This document shows, in pieces, positions 1 through 64,000 of a stretch of 64,000 nucleotides of DNA. Position 1 is the stretch's first letter. Every line of letters starts with the position of its first letter. The DNA is from Octopus sinensis. Taxonomy: Eukaryota. The translations under genes and the position numbers were made by a program. The stretch spans positions 37,510,001 through 37,574,000 of the forward strand of contig NC_043001.1 of the NCBI RefSeq assembly GCF_006345805.1, written 5' to 3'. The notes under the pieces were generated by a model that saw nothing but the letters and a program-made list of their open reading frames with translations, made no database searches and was not told the DNA's origin.

Positions 1-1699
1 CATCAATCCCTACCAAGTAGGTGGCTTTTATCCTTAACCGCAAGTCTTCTAAATTTATCATCTGCAGAGCAAAATATCCTTTTGTGTATTACACTACCAG
101 CAAGCTCTACTCAATTCCAAACTGCAGCTGGTTTTGGTTACTTAGTCATCAACTTTACGGAATCTTTCTTTCTGCCGCTCCTGAATATCATAGCTTTGTG
201 AATAATACTCATACAGAGAAAGTATCTACATTTGCTGCCTGATTTGCATCCAACTCCACACTGTATTCTCTTAGCAAAACTCCTCCAAAACATTTCTTCT
301 TCATATCACAAATCTAATCACCATATACATATACACACTCTGTGCCATACCACTTCTGATTACTTTAAACCAACAAGACTAGCAGCCTTCAATTATTTTT
401 TCCTCTACCCTCAAATAGTATACTTCTATCCTCATCAAAATGTTCTCTCTCTCTCTCTCTCTCTTGGAATTTACCACGGTCTTTGGAAACATCAACAGTG
501 TCACCTTCCCAAGAAGAGCAGCTACTGGGATTCCTACACTATCTGCCTATCACTCTCACTTTCAACAATTACCTTCTCAAAAACATATTGGTCATTAACA
601 TTGAGCTAAAGTAAAATTTAAATAAAAAATAAATTAAAGAGACTGGTATATACATGAGAAGAAGTGAATTTTTAAATTGTTTTATTTATTGGTTTGGTTT
701 GGAGGAAAGAGTTGTCCCTTTAGCTTTCTGATCAGATCGACTAAAGAGAATTTGAAATCATGTGTTGATATGTTGCATTTGATCAAGTCAGATTGACTAA
801 TTAATAAACAGAGACACTATGAACTTTCCCTTTAATCCTATTTGCAGTAAATAATATCAAAGTACATCATACAAAATATCTTGTAGATATTGAAAGAAAA
901 AGAGAATCAGTGCACAGACTGTCAGACACTTAAGTCACAATGGTTTGATACTGTTAAGAATAATAAAAGAATAAATTTAGAAGTGCATAAGTTTCTCTTT
1001 AATATTAGTTTCAAATTTTGGCACAAGGCCAGCAGGTTTGAGGAAGAGGCTAAATCGATTATATTGACCCCGGATGAAAGGCAAAGTTGACCTCAGTAGC
1101 ATTTGAACTCAGAACATAAAGATGGATGAGATACTGCTAAGAATTTTACTCAGCTTGCTAACAATTTTGCCAGCTTGCATCCTTGTTTCTCTTTAATATT
1201 AATATAAACTCTCATGAAAGTTTGAAGTTTGCTTGCTTGTGATCTGCTCACTCAATTCCGTCTGCAATACTATGCCGGAAATCTTGCTTTCTTATCTTCC
1301 CTGCCACATTTCCTCCATCTCTGTCAGCAATCTGTCAACAACAATAATAAAAATGCAGCAGACACCCATAAAACTGGTTATGTTAATGACATTAAGAATG
1401 CTTATTATTTATTGATAATAACAATAAACTACACCTATTTGTGGCTGATGCATGAAAAATGTGTGTAAATCTACCAATTGCCGGCAAGCTATGGCACAAT
1501 TCTTACTCCTCATGAGTGCAGATATCGTCAGACAGATATCAACAAACAGTCTTCCTACAGAAGATACACCCCCATCTTCCTATAAATTCTAAAGCTTTAA
1601 GGCTATAGGCATAAACATAAGCATATTTGGTGAAAGAGGCAAGGTGGAAAGGATCTTCATCAAAACTTCTGACAGGTATACAAATTCTGTTGGGTGAGT

Positions 1700-2060
1700 A
1701 ATAGTGCCAACAGAGGCGGAACAAGCGTATTGTTAGCTGAAAAATGGATGCAAAAAGTAATGGAGGTAGTCAAAGTGTGCTGTAGGAGGATAATTAAGAT
1801 GAGACTAGTTTGTTATAGGTAACTCAGTGGTGACTGTTATTCTATTACTGACAGTAAAAATAGGACTGTTTCTATGAGATCCTTTTGCAGACTGCTTCAA
1901 TGAAAGTTGACAGTAACTTCATTATTGTGACTGGTGACTTCAATGGCCACATTGGATGGCATATTGATGGCTTCCATGGCATACACTGAGGTTATGAATA
2001 TGATTCAAGAAAATGAGGAGAGTGTAAAACTTCTGGAGTTTTGTAACAATTTGCAACACA
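1700..2060 (+). mobile_element. RTE-type LINE endonuclease fragment
   Basis: IIVTGDFNGHIG motif at about 1921-1956. Confidence 0.6.
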
Positions 2061-2299
2061 TGAAATATAATTCATAAGATATAACATTATACAAGGCAGC
2101 CATGACCAAAATACATCACACCTATCCTAATATCTACATATGAAAGTTTACAATTGGTTATCAAAACTAATGTTGGCACCAAGTTGATTTGTGGACAATG
2201 AAAGAGTTTTTTCTGAGTAGTTCTGGATGTTGTTATCTTAAAAATTCCAAAAAAAGAAAGGTAGTGGGTTCTGTATAGGTGGTCATAGCCTTTAACCTA

Positions 2300-2800
2300 A
2301 GCTAATCTTTGCAAATGATATTTCCACTATCAAGAATGGTACTGCTAGCCTTTAAGATGTTATTAATCATTTAGATGTAAGTGAAAAAGAAGCGGATCTC
2401 CAAATTAATCTTGAGATATCCAAATGCATAACATGTAAGACAGTCAAAGCAAGGCATACCACTTTATAGTAGACTACAAAGCAAGTAGAAGAATTTGTCC
2501 ATGTAGGGCATAACCTATCAGCTTCAAATAATAATGAAGTTGCTTTCAACCGAAAAATTGCATTAGCATGGGTAACTCTTTCTAAAAAAAAAGAACACCC
2601 TTTGAAATTAGATAGAATACTAATTAAAACCAGAACTGAAATACATAAAATTTACTTTGACCTACTATCAATGTATAGATTACATGGTTTGAGAAAATAT
2701 CTTCATAATTGAAGTATTTCAAAACCATGTTGTGAGATTTATTACTAACAAGCCATTTTTAGTCAATTTAAAAAACACACCTCAGAAAAAAAAAGCTGTT
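2300..2800 (+). mobile_element. Degraded LINE RT C-terminal fragment
   Basis: L.IN....K and KQVEEFVHVG motifs; many stops. Confidence 0.45.
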
Positions 2801-3377
2801 TGGTTACATCAAGTGTTCAATCTGTGATCCTTGTAAATTCTTTCTGAAGTTATGAAGAGAAATAGGGGATGTCCTAATGACATAGTGAGAGAGACAAGAT
2901 ATATCAATCATAGGCAGAACTGTCCTGAGTGACGCTTTTATGGAGGCAACACTTTTGCATATGCTCTACAAGCTTTGGAGTCGGAGGTAGGAGTGAGGGT
3001 GACAGTCTGTAGGGCTGCCTCGGGGTGGCACACACGTTACACTACTGGACGGAACTCAAAGCAATGACATTCACACAGATGTATGGAAATATGGTCCTGA
3101 CGTTTCATAACTGCTACAAGTGTATATAACAATTAATGTACTAGAAAATCATGAAAAAAAAAAAGAAATTAAGGCACAGGCGTGACTGTGTGGTAAGAAG
3201 TTTGTTTACCAACTACATGGTTCAGGTTTCAGTCCCACTGCGTGGCACCTTGGACAAGTGTCTTCTACCTAGGCCTCATGCCAACCAAAGCCTTGTGAGT
3301 AGATTTGGTAGGCGGAAACTGAAAGAAGCATGTCGTTTGTGTGTGCATCTATGTATGTATGTATGTTTGTGTGTATA

Positions 3378-3882
3378 ATGGTATTCCTTCGTTTTGACTC
3401 GAAAAATCATAATAAAGAACTCGGTAATTTTCGCGAGCATGTGATGTCGTCAACTGTCAGTTGACGAAATGGGAGAGAAACTAATAGGTTGTACGTGCGT
3501 GCGTACTTGTTCCTGTGTGTTGCGTGTATGCTTGTTCCTGTGTGTGTGTGTGCGTGCGTGCTTGTTCTTATTTGTGTGTATGCGTGTGCGTGCTCGTTCC
3601 TCTGCCGCACGCGCGCGTGTGTGCTTGCTCTGTTTTTATATGTTGTTGAATGTAGATATAACGAAATTATGCCAACAATGTCGCATTTTAAACAAGCACG
3701 CACACACACACACAGAGGAACAAGCGCGCTCACACACATACACACACAGACAAACAAGAATAATCACGCGCGCGTGTTTCTCTTCCCATTTCGTCAACTG
3801 ACAGTTGACAAGACAGCACGTGCTCTCGGAAATGACCGGGTTCTTTGTTGTGATTTCTCGAGTCAAAACGAAGGAATACCAT
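3378..3882. mobile_element. MITE/foldback element with about 105-bp TIRs inserted into a SINE microsatellite
   Basis: ATGGTATTCCTTCGTTTTGACTCG...GAGAAAC (3378-3481) is inverted at 3776-3882. It splits the SINE head (3172-3335) from its tail (3890-4113). Confidence 0.8.
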
Positions 3883-4130
3883 ATATGTGTGTGCGTGTTC
3901 TTGTGCGCCTTTATCAACAAACTCCGCTTGACAACTCGTGTTGAAGTGTTTGCATCCCCGTAATATAGCAGTTCGTCAAAAGTAGCCGATAGAATGAATA
4001 AGTGCCAGACTCACGAAAAGAAAATTAGTACTGGGGTCGATTCGTTGGACTAAAATTCTTCAAGGAGGTGCCCTAGATGGCTGCAGTCTAATGACTGAAA
4101 CAAGTAAAAGAATATAAGACTATTCAATAT

Positions 4131-4355
4131 ATTTCTTTACTACCCACAAGGGGCTAAACACAGAGAGGACAAACAAGGACAGACAGAGGGATTAAGTCGA
4201 TTACATCGACCCCAGTGCGTAACTGGTACTTAATTTATCGACCCCGAAAGGATAAAAGGCAAAGTCGACCACGGCGGAATTTGAACTCAGAACGTAACGG
4301 CAGACGAAATACGGCTACGCATTTCGTCCGGCGTGCTAACGTTTCTGCCAGCTCG
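4131..4355 (-). mobile_element. tRNA-derived SINE family B
   Basis: Head GGCGAGCTGGCAG..GAGTTCAAAT and GTCGACTTTGCCTTT..GGGGTCGATAAA block. Copies at about 1005-1160, 5735-5945, 5990-6125, 11670-11850, 15230-15442, 39643-39860, 50541-50920, 56218-56392. Confidence 0.8.
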
Positions 4356-4589
4356 TCTATAAGGCTATTCAATAGCATTAGTATAGTCAGTAAAGTAGCA
4401 AAGGTCTAAGGGAGATAATTCCGACAAGGTTTATCAGAGTGACGTGGTTCGTCATGGCATAGTGACGTGTGGGGAAAACAAAGAAAAAAATTACTGGGAC
4501 ATTTTGCGTGCAAAGTTTCTTTTATTTTTAAAGTCAAAAATTTAGACGAAAAAGAAAACTTTCGCTTTTCGTCTTTATCAATCGTACTT

Positions 4590-4885
4590 TTGTATAATAT
4601 TACGGAGATGTACTTGCATAGCAAGTGATTTGATCTGAGATCGTGTGCTGAAACGAAAACAATTGCAGTGTGGAAGGTGTTTGTAAGCCATTTAAGAAAC
4701 ACACAAAAGCCGTTCGATTCCCTTCAACATTTAAGTTTAATTTGTCAAAATATTTTCGTCGCTTTAAGACCGCGACCTGTTCACTGACAACAATCCGTGC
4801 TGCATCTGAGAAAGTAACAGTTAGTTCGTTATATATATGTACATACATACATACATACACACACCTTCCACGCTGCAATTGTTTT
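4590..4885 (-). mobile_element. Short Penelope-type pLTR-like repeat carrying the G3-C8 hammerhead, with inverted partial copy
   Basis: Near-identical to 40310-40493 in the opposite orientation. 4656-4680 is inverted relative to 4861-4885 (1 mismatch). Confidence 0.6.
4742..4790 (-). ncRNA. Type I hammerhead ribozyme fold with G3-C8 swapped core
   Basis: Minus strand: UUGUCA-GUGAACA-G-GUCGC(GGUCUUAAA)GCGAC-GAAA-AUAU-UU-UGACAA. Perfect 6-bp stem I, 5-bp stem II, palindromic AAUAUU stem III. Confidence 0.7.
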
Positions 4886-5151
4886 GTATAATAAAATTAT
4901 AAATAATGCATTTAAGCATTAGAGTAGATTTTCTAAAAGCTTAAAATTATATCTAAAACACCATGATACATCTGAAAATCCGTTGCGGTACACTGTTTGA
5001 AGGCTACCATCTTAAATGAAGCTGGGAAGAAAGGTACAACAAGAATTAGGCTTAAAAAAAAAAAAAATTTTAAACGAAAAAAATTTCGTGCTAGGAAGGA
5101 ATCTCAAAATATATTCACTTGAAATATTCACTAACGCTCATAGATTTATAG

Positions 5152-5644
5152 CTTTTTTTTTTATATGCCCTTTTCAAGCCTAGCCAGGCTCATAGGCCCG
5201 GTTTCCCAGTTTCTACGGCGTATGTTCCCCCCCCCCAGCTGGACGGGACGCCAGTCCATCGCAGCGTTACTCAAGAAACAGGAAGAAAGAGTGAGAGAAA
5301 GTTGGGGCGAAAGAGTACAACAGGGGTCGCCACCACCCCTGCCGGTGCCTCATGGAGCTTTAGGTGTTTTCACTCAATAAACACACACAACGCCCTGTCT
5401 GGGCCCTTTTAAAGCCTAGACAGGTTCATGGGCCCGGGTTCCCGGTTTCAATGGCGTATGTGTTCCCCAGCTGCACGGGACGCCAGTCCATCGCAGCGTT
5501 ACTCATTTTTGCCAGCTGAGTGGACTGCAGCAACGAGAAATGTGTTTTGCTCAAGAACACAACGTGTCGCCCGGTGCATGAATCGAAACCACAATCTTGC
5601 GATCATAATGCTGAGACCCTAACCACTAATCCACGCGCCTCCAC
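5152..5644 (-). mobile_element. Dimeric tRNA-derived SINE (family D) with A-tail and 10-bp TSD
   Basis: AGATTTATAG at 5142-5151 and 5645-5654. Two related bodies in tandem. Related copies at about 47870-48045 and 60247-60540. Confidence 0.7.
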
Positions 5645-6184
5645 AGATTTATAGTTATATTCGTTATAATATTCATGATTATTTCATCAAGAATCAAAAA
5701 CAGAAGATTGTTAGTAACAATATATAATATATTAAGGCGGCGAGCTGGCAAAATTGTTGCTGCGCTGGTCAAAATGCTTAACGGCATTTCGTCCGACTAT
5801 ACGTTCTGAATTCAAATGCCACCGGGGTCGACTTTACCTTTCATCCTTTCGCGGTTGATAAAATGATTACTAGTTGAGTACTGATGTCGATATAATCGAC
5901 TTATCCCTTCCTTTGCTGGCCTTGTGCCAAAATTCAAAACCAATAATATATACTATTTTAAAATAAAGTAGCAATCACAATTATAATTCTTTCCAATTTT
6001 GGCACAAGGCCAGCGATTTTGAGAGGAGGAGGCAAGTCGATTACATCATCCCCAGTGCTCAACCGGAACTTATTTTATCGACCCCGAAAGGATGAGAGCA
6101 AAACTGACCTCGGCAGAGTTTAAACTAACTTTTACAAATCTTGAGGTAATTGAGCCTCACCAAAGTTTTTTATACTTAGGAATT

Positions 6185-6581
6185 AGGCGCAGGAGTGGCT
6201 GTGTGGTAAGTAGCTTGTTTAACCAACCACATGGTTCCGGGTTCAGTCCCACTGCGTGGCATCTTGGCCTTGGGCCGACCAAGGCCTTGTGGGTGGATTT
6301 GGTAGACGGAAACTGAAAGAAGCCCGTCGTATATATATGTATATATATATATATATATATGCGTGTGTGTGTCTGTGTTTGTCCCCCTAGCATTGCTTGA
6401 CAACCGATGCTGGTGTGTTTATGTCTCCGTTACTTAGCCGTTCGGCAAAAGAGACCGATAGAATAAGTACCGGGCTTACAAAAGAATAAGTCCCGGGGCC
6501 GAGTTGCTCGATTAAAGGCGGTGCTCCAGCATGGCCGCAGTTAAATGACTGAAACGAGTAAAGGAGTAAAAGAGTAAAGAG
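6185..6581 (+). mobile_element. tRNA-derived SINE family A (CORE-like block, internal TA/TG microsatellite)
   Basis: A/B-box-like head GGAGTGGCTGTGTGGTAAG..GGTTCAGTCCC. Other copies at about 3172-4113, 15608-15835, 22993-23350, 38207-38590, 40735-40885, 43413-43813, 44318-44690, 45767-46164, 52935-53095, 55771-56149, 56803-57264. Confidence 0.85.
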
Positions 6582-7384
6582 TTGTCGACTCCTAAGCTAT
6601 TGCATTTTCTCAGAGTTAGTCCCTCTTATAGATTATCGTCGTCTTTCCAATGCTTTAGCAACCTAATCTTCAGGAAGCTCGAATGTTTGCGACCAGGCTA
6701 CTTTGCCCAAACGGTTTGGGGATCCAGGTCTGCGCAAGTGCTCGTCTCTACCTCTTCTCTCTTTTCTTTCTTCCGTCCACATCTGCACCCATTTAGATGA
6801 CAACACCTCCTACTCTCTAACATGGACTAGTTCCAACAGGAAGATGGATGGAGCTCTGTTAAAGTGGAAGCTTGTCAGTTCTTGTTACAGTTGAGGACAG
6901 ACGGAAGCAGAGAGTATGGGACAATCTGCGTTCAGGTGCCAGGTGCCACTTTCAACTCTCACCTTGATCAATCTGATCAATTTTCAAGGTGTTGCATACT
7001 TTCTACTAGTGCAAAATTCTCCGGGGACTGGATTGAACCCTGCCTGTGGCCAACATTGGAAGTCTACAGTCTAGATGAGCTCTGCATCTCTATCACACTC
7101 GGAGTGGGAGCTGACGTCTGTGGGGGACTGAGATGTCGCTGTGGTTGGCTCCTCCACTCCACAGGTCTTCACGGTCTGTCTTGCTGCCTAAATACTTGTA
7201 GTGACGCGATCTTGGAAATCTCCAGCACGCATGCGCAGGGTTGGAATCTTCCGGAAGGCTTGCCGGAAGTTCCTTCATGCGCGTGCGCAGAAAACTAGCA
7301 GCAGCGAAATTCTCTTGTATCTCTCTCTTGGACGCTAGCAGCTGAACGATACAGACGTGTCTCTAGCAGCTCTCTCGAGCTGCT

Positions 7385-9395
7385 ACCTCGTGGGCATCTC
7401 CCCTTCATTTAGTGCGGAAAGGGGATACTGATTTTCGCTCGGTAGGGGACTATAGGCGTCTCGACGCAGTAACGGTTCCTGACCGCTATCCAATCAGAAA
7501 TTTCAGGATTTTTCGGCGCATCTTCATGGCTGTACCATTTTTTCAAAAGTTGACCTCATTCGTGCTTATCACCAGATACTGGTCAACCCAGCCGATGTTC
7601 CGAAGACTGCTATTACCACTCCTTTAGGGTGCTTTGAATTTCTCTTTATGAGTTTTGGTTTGCGGAACGCTACCAGCACGTTCCAGCGTTTCATTGATGA
7701 AGTCCGCGGTCGTGATTTCGTGTTTGCTTATGTTGATGATATACTCATTGCGAGCGACACCCGTGAAAATCATCTCCGGCACTTGTTTTAGCCCTTTCAG
7801 CGTCTTCGCGCGTTAATCCAGACAAGTGTGTGTTCGGGCAATCTTCTCTTGACTTTCTCGGCCATCAAACCTCTCTCGCCTAAAGTAGATGCAATTCAGT
7901 GCATCGCACCTCCTACTTTCTTGCGCCAGCTCAGGCATTATCTAGGGATGGTCAATTTCTATAGACGTTTCATTCCCGGTTGTGCAGATAAGCTACTTCC
8001 TCTCACCAAGCTATTAAAGGACACCCCTAGAAAGGACGATCAAGTCACCCTCTCCGTTGAGGCACTGACAGCTTTTGAGTCCATCAAGAAGGAGTTAGCT
8101 TCTGTTCCTTTGCTTGCACATCCGGTTCCTGGTGCTTCACTCTCTTTAACTGTAGATGCATCGGACACTGCGATTGATGCTGTGCTGCAACACAGTGGAC
8201 GATCAGACTCTAGCTTTCTTTTCTTGCCAACTGCAACCAGCTGAGTAACGATACAGCACTTTTGATCCTGAGCTCCTAGCGGTCTATCTATCGGTTCATC
8301 ATTTCCAGCATCAAATCGAAGGTCGAGATTTTGTGATTTATACTGACGTATAAATATAAATATACTGACGTATAAATATAAAGCCTGTTACGTTTGCCCT
8401 GTCATCTAAAACGGACAAAATCTCACCTCGTGCTTTCCGTCACTTGGATTTTATTTCACAATTTACCAGTGACATACGTCATATACCTGGGAAAGAGAAC
8501 TTCCTGCTGACGCTCTCTCTCGCCTTCCAGTCTGTTCTCTTTCTTCTCCTGCTGTAATTGACTTAACTGCCATTTCGCAGGAGCAACCACCTTTGGCGAC
8601 GTTAGACTTAACTTCGCCTAAGTTCTCCTGTTGCCAGTTTGCCTATCTTCCGCTTCCATCAGCTGAAGCTACTTCCACTGGTTTTCCCAGGCTACTCGTG
8701 CCTGAGAATCATCAACGCTCAGTGTTTGAGGCACTGCACTCTTTATCACATCCTGGCATCGCTGCTACCCTTAAGCTTATCACTGCTCGGTTTTTCTGGC
8801 CGAATATGTGTCGCACAATTACCTCTTGGACACGCACTTGCTCCAAGTGCCAACGGTCCAAGATTCAATGGCACATTCGAGCCCCGCTTGGACACTTTCC
8901 TCCCAAGAAGGCCCGTTTTCGCCACGTCCACATTGATCTGGTTGGACCATGGCCTGTGAGTCGCGGATTCTCTCATCTTTTAACCTGTGTCGATCGCTTC
9001 TCTCGTTGGCCAGAAGCCATTCCGATAGCAGATATTTCTGCTGAATCTGTTGCTAGAGCCTTTTTTTCTAACTGGATTTCCCGTTTCTGAGTTCCATCCA
9101 GATTGACTACTGATCGTAGACGTCAGTTTGAAGCTTCGTTATTTCGTGAATTGTCGCGCATTCTAGGTGTGCATCATATTCACACTACCAGTTATCATCC
9201 AGCTTTTAACAGATTAGTTGAACTGTTCCATAGACAGCCCAAGGCCGCTCTACATGCCCCTGCAGATCCACTGTTTTGGACTGAATTTCTGCCAATTGTG
9301 CTTCTCGGTTGTCGTACTGCTGTCAAGGCAGACCTGGGTTTTTCTTCTGCAGAGCTACTATATGGTACCACACTGGCATTGCCTGGTACGATGTT
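7385..9395 (+). mobile_element. Ty3/Gypsy LTR retrotransposon pol remnant (RT, RNase H, integrase), pseudogenised
   Basis: [29 protein letters not shown] (about 7728-7740), [42 protein letters not shown]. Stops and frameshifts present; no LTR pair found. Confidence 0.92.
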
Positions 9396-9792
9396 GGGAA
9401 GCAAGCTTCTTACCACACGACCACGCCTTGGGCTCTTTTGATAAGCCGTGTCGATTTTTACAATTCTGTAAATAATAATGGTAATATTTAATGAGCTTGA
9501 AGCATATGAGCGATCACCATGTAATGACTAAAGGAAATAGCTTAATATTGGGGCATACGAGTCCTTGATGGAAAAAAGTAGTGTTGAGCATTTGTTGTAT
9601 TTCTTCTCTGACTGGCGATTAAGCGGTTTTCGTTTATTTGCATTATTATCTTCAAATCTGCTCACCTGGACTCCTCTTATACACACTCGTTACCCCCACG
9701 GACTTAGTCCTTGGTAAAGATTTCAGAGTGTAATTCCAAATCATTTGAGCGCACCTGATTTCTGTGTTGAGCATCTCTGAATCTCATCTGCT

Positions 9793-9796
<4 letters not shown>

Positions 9797-9878
<82 letters not shown>
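9797..9878. repeat. Perfect (TA)n microsatellite, about 80 bp
   Basis: Seen directly. Confidence 0.95.
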
Positions 9879-9880
<2 letters not shown>

Positions 9881-10200
9881 TCATCATCATCATCATCGTT
9901 TAACGTCCGTTTTACACGCTAGCATGGGTTGGACGGTTCGACCGGGGTCTGGAAGCCATGGAGGCTGTACCAGGCTCTAGTCTAATTTGACAGTGTTTCT
10001 ACAGCTGGATGCCCTTCCTAACGCCAACCACTCCGTGAGTGTAGTGGGTGTTTTTTGCGTACCACCAGCACAGGGGCCAGAGCAGGCTGGCAAATTGCCA
10101 CGATAGGTTGGTGCTTTTACGTGTCACCGACACGGACGCCAGCCAGGCGGCGTTGGCATCTGCCACCTTCAGACGGTGCTTTTTACGTATCACCGGTATG
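9879..10200 (-). mobile_element. Non-autonomous retroelement family C with (GAT)n tail and internal tandem units
   Basis: GGAAGGGCATCCAGCTGTAGAAAC..CCAACCCATGCTAGCATGG..AAACGATGATG. Copies at about 17455-17768, 28125-28635, 29015-29340, 30355-30541, 33257-33565, 35510-35970, 42355-42500, 57700-57905, 62700-62955. Confidence 0.8.
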
Positions 10201-10501
10201 GGTGTCTTAACTACAATTTCCATTTGAATTTTTATTTTGATGTTGATGTACTTGACTCAATAGGTCTCTTCAAGAACAGCGAGTCACTCTACGATCCAAG
10301 GTTAACACAGCAGGCTGTCCTGCGAGCCATGAACTCACTTCATTTGTCGGGTCTTCGAAGTCACAGCATATCTCCATATATATATATTCAGATGAATATA
10401 GTACTTAAGATGAAGTATCAGAATTTAATGTGGTATTATCCATACAATTTCAAAGTAAGGTGATTAAAATCAAAATAAGCAACAAGGATATCCAAAGGTA
10501 A

Positions 10502-10587
10502 TGCAGTACAATTGTTTCATGCAACTCCATTTAATTTAACAATGTAATCATTACATCAATTTAAATGCAGAGCAATCTTCAGTTGCA
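10502..10587 (-). ncRNA. Type I hammerhead ribozyme fold (long stem II)
   Basis: Minus strand: UGCAA-CUGAAGA-long imperfect hairpin-GAAA-CAAUUG-UA-CUGCA. Palindromic stem III ACAAUUGU, GUA site, one mismatch in stem I. Confidence 0.6.
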
Positions 10588-10619
10588 CAAAGATATAGAA
10601 TTTAATTAAATTAAAACAG

Positions 10620-10877
10620 ACGGTATTTCTCCTGCAGTTGCCACACCAGGAATATAGCATCAGTGGTGCTTCTACCTGGCACAAAAACAAACTGCATCTC
10701 ATCTAAGCAGACTCTCTTCCTAATTAGTTGGGTTATGACCCTCTCTGTGACCTTCATGACCTGATCCAGCAGTTTGATACCCCTGTACTTATTTCTGTCT
10801 AAAGCATCACTTTTACTCTTGTAGCTGTTGACTATGGTGCTGCTATGCCAGTCATTGGGTATGACATTTGTACTTTA
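10620..10877 (-). mobile_element. RTE LINE fragment
   Basis: Minus strand IPNDW...YRGIKLLDQVMKV.ER...LDEMQF..VPGRSTTDAIF. Confidence 0.75.
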
Positions 10878-11208
10878 TAATCTCTGACGAAGCCTAGAGA
10901 TATATACAAGTACTTCATGTTCATCTACATATTACCTCAATCCACTTGAGTAATAAAGGTAGAATGACGTATTTTTATCTATTGGCTGAAACAGCTGTAA
11001 GTTATTTTACCAATTTATATTCATGTTTTTTAATAATAATTACCGGTATCCTTATATATTAATATATTCTATATCTTATATGTAAAGAACAATATGTTGT
11101 ATGTATGTATGTTAGTGTAATTATCAGTTAATAAATAAATAAGTTAACATAATTTAATGTCTAAAACTTGATGAACCACCTATTGCTCTCCTCCATTTTC
11201 TTATTTGC
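10878..11208 (+). mobile_element. Hammerhead-bearing pLTR-like element (ribozyme 10878-11005)
   Basis: CTGACGA (10884-10890), about 95-nt stem II closed by AGCC/GGCT, then GAAA-CAGCTG-TA. Same family as 34332-34699. Confidence 0.65.
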
Positions 11209-11219
11209 TATATATACAT

Positions 11220-11251
<32 letters not shown>

Positions 11252-11409
11252 TGAAAAATTAGGAAAAATACAAATATGAATAGTTTGTGCATACATTTCA
11301 TCATCACAGTTATTTGGTACCCAGCATCGCATGTTTAGAGTGCATTTGGATGCTTAACTGCACTGGATCATCAAGGGAACACTTTATTGCATTCCGTTAC
11401 AGAGATCTA

Positions 11410-11442
<33 letters not shown>

Positions 11443-11850
11443 CACGTATATATGTGTGTCTTTGTATTTGTCCCCACCACTGCTTGACAAATGGTGTTGG
11501 TTTACTTACATCCCTTTACTATAGTGGCTCAGCAAAATAGACCGATAAAATTTTGAAACAGGCCTACTGAAGTCGATTTGTTTGATTAAAACCTTCACGG
11601 TAGTGACCCAACATGGCCACAATTCAATGACTAAAACAAATAAATGATAAGAGACGAGAATTACATTAAGTTATCTCTACTATAGGCACAAAACCAGCAA
11701 TGTTTTTGGAGGGGGAAAATCATTCATATTGACTCTTCATTACTTATTTTATCATATCCGATTTGATGAAATGAAAAGTCGTCCTTGCCGGAATTTGAAC
11801 TCAGAACGTAAAGAGCCAGAAAAATTGCCGCTAATCATTTTGTCTGACTT

Positions 11851-12268
11851 GGATCTTTTCGGTTTGAACGGCTGTTTTTTCTAGCGGTGTCATATGAAAT
11901 TGTCACCCATAATTATGACCCTAGTATCGATCTATTGCATTTCAATCTGTTTTAGGATTAGGGTTAGGGGTGGGGGGAAGGGTATATTTTTTTTCTTCAC
12001 AAATGTAAATAAACCCAATCTGTTTCTTAAACGAGGGACATATTCATACGGCACAGAATGTTTTTTTTTTACCTCAATAGACGTCAGTGATTGGTTGAAA
12101 TTTCAGAAATTGAAGAAAAAAAACAAATATCTTACAAACTATAGAATTTTCTCAATAAAGCCAAGAGAAAAAGATGTTTAATAAACACATTCTATCAGTA
12201 TACGAAGTTTAAAACTTTTTAGTTACCTAGAAATTATGTTAAAAACTGCCGTAAAACCGAAAAGATCC
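11851..12268. mobile_element. Non-autonomous DNA element with about 28-bp inverted ends and an internal telomere-like motif
   Basis: GGATCTTTTCGGTTT..CGGC.GTTTTT at both ends. TTTAGGATTAGGGTTAGGG at about 11950-11968. Confidence 0.7.
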
Positions 12269-12299
12269 TCTGAACAGCTTTGTTGACAACCGAAAACTA

Positions 12300-14400
12300 T
12301 ATTTGCCTAGTGGACGAAATACAAACTAAGGGCACATAACTGCTGTGACTGATGAACTTCACACGTGGTCAGGGGCTTCAGATTTAATAACAAATCTGTT
12401 TATTGACTACAGCTTGCTGTACAATTAGCATTTCCTTGCTAGGCACACCAATCATCATATATCCGTTGCCTTCACTGTACGTATACACAAACGTAATTCT
12501 ACTTTGATTTTACTAGATACCTCCCTGTTAACTCTATACATATTCTGATTGCTTGATATCTTATTTCTATATATATATTACCCATGTTTGTGTTGTGTTA
12601 ACACAAGAACGACACTATTTACAATATGTCGTGCACTATTATTGTATTTTTTTTTAAGAGAATGACAAGTCCTGGAAGTTTTAGTTTCAATATTTTACTG
12701 CAATGTATATATATATTTTGTTTATAATATATGTTATTCCTGTTGTGTCGTTGACAGATCCAAGTATTATATCCTGCTGTATTTAATTAAAGTGTATAGC
12801 CACATTGTCTTCTCGTTTTCCCATTATTCTTTTTATTCTTAATATGTTTACATCCCTTATGTGTTCTTTTTTAAGAAATGTTTCAACACCCAGATGTAGC
12901 ATTTATAGTTCAAATCAACTTCGAAGTTTTAACTATCAAGTTGAAATTTTACACGCAAACACACAAACATTGCTTTGTTTTGCTTTGCTGTCTTATTGTA
13001 GGTTTATAGTTTCATTAGAAGTATAATTGGTTCGTCATCAGCTTTACTTCATTCCAATTCTGTTAATTATTTTTTATAATGAACTGCTTTTTATATCAAA
13101 ACAATCACGACCGCCCCAAGTATATCGTCTTTACGTTTTGTCTTCTCTAATTCTTCTTCTTATATTTTGACGCCTTTTTGTTATCCCTTACTTTACAACT
13201 GTCCTCTTTTAACTTTTGTTTTTCCACCAAATTTCCTCTAAACATACAACAAATTGTTTTTGTTTATCCGTCGTATGTCATTTATCAGTCCTTTGTCGTA
13301 ACAATCTGTTTGTGTGGAGCTTGTCAGCGAGTGGCAATTTTCAAAAACTTAAATCAAAACAAATCATTATCCTTTCTTTATCCCTCCTCTCAACAACAGT
13401 AAAGAAAGATTGCCGAAATATTTACTGCCTTCTATCTGTTTACTATCCATACTACACCTTTGTAGTAGTAATTAGTTGCATTTTCTGCATAGTGTTTTAC
13501 CCTACGCCAATTTAAGCTTTTATCCCGAATATTTTAGTGTCCGTTCTTTGTGGTTTTTCATTTCTTTTCTTTACTAATGCTCGAATCTTCCTATTCAAGT
13601 TATTTTAATTTGGCAATAAAAGCTAGTTTTATTTCAATTACACTGCAAGTTGTTGAGTGTACCAGTGTATCAATATCCGAATTTCTTTTATTGTATTCGA
13701 AAAATTGCCGAACACTCATCTAAACTTAAAATACTTTTGAAAATTATGCTGCCTAATTCTGACTTTACTTCTAGGCTTCACATGCTTCTAGGTCTTAAAT
13801 ACTTACGACCTATGAACCATAAACTTCTGTGGTCACCAGATTTACAACACTTGGAATTTTGTTAAAACCTTCTAGGTTAACAAACGCAAGGTATAGTTAT
13901 TAGCTTTTCACAAAGCATTTTTATTTGTCGCCCTCTCACGAAGAATGACAGTTTTGTCTTTTGCTCATATGCTATGATTCTGATTACACCATTGATGTCC
14001 TTACTATTTTTCTAAATGTCTTCATTGTCACTGTCTAACTAGCATAAATAGGTGTGTTTATTTGATGTGAAATAGAAGTTTCTTAACTAACGCCTTCTGT
14101 GCACAAAGTTGAATAATATGAATCTAAACTTGCTCAATAGGTCAGTCATTGTTAATTCTGGGATGTGCTTTTATTGTTACAATCACTTGTCGAGTTGTAC
14201 TTTTAAATTTGGAGATCACTTAATACAACTTACACTGACGTCTGATGTTACATATACAAAAGGTGAATGTGTTAGAGACTTTTTATAGAAGTCTGTTTAC
14301 ATTTTAAAGCACACTAGGTACTTTAAAATCATAACCAGATATAGACAGCTGCGGTGTCTAGTTGCTTGTATAGAATACTGGAAAAGAGTTATTGAGAGGA
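12300..14400. promoter_or_regulatory. Repeat-free, relatively CpG-retaining region; candidate promoter / first non-coding exon of the downstream HTH gene
   Basis: No recognisable TE over about 2 kb. Visibly more CG dinucleotides than in 20-27 kb. T-rich + strand. TSS and donor not resolved. Confidence 0.35.
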
Positions 14401-16803
14401 AACGAAATATGTAAAGAGGATGAAATCGTCAGCTTCAAATAGTGATGAATTATTAATTATCTATATAGTGCTCTAAATGTGCACTTCTTTGTTACAAATC
14501 TCAGTGTTCCTGGCCAACTCTGAACCAGGAGAACTCTTCTTAATCTTTAATTCAAGACAAGCTTAAATGTGAATATGGTCAAGATTAAAATATTACAGAT
14601 ATAGTTGTTGTGCTGTCTTGGTAAGATAGCTTGTTTGTGTTGGTCACCATTGCCACACTGGAATGATACGTAGGTACTTATTGGTGTGAGCTTGGCTGCC
14701 TGTTAAACCATAATGAACAAGCATGAACATAATTGCATATTTTAATGGTACGATTTATTGAACAAGACAACAATTGAATATAAACTAACAATTGCTGGTA
14801 GAGAATGTAGTGATTGGAATAAAACAAAGTAATGACTAACTAGGCTTGAAATGCTGGAAAGAATTGGCCTGCAAGTATGAAGAAGAGTTCCTCTTCAATT
14901 CCAGCCAGATTCAGTTAAGGAAAATTTGGTGTTGCTGGATGAGAGATGAGGTGTATTTTCTGGTGACTTTCGCATATCTTTGTGACAGTTCTGGTTTGCT
15001 TGTCAAGAGGGGAGGTATCTATTCTCTGGACCTCTCTCAAACCTCTACTGTTATCTGGTTTCCTTATGGTAAAAGGTGAGATCTGTGTTTTCTGGCTGCT
15101 GTGAAACCTCTGTGAAGATTCTTGGTGCCAAACTGCTAGAGAAAAGTGCTCAAATCTTAGGGACATTTGAGATAGTGTTCATGATATAGCTGCAAGCTGA
15201 TTAGTTGATATTATTAGATTGGATTGTAAGATGGCAAGCTGGCAGCATTGTTAGCACACCAGACAAAATGCTTTGTGGCATTCCATCTGTCTTTACATTC
15301 TTAGTTCAAATTCTGCTGAGGTCAATTTTGTCTCTCATCCTTTTGGGGTTGATAAAATAAGTTCCAAATGATTGAGCACTGGGGTTGATGTAATCGACTA
15401 TCCCCCTCCCCACAAATTTGTTCCTATAGTAGAAAGGATTATTTTCTGATTGGAAGGCTTATAAACTAAATCAGACTGAGTATTAAGTCAAAATATTTGT
15501 ATATATATATATGTTGCGAGGCAGTTTGGCTGATTGTTAATATTGGAAGTTTCTGATATTAACAAATAAACATTCCTTAAGAATATGTATGTGTGTATAT
15601 ATATATCTTTTATTTTTTACTTGTTTCAGTCATTGGACTGTGGCCATGCTGGGGCACTACCTTGAAGTGTTTAGTCAAGCAAATTGACCTCAATACTTAT
15701 TGTTTTCTAAAGCCTGGTACTTATTCTTTTGGTCCCTTTTTGCCAAATTGCTAAGTTATAGGGATGTAAACAAACCAACAGCAGTTATCAAGCATTGGTG
15801 AGGGACAAACACAAAAACATACGAACACACACACTCACCTATCATCATCATTTAATGTCCATATTCCATACTGGCATGAGTTGGATGGTTTCAGAAAAGC
15901 TGGCAAGCCAGGGAGCTGTACCAAGCTCTGTTGCCTGTTTTGGTATGGTTTCTACAACTGGATACCCTTCTTAATACCAACCACTTTACAGAGTGTACTG
16001 GGTGTTTTTTTTTTTTTCATAGTACCAGTACCAGTGAGGTCACCAAATAACTTGCAATACAGGACAAAGTCTGCTTGACTGGGTGGAGTAGTATTGAGGG
16101 AGTGGCATTATGCCAGTTGATGAGAGGTTAAAAGAATAATAGGGTAAGAGATAGGTATCTTACTGTGGAAGAGATACAAGGATACTCTAGTTGGCAAAGA
16201 AGAAAGAGACTTCGAGAAAGATAGGCATGGGGACAGTAAGATGTGTATTTGTGTATTTGTATGTACATATGCTCACACATTTATACAACGGCTGGAACTA
16301 CCAAATATTCTTGTTGGCAGGAAAATTGGCAAATGTGCATCTGTACCTTCTAGTTCACTGTAAATATATGCATGTGCGTGCGTGTATGTAAGGTGTAGGC
16401 TGTATGGTTAAGAAGTGCACTTCAGAACCACATAGTTAGGGTTTCAGTCCCACGTGTAAGCATTGTCAACTGGCATTCTATATTGTAGCCATGAAATTGG
16501 TTGACGGTAACTTAAGAAGCCTCTCCTTTGAGTGTGTGTATGTGTGCATACACACATACATGGCTTAGTGGTTAGGGTGTTACACTCCTGATCACTAGAT
16601 TGTGATTTCAATTGCTAGACCAGGTGGTGTGTTGTGTTCTTGAGCAAAACACTTCATCTCACATTGTTCTGTGATCACTTCATTACCTGATGCTTGGTAC
16701 ACTGTGTACCTGTTCAGACTGTCAATTTGATGGAGAGAGTGAGCTAATGTGCGCTATGAACATTTGATCACTACAAACAAATCGTTTGTGCAGCTCATTC
16801 AGC

Positions 16804-17070
16804 CATGGCTGTGGATTCGGAGTTGGAAATAATTAAGGGGTAGTTGGAGTCGGTAAAACTATATTGACTCCAACTCTCAATATCTTTATTCTTTAATATA
16901 AACCAGTTATAACAGTTAGGCCTACTCAAAGTACAAGTGTATGCATACGCTTTATGAGATATGTAGACCACAATCACTTAATTATATAAAGAGGAGTCGG
17001 AATCAGAGTCAGAGGTGCCAATAGTACAGGAGTTTGAGTCAAAGTTTTTTGCTTCAACTCCACAGCCCTG
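16804..17070. mobile_element. hAT-type MITE
   Basis: CA.GGCTGTGGA ends, GGAGTCGG subterminal repeats, 8-bp TSD cattcagc/cattcaac. Inserted in a SINE. Confidence 0.75.
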
Positions 17071-17124
17071 CATTCAACAAAAGCTGAACACTCATATGTC
17101 ATCTTTGATGGGAGAGTCCATCAT

Positions 17125-17173
<49 letters not shown>

Positions 17174-17839
17174 TGTGATGGTGCATGGAAAAATCCATTG
17201 GATGTCACTAAATAAACACCTGAGAAAAACGGGGCCAAAGTCACTAATGGATGTTTTTACATGGTAGTTGTGGCAGATGACTTTACCTTAAATACCAGGG
17301 GTCCTACCCTTTTGATAAATGAGAAAAGGCTAAAGTTGTGAAAAGTCTTTTAGTTCTCAGATACACTCAACTTCAAACACTGTTTTCTCAAAAAGGCCTA
17401 TTTTCTGGGTCATGTCTGGCAAATATATTTTACACACACACACATATATATATATCATCATCATCATCGTTTAACATCCGCTTTCCATGCTAGCATGGGT
17501 TGGACGGTTCAACTGGGGTCTGGGAAGCCCGAAGGCTGCACCAGGCCAGTCAGATCTGGCAGTGTTTCTACAGCTGGATGCCCTTCCTAACGCCAACCAC
17601 TCCGTGAGTGTAGTGGGTGCTTTTTATGTGCCACCGACACAGGTGCCAGACGAGGCTGGCGAACGGCCACGCTCGGATGGTGTTTTTTATGTGCCACCGA
17701 CACAGGTGCCAGACGAGGCTGGCGAATGGCCACACTCGGATGGTGTTTTTTATGTGCCACCGACACAATATATATATTGTATAAAAGATCATGGGTAAGG
17801 CCAAAACAATGCAAAGTATATGCAAGGTAAATCACAAGA

Positions 17840-18815
17840 AAACAAATATGTGAATTAATGTAGACTTACCTTGTATTCAATATTTCGAGGTTATGACCCC
17901 ATTTTCAAGAAACTGACGAATGTTGCCGATGTGTGTGTGTGGAGTGGACATGCACAGAAGGGTGTTGCTATAGCAATGAGCTAGCTTCCTGCAACTCCCT
18001 TCTATTATTGATCTTGGGTTTCTTTTAGTGTATGAGGATAGCCTCAGAGATTCTAAGGTTGCCCTTGTACCACTGTGTTGCCTTGATGTGCACTGTGAAC
18101 TCTCGGGTCTGGCATTTCTGTAAATGTTTCTTCACAGAAACGTCTGCCTGCATATGTTCCTTAATGTGTACATGCTGTTTTCTTGTCATGCTTCCGATGT
18201 AGGATTTGCCACAGATGATCTCATATACAACATAGATCCTCTGGCACAATTCAGGGTCATTGATGGGGCAGTTCGACAATGTGCACTCCTTAGAGTAGTG
18301 TGAGGTGTTGTTCTTGGGAAGGGCCAGTGTGCACTATCTGTATGTCGAGTCCTTCCCTGCGGACTGTGTGTTGTATCGCTGCAGTAGTTTTATCATCAAA
18401 GTGTGGTAGCTTTAGGAAGCACGTGCCAGACTTGGGAGTATGCTGTTCTTCCGGGGTTTATTGACCTTGATGTTCTTCAGGCACCGTTGTTTAGCTAAAG
18501 ATGGTGGGTAGCCATTCAGTGTTAGATCTCTGAGGAACTGTTTGGTGTAGACAGTTTTGTCAGTCACATTGCTGCAATCATTGTTTATACGTGCAATCTC
18601 GTTTCTCATGTATGCGACTTTGGCTCTAGTGGGCAAGGCTGATTGGTAGTGGATGAAAAGTTTTCTATTAGTGGCTTTTCTATAGAATTTGGTAAATATG
18701 GAGCCTTCCTCTGTGATCTTGAATTGGAAGTCGAGTAGAGTGAGGGTTCTGGATTTGTCTGGATGTTCAATCTTGAATTTGATGTTTATGTCAGTGTTAT
18801 TGAAGGTCCGGTATA
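17840..18815 (-). mobile_element. Penelope-like element, 5'-truncated: RT thumb/linker + GIY-YIG endonuclease, frameshifted
   Basis: ORF 18412-18885 has IKFKIEH..L.LLD..FYRKAT..IHYQSALP..NGYP. ORF 18025-18279 has VVYEIICGKSYIG.M.R...IKEH. Degenerate hammerhead at 17873-17913. Confidence 0.85.
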
Positions 18816-19199
18816 TATTAATGGCCATAGATAATAGAGGAGAGATAATTTGGTGGCATAGAAAGGTGGTTGAAGTAAACTTCATGAGGGAAGGGGAGGG
18901 ACAATATTAAGACTAAAGGATAAATTTTAAGTGAAGTGGTTCTGGATTGTGGAAAAGCTAACTGGTACTAGAGAAAAAGATGATGAAATATGCTGTTCTA
19001 CTCTCATTTAATTACAGCTGCAGAATACTGCAGTTAGGCAGTGATAGAAAGATGATGGTTGGTGAAGAAAGCTTAAAGAAGAATTTGGGTGAGGGACCCA
19101 GTTGTGTGTATATATTTATATATGTCCAATGTATTTCCAGAATTTCAATTTTTCCAAGATGGGTGGGTCTTCTCAATCACTATATATTGCCAGCCATAT

Positions 19200-19935
19200 G
19201 TTTTGTCGTTTCTTTCAGGTGGTTCAAAGAACTAAAACTAGCTTTTACTACTTTATCTCATGTCTTCCTTTGTCTCCTTCATCCACAGGCTCCATCTGTA
19301 TTAAGTGATCAGTGCTTCTTTATACAGCTCATCCGCATGCATCACATGTCTATACCAGCACAGTCCTCCTTCTTGCACACCACATCTGCTACCTTTTATG
19401 ACCAAGTTTTCTTTCAATACATTTGTACTTTGTCATTCATGTACACTTGCATTGCACATCCACTACAGCATGCTAGCTTCATCTCTTTCTAATCTTCATA
19501 AGTCCTTTGCATTGAGAATATCCTCTGCCACTACTAATTAGGTCACCTAGGGAACAGAAACTATTTACTACTTCTAGCGTTTTTCCTGGGCATTTAAGAA
19601 AATCTATTTTGTGTGGGTTTTTAGTGTTTATTGTTCCTGTGCATCTACTACAAGTAAAGTCTGCTTTTTCTGTTAACCTGCCTATGATACCACTGCACTT
19701 GTGTGTCCATTGTTTGCATTGCATACACTATATGATATTTCTACTTTTCTACATATCAAGTAAGGCCATGTCCCTGGTGGAAGCTGAGATCTGTTTGTGT
19801 TTTCCTACTTATTAAAACTTTGGTTATTGAATTAATTGGACATATATAAATTAATGTGTAGAATTAATTTCTTTTCTAATTCTACTTATAACTTCAGTTA
19901 TAATAGCAAGGTCATTAGTACAAGAGTTCCCACAC
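19200..19935 (-). mobile_element. RTE LINE 3' fragment
   Basis: CKQWTHKCSG..FTCSRC..LEVVNSFCSLGD, homologous to 60625-62010. Confidence 0.7.
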
Positions 19936-19944
19936 TGGTCTTAA

Positions 19945-20165
19945 CGCTTTTGTTACTGTATCTATTTTGAGATGCTCTGTGTTTCTTTCAATTATTTTAA
20001 ATATAACAAAGAATTTAGTAAAATAACTTGATTATCATTAAGATAGTGTTAGGAACATAAATTGTGACTAAGGTCTGTTGGAAGATTTTAATTCAAAACA
20101 TGTGAAAATGAGATATTTGTACTACAGAGCCAGAGCTAGTTTCAGCCGGGTTGGTATTGAAAGGG
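19945..20165. mobile_element. piggyBac-type MITE
   Basis: TTAA|C.CTTT...AAAGGG|TTAA. Same family as 31320-31532. Confidence 0.7.
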
Positions 20166-20934
20166 TTAAAATCTTCTGTTATAGCCTGATGAATGGGGTG
20201 ATGGTGGCTAAGAACTGAACCCTGATGAACTCCTACCTGCTTACTAAAATTGTTGCAGTATACATTGTTAACTCCCTGCTAACTTTTAACAGCTCTGTAC
20301 ATAACTTTTATGGCTCTCACAAGTCACCTCCTCAGTGTTCATGTGGTCATAGAGCAAAAAATCTTGTTGAAAAGCTTGATTGCAATGAATGTTAAGTACA
20401 GCAGCTTACTTTTAGCTAATTATTTCTCTTTCTCTTGCAGTACGTATACATGCATCTATTTCATATGTATGTGTGTGTGTGCCTACGCCTTTGTGTGTTT
20501 ATAATATATATATGGATGTATGTGTCTATATATATATATCTCCATTCTTCATATTCCATTCACAAGGCTTTAGTCAATCCAAGGGTATAGTGACCCAAAG
20601 TATCATGCAGTGGGATTCGAACCTTGTACCACATGGATGCTAATTAAACTTCTTAATCACACAGCATTCAGTTACAGGTGTTGCCTTGTCCTGTTTTCAT
20701 TCAGTTGCACAAATCTGATATATCTATCACGTTAGCAAAGCTAACAGGAGAGTCTGGTGTTGAGGTTGTCATTAACACAGTCCTACCCTCAAACAAATAT
20801 TGTTTTTACATTTATATACATATATTATATATTTACACTCAGCTGTAAAACTGATAAACTATTTTCCAACTTAGTAGTTATCATAGTAATTATATTAACT
20901 TGATTTGACATGCAGTGTTATTTCTGAATATTAT

Positions 20935-20975
20935 TGCTAATTATTTTCTCTTATTTTATTTTTATTTTTGCACAG
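20935..20975 (+). promoter_or_regulatory. 3' splice site of a 5'-UTR intron of the HTH gene
   Basis: tgctaat, then ttattttctcttattttatttttatttttgcacag|G, 13 nt before the ATG. Confidence 0.7.
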
Positions 20976-20988
20976 GCATTAATCTACT

Positions 20989-21435
20989 ATGAGTGACCAG
21001 AGTCCATATACAATTGAAGAACGATTAATTGCAGCTGTTTGGATGCATGATCGTGTTCTTAATAATAAAAAAATACCCGAAATTCGGCGATTGTTCCAGG
21101 AACGTTTTGGAAAGCCTTCACCTACACCACGCATCTTGAGAGAATGGGAGAAAAAAGTATTTGAAACTGGTAGTGTTCTTGATGCACCTCGTTGTGGTCG
21201 ACCAAGGACAAGATTTGAACATTTAACTGCAATACAAGAGTCACTTATTCGTTCTCCTTCATTATCAATGAGGAAGCGTTCGGCAGAATTACAAATTCCA
21301 AAAAGTACTTTGAGAAAAATTCTTAAGTTAGATCTTCCACAAGATGCAGTGGTATATGAAGTTCAAAACAAAAATGAAGATAAAAAAGTCGAAGTATGTC
21401 GAGTTATGTTTCAGAAATTTCCATTTTTTGGATGA
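20989..21435 (+). CDS. Transposase-derived bipartite helix-turn-helix protein (DUF4817-like N-terminal HTH + GRPR linker + second HTH), no catalytic domain; probable domesticated host gene
   Basis: Intact 148-aa ORF. Motifs YTIEER..F.ERF..P..I.EW.KK.FETGSV.D..R.GRPRT and SPSLS.RKRSAELQIPKSTL.KIL..DL match the N-terminus of IS630-Tc1-mariner transposases. Branch-like tgctaat, a pyrimidine tract and CAG acceptor end at 20975. An in-frame TAA (20980-20982) precedes the ATG. No TIRs seen nearby. Confidence 0.8.
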   Translation: MSDQSPYTIEERLIAAVWMHDRVLNNKKIPEIRRLFQERFGKPSPTPRILREWEKKVFETGSVLDAPRCGRPRTRFEHLTAIQESLIRSPSLSMRKRSAELQIPKSTLRKILKLDLPQDAVVYEVQNKNEDKKVEVCRVMFQKFPFFG

Positions 21436-22830
21436 GGCATCAAACTATATGCATATTGCAGTGTGCATCACATTGCTGTATGCATGCAATTATGGTTTAC
21501 AATATTTTTGTTATTTTTCATTGTTAAAACCAGTCTTCTTTTCTACTTCCAAAAAAGCCTAAATTAATTATTTTTATTTATTCCATTTAATGATAGTGAT
21601 TTTGACTATTTTTTTTCTTTATCTAATTTAACTCATTTTATGCTTTCATTTTACTGATTTGCCAAATACACATCTTGGAACTGAATAAATACAAGGGCTT
21701 CTGCTTTCCTTCTCATTGATGCTACATCTATCAATTATGAATATTGACAATCATTTACGTTTTTTTAAACCTTTTGGATATTTGATCTCGTTTGGATAAA
21801 AGTTGCTTACTGGAGCTTTTGCAATTCAATCTTGGAGAAAGTATGTCAAAAGATGTCTTATTGGCTTCATAAGGAAATAGAAACAGCAGTAGTATATAGG
21901 CATGTATATGTGAAAGAAGAAGCTCATTTGTATTGTAACCTTCTTGTTAATATAAATATAGATTTTTACCTTGGATTGTAATTTTCTATCAGAGCCAAAA
22001 CAACTAAATCAGCATTATTCTGCATATATTTTGCATGAATTATTTAATTAATTTTTTTTCTTTGTGTATTTATTTATTTTATAGCTTCTCTTAAGACCAG
22101 CTAATTGTAAATAATAGTGTCCTGCTCTATGAGATTCCTTATACTTCTGTATTCTATCATGAAATCATTGACAAATAAAGAATACTGTTAAAAGTCCTCC
22201 AGTTGGCCTACATAGTTTCATACTAGGATTTGACTAAACAGACATATCTTATGCAATCTGTCTTTAATCCAGACAATCACTTTTTCTTTCTCTCCTTCTG
22301 TCTTTCATTATCACTGTCATATTCTTGTATGTCTGCAGATAAATGAAGTCAAGTAAAAGTAATAAGCTGTTATTATAAACTTGATTAAAAAAAAAAATAC
22401 TGCTAATGGCTATGGGTATATTGGGGGTGGGGTGGGGTGAATTTTGTATTATTTGTGGCAGATGTCCCTATAAAATAATAAATGTTCATTTGGATTTTAA
22501 TGAGATAAGAAATTGATTGTATCAGACCCTTTACTATTATTTTATAGAGTTTATATTTCATTGTATAAATATTGAGAATATGATAAAGAACAAGATGGGG
22601 AAGCTTATGATGTTAGTGCAAAACAGTGTCAAATCTTTACTCTTGTTGCTTTCTCAGTGTTTTACTGTTGTAGGATTGTGATCAAAGTATTGACAGCAAA
22701 GGATTTGGTAAACTAAATTTTAATTTATTCCAAACACTTGAGAAATTTTTGTCTTTTGACTTGAAGATCATTTCCAAAGACAAATTTAAGGTTTAATTAT
22801 AGAAAATATGAGATCAAATAAAATAATTGA
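21436..22830 (+). other. Putative long 3' UTR of the HTH gene
   Basis: About 1.4 kb of T-rich, SINE- and microsatellite-free sequence with AATAAA near 21684, 22174, 22477 and 22817. Confidence 0.45.
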
Positions 22831-25559
22831 AGAATTTTTTTTTTAGATGTCTTGTGATTTTATCATGCCATTGTTACATCTTTTTTTTTTTATGCAAACA
22901 TTTTTTAATGTACAGCAGTGTTTAAGTATCAGTGAGTCACATCAATTACTTTAGGGGTTTTTTTTTACGATGCTACTGTGTTGGAGAAATCTCTCTTTTA
23001 CTCTTTTACTTGTTTCAGTCGTTTGACTGCAGCCATGCTGGAGCACCACTTTTAGTCGAGCAAATCAACCCCAGGACTTATTCTATTGGTCTCTTTTGCC
23101 AAACTGCTAAGTTACGGTGACGTAAACACACCAGCAAGCGATGTTGGGGGGGAGGGGAGACAAACACACACACATATACATATATATGATGGGCTTCTTT
23201 CAGTTTCCGTCTACTAAATCCACTCACAAGGCTTTGGTCGGCCCGAGGCTATAGTAGAAGACACTTGCCCAAGGTGCCACGCAGTGGGACTGAACCCAGA
23301 ATCATGTAGTTGGTAAACAAACTACTTACCACACAGTCACTCCTGCACCTCTCCGGAAACAAACTTTTATTGTTATTTTTCAGGATGATTTTTTTTATTT
23401 TTATTTTGGTAAATAAACTCACACACTATATACTTGTTCTACACTTCAGCTTTATTATTGTTCTTGTTTTAGTGTCCTTTGTCTGAAATCTTTCATCACA
23501 CATCCTGTGATCCCTTCAGTGACTCTCTCTTCCATGTGTCTCCTCCTGTCCTGTTTAGTCCATTCAGAATGGGTGAATATATTGTGTGTGTGTGTGTTTA
23601 TTTGTCAAAAGAAAAAATAATGACTATTCCGATATATAATAATATCTGTTTCAACACACGATTTCACATCAAGAATCTTGCAAAACAAATACATTAAACT
23701 TTTTCTTTCACAATACAAGTCAGGTAGTGACTAAGTCGTTATTGTGATACAATTATCAAACATTATGGTCAAAATGAAAAATCTTTTGTTGATAAAATAC
23801 TGTAATTATTTCTTGTAAAAAAAATTCCTCAGTAAAAATAGTTAAGTAGTTTTATCATTTTACAGTTAAATAATTTGTGTTAAGAATATCCAACTTTAAA
23901 AACACATTTAACAGTTCTGACAAGTGTTGAATTTTCAGAATCCACTTCTGATGCATGTGGAAACTGATAAAAATGGTTAGCATCTGAGTGGTGAGAATCT
24001 AGAGTCTTAAAGACTGTTAGTCTTGTCATGTCAAGGGCATAACAACCTCTGCCAAGATTAAATACCTCACCTGTACACCCTGTAAAGTGGTTGATAATAG
24101 GAATAACACCCAGCCATAGAAACCGAACCTAAAAAAAAATGTACAAGTGAGATGTGGTCCTTCAACCAATCTATAAAGACAGTAACTCCAAATTAGTACT
24201 TACCTGGAGTGTGATGACCTGTCCAACTCATGCAAACATGAAAAGTGGATGTAAAATGATGGTGATTCCTTTAGTTTTCTTTATATCTGCAGTTATGGTA
24301 ATTTTTCCTTATATCAGCAGTTAGGATAATTTTAAAGTACTTTTAACTAGCCACAGGACCCTGTGTTTCCAGGCAGAAAAGGAAATAGAATATTCTTATA
24401 CTCATCTGGTACTCCAGAGTATTAGCAGTTAAGTAAAATGACTTCTGCATTACATACTTGACTTAATGAGTAATTATTTCTTTTTCTTCAGCATTCTCTA
24501 AGTTCTAGTGACATCAGTACTACTCTTGCTATTTTTCCTTGTGAAATAGTGAAATACTTATACCATGGTAATTTTCTATAGCCTCTCTATTATCATCATC
24601 ATTATCATTGCTATTCTTTCATTCATTTTTCTGTGTCACATGGGTTGGGCAGGTCATCATAGCCTGAGTTCTGTTCTTATTTGGAGCTACTGCCACCTCC
24701 TAAATGGGTTGGGGATCACATCTCACTTGTACATTACATATTTTTTGATATGTTTGCTGTAGCTAGATACATTTTATTGTGGCAGCTACATTCGAGATTG
24801 TTTTGGTTTAGAAAAGACTGTTTTTTTCTTCACCATCATTAGAAGGTTGTCTCATCTCCAGCAGGCAAAAAGGAAGTATGGAAAGATCGCCAGCATGAGG
24901 GGCATAGAAATGACCCAGTGGTAGGCGTGGACAATAGGGGTGAAAGTGAAAGAAGAGAGAGAGAGAGAGCGATAAAATGCTACAAGATGATTGTTGGTAA
25001 AGAGATTCAAAAGGGCTGATGGGGGAAGAGAAAGTGATAGGAAGGAGACTATGGTGGAAGAAGAAGGATTGGAAATAAGAGTAGATAACAGTGATTAATA
25101 ATGGAAGAGAGAGTGTATGTGTGTATGAGAGAGAGAGAAATGGATAGCTATGAAGATGAGTGATAGTAAAGGAGTAGTGGTGATAGGTGTCAATAATGAA
25201 TGATAGATGAAGTATTGGGAGAGAGAGGGAATTATGGTTAACTATGAAGAAGTAGCGATTGAATACAGACAAATTCAATGCACTGTTATCTATCGTTATG
25301 CATTCCATGATGAGTGAGAAACAGTGATAATAGGGAGGTGTATTGGCTGGGGAAGAGAGTGTGATAGGTGAGTCTAAGGAAGCAAATGGAAGAATGATAC
25401 ATTGAGACTTAATATGAACAGAATAGTTAGGAGAAACCAAAACGTAGACATTTTACATCCCAATCTCTATCATCATAGTTTATACATCTTGTTTCTTCAT
25501 GCTCATGGGCTGTGCAGGCTCTCTTTAGTAAAGCATGTCTCAAATCTCTGTCCTTTTTA

Positions 25560-26260
25560 TTCTCCTTCATTTGGTTCAACATCTTGGGATCCCATGGCCT
25601 CCCTTTTCCACAGGTTCCATCTACTCTGAGTATTTGGAACTTCTTTATTCAGCTGGCATCCTCCATATTCATCACATGCCAGTACCAGCACAGTCTTGTA
25701 TATTCTGATTCTTCTTTTTTGTCCCTTTTCTTCTCTCAGCTTATTTATGCTCCATTGTTCATGCACACTACACATCCATCAGAGCATTTTCACCTCTTTT
25801 CTTTCCAGCTTTCTCAAAAACTCTGCATTCAAAGATCATGTCTTGCTGTACAAATATTACATAACCTACCTTTTACTCTGAAAGAGAATCACTTTATTGC
25901 CAGCAGAGGCATTAACATTCTGAACTTCTTCCGACACATTCTTACTCTGTCTATTATACTTTGCAAGTGTTTATCTTCACCACTAATTACATCATTTAGA
26001 TAACAAAAGATATCAACTACTACTAAGTTTTTAATGGAATTCCTCTCACTTGTACTCTTACCGCTAGCTACTCAGGTGCAACCACCGCATTTGGAGTTTA
26101 CCTTCCTTGTTATCCTATCTGTGATCCCATTGTGCCTCGTGCATCCATGCTTTATGATGGGTACACTATAAGGAATACCTGCTTACTCATTTTCTGCATA
26201 TCTATTTTAATTATCCAGTCCACATCATTTATCTTCATCAATTGACTAGACTTGATACCA
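25560..26260 (-). mobile_element. RTE LINE 3' fragment
   Basis: Recognisable homology to the 3' part of the 60.6-62 kb element. Confidence 0.55.
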
Positions 26261-27246
26261 AATACATTAAGCATTATTTTCATTCATTTAGAAACATTCC
26301 TCATACTTAAGATAGCAAGACCATATATTCTTTCTCAACAAATTGATGACTTCTAAAATGACTCCCACAGTAATATATCCTATAACTTAGCTTCTATAAT
26401 CCTTGTGCATGACATATTTTTGAACAGAAGTTTCCTGTGTAAAATTGATTCAAAACAATGGTTTCATAAAATTCACTATTAGTTTAAAAGAATTTGGTTA
26501 CTCTGGCATAAAAAATGCAATATTATTGAAACTTTTATTGAATTTTATAATTAATGAAAAATTGTAGGTTTTTGATATTTTTTGCTGAATCCAAAAACTT
26601 AATTGTTGCTATAATTTCAGAAAATTCTAGCTAAATCACTGAAAAGTACACAATCTTTCTAATTTATCCAAAGATTACCTTGAAGAAAACTACTTATAAG
26701 AATATCTTCTTTACATTTTGAGTTTAAATCCTGCCAGTCAACATTGTTTTTTTCTTGCTTTCAGGGTCAATAAAAACAAGTGCATCTCTTTTCAGCTATG
26801 AGCCCTGAGTCATTCCAGTCATTGCAGGGTTTTACTTGACTAGGGTTTCTAATGTGTGTATGGCAATCTCATTTACAGTAACTGCACTTCTTGAGGAGAT
26901 GTAACTACCTATTTTTATAGGAATCCTCTTCAAGCTCTTAAGTTTTTTTCTCGCTTTCCTTTAATCTTCCTTGAAGTCAGATTGGTTGCCAGTCATTTTA
27001 TCCCAGCCTTTCACATCCATACCATGCTCTATCACACACCACTCACACAATGAACAAATACTGAAATTCACTACTGTATTCTTTATACAATGTATTCTCA
27101 TTAAATATTCACCATTAATCAAGTTAATGTATATATACACTCTAGCAGGCTAAACTGGTAGCTGCAGTTCATAATTCTATGACAGCAAGTATTTGATCAC
27201 CTATCATTGAAATATGAGCTATTGTATATCATTTGTTTATGACTTA

Positions 27247-27290
<44 letters not shown>

Positions 27291-27750
27291 CTTTAGTATT
27301 TCATTTGCAATGTTCTGTTTAAGAACTGAAGAAGTCAATGGAAAGTTGTTTCATTAGTCAGCTTCACCGAGAGAATTCAGTCATCTGTGTCAGCATTACC
27401 TTTAGAACTGAGTCCTGGTTGTGCCAATTCATATCCTAGTCTTATACAATCCATATTGAATTGAAAGTTTATTAAGCAAAGGATTTCATCATGGTTATAT
27501 ATGCCCACTTTACAGCAATGTCATTGGCCTTAATCTGTGGTCCCCAATGTTTAAGAGGACTAAAAAGTACATCATCATGATCATTGTTTTAACATCCACT
27601 TTCTATGCTTGCATGGGTCTGATGGAGTTGATTGAGACAGATTTTTTTCAGCTAGATATATTTCTGCAGAATATTAGAAATGAATGACACTACTTTTACA
27701 ACTATCCCATGACGTCAGTGCCAAAGAAATCTCTCTCTCTCTCTCTCTCA

Positions 27751-27788
<38 letters not shown>

Positions 27789-28010
27789 AGGATGGGCTTT
27801 TCAGTTTCTGTCTACTGAATTTACTAACAAGTCATTTTTTGGCCTGGGGCTATAGTAGAAGACATTTGCTTGTTCAAGGTGCTGTGCAGTGGGACTAAAT
27901 CTCAAAACCATGTAGTTGAAAAGCAAACCTTTTAACTGCACAGCCACTCTTGTGGAATAGTATTATACATACACAGGCCAGCATAGAAAATGGATGATAA
28001 ATGATGATAT

Positions 28011-28042
<32 letters not shown>

Positions 28043-28080
28043 GTACATTGGTGTTATATAAATGTGTATGTATGTGTGTT

Positions 28081-28120
<40 letters not shown>

Positions 28121-28970
28121 TATATGGCATACGGCCATGATCGGTTGGTGCTTTTACATGTCACTGACACGGACGCCAGTCAGGCGGCACTGGCATCTGC
28201 CACATTCGGCTGCTTCTTTTTACGTGTCACCAGCATGGGTATTTTAACTACAATTTCCATTTGATACGTCAACAACAACATCAAAATTAAAATCAAATGG
28301 AAATTGTAGTTAAGATATCCGTGCTGGTGACACGTAAAAAGCACCATCCGAATGTGGCAGATGCCAGCGCCACCTGACTGGCATCTGTGTCGGTGACACG
28401 TAAAAGCATCCACCGATTGTGGTCATTTGCCAGCCTGCCCTGGCCCTCGTGCCGGTGGCACGTAAAAAGCACCCACTACACTCATGGAGTGGTTGGCATT
28501 AGGAAGGGCATCCAGCTGTAGAAACACTGCTAGATTAGACTGGAGCCTGGTGCAGCCTCCTGGCTTCCCAGACCCCGGTCGAACCGTCCAACCCATGCTA
28601 GCATGGAAAACAGACGTTAAACGATGATGATGATGTATGTATTTTATATTTCTTATACTCCTTGCTATATTTGTTAAGCTGATACTCTGTTGGCTGTTAT
28701 GTGTAGCGTATGACCAATAAAAATAAAATTCATGCAGTTCTCTTTCTTTTTCACTTCTCAAATTCTTCTCTTCCTGTCATTTTGTTGTTTTTTTATGTAG
28801 GGAAGAGTAAGGAGGCAAGCCATTTCCCTGGATTAAATCTTATAGATATTGGCTATATTCCAATTTATTAGACTAATGCATTTCTACAGACAATGAAGTA
28901 TTTGAATTGGAAGAGTTATAGCTAATTGCTCATATATTGTTTACACTTTACAACTCTTTGTCATGACTAC

Positions 28971-29014
<44 letters not shown>

Positions 29015-29379
29015 ACCTATGCTGGTCGCACATAACTGGTGCCAGCACCACCTGACTGGCGTCTGTGTCGGTGACACGTAAAAAGCACCAACTGATTGTG
29101 GCTATTTGCCAGCCTCCTCTGGCCCCTAAGCCAGTGGCACATAAAAAGCACCCACTACACTCACAGAGTGATTGGCGTTAGGAAGTGCTCTTCCTAACGC
29201 CAATCCAGCTGTAGAAACACTGCCAGATCAGACTGGAGCCTGGCACAGCCTCCTGGCTTCCCAGACCCCAGTCGAACTGTCCAACCCATGCTAGCATGAA
29301 AAACGGACGTTAAACGATGTTGATGGTGATGATGATGATGATTGATATATATATAACTTGCTGTCATCAGTTTAGTGTT

Positions 29380-29815
29380 TTGAGCGTACCCTTATCTATG
29401 GTCATGAATCTTGGGTAATGATCAAAAGAATATGATCACAAATAGAAGCAACTGAGATTCGGTTCCTGTGAAGGGTCTTTGGAGAACATCACTTGATAAA
29501 CTGCATAGCTTAGAGATGAGAGAGGTACTCCAGGTAGAGCTGTGATTTCTCCAAACTGAGAGGTCACAGTTCTGATACTACGGACATGTGGTAAAACTGT
29601 GACTGTTTTGGGAAAGAATCACTGGACAGGTTTTATGGGTAAAAAAACCCAACAGGAGACCTAGGAATAGATGGTCGAATACATCAATGAGCTCAGGTAG
29701 TCTCAGGGATCCAGCTAGATCAATTGGAGACGGTTGAGACAAGACTTGATGGAAGGCGTGCTTGAGGACTGCCCCCATGACCCTCCCAGGAACAGTGGGC
29801 AGAAAAGATGAGATG
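29380..29815 (+). mobile_element. RTE LINE 3' fragment (different subfamily)
   Basis: P.L.YGHESW, QF.YYGHV and R.PRNRW-like remnants. Confidence 0.5.
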
Positions 29816-29918
29816 AGATAATATATAATATATATATATATATATTCACACACACACACATGTATATCTATGAGATAACTTAGATAGGTTTTAGTTAGTA
29901 TAGGCCCAGGCAATGTCT

Positions 29919-29963
<45 letters not shown>

Positions 29964-29974
29964 ATATATATATA

Positions 29975-30354
29975 CTAGCAGTATGACCTGGCAACGCCGG
30001 GTTATAGTGCTAGTGCATGCATATACAGCTGTGTACGTGTACACATACACGCAAGTACTGTCCAAATCTCCAACCAGTCACATACAGCTAGCTAGCATTC
30101 AATTGGCGTATCAAGTTTCAGGCATTTTGATTGGGTTTTCGATAGAAAATTCACAAAACAGTCACTTCTATTGATTTTTTAATGGCTTTGCGGGGTGACT
30201 GGGGAAATGTAAAAATGTGCACGACCACCCTTGGATGGTTTTGAATGACCATAGAAAGTGTGAGCCCTCTTACTGAAAAATTGTGGATTTGTATAAAGGA
30301 TACGCACACGCACACACACACACACACACATTTTGCCATTTATATATATAGAGA
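29975..30354 (-). mobile_element. Non-autonomous Helitron-type element
   Basis: On the minus strand: A|TC 5' end, subterminal GC hairpin ACCCGGC-GTT-GCCAGGT, CTAG|T 3' end, no TSD. Confidence 0.7.
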
Positions 30355-31319
30355 TAGTGGCATGTAAAAAGCACCCACTACACTCTCGGAGTGGTTGGCA
30401 TTGGGAAGAGCATCCAGCTCTAGAAGCTCTGCCAGATCAGATTGGAGCCTGGTGTAGCCATCTGGTTTGCCAGTCCTCAGTCAAATCGTCCAACCCATGC
30501 CAGATGGAAAACGGATGTTAAACAACGATGATGATGATGATGTGTATCAAAGATTACATAGTTCAATTATCCTTTAAGTTGACAGGCTGTGATTTATCCA
30601 ACCAAAAGGTGTTGGCCGAATGTTTAATGATTTATATCCTGTTATTCATACTGTGCTATGTAAAGCAAGAAACAATTCTCTGTTAACCAGCTGTTATTTC
30701 CTGTTTTAGAATGGTGATGGCGTTCAGTGATAGACATGTGTTACACATTCTGCAGTACAGCAGTACAAATGTTCTTGTTGGCAAGGGAAACTACTCCAGG
30801 TTAATATATTTTCCTTGATTATATTCAACCCTTGATGTTAACAGGGCAAAAAAATATTTGGATGTTTTTGTTGACAAAATAGTCAAATAATTGATTCTTA
30901 TGTACCAAACTCAAAAGGCTGTTTTTGTCCAATCTTCTATGCTAGTATATATGGTATTTTTAATTTTAGCAATTGTTTTTACAGCCCTTACTAACACAAC
31001 CACCATAAAAGTAGAAGTATAACCAATCTTAGGTAATCAGAGTTATGTACCTTGTCCATAAGAACACCAATGTCTGCAATGAGAGGTTTGAACTTCAGAT
31101 CATGTTAATATGTCCAGCATCTAAACAGCATAACAATAGTGCCTATGTTACATGAAGTTAAATAACTTCTTGGGTCATCTTTAAGTTTCTTATTAGCCAC
31201 TCATTATCATTCATGTCAGAATAATGGTGCTAGCTAGGGATAGATAGCAGTATTCGTAAAACATGGTATTTATGAAATTTCAAATAACTGTTGCTATCAA
31301 CCTCAGAAATTAACTTTAA

Positions 31320-31532
31320 CCCTTTTGTTACCATATTTCTGTTGAGATGTTCTTTCAATTATTTAAAATATAACAAAGAATTTAGTAAAATAACTTGGTT
31401 ATCATTAAGATAGTGTTAGGAACATAAATTTTGACTAGGGTTTGGTGGGAAATTTTAATTCGAAACTTCTGAGAACAAGACATTTGTACTACAGAGCCAG
31501 AGGCGGTTTCAGCCAGGTTGGTATCGAAAGGG
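31320..31532. mobile_element. piggyBac-type MITE
   Basis: TTAA|CCCTTT...AAAGGG|TTAA. Confidence 0.75.
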
Positions 31533-32846
31533 TTAAAGTTGTGCAAATATTTTATATTTATTAATCTGGAGAGGAGCTTCAATGGCCATTGTCTTTTCAG
31601 GATTCCTGAACTGGTGAATAGAAATAAATAAAATTTAACTTCAAGAAAGGGTTAGTGAAAGCCTGTAAAACAATGCACCGATAGTATGTATACAACCAAC
31701 CATGCTAGCAGAAGGCTGTAGTTAAAGTGAAAGGAAGTAAGATTAGTCTATAGATTTTGAGATATTAGTCATTATTTAACTTCAACTTCAATTCATCTTT
31801 TCTTTTCAGATGCTTAATAAATTCATCTACATAGAGGTTAATTCCATGTACATATTCTATGGCATAGTGTAAATCTGTAAGGTCCAGGTTTACAGTGATC
31901 GTCAGCTTGTATCCCTGTTGCAGATAGAACATTTTCATGCAAGAGTAAGTTGTCTTCAGTTCTGACTTATGCATGTAGCTTGTTGAATATGTGGTTGTTA
32001 AATATTTATTGTTGTATGTTTTTTTTTATTGATTGCTGAACATGATGTGCCATAGTTCACTGATAATTTGAAGGTATTAATTCAGATATGAATCTACCTT
32101 AACCAAAGAATAAAAGAGGACATTGAAATAAAGCATTGTTTTTAAACAAGTTAAGAAATTATAATTAAAATGATTTAATAAGATTCAAAGTTGCAATTGG
32201 CTTAGTAACTAATTTGCTGATCTATTAATAACAGGGTTAATATTTTGTACCCTGCCTATGGTGTATTACAATGTGTCCCTGGCAAACATATTTAGCTCTC
32301 AACAGCTGCCTGCACTCAGCTGTAAATAGTAAACCATGAAGTGGAACAATTTACTACTTTGAACAGTGATAGCCATGTTAAATGTGTTTTGGTAGCGTCT
32401 CATGCTGAGCATAATTTTTCTGGTTGGTAAAACTCTAATAGATTGGCATCCTATCCTCAGGTAGTTGAAGGTTTATACCCTCAAAAGTGGGATAAGCTCT
32501 GACATACAAGTAATACATTGGAAAAAACCCAAAAAAACTTTGAAATATTTTCCACACAAGAAGTAAACTTTAAAAGAAATAAAAAAACAACAGAACAAAA
32601 TCTTAGAGGTAGAAGGTTCCAAAATTTATTTATTCATTTGGTTAATTCACCAGATAACAAATATTATAAGCACTAAAACACATGGTTTATATCACCATAA
32701 TGATTATATATCAAAAGAAATTAAGCGAGATAAAATTAATTGCTTCAAAAAAGTTATCGTCACATGTAGAAATATATAGTTATACATACAAAATAACATT
32801 AATTTGTTTTTAATTGATATTCTGTTGCTTGATTATCATGGTGGTG

Positions 32847-32897
<51 letters not shown>

Positions 32898-34029
32898 TGG
32901 AATGTTATTGTTAGTGTTACTTTTATTTTCTTGATTGAAAAATTTTCTATAGAAACTAGCAACATATACAAACTCAAATTATTTTCTCTTTTTCATTCTT
33001 ACAAAGCTAAATACAATGCTTACAAAAATAGTTAACAAACATTCTTTTTCTCTTTCTGCCATTGGTGTCAATGATGAAAAATAATTATGATTTTCTAACA
33101 TTGGCACAAGGCCACATGGTTTCAGAGAAGGGTATAATCGATTTAACCAACCCAACATGTTACTGGTACTTATTTTATCAACACTGGAGGGATGAAACGC
33201 GGCAAGGTTGACGCAAAAGGATTCAAACGCAAAACATAAAGAGATGTAACTAAATATCATCATCATCATCATCATCGTTTAGCATCCGCTTTCTATGCTG
33301 GCATGGGTTGGATGGTGTAACTGGGGTCTGGGAAGCCAGAAGGCTGCACCAGGCCCAGTCTGATCTGGCAATGTTTCTACAGCTGGATGGCCTTCCTAAC
33401 GCCAACCACTCCATGAGTGTAGTGGATGCTTTTTACGTGCCAGACGAGGCTGGCAAACGGCCACGATCGGATGGTGCTTTCTACGTGCCACCGGCACGGA
33501 AGCCAGTCGGGGCGGCGCTGGCAATGGCCACGTTTGGATGGTTCTCTTATGTGCCACCGCACACAAGGAATTTAGATTAACAACAACAACAATAATAGTA
33601 ATGTTAATGGTGAGTATGAGGATAATTTTAAATATTGGCGCAAATATATATGGAAGAACATGGACAACTGAATCAACTTCCAGTACCTATTTCATCAACT
33701 TTAGAAGGAATCGAACTCAGTTAAAAGCTGAAAGGAGTTTTGTCTGGCACTCTCCTGTTTCAGCCATTCCTCTAGAATGATTTCTCTTGAAATAAGAATT
33801 AGTCCCAATATTGGCACAATGCCGCAAATTTTGTGAGGGGTGAACAGCTAATTAAACTATCTTCAGCACCTGACTAGCACTTACTTTACTAACCCTTCGT
33901 GGATAAAAGGTAAAGATGATCCTGCAAGAATTTGAACTTACAATGTAAAAAGACATTTTCCATCTTATTACAATTGTCGCTGGTAATAATGATGCAATAT
34001 TACCACTATTGCTGCTCATAATTGTGTGT

Positions 34030-34090
<61 letters not shown>

Positions 34091-34331
34091 TATACATATA
34101 TACATATATATATATACATACATAATACATACATACATATATACATAACTCCAAGAAAGTTAGGGGTTGTGAATCCAACCCACTAAGGGATAATATCTAG
34201 CCAATATACTGTTGGTAGAATACCCAATTATTAATCCACAAGTGATTTTTATTGCATTGCAATAACATTACCTAGTATATTAAAATGGGTGAAGATAAAG
34301 AGATATTTTACCATTAATTTATATCGAAAGA

Positions 34332-34699
34332 AAGAAAATGGAGGAGAACAATAGGTGGTTCATCAACTTTTGGACATTAAAATGTTAACTTATTTATTTA
34401 TTAAACTGATAATTATAATAACATACATATAGCATATTATTCTTTGCATATAAGATATAAAATATATTAATATATAAGGATACCAGTAAATATTATAAAA
34501 AATATGAATATAAATTGGTAAAATAACTTACAGCTGTTTCAGCCAATAGATAAAAGTACCTCATTCTGCCTATATTACTCAAGTGGATTGAGGTAATAGG
34601 CAGATGAACATGAGGTACTTGTATATATCTCTAGGCTTCATCAGAGATAGTCCAAAAGTTGATGAACCACCTATTGTTCTCCTCCATTTTCTTATTTGC
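34332..34699 (-). mobile_element. Hammerhead-bearing pLTR-like element with 44-bp perfect inverted ends (ribozyme 34523-34649)
   Basis: 34332-34375 is the exact reverse complement of 34650-34693. Minus strand reads CUGAUGA-AGCC...GGCU-GAAA-CAGCUG-UA. Confidence 0.7.
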
Positions 34700-34700
34700 C

Positions 34701-34731
<31 letters not shown>

Positions 34732-35063
34732 TGTATGTATGTATGTATGTGTGGATATATATATATGTATACATATATATATATGTATATATACATATAT
34801 ATACATGTATATATGTATATATATGTACATATATATGTGAATGCATATATATGTGTGTATGTATATATATGCATATATATGTGTATATATATATATGTGT
34901 GTGTGTATGTGTGTTTATATAAGTATGTATAATATAGAATGATCTAAGTGATATGATATATATATAAAAAATGTAATATACAAATAAATATCTGTAAATA
35001 TAAACCATCCAATCTTCTGAGTACCTCATTTCTTCTAATATATATATATATATTATATATATA

Positions 35064-35120
<57 letters not shown>

Positions 35121-35245
35121 TAAAACAGGTAAGATAACAAAAGAAAGAAAGAGACCTCAATATTATGTAAATAGAGAAAATTTATCTGTAAAATAATATG
35201 TGACAATTGGCTACCGAATAATTGTCACATATTATTTTACAGATA

Positions 35246-35281
<36 letters not shown>

Positions 35282-35304
35282 CACACACATTTATATATAC
35301 ATAC

Positions 35305-35344
<40 letters not shown>

Positions 35345-35363
35345 CATATACATATATGTATAT

Positions 35364-35395
<32 letters not shown>

Positions 35396-35972
35396 GTATA
35401 CTATATATATATATATACACACATAGATATACATATATATACACATATATATACATATATATATAAACATATGTATATATATGTATATAGTATATACACA
35501 TGTGTATATATCATCATCATCATCATTTAACGTTTGCTTTCCATGCCAGTATGGGCTGGATGATTTGACTGAGGTCTGGCGAACTAGATGGCTGCACCAG
35601 ACTCCAATCTGATCTGGTAGAGTTTCTATAGCTGGATACCCTTCCTAACGCCAACCACTCCGAGAGTGTAGTGGATGCTTTTACATGCCATCGGCACGAG
35701 GGTCAGTCAAGCGGTACTGGCAATGGCCACACTCAAACGGTTCTTTTTATGTGCCACCTGCACAGGAGCCAGTCCAGCAGCATTGGCAATGACCCCACTA
35801 GAATGTTTTGTCATGTGCCAACAGCACAAGTGCCAGTAAGGCGACACAGGTAACAATCACGCACGAATGGTATTTTTTATGTGTCATCGGCATGGAGGCC
35901 AGTTTGTTGCTCTGGCAACAATCACACTCGTATGGTACTCTTAGCACTCCACTAGCACGGATGCCAGTCATA

Positions 35973-36018
<46 letters not shown>

Positions 36019-36229
36019 ATATATAATATATTCTTTTTATTCTTTTATTTGTTTCAGTCATTTGACTGTGGCCATGCTGAAGCACTGCCTTTAGTCAAAC
36101 AAATCAACCCCAAGATTTTTCTTTGTAAGCCTAGTAATTATTCTAACGATCTCTTTTGCCAAATATTTATATATACTTTGATACTTTTCAGCTAGTATTA
36201 GCCCAAGCCATGTCTAACTTAATAGCACC

Positions 36230-36775
36230 ACCCGGCAAAGTCATTCAAATCAGGAATTGAACAACATGGCCCACTCGAGGAGAGAGTTATTGTTTGCGGA
36301 GACATATCCGGGTGTATGAGGTTTATCCTGGATTTTTTAAAGGAATTTGTCCAAAGACTTCCTGAACTTTATGTGGTCTGTTTCTGCTTTAATGTGTTTT
36401 GGTGTAATGTTAAAAATCCAATTGAGGTGAAAAAATTGTGCCACATTGTTGTTATAAGATACGAGTATGATTTATGTTTTGGGCGGATAGCACAGGGTCC
36501 AAGTCCTGGGTGTATCTTAACAGTGATGCCAACATCATTTGGGCACTGCTGATGGAATATTTTCCACATCATGCAGATGTTGTAGCACTCATGGCGGCAT
36601 TGTAGGGAATAAAGCTTGAGCTTTTCTAGTTGGCCCCAATAGTCAAGGCCTGTCATGCCATCTATCTTTTCTGCAATTGACCATTGAGGTGCTACAATTC
36701 TTATGAAACTTTGTTTTGTGTGGGGAGACCACAGTGTAAAACAGTATACAAGGTGGGGTTGAGCAAAAGCAGAGA
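36230..36775 (-). mobile_element. CR1/L2-group LINE 3' fragment
   Basis: YC..LWSP..K, LDYW.QL.KLKLYSL..R motifs. Confidence 0.7.
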
Positions 36776-36789
36776 ATTGTGCCAAATTT

Positions 36790-37125
36790 TGGCATTGAAA
36801 GCTATACCAATGCCAGACTGGGATGACACTGCATAGTGCCAAAGATCCAAGCAACGCCATCACGCTCCAGGACCAGTTACTGCAACAGCCTGGGTTTCAG
36901 GGGCCCACAGCTTTTTAATATTCTCCCAAAGAGCCTGAGGAACCTGCACAAAGTAGATGTTGGCATTTTAAAATCAAAGCTAGACCTCTTCCTGTCGAGA
37001 GTCCCAGATGAACCTACTTCACATCAAGAGGTGCAAATGGGGGTAGCTGCATCAAACTCCATTCTTCACCAAGTGCCACATAATGGAGGAGGCTCTCAGT
37101 AATAACAGTGTAGCAAAACGGCAGT
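36790..37125 (+). mobile_element. CR1/L2-group LINE 3' end
   Basis: NSLGFRGPQLFNILPKSLRN....K.KLD.FL..VPDEP. Confidence 0.7.
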
Positions 37126-37230
37126 GCATCAGTATGACTGCAGCTCTGAGCTGAAACTACAGAAGAAAAGAATATGTGTGCATATGTGTGTATTATGTGT
37201 ATGTATATATGTGTGTATGTATATATATGC

Positions 37231-37279
<49 letters not shown>

Positions 37280-37342
37280 TATATATATAATATATATATA
37301 TTATATATATGCATATATATGTTATATATATATATATGCATA

Positions 37343-37388
<46 letters not shown>

Positions 37389-37390
37389 TA

Positions 37391-37428
<38 letters not shown>

Positions 37429-37517
37429 TATAGATATATTTATATATATATGTATATATATGTACACACATACTATATATATATATATATATATATGCAT
37501 ATATATATATATATATA

Positions 37518-37560
<43 letters not shown>

Positions 37561-37850
37561 CTATACATAGATTTTGATGATAATGATAATAAATACGATA
37601 GCAACAGCAGTTTTCCTTTTCAATTTTTTCTTCCTAAAAGCAAGAAAACAAGAAGACAAGCCAATCAATGAATTGATTCCAATAAGCTGCTGGCACTTAA
37701 TGTATCCTTCAAAAGGATAAACATCAAACTTTATTTAAATGTGACTCGCAATACAAAAACACCAGTAGCAAGCCTGATGCCGCAAAGCATCTAGTACAGT
37801 TCCCAACCGTTTGTTGTAACTCACCTGCCCAAACACAAAATATTTGGTCT

Positions 37851-37881
<31 letters not shown>

Positions 37882-38350
37882 TTGTTTCATTTTTTTTTTT
37901 AACAGATGATGCCTGTGAATTTAAGGAAGCGACTATAGGAAATTGTGATTCTAATGCTTTTGTCATAAGCATTTTATCTGATTACAATGATCGACCGATA
38001 GAGTTTCTTTTACAATAATGCTGGTCGTGGTGACGACAACGACGATGATGACAATGATGATGATGATGATGATGATGATAATTTCAACCATGCATAAAAC
38101 AAAACAAACAAATATAAAATAGAATACAGAAGCATATTGCAATCGTAAAATTTATGCTCCTACACATGCACACACACACACACACATATACATATACAGA
38201 TACATAAGGAGCTTGCTTGCCAACCACATGGTTCCAAGTTCAGTCCCACAGCATGGCACCTTGAACAAGTGTCTTCTAGTTTAGCCTCGGGCCGACCAAA
38301 GCCTTGTGAATGGATTTGTAGATGGAAACTGAAAGAAGCCCATTGTATAC

Positions 38351-38399
<49 letters not shown>

Positions 38400-38643
38400 T
38401 CCCCTTACCATCGCTTGATAACTGATGTTGGTGTGTTTACATCCCTGTAACTTAGCAGTTTGGCACAAGAGACTGATAGAATAAGTACTAGACTTACAAA
38501 AAATAAGTCCTGGGGTCAATTCATTTGACTAAAGGCAGTGCTCCAGCATGGCCACAGTCAAATGACTGAAACCAGTAAAAGAATAAGAGAATATATATAT
38601 ATATATACATACACATATATAACACACATACATATATACATAC

Positions 38644-38674
<31 letters not shown>

Positions 38675-38741
38675 TACATACATACATTCATATGCTTTGG
38701 AGTGGGGTAACACACTGGTGCATATATATATAAGAGATGTA

Positions 38742-39367
38742 CAGAGATTGTACAAAATAATGGAAACACGTAGCATCATAGCATCATAATTTTGAAATAT
38801 CTATAAAACCATCAAAAGCTTGTTTATTTTTGTTTTTTGATATTTTATTAATGTTGCTTAATATGTCTTGTTAAAATTGCTGTTTCTTTTCAGATATCAT
38901 CAGAAAAAGGTAATTAAAATTCATTACAATAACAGATCTATCGGACTTTTAAAGAGGTCAAGTTGTTGTATGGCAGGGGCTAGCATAACGAAAACAGCTG
39001 AAATGCTTGGTGTGTCAAGAAGTACTGTCTTGAAAGTAATGACAGCCTTTGAAAAAGAGGGAAAAATCTCCTTGTCGAAACAAAACTCCAGAAGAAAGCC
39101 AGAACTTTCAGATAGGGAACATTGGACTCTTACGCGAATTGTTAGAGAGGATCACAAAAGTACAGCTCCAAAAATTACTGCCGAACTTAATGACCACCTC
39201 AAGAACCCAGTTTCCACAAAAACTGTTCACCAGGAGCTGCACAAAGCCATATTTCACAGGAGGGCTGCAATCAGAAAACCATTACTTTCAAAAACTAACG
39301 TTGCAAAGTGTTTAGAGTGGAGTAAAAATCTACAGATTTGGTCCCTAGAGCAGTGGAAGAATGTTAC
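38742..39367 (+). mobile_element. Tc1-family transposon 5' fragment (left end + DNA-binding region)
   Basis: TA|CAG...CAAAATAATGGAAACAC end. ORF 38868-39386 has TAEMLGVSRSTV, VSTKTV..ELH, AAIRKPLL, WS.EQWKNV, truncated before DDE. Confidence 0.85.
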
Positions 39368-40309
39368 CATTGATCCCAGTACTTGACTGGTATTCAATTT
39401 TATTGAACTCAAGACAGTGAAAGGCAATGTTAACCTTAGTAGGATTGGAACAAATACCACAGACCATTTAACAATTCTACCCACTTGAGTGATATTTTTG
39501 AGGTAGAAAGTCATATAGTGAAATGGAAACATTCAGTTTCATTAACCTCAGTAAATACCTGTTGATCTAAGATTTTAATTTCTCTGTCTGTTAATCTCAT
39601 CCCCGGTCTTGAAATATTCTGTTTAATATTTGCATATCTATAAGGCAGCAAGCTGGCAGAATCCTTAACACACCAGGCAAAATGCTTAGTGGTATTTCAT
39701 CTGACTTTATGTTCTGAATTCAAATTCTGTTGAGGTTGACTTTGCCTTTCATTTTTTCAGGGTCGATAAAATAAATACCAGTTGAGCACTGGATTCAATG
39801 TAATCAACTTGCCCCCCCGTCCCCGAATTGCTGGCCTTGTGCCAAAATTGGAAACCAATATTTACATATCTTGACTACATTTGATTCCTTATTGTCATTA
39901 AGTGTCTTATGCCTAGGTATGTGCATATTGCTTGTCTGGATTCAGGTGTGGAACCTGATGACAAATGAAGATCAAACCAGTTGAAACATAGTGTAGATGT
40001 TAATACTAAATATTTACTTTCATCTCCGAAAGGTTAATAGACTGAAAAACTGAAATTTTATTAGCAACTAATCATCTCAGAAATTTTGACATTTAATCAA
40101 CAAATAACTTATTTTATCATTCTAGCAGGAGAGAATTAACCATAGTAATTCTTTAATTTAGAAGTGAAAGTGACAAAACTAAAAACCGTAAAATCAAGAC
40201 TATCATCTTTTTTTTCAACAACAATAATAGTAATGATAATGTTAATAAAAATAATCATCTCACTAACACTCTTCTATGCTTGTCTGAGACAGACGAAATT
40301 TGTTGAGGC

Positions 40310-40493
40310 GTGAACAGGTCGCGGTCTTAAAGCGACGAAAATATTTTGACAAATTAAACTTAAATGTTGAAGTGAATCGAACGGCTTTTGTGTGTTTTTT
40401 AAATGGCTTACAAACACCTTCCACGCTGCAATTGTTTTTGTTTCAGCACACGATCTCAGATCAAATCACTTGCTTTGCAAGTACATCACTGTA
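40310..40493 (+). mobile_element. Second copy of the G3-C8 hammerhead element, 5'-truncated at the core
   Basis: GTGAACAGGTCGCGGTCTTAAAGCGACGAAAATATTTTGACA at 40310-40351 is identical to the 4.7-kb copy but lacks the stem I 5' strand. Confidence 0.65.
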
Positions 40494-40674
40494 GTTTCTT
40501 GTTTCCAAGTAAGGTAATATTTTCCTATAGCTAGATATGTCATTTCACAAAAGACTGACATTTCACAAAAATAACCTCACTTGTGTAATGATGATGATGC
40601 TCATTTACAAACATCTTGACAAGGATACGAACACACACACACAAACACACATGCACACACACATATGCACATGA

Positions 40675-40721
<47 letters not shown>

Positions 40722-43700
40722 TACATTCATACATACAACAGTCTTCTTTCAGTTTCCATCTACCAAATCTACTCACAAGACTTTGGTTAGTCCAGGACTA
40801 TAGTAGAAGAGACTTGCCCAAGATGCCATGCATTGGGATTCAACCCAAGACCTTATGGTTGGAAAACAAGTTTCTTAGCCACACAATCTAACCTGGAATG
40901 TAGTTGTACTTAATAGCAATGATAATGATAAATTTTTGAAGAGGAAGAGTAGGACTGAGTAAATAAACTCCAGTGAATAACCTGGCATTTATTACTGAAT
41001 CCACACTGTAACAACCATGAAAATGCACAAACTTGACCGTAAAAAGAATATATGTCCAGACAAATTGTATTGAGTCTAGTACGTTATTCATTTTTTAAAA
41101 AGAAATTATCAATGCTGAAAAATATGAAAGCAAAATTGATTTCAGGAGGATTCAAACTCAAAGTGTAAAGATATTTAAAGACATTTCAACAGTAATTAGT
41201 GAGAACAGTGTAGTATTTGTGCTACAACAATAATATTAATCTCTTGCCTTGAGACATGAGCACAAATTTGGAGAGGGAAGTGTAGCTGATTTAACTGACT
41301 CTAGGACTTCATTCATATATTAATTCCAGTGGGGAAGAAAGTCAAAGCCAATCCTAGCAAGATTTGAACTCAGGACATACAAGGACATAACTATACACTG
41401 TGAGTCATTTTGTCAGGTGTTCTACTGATTCTTTCATCTATTAGTTTTCAATAAAAGGTACGGGGTCACAAATTTCAGAGAAGGGAATAATTGGTATTCT
41501 GCTTGTTTTATGTTCAAACTGGCCAGATCTGGCCTCTCACACCTATCCGACAATGTCATTCTAAAAACAAAATTACATCATCAAAATCTTGAAACTATGA
41601 GATAATGCATGATTAGTTCAAAACAATGTGAATAAATAAGCATTACAAGAGTGCTAAAGGGTTAATCGCAGTGCTAAAGGGTTAAATTGATTCAAGTACT
41701 TGACTACTACTTATTTTATCAACCCTTAGCAGGATTTAAATTCAAACTGTAAAGGCATAACTAAATGCTACAAAGTGTTTTGTTTGGCATTTTACCAATT
41801 TTGCCATGAACCACACTCTTGATGGGGATAATAATAACAACAATGATAGAAAGAATGCAGTAATTGATCAATCAATAAAAAAAAGTTAAATAATGATGAC
41901 TTAATTAGTTTTACTGGGGACACAGGTTACCGTAGTTAGTACTGATAGCATTGGCAGTAACACTTTTGCATCAATTGCACTTGCTTGTTATTATGGGGGA
42001 AGAAAAAGAAAAAGAAAACAAAACATTGCTTTCCAGTAGTGTTCAAGAAAATTCTATAAAGATTACTTTGGAAATTGAGATACAAGAAGTGAACTGAATA
42101 TCCATCAAAGTTAAATGATTTATTGCATACATTTATTGAAAATGAATTTTGTTTTGCTAATTGTCTCTTTCCATAATTTCCCATCAAGAATAACAAGCAA
42201 TATCCATCATCATTAAAACAAACTGTTATTGGACAAACTTCTTGACATAATCTCGAAATTGTAACTGAGTTCCAACATTTTGTTTATAATGGCACACATA
42301 CAATGATAAAAGAAGAAGTGCTTGAAAATAAAATCAACTTATATATATATATATATCATCATCATCATCGTTTAACGTCCGTTTTCCATGCTAGCATGGG
42401 TTGGACAGTTCGACCAGTGTCTGGGAAGCCAGGAGGCTGCACCAGGCTCCAGTCTGGCAACGGCCACGATCAAATGGTTCGCTTACTTGTCACCGGCACT
42501 GGTATCACAGCTGCAATTTCCATTGATGTTGATCGACTTCGATTTTGGTTCTGCTTTCTGATATCTGATTTGATTTGGCTTGATTTTGATTCTGATTTTT
42601 TGATTTTTGATTTTTGATTTTTACTTGCCTCAACGGGTCTTCACAAGTGGAGTTTTATGTCCCAAGAAGGAAAGGTATGTATAAGTCGACTGGCTACATA
42701 CCAGGTAGAGGCCACGGTTATGGTCTCACTAATCTTGCCGGGTCTTCATGTTACTAATTATTATTTAACGAGAAAGGGCACACACTTAGATCAGTACAGC
42801 TTGGCATCAATGCTGTCACAGGTGTTGCTATTAGAACTGCAAAGCATCTTGTCTGACTCTAAAAGTTCTGCTAATCGACCACTCTGGATTGGTACTTTTT
42901 TCTCAACCCCAGAAAGATGTATGGCAAAGTTGACCGTAACAAAATCTGAACTTGAAAGGCGGAAAGTCAGAAGAAAATATGAGGCATTCTATCATTCTGT
43001 TCCTTGCCTTGACAAATTCACCATCTAAACTGTCTGTCCGTATGTATGTATGTTACACACACACACCACACACACACACACATATGTACATATATATAAA
43101 AGGATAAAGGACATAGGCCCTCTTTGGTCATGAATGACCACGGACTGCATTTAGAAAGTTCCTCTCCAAGGTACAGGTTTGAGCATGGGTGTGACAAGCA
43201 GCAGTCACCCATACATACCAGCCTCCCCTGTCCACACTGATTTTGTCCACAGGAAAGGCAAAGGTCGATACAGCTTGTTACAACTCATTTCTATAGTTGA
43301 AATAAAATGAAAGAGCAACGTGAAATAAAGTGTCTCGTTCAAGAACACAACACTCAGCCTGGTCAGGGAATCAATCTCATTACCTCGTATATATATATAT
43401 ATATATATATATATTCTTTTATTTGTTTCAGTCATTTGACTGTGGCCATGCTGGAGCACTGCCTTTAGTCGAGCAAATCGATCCCAGGACTTATTCTTTG
43501 TAAGCCTAGTACTTATTCTATTGGTCTCTCTTGCCGAACCGCTAAGTGACGGAGACGTAAACACACCAACATCAGTTGTCAAGCGATGTTGGTGGAACAA
43601 TCACAGACACACAAACATATACACACAGACACACACACACACACACACACACACATATGCAACAGGCTTCTTTCAGTTTCCATCTACCAAATCCACTCAC

Positions 43701-43814
43701 AAGGCTTTGGTCAGCCCGAGGCTATAATAGAAGACACTTGCCCAAGGTGCCACGCAGTGGGACTGAACTCGGAACCATGTGGTTGGTAAGCAAGTTACTT
43801 ACCACACAGCCACT

Positions 43815-43867
<53 letters not shown>

Positions 43868-46800
43868 AAGAGTTAAGGAATGGAGTAGATAAGATCCAGG
43901 CTACATATGTTTCATAGTGAGTGGAACCTTGGAAGTGGTAAATATCCACATGAGGAGTATACCACAGGCTGCTCATCAGGCCAAAGGTATCTTCATTAAA
44001 TGAAGGTTTACATTGTAGCAACGAGGTACATTGAAGTTTCAATCAGAATGTGTAGAGAGCAGTAAGAGTGAAGAACATAAATCATCATCATCATCATTTA
44101 AGAGTGAAGAACATAAATCATCATCATCATCATTTAATGTCCGTTGTCCATGCTGGCATGGGTTGGACCCCCCACCTCAAATAGAAAAGAATAAAAGAAA
44201 TAATAACACAAGAGAGTGGGAGATTTAAGGAATTTAAGCAAGGTCATTTGACTGGTAGTTTTCAATAGGGCTGTTTTGGCCAAGTCATAGAGATTTGCAA
44301 GGGGATTGGTATATATTCTTCTATTTGTTTCAGTCATTTGACTGCAGCCATGCTAGAGCACCACCTTTAGTCTAATAAATCGACCCCAGGACTTATTCTT
44401 TGTAAGCCTAGTACTTATTCTATCAGACCCTTTTGCCAAACTACTAAGTTACAGGGACGTAAACACACCAACATCACTTGTCAAGTTATGGTGAGGGGAC
44501 AAATACAGACACACACACACACACATGTATATATATGGCAGACTTCTTTCAGTTTCTGTCTACCAAATCCACTCACAAGGCTTTGGTCAACCTGAAGCTG
44601 TAGCAGAAGCCATTTGCCCAAAGTGCCATGCAGTGGTACTGAACCCGGAACCATGTGGGTTGGTAAGCAAGCTACTTATCACACGGCCACTTGTCTATGT
44701 ATGTAAGTATGTATGTATGTATGAATGTATGCATGCATGTATGTATGTATCATATGTATGTATATACATATACTAGTATTATAACTCAATTACATTTGGG
44801 TCTACTCAGACCACACTTCAAAGATGATGAATTTTGCTCTAGAGACCATGCCTTTCAATTGAGCAAACTCAAAGTTGCCATGCAAACACCCAAGCAATTT
44901 TAACGTAGGTGTGCAAATTTTCAGGTCAATCTGACCACATTTACTAACACTTTTGCCTGCACAACTGCTTGTGAGACAATGCTCGCCCTTTTCACAAATA
45001 TATAGTTGTGAAAGGGGCAGGCATTGAAATAAATACATATACAGGATCTGTAGGTGCATGCATGATCTGTGTGATAAAGAAGATCATTTCACAATCATAT
45101 GGCTTTGCATTCTGTTCCACTATATAGCACTTTGGCCAATTGTCTTCTAATAGAGCTCCATGCCAACCAAGGCCTTGTCAGCAGATTTGGCAGACCGAAA
45201 CTCAAAGAGGCTCTGCACATGTATGTGTGTGTGTGTGCTCGCACATGCTTATATATGTACACGAGTATCCTAGTTTTGACACCGCATACTAGCTTCACTG
45301 TCTCCCAAGTGGTGTTATTTGTTGGCAATCTTCCTTGAAAGCATGTCAGGTCATTGTGCCTGATGTGCTTGAAGGATTAGAGGAAATATTACCTTGCTAG
45401 GCAACAGGTAAGGGTGCATGACAAGAAGGACACCAAGCCATATTGATATGTGTCTCAACGTTTTACTGATCCATGCAAGTGTGGAAAAGTGGCTGATAAA
45501 ATTACAATGATGATGGTGAGGATCTATTTCAATATATATAAGTTGATATAATTTTCAAGGCTCTCTTTGCTTTAGCTATACCTATCACTTTTATTAAGAC
45601 TCTTTGCACAACTCTTTGCATAAAAGAAGTATTTTCATTATAGTTGTACTTTGCTAGGCCTTATTTTTGTATCTATATTTATTTATTTATAAATATAGTT
45701 TTACTAGATAAGGATTTTTGCTCATTGTATTTAAGTTTCTATATGCAAGTGATTTAATATTACTTTAGGTGCAGGAGTGGCTGTGTGGTAAGTAGCTTGC
45801 TTACCAACCACATGGTTCCGGGTTCATTTCCACTGCGTGGCATCTTGGGCAAGTGTCTTCTACTATAGCCTTGGGCTGACCAAAGCCTTGTGAGTGGATT
45901 TGGTAGACAGAAACTGAAAGAAACCCGTCATATATATGTATGTGTGTGTATATGTTTGTGTGTCTGTGTTTGTCCCCCCAACATTGCTTGACAACCGATG
46001 GTGGTGTGTTTACGTCCCCATAACTTAGCAGTTTGGCAAAAGAGACCAATAGAATAAGTACTAGGCTTACAAAGAATAAGTCCTGGGGAAGGGGTCAATT
46101 TGCTCAACTAGAGGTGGTGCTCCAGCATGGCCACAGTCAAATGACTGAAACAATTAAAAGAATTAAGAGTAGTGCATATACAAGTAGTAGTAGTAGTAGA
46201 AGTAGTCTGTCAATCATAAAGAAACTACAGCTATAACTAGCAATTATTTGCCTTATTAGTACCCGCCTCATAACTACATCTAATACCTCTTCTGCATCAA
46301 TCGTTTTCCCTTCATCCCTCTAACTACAGCACTATTTCCTCAGCTGATGTAGTTATATGAGAGCAGAACTGCACATATTTCAATCCACTTTTGTGCTATC
46401 GATTATCACTTTTCCTAGAACTACTTCCTTTGCCATCCATCCTGCACTTCCAGTATCATCCTTTACAACATTTTCTCCACTGAACATCTACCATTTATGC
46501 CCCACCGTTTTTGTCATTCACTATATCCATCCCTATGTACCTCTGATCTCCATCCCCGTCACTGTGTATCTTCTTTCTCCTTCCCCAACACTTCACATCA
46601 TCTCCCTATTTCTCATCTGTCTATGTTTTATTACACCATTGCTCTCTCCACTTTTTTATGTGTTGCTACCTATTACCTTTTCCTCTTTGACCCACTCATA
46701 TTTTCTCTATTTTCCCCCATACTGAAATTCACCAGTCTCTTCATCTCCACACCATTCTTTTCATTCACTTCTATTCTCACCTTTACAGTCTGTCATTCAC

Positions 46801-47413
46801 CTTTCATACCTTTAAGAGTCTACCAGCTTAACCATCTTAGATTCTCTTTTCCTATTCTCTCTCTTTATCTACCTCCTTTTACCTTGAGGATATGCCCTAA
46901 CACATCTCCACCATCCTTTTTCCTTTTCTAGCTGGGGTAGCCATGTATCTCCTCTATTGCATGACACTTATTCCCATCCCTCTATCATACTTTAGCTTCT
47001 CAACATCTGGAATAAGGTTATGTCTCTCAATACTGCACCTTCTACTCTGTCTTGAGAGTTACTTGGTGACCTCACTTGTGCTGGTGTCACGGAATAGTAC
47101 CCAGTACACTCTATAAAGTGGTTGGCATCCAGCTGTAGAAACTATGTCAAAACAGATTTTGGACCTCAATACAGTTCTCTGGCTCATCAGATTCTGTCAA
47201 ACCTTCCAACCCATGCCAGCATCGAATATGGACATTAAATGATGATGATTTATGTGTGTATGTATATATATGTTTCATACACAACAATTATCAGCCCAAA
47301 ACATTCTTACCTGATGATTGGCATGGCATGAAACACAAGTTGTAAAATAGGAATTCAGTTGAAATAGTTTATAAATACATATACACATACATACATTGCA
47401 TTCATTGCATACA

Positions 47414-47444
<31 letters not shown>

Positions 47445-48724
47445 TTAAATTAGATTGATAGATTGACAGGCAGATAGATGGAAACCATCAATCTCACTTC
47501 AAGTTCATGTTACTGAGATTATAACAAAAGTTAAAAAGCAACAGAAATATTTCTTTAGTAGTTGTCCATTTGTCTTCATGTGTGTTTTCTAACCCAGTCA
47601 TAATTAGCATAAATTCAAACAATGATTGACATGAACCTTATGGAATCATTGATTTAAATATGTGTTACTAACATTGTTAATTTTTCTTATATAGATGCAG
47701 GCCTGGCTGTGTAGTAAGAAATTTGCTTCCTAACCACATGGTTCTGAGTTCAGTCCCACTGTGTGGAACCATCAGCAAGTGTCTTCTACTATAGCCCTGG
47801 ACCAACCAAAGCCTTGTGAGTGGATTAACTTCCTAGGTAATGTTACCACCTCAAGTAATGACAACCCATAAGGGCTCATTTCCTAGTTTCATGGCATATA
47901 TATTCCCCACCTGGATGGGATAGTGGTCCATCACAGGATTACTCATTTTTGCTCAAAAACACAATGTGCCACCCAGTCCACGAATCAAAACCACAATCTC
48001 ACAATCATGAGTTGAACACCCTAACCACTAAGCCATGCACCTCCACTGTGAATTGATTTGGTAGATGGAAACTGAAACTGAAAGAAGCACTGGTTCTAGT
48101 AAGTAAGTTTGAAACTGATGAGATTTGAAGTTTAGCATCCCAGTATCCCATGGCACCAGCACTGGCAGGGTAACCAAGTAATTTGCTAGACAAGAAATTA
48201 TGGGAGTGGCAGGGCATTTGAGAAGGGCAATTTGTGTCAGAGGATGAAAGGATAGAGTGTGACAAAGAGACAGAGAGACAGAAGCAGGTATCCCATTCTG
48301 TTACTAAATGCTACTACAAAGTATTATGAATCAATTACTAGTCTATGTTACTATATTAGAAAAGGAAAATGTAACAATGCAAGTAACACATTGCAACAGT
48401 TTTTTCATTGTGGATACCTTTGTTGTAAGTAACTCATTAATTTCTAGATTAGGATAAATGGAAGCTGTGGCTTTCAGTCTTCTTCCAACAGCATTAATAT
48501 AGACACAAGTGTGAGTGTAGAGTAAGAAGCTCGCTTCTCAACCACATGGTTGTGGATTCAGTCCCACTGCATGGCACCTTGAGCAAATGTCTTAGACGGG
48601 AACTGAAAGAAACCCATCACGAGTATATGTGTGCGTGTATAATGATGACAGACAAAAAAAATAGGTTACTAAAATATACATTATTTACATTTGACAGATA
48701 TTTGTCCTTATCTTGTTTGTTGTT

Positions 48725-48770
48725 AACACAAAGTTTCGGCTGATATACCTTCCAGCCTTCATCAGGTGTC
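48725..48770 (-). ncRNA. Minimal type I hammerhead fold
   Basis: GACAC-CUGAUGA-A-GGCUG(10 nt)CAGCC-GAAA-CU-UU-GUGUU. Stem III is one change from palindromic AACGUU. Confidence 0.65.
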
Positions 48771-49373
48771 TTGGGCACATGCATCACAACCATATGTGCG
48801 CGACATGGTGATCTCATATCAAGATAAACAGCACATGACCTTGCAGGTGGGGCCCAGTTAGAATTTTCTTCAGGTTGAGTAGCCCATCCCGCTCAAAAGG
48901 TCCCTGAATAAGGGTTGTTTAAGGATGTTGAAAGAACCACCAGAGGTGAATTATTCAAACCCCAAAGAATCCCTTTCAACACATGGCTATGATGCTCCCC
49001 CACTACTACTCGTGATCAGAGATGCACATATTGTCAGCCACTAATTATAATTATTATTATTTTTGGCATTTTGGCATTAGGAAGGGCATTCTGCTAGATC
49101 AAGATTGGAGCCTGGTGCAGCCATCTGGTTTGCCAGTCCTCAGTCAAATCATCCAACCCATGCTAGCATGGAAAGTGGACGTTAAACGAATGATGATGAT
49201 TATTCAGGTCAATGCCTGGAATCGAACTCAGAATATTGGGGTTAGTAGCCTGTGCTCTTAACCACCACACCATATGCTTGTGGGTATATGGCATAGTGGT
49301 TAATAATAATAATAATGTTAATAACATCAAAAAATACCTTAGGAATGAGAACCCAGGTTCGAAATTTCCTCAA

Positions 49374-49419
49374 GACACCTGATGAAGGCTGAAGGGTAAA
49401 TCAGCTGAAATGTTGTGTT
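49374..49419 (+). ncRNA. Minimal type I hammerhead fold (inverted partner of 48725-48770)
   Basis: GACAC-CUGAUGA-A-GGCUG(10 nt)CAGCU-GAAA-UG-UU-GUGUU. Differences look like CpG decay. Confidence 0.65.
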
Positions 49420-52400
49420 AACAACAAACAAGATGAGGACAAATATCCATCAAATGTAAATAATGTAAATGATGTACATAATTCCTCATTTCTTAAATAT
49501 AGAACTGTACTAAAATATATTCTGCTGTAAAATTATTATGTCCACAAAATCATGTACTAAAAATATATAGATGTATAAATATATAGATACACTTAAAAAT
49601 ATATCAAAAATACATTCAAAATATATAGATATAAATATATAAATATGCCAAGAATATATTAAGAACATACAATATATAGTCCTACTTACAATAAAAACGA
49701 TATTAAAATTATATACACCGAAGAAGATGGCAGTGATATTAAATCAATAGAACTTACATTTTATTACATCTTTGTACCACTATGCCCCCAGAAACGGCCA
49801 TCGGATTTTAACAAATTATAAACCTCTACATGGATTTACAATATTTTCTATACTTCACCCATTCTGTGTATATCATTTTAATATCGTTTTTATTGTAAGA
49901 AGGACTATATATATTGTAAGTTCTTAATATAGTCTTAATATATTTATATATTTATATCTATATATTTTTAATGTATTTTTAATATATTTTTAAGTGTATT
50001 TATATATATCTATATATTTTTTGTACATGATTTTGTCCACAAAATAATTTTACAACAGAATATATTTTAGCAACCTATTTTTTGTCTCTCATCATTATTT
50101 TTCCTGTACTTCTATGGCTCAAATATGCTGAGCACATCAATGTGTCCTGTATATAGAGAAAATTTTATCTTTTGAAAATAAATTACATATATATATATGT
50201 GTGTGTGTGTGTACATCTGTGTATCTCTGTTTGTGTCTGTGTTTGTCCCCACATTGCATGACAACCGATGTTGGTGTGTTTATGTCCCCATAACTTAGCA
50301 GTTTGGCAAAAGGGACCAAAAGAACAAGTACTAGGTTTTAAAAAATTTAAATCCTTTCAAGGTTTTGCTCCAGCATGGCTGCAGTTAAATGACTGAAACA
50401 ACTAAAAGAATAAAATAAAAGAATAAGTGACGTGAAAGTACTACCATCATAAATCATATAAAAATAAGAACATGGATTCATCTTGTTTAGGAAGTTTGCC
50501 ACCAATCTACAGCACTTTTAGTCTCCCAAATAACAATAATGATGGTTTCAAATTTAGGCACAAGGCCAGCAATGTTTGGGGAGCGGGTAAGTCAATTACA
50601 CTGACCTCCATGCTTGACTTTATTTTATCAACCTTGTAAGGATGAAAAGCAATATTAACCTCAGTGGTATTTGAACTCAGAATGTAACAGGCCTGGAAAT
50701 TGCCACTAAGCATATTGATTTCTAATTTTGGCACATGACCAGCAAGTATGGGTTAAGTCAATTACATCGATCCCAGTGATCAACTGGTACCTATTTTATC
50801 AGTCCCAAAAGGGTGAAAGGCAAAGTGATCCTGACAGGATTTGAACTCAGAACATAAAGACGGGTGAAAAGCTGCTAAGAACTTTGCCTTGTGTGCTAAT
50901 GATTCTGCCAGCTCGCCACTTTAACAATAATAAGCATTAATTTATCCTTTGTTAATAGCAAATACTACTAACGGTTTCTAATGTAGGTACAAGACCAACA
51001 ATTTTGAAGGGATGAGAGCACTTAATAGCATTGATCCCAATACTTGACTGGTAATTTATTTTATCAATCCTGAAATGATTTCTCAGCAGGATTTGAACCC
51101 AGAATGTAAGAAGCTGGAAGAAATATCACAAAGCATTTTCCTCACAATAACAGTATTACTAGCAGTGACAATAACAAAATAATAAAAATAAAAACAACAA
51201 TAAATAATAATATGAAAAGAAAACCAAATGTTGACCTTGGAAGTTGAGAATGAATATCAGAGATTTTTGTTTTGTAGTGTGTGCACCATCGTCACCATTA
51301 TTATCAACACAACTAATGATCAGTCAAATAGTATTTAGAAGAACATTTGAAAACATTGCAAATAAATCAATGATTAAAAGTCTTCAAAATAACAACAATG
51401 GCTAAATCAATATTAGTTTGAACAATTCAGAAACAAAGATAACACAAGTTAATGTGTATAGCCCATATAATTTGTGAATGTTCAATATTTATGAAACATA
51501 TGAACCTTACAAAAGAAAGTTTAAAAATGAATATAATAAAAGTATGTCATGAGTAATACTCATAAATTCTAAGCAACACCCACCCTAAAATTCCACTGCA
51601 AAAATTACTCCTCAAATATCTAGAGCAGTGATTTTGGTCCCCAGTCTCTGTGGCTCTGTATTTTATTTCCAGCACATCCTACATAGATAAGGAAGTAACA
51701 CAACACTATAAAAGGTAACATCAAAAGAAATTTCGAAGTGGTAACAAGAACAATGCTTCCTTAGAAATGTGTTATTTTAACACGCTCCCTTAAGTACCCC
51801 CACTGCTTCATTTTTGGTGCAAGTATAGAACCACTGAACTAAATGAACTAGTCATGAAAAGCTGTGGAATTTTAAAAGTATTATCTCTCCTATGTGGTTC
51901 TGATGAATGTATATTCTCCAAACATAATAAAATATCTCCAACAACAATAGCTACATATGCTCAAATTTTATGAGAATTTACCTATTAGCTTGAGTGAATT
52001 CTGAGGAACCAAAACAACTAAGTGCTAGCTAAGTCCATTTTGCCCATCTTCATTGTGAATATGACCAAAGCCTTTAAATAAATATATACAAATAAAGTAG
52101 ATAAGAAATTGTTTGAGACCTGTTCTGATTGCCAAAATATGCACTATGTAGTCATCCACTACATAGTAAAGGCAAAACTTTAAAATAAGTCTCAACATGA
52201 TTGATCAATCTTCAAGAAATAGCAACAGAATAACTATTATTTTTGAAAAGGAAGGTTACATTAAATAATGTAAAATAAAAACAAAAAAAAATCGCAAAAA
52301 AATATTAAAACAGTAGTCATTGTTGGAATGTCTTTGATCATTAATCTGCTTGATTAGCACTGACTTCAGATTAAATGATAATTTTATTCAAGCAGCTGCT

Positions 52401-55400
52401 AAATGTTTCAATGTTGTGTAACAACCCATTGATGAAGCTCTAAAATCTTAAATAAGAAGGAAAAACATATCACAAAAGAACATTTTTACCATTGGAGAAA
52501 ATCTTCAACATAACTGCCCATCAAACTTTTTATGATACTAGACAAAAAAAAGTGCTTGTTTCCTTTTCTAATCAAAAATAAGTATCTTGCTTTTAAGAAT
52601 AAATTTAGGCTCATGTTGCAACTGTTTAAGGTTTAAATAACAATCAGCTCTCAATCATTAAGGCTTAACCATCAATCTGTGTTAAGGTTCCCCAAATATC
52701 AGTACCTATGACAATGTCCAAGTCATATATATTCCATTACTGTCTTACAAAACTATTTGTATCCAAGTTTTAGAATAAGTATACCATATTTCTGCTTCTC
52801 ATAAGAAGCATTGGTAACAAGAAGGGCATCCAACTGTGTCACTGCCTCAGAAAAACCATCCAACCCATGCCAACACGAAAGAGCAGATGTAAAATGAAGA
52901 TGATGATAACTGTTTTACAAAACCAAAGAAAATAATCTTTACCCTTTTACTTGTTTCAGTCATTTGACTGCGGCCATGCTGGAGTATCACCTTGAAGGGT
53001 TTTAGTCAAAGAAATCAACCCCAGGACTTATTCTATTGGTCTCTTTTGCTGACCTACTAAGGTATGGGGATATAAACATACCAACACCAGTTGTAAAATT
53101 TGTTTTAAATGTTTGTATCAATAAATGAGGTTTAAATATGTGTCTTGCTATTTAAATTCTCTCTGAGCTGATTAACCTCTCACTCATTATATATTTCTGT
53201 GTTATGTTCATCAAACTTATGGTAGCTTCAAAAAGACAAAGCTTCTGATATTATCAACTGTTTTCTCTTGTAATACCAACATGTTTAAGTTTTCTTAGAC
53301 TATTTTTTTTCATTCTTTTTTTGGTAGATATAATCACCTGCTTTCTGTTTTTCTTGGCCCTAACTTTGTTATAGTAACCAGTTGTAACTAGTTATGATCA
53401 ATCACCAAGGTGTAACATGTTATCTAAGCTTCGATAATTCATTTAATTTAAACGTGTCATATTTGACATAGGATTTTTCTTATACAAATATTTTAATGTT
53501 TCCAGTCCAAGTTAAAGTCATTAATCAATTGAAATCAAGTGAAACTCATTAATTCAAGGGAAAATATAGAAGTTTCATTTCTATAGGTAATATTTCAGGT
53601 TTTCTGCCTGCAAAGCTAGCCAACATATTACATCTAGGTGACAACTTACATATTCAACATGACCTTTAAAGTACTTTGTGAAAATATTTGATTTTTGGAT
53701 CACTAGCTATTGATCCTCTGGGTTTTGAAACTAACAAGTCAAGCAAATAAATCCAATTCTATAACAATCATTAATTTCTTTTTTTATTGATAAACAACAA
53801 AGAGGAATCAATAATGTTAGACAAAAATAATTCCAAATTTCTCTTGATACAAATGCAGCAAAAAGAAAAAAAGAAAAAAGGAAAGAAAAAGCTATTTTTC
53901 ATGTACTTAAAGCACACTATAATTCTTCAAAAAAAAAACAAATCCAATAATATTTAATGAATTATAGAATTAACTTTTTTATGAATATTTGCACACAGAT
54001 ATACAAACACATGCAAACATACAAATTTATTCTTGACATCAAATACAATACAGTTTAACTTCTCACAAATGGCACTGCCAATCTGAATAGATCAACTTAA
54101 AATGAAGAGGATTTAAAAGACATATTAAAAAAAATATTGAAACCAGATTTTTGTTTTACTGTTCTGGTTCTTTTTAAATTGGTATTTTGGATAAAATAAA
54201 GATGCAGCTTTTATTTTCTGAGGGGAGGGAGATAGTTTTTTTTTTTCAATCACTTACTTGATTTTTCTTTATGCACAACTTAAAATATTTGTAGCACAGA
54301 GAAATTTGAAAAGTAAAGAAAAAAGAAAACAAAAATACTTAACCATTCACCAATACTACACAATAGAAAACCGGCTTCTATTGTTAAATATAGGTAGACT
54401 CAGTGGATCAGATGGAAGGAAATTGCAGAAAAACAACTAACAAAGTAATAATAACCAACAATAACAACAAAAATAGCAATCTTAACTATTTTCAACCAAT
54501 TTTTTTACTCATTGTACACTGAGTAAGGTTCTGCAAATGTTGTCACACCATCAGCTCTTTAAAATTTTATGAAAAAAAAAAAGAAAGAATATTTAAATTG
54601 CCTCAAAACAGAGATTGGTGCATGTACTGCGCTTTGCTATATAGAAGTACAGATTCAATGGTGCAGTGCATTAGAACAAGTTTCTTGAATATTCCACTAT
54701 TTTACAAATTGCCTTAAAAAATTGTGGCACATTGTGGCCCATATATGGCACATGTTTGCAACATATATGGCATACTTATGTGTCACAACATAGTGGTTGG
54801 TTACACGATTGCTTGATCTGTTAGAAATAGCAGAGAACTCTACTGCATATATTACTCTACCATGTTCAATAAATAAAGATGGACACATTAGATAATCTAG
54901 TCCTCAATACACTGTGCTCTTAAAAAGAAAAAAGGGAGAATGGTCATGGCTGGAGTGGTTTTGGTTATGGAATCTAGTGAATCAAGGCTGGAATGTAATT
55001 GGTTATGATTCCAATCAGTCAAGGTTGATCTGTATCTAAATAATAACAACTAAAGTAACAAAAGGATTACTTACATAAAATACAAAATTAAATGACGGAA
55101 AAATAAATATTCAAGAAAAATTTAGGAAAGGAAATTTTTGGGAATAAAAACTGAGTAAAGAGAGGGAATAAATATATTTTACTGTCTTTTGTTGGAAGAT
55201 ATAGACAAATTTATAAGCAATTGCTAATCCTCTCCCAATCACTTCATCTATTCCTCTCCCCATTCCCATCACCTGTTCTTCTCTTTCCACCCCCTCATGT
55301 TCTCTTGTACCTTAAGGGTAAGGCCATGTTATCTTGTACCTTAAGGGTAAGTCCAGACACATGACCACCCTATCTTCTTCTTCACTGCTTTTCCAGCTGA

Positions 55401-56172
55401 GGTAGCCATGTATGTCCTCTACAGCAAGACACCTGTTCCTATCTCTCTATCATACATTTGGCAATAAAAACATAGCATATAGCTGTCTTTCACAATTAAG
55501 TGGTCTTGTCTTGTGAGCTACTTGGCAACCTCATTGGTGCAGGTGACATGAAAAAGTACCCAGTATACTCTGTAAAGTCGCTGGTGCCAGGAAGGGCATC
55601 CCATCACAGAAACACGCCAAAATAGATATTGAAGGTCAAAGCAGCCCTTTCACTTGTCTGATTCTGTTGAACCATTCAATTCATGCCATCATGGAATATG
55701 GATGTTAAACGATGATGATGATGATGATGATGATGATAAAACATACAAAAATGGATTTGGAACAAAATATACTCTTTTACTTGTTTCAGTCATTTGAGTG
55801 CGGCCATGCTGGAGCACCACCTTTAGTCGAGCAAATCAACACCCAGGACTTATTCTTTGTAAGCCTAGTACTTATTCTATCAATCTCTTTTGCTGAAGCG
55901 CTAAGTTACGGGAATGTAAACATACCAGCATCGGTTGTCAAGCGATGTTGGGAGGACAAACACAGACACATACACACACACACACACATATATATATACA
56001 TATATATGACGGGCTTTTTTCAATTTTCGTCTACCAGATCCACTCACAAGGCTTTGGTCGACCTGAGGCTATAGTAGAAGACACTTGCCCAAGGTGCCAC
56101 ACATGTGGTTGGTAAGCAAGCTACTTCCCACACAGCCACTCCTGCGCCTATAATATATTATTATTATTATTA

Positions 56173-56218
<46 letters not shown>

Positions 56219-56969
56219 AGGTGGTGAGCTGACAGAATTGTTAGCATGCCAGGCAAAATGCTTGACAGCATTTCGTCCGTCTTCACATTCTGAGTTCAAA
56301 TTCCATCAAGGCTGACATTGTCTTTCAGTCTTTCAGGGTTGATGAAATGAGTACCACCTAAGCACTGAGGCCGATGTAATCAACTTATCCCATTAAATAT
56401 ATTTGAACTAAATTAAAGATTGGATATAACAAGAGCAAGAACACACACACACAGATAGACAATCAGACAGACAGATAGATAATGTTTGCACTCTAAAATA
56501 TATTTTGATACATTTTATTCTTACATTATGATATATGCATACACATGCACACACACACACACATTTTAGTTGATGTTGCCCTACACACTTCTTCCGTGAG
56601 ATTTGTAATGTCTAGTATACATTTTAACAGAAGATACAATTCATCTTCAGTGTGAAAAGTAAACAAAGTGGTTACACCACACAATTTATCTCTCAGTGTG
56701 CAGAAAACACAGATCAGTCTGACTACCGTCATGCCAAGACCTTTATCAAAGAAAGAATACCCATCTATCTACAGACAAAGTTTTAGTTTATAATTATTTA
56801 TAAAGGCGTAGGAGTGGCTATGTGGTAAGTAGCTTGCTTGCCAACCACATGGTTCCAGGTTCAGACCCACTGCGTGGCACCTTGGGCAAGTGTCTTCTAC
56901 TATAGCCTTGGACCGACGAAAGCCTTGTGAGTGGATTTGGTAGACAGAAACTGAAAGAAGCCTGTCGTA

Positions 56970-57039
<70 letters not shown>

Positions 57040-57931
57040 AGTGTATATGTTTGTGTGTCTGTGTTTTTTCTCCCAACATCGCTTGACAACCAATGCTGGT
57101 GTGTTTATGTCCCCATAACACACCAGCAGTTTGGCAAAAGAGAACAATAGAATAAGTACTAGGCTTACAAAGAATAAGTCCTGGGGTTGATTTGCTCGAC
57201 TAAAAGGCGGTGCTCCAGCATGGCCACATTCAAATGACTGAAACAAGTGAAAGAGTAAAAGAGAGTATACAAACTGAAACAGAGCAGAATTGGTCTGTCT
57301 AATTTTCACAACAGTATAGGAACAGAGAATGGTAGTCATGTTGCTTACTCTTTACGGTAAGATTAAATTGTCTGCTTATTAAAAAGGTTTACCTGAGATT
57401 TCAAATTATCTTAAAAACAGTGCGCAGTGCAATATAAATGTTACTTTTAATGCACTATTATGCAAATTAGAGAGACCAGTTCAGATTTGTCTTAAGTTGA
57501 AACATAGTAAATAGCTGCAAGGTAATAATCTCAGGAAGATGAATGGCATGAATGAGATGATAAAGGAAAGTAATAAGTGGCAAGATGTTGTGCTAGAGAA
57601 GATCTGTCCAACCCATGCAAGCATGGAAAAGCAGATGTAAAATGATGATGATGATCATTGTCCTTTACAGGTGGTGGTACCATGTAAAATGCACTCATGC
57701 ATAAATGCACCCATGCTGGTGGCATGTAAAAAGCACCCAGCACGCTCTGTAAAGTGGTTGGCATAAACAAGAGCATTCAGCTGCAGAAATCATGCCACAA
57801 CAGATAAATGGAGCCTGGGAGCCTGAACAGCTCCCCAGCAGGCCAAATCCTGTCAAAGCATCCAACCCATACCAGCATGGAAAACACGTTAAACAATGAT
57901 GATGATATTAGCATCATGACCATCCCAAAAT

Positions 57932-57976
<45 letters not shown>

Positions 57977-58076
57977 CACATACATATAAATACACTCACA
58001 TGCAAAAATATATAAACATATATATAGGGTCCTTCTGTGTCAGTCCTACATGTATGTTATATAGTATTTAATGCAT

Positions 58077-58134
<58 letters not shown>

Positions 58135-58135
58135 G

Positions 58136-58169
<34 letters not shown>

Positions 58170-58175
58170 CAGATA

Positions 58176-58947
58176 CAGGGTGTGACGGGTAAATTGTTGC
58201 CATTTTATATTTTTAATTTCATGCATGTACATTGTTTGTTTCTGATTTTATCAACTACACAGTATAGTAGGGTCAGTTGGGCTCCAATACAAACAGATGG
58301 TGAACACATAAGACAACCATTGGCTTTCCATGTCCCCAAAACATGTACCAAGAGTGATGAAAATCAAATATTCAGTCAACATCATGGTATTCGGAGTAAT
58401 CACTAGTGATGGAGACATTATGCCTCCATTAATCTTCCCATATGGCCTCAGACCCAACAAAGTGGCCTATGTCAAGTGCCTGGAGGAGGTAGTGCTGCCC
58501 TAGATCAAGAAGGTGACTGCTGAAAGACCCTATGTCTGGCAACAGGACTCTGCATCATGACACACAAGTAGGAGAACCCAGTCATGGCTGTCAGGCAATT
58601 TCTGTGATCACATTACCCCTAACATCTGGCCACCTAATTCCCCAGACTGCAACCCTCTTGATTATTATGTGTGGGAGGCAGTTGAGTGAGAGACCAACAA
58701 AGTTCCTCGTAACACCAAAGGTGAACTGAAGGCAAGGATTATTGCAGCATTCACCAACTTAAACAAAGAGACCGTCCAGAAGAGTTGCAGGAGATTCCAA
58801 AGTCGTCTGGAGGCTGTGATTGAAGTCAATGGCAATTTTATTGAATAAATTTACTCTTTAGCATTTGAAGATATTTTATGTAATTTTGGTAAAATGAGAT
58901 GTCAGTATCATTTTCATTTTTGCGTAATTTAGATTCACCACACCCTG
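58176..58947 (+). mobile_element. Internally deleted DD37D (maT-type) mariner-like transposon
   Basis: TA|CAGGGTGTG...CACACCCTG|TA. Translation WQQDSAS*H...WPPNSPDCNPLDYYVW has 37 residues between the two Asp; stops present. Confidence 0.85.
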
Positions 58948-58956
58948 TATACATAC

Positions 58957-59041
<85 letters not shown>

Positions 59042-59047
59042 AGTAAT

Positions 59048-59405
59048 TTTAGAGACAGAACCACCTTCAACTCAATCAACACTGAAAGATTTTATACCCG
59101 ACCACTCAATAAAATGTTAAATATTAAATCTTATACTAACTATATCAATTCTGAATCCCATATTTACCATTTATATGACTACATGTGTTACATGAAAGTA
59201 CATCGGTATTGATTAGATACGAGGTATCTAGTTTCAATACTTAATCGGGTCGACATACTTCCAATTTCAGGTCTGGATTCCTCAACATTTTTCACTACCC
59301 CTACTTCTTATATACCTCCATGATACTCTATATCTATATTTATTGAGTGGTTGGGTGTAAAATCTTTCAGTGTTGATTGAGTTGAAAGTGGTTCTGTCTC
59401 TAAAA
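59048..59405. repeat. About 67-bp inverted repeat pair enclosing a hairpin; foldback or pLTR-like element
   Basis: 59048-59114 is inverted at 59339-59405 (3 mismatches). Internal hairpin at 59207-59240. Confidence 0.75.
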
Positions 59406-59769
59406 CTAATTTTATATATACAAATTAAACATTGAGAGATGTTCATTTTAGTACATCTAATTTGAATGTCTTTTTCCTGTGTACTCAGAAATAATATTCC
59501 CTAATAATTATAATTTTATTAATAAATATATATCATCATCCTCATCATCGTTTAATGTCTGCTTTCCATGCTAGCATAGTTTGGACAATTTGACTGAGGA
59601 CTGGCGAACCAGATGGCAGCACCAGACTCCATATATATATATGTATATCACCTTGACTGACCAGTCTGTCGGGCGTCCTACATTCATACATATATATATA
59701 TATATATATACATGCATACACACACATATATATACATATATACACACATACATAGTAGCTGCTTTCTCA

Positions 59770-60120
59770 TATATGAGCAAAACTATTGCTAGAAAGAATC
59801 ATTGATGATGCAATGTGAGGCCTTTGTATGACTCTTGAGCCCAGACAAAGATGTACACATTTTATTACATAATGCACACACCTGTGCTGGCTGACAGAAA
59901 GAACAGGTGCCCCAGTATGAAGTCTTTTGACAAGCCTTTTCAAATCTCCAACTGAAAGGCACACCTTTCCACAGGTTGCACATATTCTGTTGTGAACAAT
60001 AGCCACATGACAATTTACAAGGGGTTGATTCCTGTGAATTCTCTGATGGTTGACCAGGCCTGCATGACTCAAGTCATGGGTTTTGAAGCTTTTGCTTTCA
60101 TCTTTGGCAAATGGTATTTT
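59770..60120 (-). mobile_element. LINE C-terminal fragment with degenerate zinc-finger motifs
   Basis: S.AGLVNHQRIH, CATCGKVC.S.GDLKR and CALCNKMC.SLSGLKSH across frames. Confidence 0.45.
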
Positions 60121-60536
60121 TACCCTTCTTTTATTCAAATATTTAATATTATACCTATTAAGGTAGAAGTCTTGCTAACCTCCTCATTATTAGTTTTTAA
60201 CAGTAATAATACTTTCATATAGTTGCTTATATATATATATATATATCACGTGATCACGTGACCGACCAGACCATCAGATGTTGTTACACATCGCTGGTCA
60301 CAATGCGTTTGCATTGTTTTAGCCTTCGAATGACGCCACCCCGCTGGCTAAGCGAGCAGGCCAACAGAAGAAAGAGTGGTGAAAGAGTACAGCAGGGATC
60401 ACCACCCCCTGCCGGAGCGTTGTGAAGCTTTTAGGTGTTTTCGCTCAATAAACACTCACAACACCCGGTCTTGGAATTGAAACCGCGATCCTGCGACCGC
60501 GAGTCCGCTGCCCTAACCACTGGGCCATTGCGCCTC

Positions 60537-60597
<61 letters not shown>

Positions 60598-60624
60598 ATG
60601 TATGTATGTATGTATATGTATCAA

Positions 60625-62010
60625 ATTGCTGGATCAGGTCATGAAAATTACAGAGAGAGAGTCATATCTCAACTAATTAGGGATAGAATTAAACTAGATG
60701 AGATGCAGTTTGGTCTTGTTCCTGGATAAGTACCACAGATGCCATCTTCATAGTGAGACAGTTGCAAGAAAAGTATTTGGCCAAAAGTAAGCCATTGTGC
60801 CTTCATTGATCTGGAGAAAGCTTTCGACAGGGTCCCCTACTCTCTTATCTGGTGGTCTCTAAGGAAGCTAGGAGTATAAGAATGGCTTGTTAGAGTAGTT
60901 CAAGCCATGTACAGCGATGTTGGCAGTAAGGTGAGAGTTGGCCTTGAAAACAGTGATGAATTTAACATACAAGTTAGAATACACCAGGGATCAGTTCTTA
61001 TTCCACTCTTATTCATCAGAGTTCTCCAGGCCATAACAGACAAATTCAAAACTGGATACCCATGGAAACTACTATATGCTGATGATCTTGCTCTTATTGC
61101 AAACTCTGAAGCAGAATTGGAAAAGAAGTTCCAGGTTTGGAAGCAAAACCCGGAACCAAAGATCTTTAATGTTAACTTAGCTAAGACTAAAGTTGTTAGT
61201 GCAAGAAGAGATAATTCTCTCATTCCAGCTGATAAATGGCCCTGTTCAATATGTAGAAAAGGCATGGGGTGTAACTCCATTTGCTGCACCAAGTGTAAGC
61301 TATAGACACATAAAAGACACAGTGGACTCATAGGAAAGTTATCAGATAAGGTTGCTTTCATGTGTGGCAGATGTTCAGGAACAGTAAGTACTAAGAGCAT
61401 GAGGGACTTAAACTCTCTCAAATGCCCAGGAGACTCTCTTGAGGTAGTTTCTGCTATTTAGGTGACCAAATTAGTAACAGTGGTGGATTCTCTGAAAGTA
61501 TTCTTAAGAATAAGATGGAGGAAGTTCAGAGAACTGCTACCTCTATTGGCAGCAAAAGGACTCTCTCTCAGAGTGAAAGGTAGATTGTGTGATGCTTGTG
61601 TGAGAATGGCTATGTTACATGGTAGTGAGACATGGACACTGATTGTGGAGGGCATGTGTAGGCTGGAGAGAAATGAAGGTAGTATTCTCTGTTGGCTTTG
61701 CAATGTCAGTGTGCATGACTAACAGAATACGACAGTGTTGAGAGAAAAGTTAGGCACAAGAGGGATTAAACATAGTATGCAGGAGAGGAGAATGAACTGA
61801 TTTGTACATGTGATATATATGAGTGAAGACAGCTGTATACAGAAGTGCCTGTCACTGAAAGTGGATGGTACTTGTGGAAGAAGAAGACCCAGGAAGACAT
61901 GGGATGAAGTGGTGAGGAATGAACTTAGGATGTTGGGGTTAATAAAGAAAATTACAGTGGACCGAGATGTTTGACAATATGAGATTCTAGAGATGACTCG
62001 TCCATGAAAC
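60625..62010 (+). mobile_element. RTE-clade LINE, RT and 3' part, decayed
   Basis: LDEMQFG, DLEKAFDRV, HQGSVL.PLLF, LLYADDL, Cys-rich insert, MLHGSETW, GRRRPRKTW. Confidence 0.9.
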
Positions 62011-64000
62011 TGAGTGTTAGAATAGTTGTGTTGCATCCACAACAACACACTTTTCCCCTACTCTACCCTAAGAAACCAAACTACAACTCCTCTTCCAACT
62101 GCATCTTTTTCTTCCTCACATTTCCTCTTCATAAATTATGATTGTTTTCCAATCTCCTTTCTTGCCCTCACTGTTCTGCTCACTGCATCATTGCTCCCCA
62201 TACCCCCAACACCCACACCCTATTTTCTACCCAGGTTCCACACTCATATTCTTGTTACTTGTGAGTTTACCCTAGCACTGCATCTTTCTTCTGCCCTCTC
62301 TTCCACTTTTGCTGTTTCCTACTCTCTCTCTCTCTCTCTCTTGCCTTTGGTCACTCTCTCTCTCTCCTCTTGTTTTTCCTCTGACTAGGTAACTAAGTAT
62401 CTCTTTTACATCAGCACACTTGTTTCTGGCCTCTTTCTTGTACCTCTCTCTCACTGCATAACCACGTACCTCCTCTATAGCAGGACACTTATTTCTGCCT
62501 TGCTATTTCTCTGTTACACTCTAACCTTTCATCATCTGATACTGGATCACCTCCTCTAATGCCCACCTGTTGTGGCGAGACACCTGCTTCTGTCTCTCTG
62601 TCTCTTTGTCAGACTCTAGCCTTTCATCCTCTGACACAAATTCCCCTTCTCAAATGCCCTGCCACTCCCATAATTCCTTGTCTTGCAAGTTACTTGGTTA
62701 CCCTGCCAGTACTGGTGCCATGTTAAAAGCATCCAGCTGTAAAAATCATGCTGACACTAACCTCGCCTGTGGTAGTGCCACGTAAAAAGCACTGAGTCTA
62801 CTCAACAGAGTGGTTGATGTTAGGAAGGGCATCCAGATGTAAAATCTCTGTCAAAATAGACACAGTAGCCTAGGGTTGTTTTTCTACCTAGCTGGTTCCT
62901 ATCAACCGTCCTACCCATGCATGCATGGAAGATAGATGTTAAACGATGATGATGATGTACACACACACACACACACATGCATGTCAATATGATAATTTTC
63001 TCACCATATTGATCATAATTTTTATGTATATGCATTTCTATGCACACAGAAACACAATCATACATCATACACTTTCACACTTACAGGTACATAATCAGCT
63101 AGGTAAAAAGTGCACATACTTAAATATGATTTATATGATGGAGAGGAAATTATATACTCACATACATGACATGGGGGTCATAAAAACAGTGCTTAATTCT
63201 GGCTTTAGAAGTGATATGTATATAAGCTGTTAATATATCAGAGAATTGAAAATCAAACCCTTATAAGTAACATTTTGGTGGTTACCACTATTTACTTTGT
63301 GAATATTTATATGCAAATTAAGTGTTGTAACCACTGATACAAGAAATCAGTTCATCAAGTTCATAGCCATGTCTGTGCCTTATTTAATAATTTTACTTAT
63401 CTTACTGGACACAGAGAGATAAGGCTGTGTGGTTAAGAATTCACAATGCAACCATGAGAGAGAAAGTTACACAGTATATGAAGACCAAACTAATGGGTCA
63501 TGAGACTTCTGGCACTCACATTAATGCCTTATGTGAAAACAAATACTTCTAAGCAAGTATGTTAATTTGTTGCTGTTGTTTTGTCCCTGTCAGCCTGATC
63601 AAACAGACCTCTGAACAAGGGTATTCTAACCATGGCCATCCCATCTTCTTAGGAAAATGGGAGATATGTCTCATGTGTATCACTATCTAATGTGTCCTTT
63701 CTTTCCTAAAGATGGCAAAGTGTAATTTGTAGATCTGGCTAATATTTATATGAAGTGACTACATAAAGGCACTCTCATTAGCTTGGTTAGATCAGTGTTT
63801 ATAATTTTTTTGTTAATAAGTTATTCCTTAGAGAGTGTTTGGAGAATTGTGAGGTGCCAAGAGGTACACTTACAGTAAGCAGGATCACTCTGAAAATCAC
63901 TGAGTTACAATATATTTTATCCATTCCCTATAGCAAGAATTTATTGAATAGTAAAATACTAAATTTATTGACTATTCAGGGTCTCAGAAATTTAGCAACA

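What the first reader, a model, noticed from the sequence alone, without database searches (positions are those of the whole stretch)
4742..4790. Natural hammerhead ribozyme with the C3-G8 core pair swapped to G3-C8, in a repeated element
Seen: on the minus strand, perfect stem I (UUGUCA/UGACAA), perfect stem II (GUCGC/GCGAC), GAAA and a palindromic AAUAUU stem III surround GUGAACA where CUGANGA is expected. The same core is present in the second copy at 40310. Established: positions 3 and 8 form a tertiary Watson-Crick pair in the active hammerhead, and compensatory swaps restore much activity; Penelope-type minimal hammerheads with palindromic stem III cleave as dimers. Inference: the double change is selected covariation, marking an active ribozyme family that CUGANGA motif searches would miss. 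I cannot confirm whether this variant is already catalogued.
Basis: partly seen in the sequence, partly recalled or inferred. Interest (0 to 1): 0.85.

Follow-up and report, generated by a model that had tools for sequence, protein, structure and literature searches.

The report
Swapped-core hammerhead in a Penelope retrotransposon
A jumping-gene family with thousands of copies in this animal genome carries a hammerhead-shaped RNA motif whose two paired core letters are exchanged (G3-C8 instead of C3-G8), while its sister families keep the usual pair, so it is likely a working natural variant of this self-cutting RNA, though cutting is untested.

Summary
The motif is real at 4742-4790 (minus strand). 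It is the minimal type I hammerhead in the pseudo-LTR of a Penelope-like retrotransposon family: longer copies carry a reverse transcriptase plus GIY-YIG ORF, and in tandem copies the motif lies 56 nt before the ORF start, just after a predicted intron. G3-C8 is the family state (5,708 exact 19-mers; 94 of 100 copies picked by flanking anchors). Sister families in the genome have C3-G8, and related elements in metagenomes have C-G (4) or U-A (3). The pair therefore covaries and G3-C8 is derived, which supports selection on the fold. My paper searches found only engineered G3-C8 and natural U3-A8, but the key paper (Lünse et al.) was not readable. This scan has noted G3-C8 before in phage and protist DNA. 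Verdict: new variant of a known kind, moderate interest.

The parts
4742..4790 (-). Minimal type I hammerhead motif with G3-C8 core pair
   Evidence: Sequence, fold, descriptor scan
4785..4790 (-). Stem I, 5' strand
   Evidence: Pairs with 4742-4747
4778..4784 (-). Core positions 3-9, GUGAACA (G3 at 4784, C8 at 4779, A9 at 4778)
   Evidence: homologous to C3-G8 and U3-A8 cores in alignment A2
4777..4777 (-). Unpaired G between positions 9 and 10.1
   Evidence: Invariant G in 12 of 12 motifs of A2; an extra base here is typical of Penelope-type hammerheads (PMC4209133)
4758..4776 (-). Stem-loop II (5 bp, 9-nt loop), closed by G10.1-C11.1
   Evidence: loop letters differ between subfamilies while the stem stays
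4749..4757 (-). G12-A14 and the palindromic helix III half (A15.1 to U16.1), predicted to pair with a second copy
   Evidence: duplex energy of the 6-mer only -0.2 kcal/mol
4748..4748 (-). U17, predicted cleavage site (cut between 4748 and 4747)
   Evidence: Hammerhead numbering applied; cut not shown
4742..4747 (-). Stem I, 3' strand
4806..4845 (-). 3' end of a predicted spliceosomal intron: branch-like CTAAC 4824-4820, pyrimidine tract, acceptor AG 4807-4806
   Evidence: YAG in 61 of 63 copies and GTRAG donor in 41 of 44 longer copies; no spliced joint seen
4593..4691 (-). Start codon (4691-4689) and first ~31 codons of the element's RT-endonuclease ORF, cut off by the 3' end of this copy
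   Evidence: Translation matches the N-terminus of the 608-aa ORF in tandem copy L118, which runs into the L097 protein
4593..4656 (-). 3' tail between the short (~4657) and long (~4593) end of the family
   Evidence: 14 short, 13 long, 3 other of 30 copies;
4593..4845 (-). 5'-truncated copy of the Penelope-like element (end of pseudo-LTR plus tail)
   Evidence: 93% identical to L118 over 247 nt
4856..4885 (+). Short inverted piece of the element (reverse complement of 4656-4685) at the 5' side
   Evidence: 19 of 30 other copies have an inverted piece within 600 nt upstream
40310..40493 (+). Second copy, truncated at G3; no 5' strand of stem I

Best explanation
This is the minimal hammerhead motif in the pseudo-LTR of a Penelope-like retrotransposon family in which the core pair C3-G8 has become G3-C8, and it likely still cuts the element's RNA slowly, as a dimer and probably with help from the element's protein. 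Shown: the element anatomy, the family-wide G3-C8 state, the C-G and U-A states of relatives, and that G3-C8 is derived. Inferred: transcripts from tandem copies bring two motifs together; their AAUAUU palindromes pair to make helix III; G3 pairs with C8 and so places the 2'-OH of residue 8, the general acid, as G8 does in ordinary hammerheads; G12 is unchanged; the cut after U17 would trim long precursors about 56 nt before the start codon. The window's own copy is a dead 5'-truncated insertion.
For: Element: RT motifs and GIY-YIG domain upstream of the motif; an open 1042-aa frame with the motif ~920 nt behind it; tandem copy L118 with the motif before the ORF; tails and 5' inversions. Family state: 5,708 exact G3-C8 19-mers against 216 with another base at 3; 94 of the 100 listed copies picked by flanking anchors have G3 and C8 at the right spacing, none C3 (counted by eye). 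Covariation: sister families (3,496 pattern matches) have G8 in 98 of 100 listed and C3 in 18 of 20 loci read; RT-linked metagenome relatives have C-G 4 times and U-A 3 times; 12 of 12 motifs pair at 3:8, three pair types. Tree: the G3-C8 family is sister to a C3-G8 family (100/100) inside C-G and U-A relatives. Subfamily differences fall in loop II and flanks, not in the core. Biochemistry in print: the C3G/G8C double mutant partly rescues a Penelope hammerhead, which needs the element's protein (PMC11167929); the 2'-OH of residue 8 is the proposed general acid (PMC6155905; PMC8495972).
Against: No cleavage data. Rescue by the double change is only partial. Minimal hammerheads cut poorly even as dimers (PMC4209133), and cleavage was not needed for insertion in vitro. 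G3 is predicted to extend stem I by pairing with U17 (probability 0.67), which competes with G3-C8. The 6-bp helix III is worth only -0.2 kcal/mol, and the lowest-energy dimer does not form it. The sister family tolerates A9C, a sign that the core in this clade is lax. 195 copies carry unpaired G3-G8, more than the 151 with U or A at 8. In the old subfamily 5 of 30 copies have a change in stem I (a wobble).
Confidence: 0.65

Rival explanations
1. The hammerhead fold is kept, with its 3:8 pair, but cutting is lost or irrelevant. The structure serves as a binding site for the element's protein or tunes splicing or translation of the 5' UTR.
For: Cleavage was dispensable for insertion in vitro and no RNA ends were found at the cut site in Anolis (PMC11167929). 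The motif starts 16 nt after the predicted splice acceptor and ends 50 nt before the ATG. A9C is fixed in the sister family. The G3-U17 wobble and weak helix III disfavour the active form.
Against: The 3:8 pair belongs to the catalytically arranged core, and it is kept through three pair types. U4, G5, A6, G12, A13, A14 and A15.1 are invariant in 12 of 12 motifs, which fits selection on catalysis better than on a generic hairpin.
Confidence: 0.25
2. The ribozyme is dead in this family. Two unselected changes were fixed in the master element and are complementary by luck.
For: The branch to the family is long (0.36 changes per protein column). Any route from C-G to G-C passes a mismatch. Unpaired G3-G8 copies recur in all subfamilies.
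Against: Every shift at 3:8 seen among RT-linked relatives gave a Watson-Crick pair, in a scan that allowed any letters there. The rest of the core and both stems are intact while loop II changed several times.
Confidence: 0.08
3. The motif is a chance look-alike in a repeat.
For: Rfam gives no match; folding z-scores are modest.
Against: 5 hits in 300 simulated windows; it lies at the place where sister elements carry canonical hammerheads and aligns to them.
Confidence: 0.02

Closest known systems
Minimal type I hammerheads in pseudo-LTRs of metazoan Penelope-like elements (Cervera and de la Peña 2014, PMC4209133)
   Same: Type I layout, extra base between 9 and 10.1, G10.1-C11.1, palindromic rudimentary helix III, place in the pseudo-LTR, intron end just 5' of helix I as in Drosophila virilis Penelope, thousands of truncated copies.
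   Different: Core pair G3-C8. None of the motifs in their supplementary alignment (Fig. S3, 56 by its legend) starts with G3. The inserted base is G, where their consensus has H (one listed motif has G).
Natural U3-A8 core variants (Perreault 2011, PMC3088659 section 8; Schistosoma Cercyon elements, PMC4209133)
   Same: Natural compensatory change at the same tertiary pair; U3-A8 also occurs in three relatives found here.
   Different: U3-A8 needs two transitions and can pass through a U-G wobble; G3-C8 needs two transversions and a mismatched step.
Engineered C3G/G8C double mutants (Anolis PAc element, PMC11167929; Kalweit and Hammann, PMC3884650)
   Same: The same two letters; partial rescue of cleavage.
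   Different: Laboratory mutants; here the state is fixed in an amplifying family.
Neptune/Nematis-type EN+ Penelope-like elements (Craig 2021, PMC8557442)
   Same: C-terminal GIY-YIG, a CX2-5CxxC linker (CQSNCAVC), (TA)n-rich flanks, tail, 5' inversions.
   Different: I had no reference sequences, so Neptune versus Nematis is not settled; the tail here is ~64 nt against the 30-40 nt described.
Small dimer-cleaving hammerhead variants of Penelope-like elements (Lünse, Weinberg, Breaker, RNA Biol 14:1499; recalled and seen only as a reference)
   Same: Reduced stem III, dimer cleavage (as reported in review PMC6765202, passages).
   Different: Unknown: the paper was not held, so I could not check whether it lists G3-C8.

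Membership tests
Hammerhead ribozyme (type I) | Three-way junction of stems I, II, III around the core | tested here: met
   Stems I and II fold and covary among relatives; helix III is a palindromic half
Hammerhead ribozyme (type I) | Literal core C3 U4 G5 A6 N7 G8 A9 ... G12 A13 A14 | tested here: not met
   G3 and C8; the other core letters match. Rfam gathering: no hit
Hammerhead ribozyme (type I) | Watson-Crick complementarity of positions 3 and 8 | tested here: met
   G-C here; 12 of 12 paired in A2 (C-G 7, U-A 3, G-C 2)
Hammerhead ribozyme (type I) | A15.1-U16.1 and NUH cleavage triplet | tested here: met
   A15.1 4754, U16.1 4749, triplet UUU
Hammerhead ribozyme (type I) | Site-specific self-cleavage | not testable with these tools
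   Needs a bench assay; only contigs were available
Minimal hammerhead of Penelope-like elements | Extra base 9/10.1, G10.1-C11.1, palindromic helix III | tested here: met
   features from PMC4209133
Minimal hammerhead of Penelope-like elements | Lies in the pseudo-LTR on the sense strand of the ORF | tested here: met
   Behind the ORF in L097-L101 and L103, before it in L118
EN+ Penelope-like element | Single ORF with RT and C-terminal GIY-YIG | tested here: met
   SLYP, YVDD, YIGET motifs in one 1042-aa frame; Pfam GIY-YIG on C-terminal pieces, E 3e-05 and 3.7e-04. The whole L097 protein gave no Pfam hit and the sister a weak RVT_1 hit
EN+ Penelope-like element | Partial tandems, 5' inverted copy, tail | tested here: met
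EN+ Penelope-like element | Spliceosomal intron in the pseudo-LTR/5' UTR | tested here: inconclusive
   Consensus donor, branch and acceptor kept; no spliced joint in four runs of contigs
Neptune or Nematis clade | CX2-5CxxC linker before the endonuclease | tested here: met
   feature from PMC8557442
Neptune or Nematis clade | Placement in an RT tree with reference elements | not tested

The most novel reading that the evidence does not exclude
G3-C8 is a working natural hammerhead core not yet in print, reached through a mismatched step in an amplifying animal retrotransposon and co-adapted with U17 to avoid a G3-C17 trap. In this clade the 3:8 pair runs through C-G, U-A and G-C under selection, which would show that Penelope hammerheads are selected for catalysis in vivo and that core-motif searches miss whole families, including elements now called hammerhead-free.
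Probability: 0.35. Interest if true: 0.6.

Novelty: new variant of a known kind. Interest (0 to 1): 0.43.

Why it matters
It would complete the natural covariation at the hammerhead's 3:8 tertiary pair with the inverted G-C form, so far seen in the papers I could read only as a laboratory rescue mutant. It bears on an open question: what Penelope hammerheads do, given weak cleavage in vitro and no need for it in an insertion assay. A compensated double transversion in a family with thousands of copies argues that the catalytic fold is under selection, and the family with its C3-G8 sister gives a ready natural pair for assays. Practically, CUGANGA descriptors and Rfam miss this family, so hammerhead counts in animal genomes are too low.

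Tried and rejected
Rfam at gathering score: no hit. PDB sequence search with the ORF: no hit. Pfam on the whole ORF: no hit. Expression and splicing: no RNA holder listed on record; four runs laid as contigs cover the motif but show no intron-skipping joint, and contigs cannot show ends or strand; no conclusion drawn. My strict descriptor missed the sister family's motif because of C9 and a non-palindromic helix III; it was found by eye. G3-G8 copies as one surviving intermediate lineage: rejected, they are spread over all subfamilies (13 changes on a weakly resolved tree, 53 of 60 rows kept). The loop-subfamily tally had a labelling error and was not used. A reading frame running across the motif in some copies: rejected as the real ORF, since subfamily indels shift it and the ORF starts at 4691. 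A hammerhead-like hairpin just before the second copy (about 40270-40303): unique in the genome, treated as chance. In the loose scan of 43 metagenome loci I dropped 9 of 16 rows: eight lay inside or upstream of the ORF match and one had a 26-nt loop and no palindrome; many other loci end before the 3' repeat. Papers not held: Lünse et al., Przybilski and Hammann 2007, Martick and Scott 2006, Scott 2013, two more by DOI. PMC11014351 (passages) gave nothing on this pair.

Full report
Observation. The minus strand at 4790-4742 has stem I, the core GUGAACA, one unpaired G, stem II with a 9-nt loop, GAA, the palindrome AAUAUU, U17 and the 3' strand of stem I. RNAfold forms stems I and II (z = -2.25 for the 49-mer). 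A descriptor allowing any Watson-Crick pair at 3:8 finds only this site in the window and 5 sites in 300 simulated windows. Rfam finds nothing at gathering score. The second copy (40310-40493) begins at G3 and has no stem I partner.

What the repeat is. The 121-nt query gave 1,131 candidates in the 2.7-Gb genome. Copies share window 4845-4593 and often have inverted partial copies upstream. Walking upstream led to copies with reverse-transcriptase motifs and a GIY-YIG domain (Pfam E 3e-05 and 3.7e-04 on the C-terminal pieces). Locus L097 holds an open 1042-aa frame with SLYP, YVDD, a CX2-5CxxC linker and YIGET, and the G3-C8 motif about 920 nt after the stop. Pfam gave no hit on the whole L097 protein and only a weak RVT_1 hit on its sister. 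In tandem copy L118 the motif precedes the ORF, whose ATG corresponds to window 4691-4689. Of 30 copies picked by flanking anchors, 14 end near 4657, 13 near 4593 and 3 elsewhere; 19 have a 5' inverted piece. Two ends, tails, partial tandems and 5' inversions are the described marks of Penelope-like elements (PMC8557442, passages; PMC11167929, passages and part 1 of the main text). The linker points to the Neptune or Nematis type; I could not place it further. A predicted intron ends 16 nt before stem I: GTRAG donor in 41 of 44 and YAG acceptor in 61 of 63 copies, as with the intron next to the hammerhead in Drosophila virilis Penelope (PMC4209133). Splicing was not seen. The host is likely an octopus; this is an inference from the best named protein hit (Octopus vulgaris, 57%).

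G3-C8 is the family state. Exact 19-mer counts: G3-C8 5,708; G3 with G8 195; G3 with U8 or A8 151; another base at 3, 216, none C3-G8 among the 100 listed. A pattern anchored outside the motif matched 2,742 places; of the 100 listed, 94 have G3 and C8 at the right spacing, 5 another base at 8, 1 a deletion (by eye). In 30 of these aligned, the common differences lie in loop II and the flanks, with further changes at CpG sites of stem II and one stem I wobble in 5 copies; none in the core. Single copies decay without selection, so this shows the master state, not function.

Covariation between families. A sister family, about 59% identical in the RT piece, has the same layout with C3-G8 but C9 (read in 3 loci). 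A pattern for it and two related families matched 3,496 places; 98 of 100 listed have G8, none C8; 18 of 20 loci read have C3, none G3. Of 80 metagenome loci encoding relatives I scanned the 43 closest with positions 3, 8 and 9 free. Seven had a motif just behind the ORF: C-G in L148, L150, L152, L164 and U-A in L149, L151, L175; nine other rows were dropped. In the 12-motif alignment all pair at 3:8 (C-G 7, U-A 3, G-C 2, the last two from one family), stem II is 100% paired, and the covariation score (0.76) exceeds all 500 shuffles and all slid controls. The rows were chosen for looking like hammerheads, so the stem counts lean that way; the 3:8 letters were not constrained. An RT tree makes the G3-C8 family sister to the C3-G8 family (100/100), inside a clade with L148 and L149 (99/100), so G3-C8 is derived (midpoint root, one long branch).

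How it likely works. Established: positions 3 and 8 pair, the 2'-OH of residue 8 is the proposed general acid and G12 the base (PMC6155905, passages); G8C is crippling and C3G partly rescues it (PMC8495972, passage); the same holds for a Penelope hammerhead, which cuts only with the element's protein; minimal motifs cut weakly as dimers. Inferred: tandem transcripts pair two palindromes into helix III and are cut after U17, 56 nt before the ATG. Against easy activity: the 6-bp helix is worth -0.2 kcal/mol, the lowest-energy dimer does not contain it, and G3 pairs with U17 with probability 0.67 in the monomer. With C17 that probability would be 0.98, and Kalweit and Hammann note that G3-C8 does worse in a C17 context (PMC3884650, passages; 'data not shown'). 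U17 in this family fits avoidance of that trap, but U17 is also common in C3-G8 relatives, so it is not proof. Cleavage was dispensable for insertion in vitro, which keeps a non-cutting structural role open.

An unexplained point. G3-G8 copies outnumber the matching transversion at position 3 (59 against 16 over the same stretch of chromosomes, counted by eye). They are scattered over all subfamilies, so they look recurrent, not like one surviving intermediate.

Novelty. Natural U3-A8 is in print (PMC3088659, section 8; PMC4209133, main text parts 1-2 and supplement parts 1-2 of 3). Searches for G3-C8 and C3G/G8C returned only engineered cases, and a search for octopus with hammerhead and retrotransposon (listing only) showed no paper on this family. 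These searches cover open-licence papers only; Lünse et al., which by my recall reports about 150,000 small variants, and several biochemical papers were not held, and their supplements could list G3-C8. One supplement file of PMC4209133 was not searchable. I also read the abstract and one section of bioRxiv 10.64898/2026.07.22.740005 and passages of PMC6765202. Earlier notes of this scan report G3-C8 in three phage and three protist-element loci; I did not test them. What this case adds is an animal family of thousands of copies, an intact ORF, a canonical sister family and a polarised tree.

Verdict. New variant of a known kind. Membership among Penelope-type hammerhead motifs is near certain by homology, although the literal core consensus is not met. 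Retained cleavage is likely (about 0.65) but untested. Interest 0.43.

Noticed in passing
G000, sister family, e.g. L104 3' of the ORF; L331-L333: A sister Penelope-like family carries a hammerhead with C3-G8 but C at position 9, in roughly two thirds of the 100 listed matches; relative L149 has U3-A8 with C9. A9C looks like a second natural core variant in this clade.
   Followed up: partly
G000-wide; L227-L256: G3-G8 copies (195) exceed those with U or A at position 8 (151) and recur in all subfamilies; a mutation or reverse-transcription hotspot is possible.
   Followed up: partly
L148-L152, L164, L175 and the genome's families: All 12 aligned motifs of this clade have G as the extra base between positions 9 and 10.1, where the published consensus has A, C or U.
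   Followed up: partly
L133-L138, L140 (several on contig C30): Short tandem units of about 400 nt, and nested shorter ones, holding the hammerhead plus the first codons of the ORF; they resemble non-autonomous retrozyme-like arrays and would put two motifs on one transcript.
   Followed up: no
L062:1234-2533: A mariner-type transposon (Pfam Transposase_1, HTH_48) is inserted in the predicted intron of the element.
   Followed up: no
L104:2236-3822 (-): A 528-aa minus-strand frame switches into RT sequence midway, consistent with a 5' inverted copy of the sister element.
   Followed up: no
window 40270-40303: A hairpin followed by GAAA lies just before the second copy; unique in the genome, probably chance.
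   Followed up: yes
window-wide, e.g. 9885-10231, 23160-23348, 38205-38318, 45758-45953: Many copies of several short interspersed repeats and long (TA)n, (CA)n microsatellites; not studied.
   Followed up: no
runs X2, X3, X16, X17 on L097:2650-3900: Contigs under four coded organism labels cover the motif region, so the family may be shared by related species; core letters there were not resolved.
   Followed up: partly

Follow-up and report, generated by a model that had tools for sequence, protein, structure and literature searches.

The locus and its transcript

The window, the whole 64,000-nucleotide stretch analysed here (G000:C5:37510001-37574000, from a genome of 2.72 Gb), contains on its forward strand a small spliced gene from Octopus sinensis. 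Its coding and last exon (20976..22900) carries an open reading frame of 148 amino acids (20989-21435) with the ATG at 20989 and the stop codon at 21433-21435. The encoded protein consists of a first helix-turn-helix (HTH1, approximately residues 9-60), an RCGRP linker (residues 68-72), a second helix-turn-helix (HTH2, residues 75-114) and a disordered tail. An in-frame TAA lies upstream at 20980-20982, and the exon is preceded by a splice acceptor in which a long pyrimidine tract runs into CACAG, whose last letter is 20975. The original prediction, made from the DNA sequence, described an intact frame of two HTH units joined by GRPR (residues 70-73) behind a strong acceptor and an upstream in-frame stop, and the coordinates, together with the units modelled by AlphaFold2, bear this description out.

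Four sequencing runs (X1, X4, X8 and X13) that are guessed to be RNA, none being on record as such, were aligned to the locus without a DNA-run control; 20 of 24 listed runs hold at least half of the region's words. In a contig from X1 (record 5), 12359-12476 runs directly into 20976-22424, free of mismatches and of other letters, and contig records from X8 and X13 begin or end exactly at 20976. The junction into 20976 that had been proposed as a check is therefore seen, with the full junction displayed for one of the four RNA-like runs, and expression is indicated by a spliced contig with GT-AG ends from runs guessed to be RNA. The upstream exon (12359..12476, forward strand) is non-coding, is unique in the genome by DNA search (one match of one candidate) and is followed by the donor GTACGT at 12477; an ATG was looked for in the spliced leader and is absent. 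Because the 5' end of this exon coincides with the end of the contig, the exon may in truth begin farther upstream. Additional upstream exons may exist because the X4 contig carries 79 extra letters that are unplaced in the table shown. The intron (12477..20975, forward strand) spans 8,499 nucleotides from GT at 12477 to AG at 20975 and contains unrelated repeats.

The 3' untranslated region (21436..22900, forward strand) contains AATAAA at 21684, 22174, 22477 and 22817. The RNA-like contigs end between 22802 and 22966, beyond the last of these signals in three of the four runs, and the T-rich tract downstream of the frame is therefore 3' UTR. The original prediction had called this tract repeat-free with polyadenylation signals; the signals are present, but the tract is not free of repeats, as the piece 22555-22711 recurs at G000:C5:26851042 with 97% identity. 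That piece is possibly a captured or retroposed fragment.

An internal donor, GTATGT, is located directly after the KVE codons (21394..21399, forward strand). Both the gene model of O. vulgaris and isoforms of the cuttlefish cluster splice from it, and proteins of that cluster occur in spliced and unspliced forms at the KVE/V boundary. As a feature common to octopus and cuttlefish, the donor lends indirect support to conserved microsynteny. This donor is read through in all four RNA-like runs examined. A possible alternative last exon, which would add NGDGVQ and a stop after TTTTAG (30710..30730, forward strand), matches the O. vulgaris model and is a candidate from sequence. Among the 30 matches listed in the window there is no homologue of the cuttlefish last exon.

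The sole Pfam match of the frame is DUF4817 (PF16087) at 14 bits, which is below the gathering cut-off of 22.6, so that the suggested domain match fell short. Relatives of the protein score 15.7-18.3 bits against the same cut-off, UniRef labels two of the orthologues as DUF4817 proteins, and the top Atlas cluster is 77% DUF4817.

Structure and DNA-reading surface

From an alignment of 72 rows, AlphaFold2 models six helices arranged as two three-helix units (residues 9-60 and 75-114) with a mean pLDDT of 79 and a pTM of 0.53, while the tail (residues 120-148) falls below a pLDDT of 50. The best structural neighbor found by Foldseek is the DNA-binding domain of SETMAR bound to TIR DNA (DBD-TIR; E 1.1e-3), followed by Mos1 and Pax5, with zero matches at E 0.001 or better. 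The residues of SETMAR that contact bases are R371, R392, R395, R417, H427, S428 and R432 (PMC9062482, accessible text). Profile alignment to PDB 7s03 maps these contacts to R48, R68, R71, R95, K105, S106 and K110 of the octopus protein. All 16 cephalopod-type rows keep R48, R68, R71, R95 and K110. Position 105 varies by subgroup between K, H and R, and position 106 is S or T, which may give the paralogues slightly different targets. R48 occurs in none of the 10 transposase-type rows of alignment A1 and in 10 of the 57 other rows of alignment A3. From the residues alone, we infer that a fixed, sequence-specific mode of DNA binding has been retained.

Origin from a Tc1/mariner transposase

Among 300 candidate relatives, four longer proteins are full-length transposases, and the frame aligns to their residues 1-149 with 43-51% identity. 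The spacing between the second and third catalytic aspartates in these four is 41, 46, 42 and 41 residues, so the DD41D placement is made by spacing, with 41 in two of the four, and not by a tree with reference elements. By this alignment the 148-residue frame is the N-terminal part of a DD41D-like Tc1/mariner transposase, and its tail is derived from the transposase linker.

The first catalytic aspartate of the parent is residue 161, within FSDE at residues 159-162, and similarity to the frame stops at about residue 149, ending in KFP. In a shifted frame, FLDEASNY (21425..21448, forward strand) overlaps the last codons and the stop, and is probably what remains of the first-aspartate motif FSDECAIY. 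It begins one nucleotide beyond the proline codon of KFP, an offset that fits the loss of about nine codons accompanied by a frameshift. Translated in six frames, the window has 127,996 residues and three occurrences of F.DE[ACS], which for a target of 60 positions gives odds of about 1 in 700, although the motif was picked post hoc. The resemblance noted in the original prediction is probably that of a real relic, and its survival may be explained by its overlap with the final codons and stop. The O. bimaculoides and Argonauta proteins also end in KFPFFG, so the break is probably old. Nothing else of the DD41D triad is present in the gene. Searches with tblastn and with an HMM built from the four transposases found no catalytic remnants downstream of either this gene or its paralogue, in keeping with the earlier statement that transposase similarity ends at the motif.

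Terminal inverted repeats and copy number

The terminal inverted repeats (TIRs) of the related elements L051, L052 and L003 start TACAGGGTG. Allowing at most one mismatch, this family motif matches the window nine times versus 12.2 expected, with zero matches between 16005 and 24075, and it is absent from the locus of the paralogue on C8. Against a natural TIR, the highest-scoring match reaches 17 of 28 positions, versus 16-17 for three shuffles. No TIR pair was found near either paralogue, and a target site duplication (TSD) cannot be defined without ends. These comparisons uphold the original reading of a gene that lacks TIRs.

A DNA search of the genome returned four matches from four candidates, namely the gene itself, the paralogue at 70%, the 157-bp piece of UTR and a fragment of 54 bp; a control Tc1 fragment from the same window gave 3746 candidates. 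At the protein level, the paralogue matched at 68%, and the remaining 148 of the 150 scored matches were partial and no more than 47% identical. The many near-identical copies with TIRs that would have spoken for a transposon are not seen, there being no close DNA copies of the frame. Judged by copy number and termini, the gene is not an active or non-autonomous DD41D element.

The decayed remnants elsewhere in the window differ in kind. The Tc1 fragment at 38862-39383 (forward strand) also keeps its DNA-binding frame open, but with 39 or more further copies at 88-91% it is ordinary. Broken pol remnants of an LTR retrotransposon, with integrase and RNase H domains, lie at 7367-9438 (forward strand), an unclassified remnant that resembles reverse transcriptase by translation and has no Pfam match lies at 18028-18906 (reverse strand), and a broken mariner-type catalytic fragment lies at 58378-58845 (forward strand). 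The claim that the other coding remnants are disrupted or truncated needs correction for the open frame at 38862-39383. Elsewhere in the genome, decayed resident elements of the same subfamily (L003, L040 and L060-L070) form a family with TIRs of about 30 nucleotides, and most of its scored copies match just the catalytic part of the L003 query.

Orthologues, paralogue and selection

Among named proteins, that of Octopus bimaculoides is closest (97%), and named orthologues are found in O. bimaculoides, O. vulgaris, Argonauta hians and Sepia pharaonis. Over residues 1-117, identity to the O. sinensis protein is 117 of 117 in O. vulgaris, 116 in O. bimaculoides, 113 in Argonauta and 84 in P0036, a member of the Sepia cluster. 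This is strong conservation at the protein level and goes against the neutrally evolving orthologues that the original prediction had named as a refutation. Within the tail (residues 118-148), 24 of 31 residues are identical in Argonauta and 11 of 31 in the Sepia-cluster member. The split between octopus and cuttlefish dates to about 270 million years ago, and the distribution of orthologues makes it likely that the capture of the transposase domain predates it.

The paralogue on C8 (L002 1501-1980; G000:C8:70057632) encodes a protein of 159 amino acids whose tail is rich in Asn, and an acceptor lies 11 nt upstream of its ATG. Between the C5 and C8 paralogues 83 of 117 residues agree, against only 7 of 34 fourfold sites, and their first, second and third codon positions are 70, 87 and 33% identical, respectively. 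The resulting pN/pS is about 0.2 (bootstrap 0.13-0.28), an approximate value as dS is saturated and one in which the divergence could include selection from transposon life. With this ratio and a DNA-binding domain far better kept than the tail, the sequences of the pair bear the mark of purifying selection.

In a tree of 46 rows, 14 cephalopod-type rows fall on one side with support of 83/78, which is under the starred threshold. Eight of the 14 are unnamed records, of which two cluster with the named Sepia protein and six are of inferred cephalopod origin. Group A (87/82) holds the octopods and the Sepia cluster, whereas the B/C group comprises the C8 paralogue, a second Argonauta protein and unnamed records; the C8 paralogue pairs with Argonauta P0006 at 100/98. 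A metagenome scan gave 10 loci from 89 pattern matches with best-segment identities of 35-47%, and no orthologue among them.

Argonauta protein names raised the idea that the gene is fused to eIF1 or shares a locus with it, which was rejected since all eight SUI1 matches in the genome are on other contigs. The eIF1 name in Argonauta probably stems from a distant relative inside an eIF1 gene. An internally deleted mariner-type element (L005/L029; G000:C1:202547.0-202547.55 kb, reverse strand), with an HTH frame still open and what appear to be TIRs, sits directly upstream of the SUI1 exons in one of two tandem eIF1 copies and is absent from the other; related copies elsewhere are 67-83% identical. 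This element may be the source of the Argonauta name eIF1b-like isoform X1, and it could be a young exon capture.

Related DNA-binding-domain-only proteins

A profile search yielded 1930 matches at E 0.001, and among the best 150 of these are proteins that have the DNA-binding domain with unrelated tails and come from three lampreys, four moth genera (Cydia, Achroia, Chilo and Choristoneura), a lacewing, a millipede and a lobster (labels: P0067 cluster; P0070, P0073, P0074, P0079 and P0081; P0072, P0077, P0084 and P0087; P0061 and P0062). The lamprey and arthropod proteins fall outside the cephalopod group in the 46-row tree, in which nine rows that include named insect proteins form a 100/97 clade. 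They are candidates for parallel domestications.

Proposed role and alternative explanations

The gene is very probably a domesticated DNA-binding domain of a transposase. A plausible history would have an element come to sit behind a splice acceptor, a deletion with frameshift truncate its transposase at the first catalytic motif, and the truncated gene then duplicate; the duplication of the gene, acceptor included, is suggested by the acceptor found 11-13 nt upstream of the ATG in both paralogues. In the resulting protein, HTH1 (R48), the RxGRP linker in the minor groove (R68 and R71) and HTH2 (R95, K105, S106 and K110) would together recognise a fixed target in two parts, about 15-20 bp long and inherited from the TIR of the ancestral element, with binding probably as a dimer as in SETMAR. 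Since there is no conserved effector domain, regulation would occur through occupancy of the site or through recruitment of partners by the variable tail. A role as a sequence-specific regulator acting at host sites on host genes is the favoured, if only moderately secure, reading of these features. The original prediction of a regulator or repressor co-opted from a Tc1/mariner element is thus sustained as to co-option, and a transcription factor is preferred to the TIR-binding repressor that it offered as the other choice.

Alternatively, the protein could restrain transposition by occupying the TIRs of related mariners or by poisoning transposase dimers through HTH1. In favour of this, the resident decayed family of the same subfamily has 40 scored places at 73-89%, and a 26-nt TIR pattern has 11 exact genomic matches versus none for a control. 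Binding to cognate transposons is also described for the KRABINER fusion (bioRxiv 2020.05.07.082677, accessible text). The resident copies examined are broken, however, and the one fossil copy read over this stretch, L060, is only 44% identical in HTH1, with PPKKTILRRE where the octopus protein has PTPRILREWE; this difference in recognition helix weakens the case for a repressor. That the recognition helix is constant across lineages would also point to an unchanging target in the host rather than to an arms race, and a repressor of transposition is accordingly rated unlikely. Somewhat less likely again is a structural chromatin protein like CENP-B that binds a repeated host sequence and organises chromatin rather than regulating particular genes. 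The disordered tail and the lack of an effector domain in the AlphaFold2 model would suit such a protein, and CENP-B is a precedent (discussed in the accessible text of PMC13548663), but no candidate target repeat was identified. Satellites turn over fast, whereas the DNA-reading surface of this family is constant.

It could also be supposed that no domestication occurred and that an internally deleted transposon left a frame open by chance in the last exon of a transcript. Frames limited to the DNA-binding domain do arise by decay in this genome, as at 38862-39383 of the window and in the TIR-flanked element beside eIF1, but these have many DNA copies or TIRs and the 148-residue frame has neither. 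The frame is conserved as far as cuttlefish, and in a neutral simulation at an assumed distance of 0.1 the best of 2000 runs kept 107 of 117 residues versus 113 in Argonauta. Decay is already largely refuted as an explanation and is very improbable.

Relation to known systems

The domestication criteria applied to Tc1/mariner genes are loss of TIRs and TSDs, purifying selection, expression and microsynteny (PMC13548663, accessible text). The same source describes Drosophila CG4570, which like the octopus gene is stand-alone, retains only the Tc1/mariner HTH module, lacks TIRs, is expressed and conserved, and has a function inferred from such features; domestication of the DNA-binding domain alone is therefore already known as a kind. 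CG4570 has measured dN/dS and synteny. It belongs to another phylum and presumably reflects an independent event, and the octopus gene differs in having a DD41D-like parent and a paralogue. The SETMAR domain (PDB 7s03) shares the bipartite HTH with an AT-hook linker and the conserved base-contacting positions, but SETMAR is a fusion of a SET domain with the Hsmar1 transposase and has many genomic TIR sites (PMC9062482, accessible text), whereas the octopus gene has neither a host domain nor a catalytic domain. DD41D defines rosa (PMC5490172, accessible text), and the nearest full-length relatives, with spacings of 41, 41, 42 and 46 and short TIRs, may belong with the rosa and Visitor DD41D family (PMC5490172 and PMC8472432, accessible text). 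Unlike those elements, the octopus gene lacks a catalytic triad, TIRs and mobility. As in fusions of the KRABINER type, a transposase DNA-binding domain was captured by splicing (bioRxiv 2020.05.07.082677, accessible text), but the upstream exon of the octopus gene is non-coding and there is therefore no fusion to a host domain.

A metazoan survey that includes Octopus covers, in its accessible text, six other families (PMC10027918), and four identifiers of the gene gave no matches in its five supplement files. Within a literature search by title and start of abstract, with subscription journals outside its scope, the gene is undescribed, LOC106876238 gives no matches and no described case of domestication from the DD41D branch was found. 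The gene appears to be such a case.

Regulatory novelty in coleoids is usually discussed in terms of expansions and rearrangements of old genes. It is tentatively proposed, as a reading that is rather less than evenly probable in its entirety, that a single DD41D-like transposon gave coleoids, before octopuses and squids split, a family of their own with two or three small transcription factors, whose DNA-reading surface has stayed frozen and whose targets lie in the host. In the same reading, independent captures of the DNA-binding domain alone in lampreys, moths and lacewings would make this transposon subfamily an unrecognised, recurrent source of animal regulators. The gene is a concrete example, in cephalopods, of a tiny DNA-binding family that comes from a transposon and is deeply conserved yet uncharacterised, and it hints that lampreys and insects made parallel captures.
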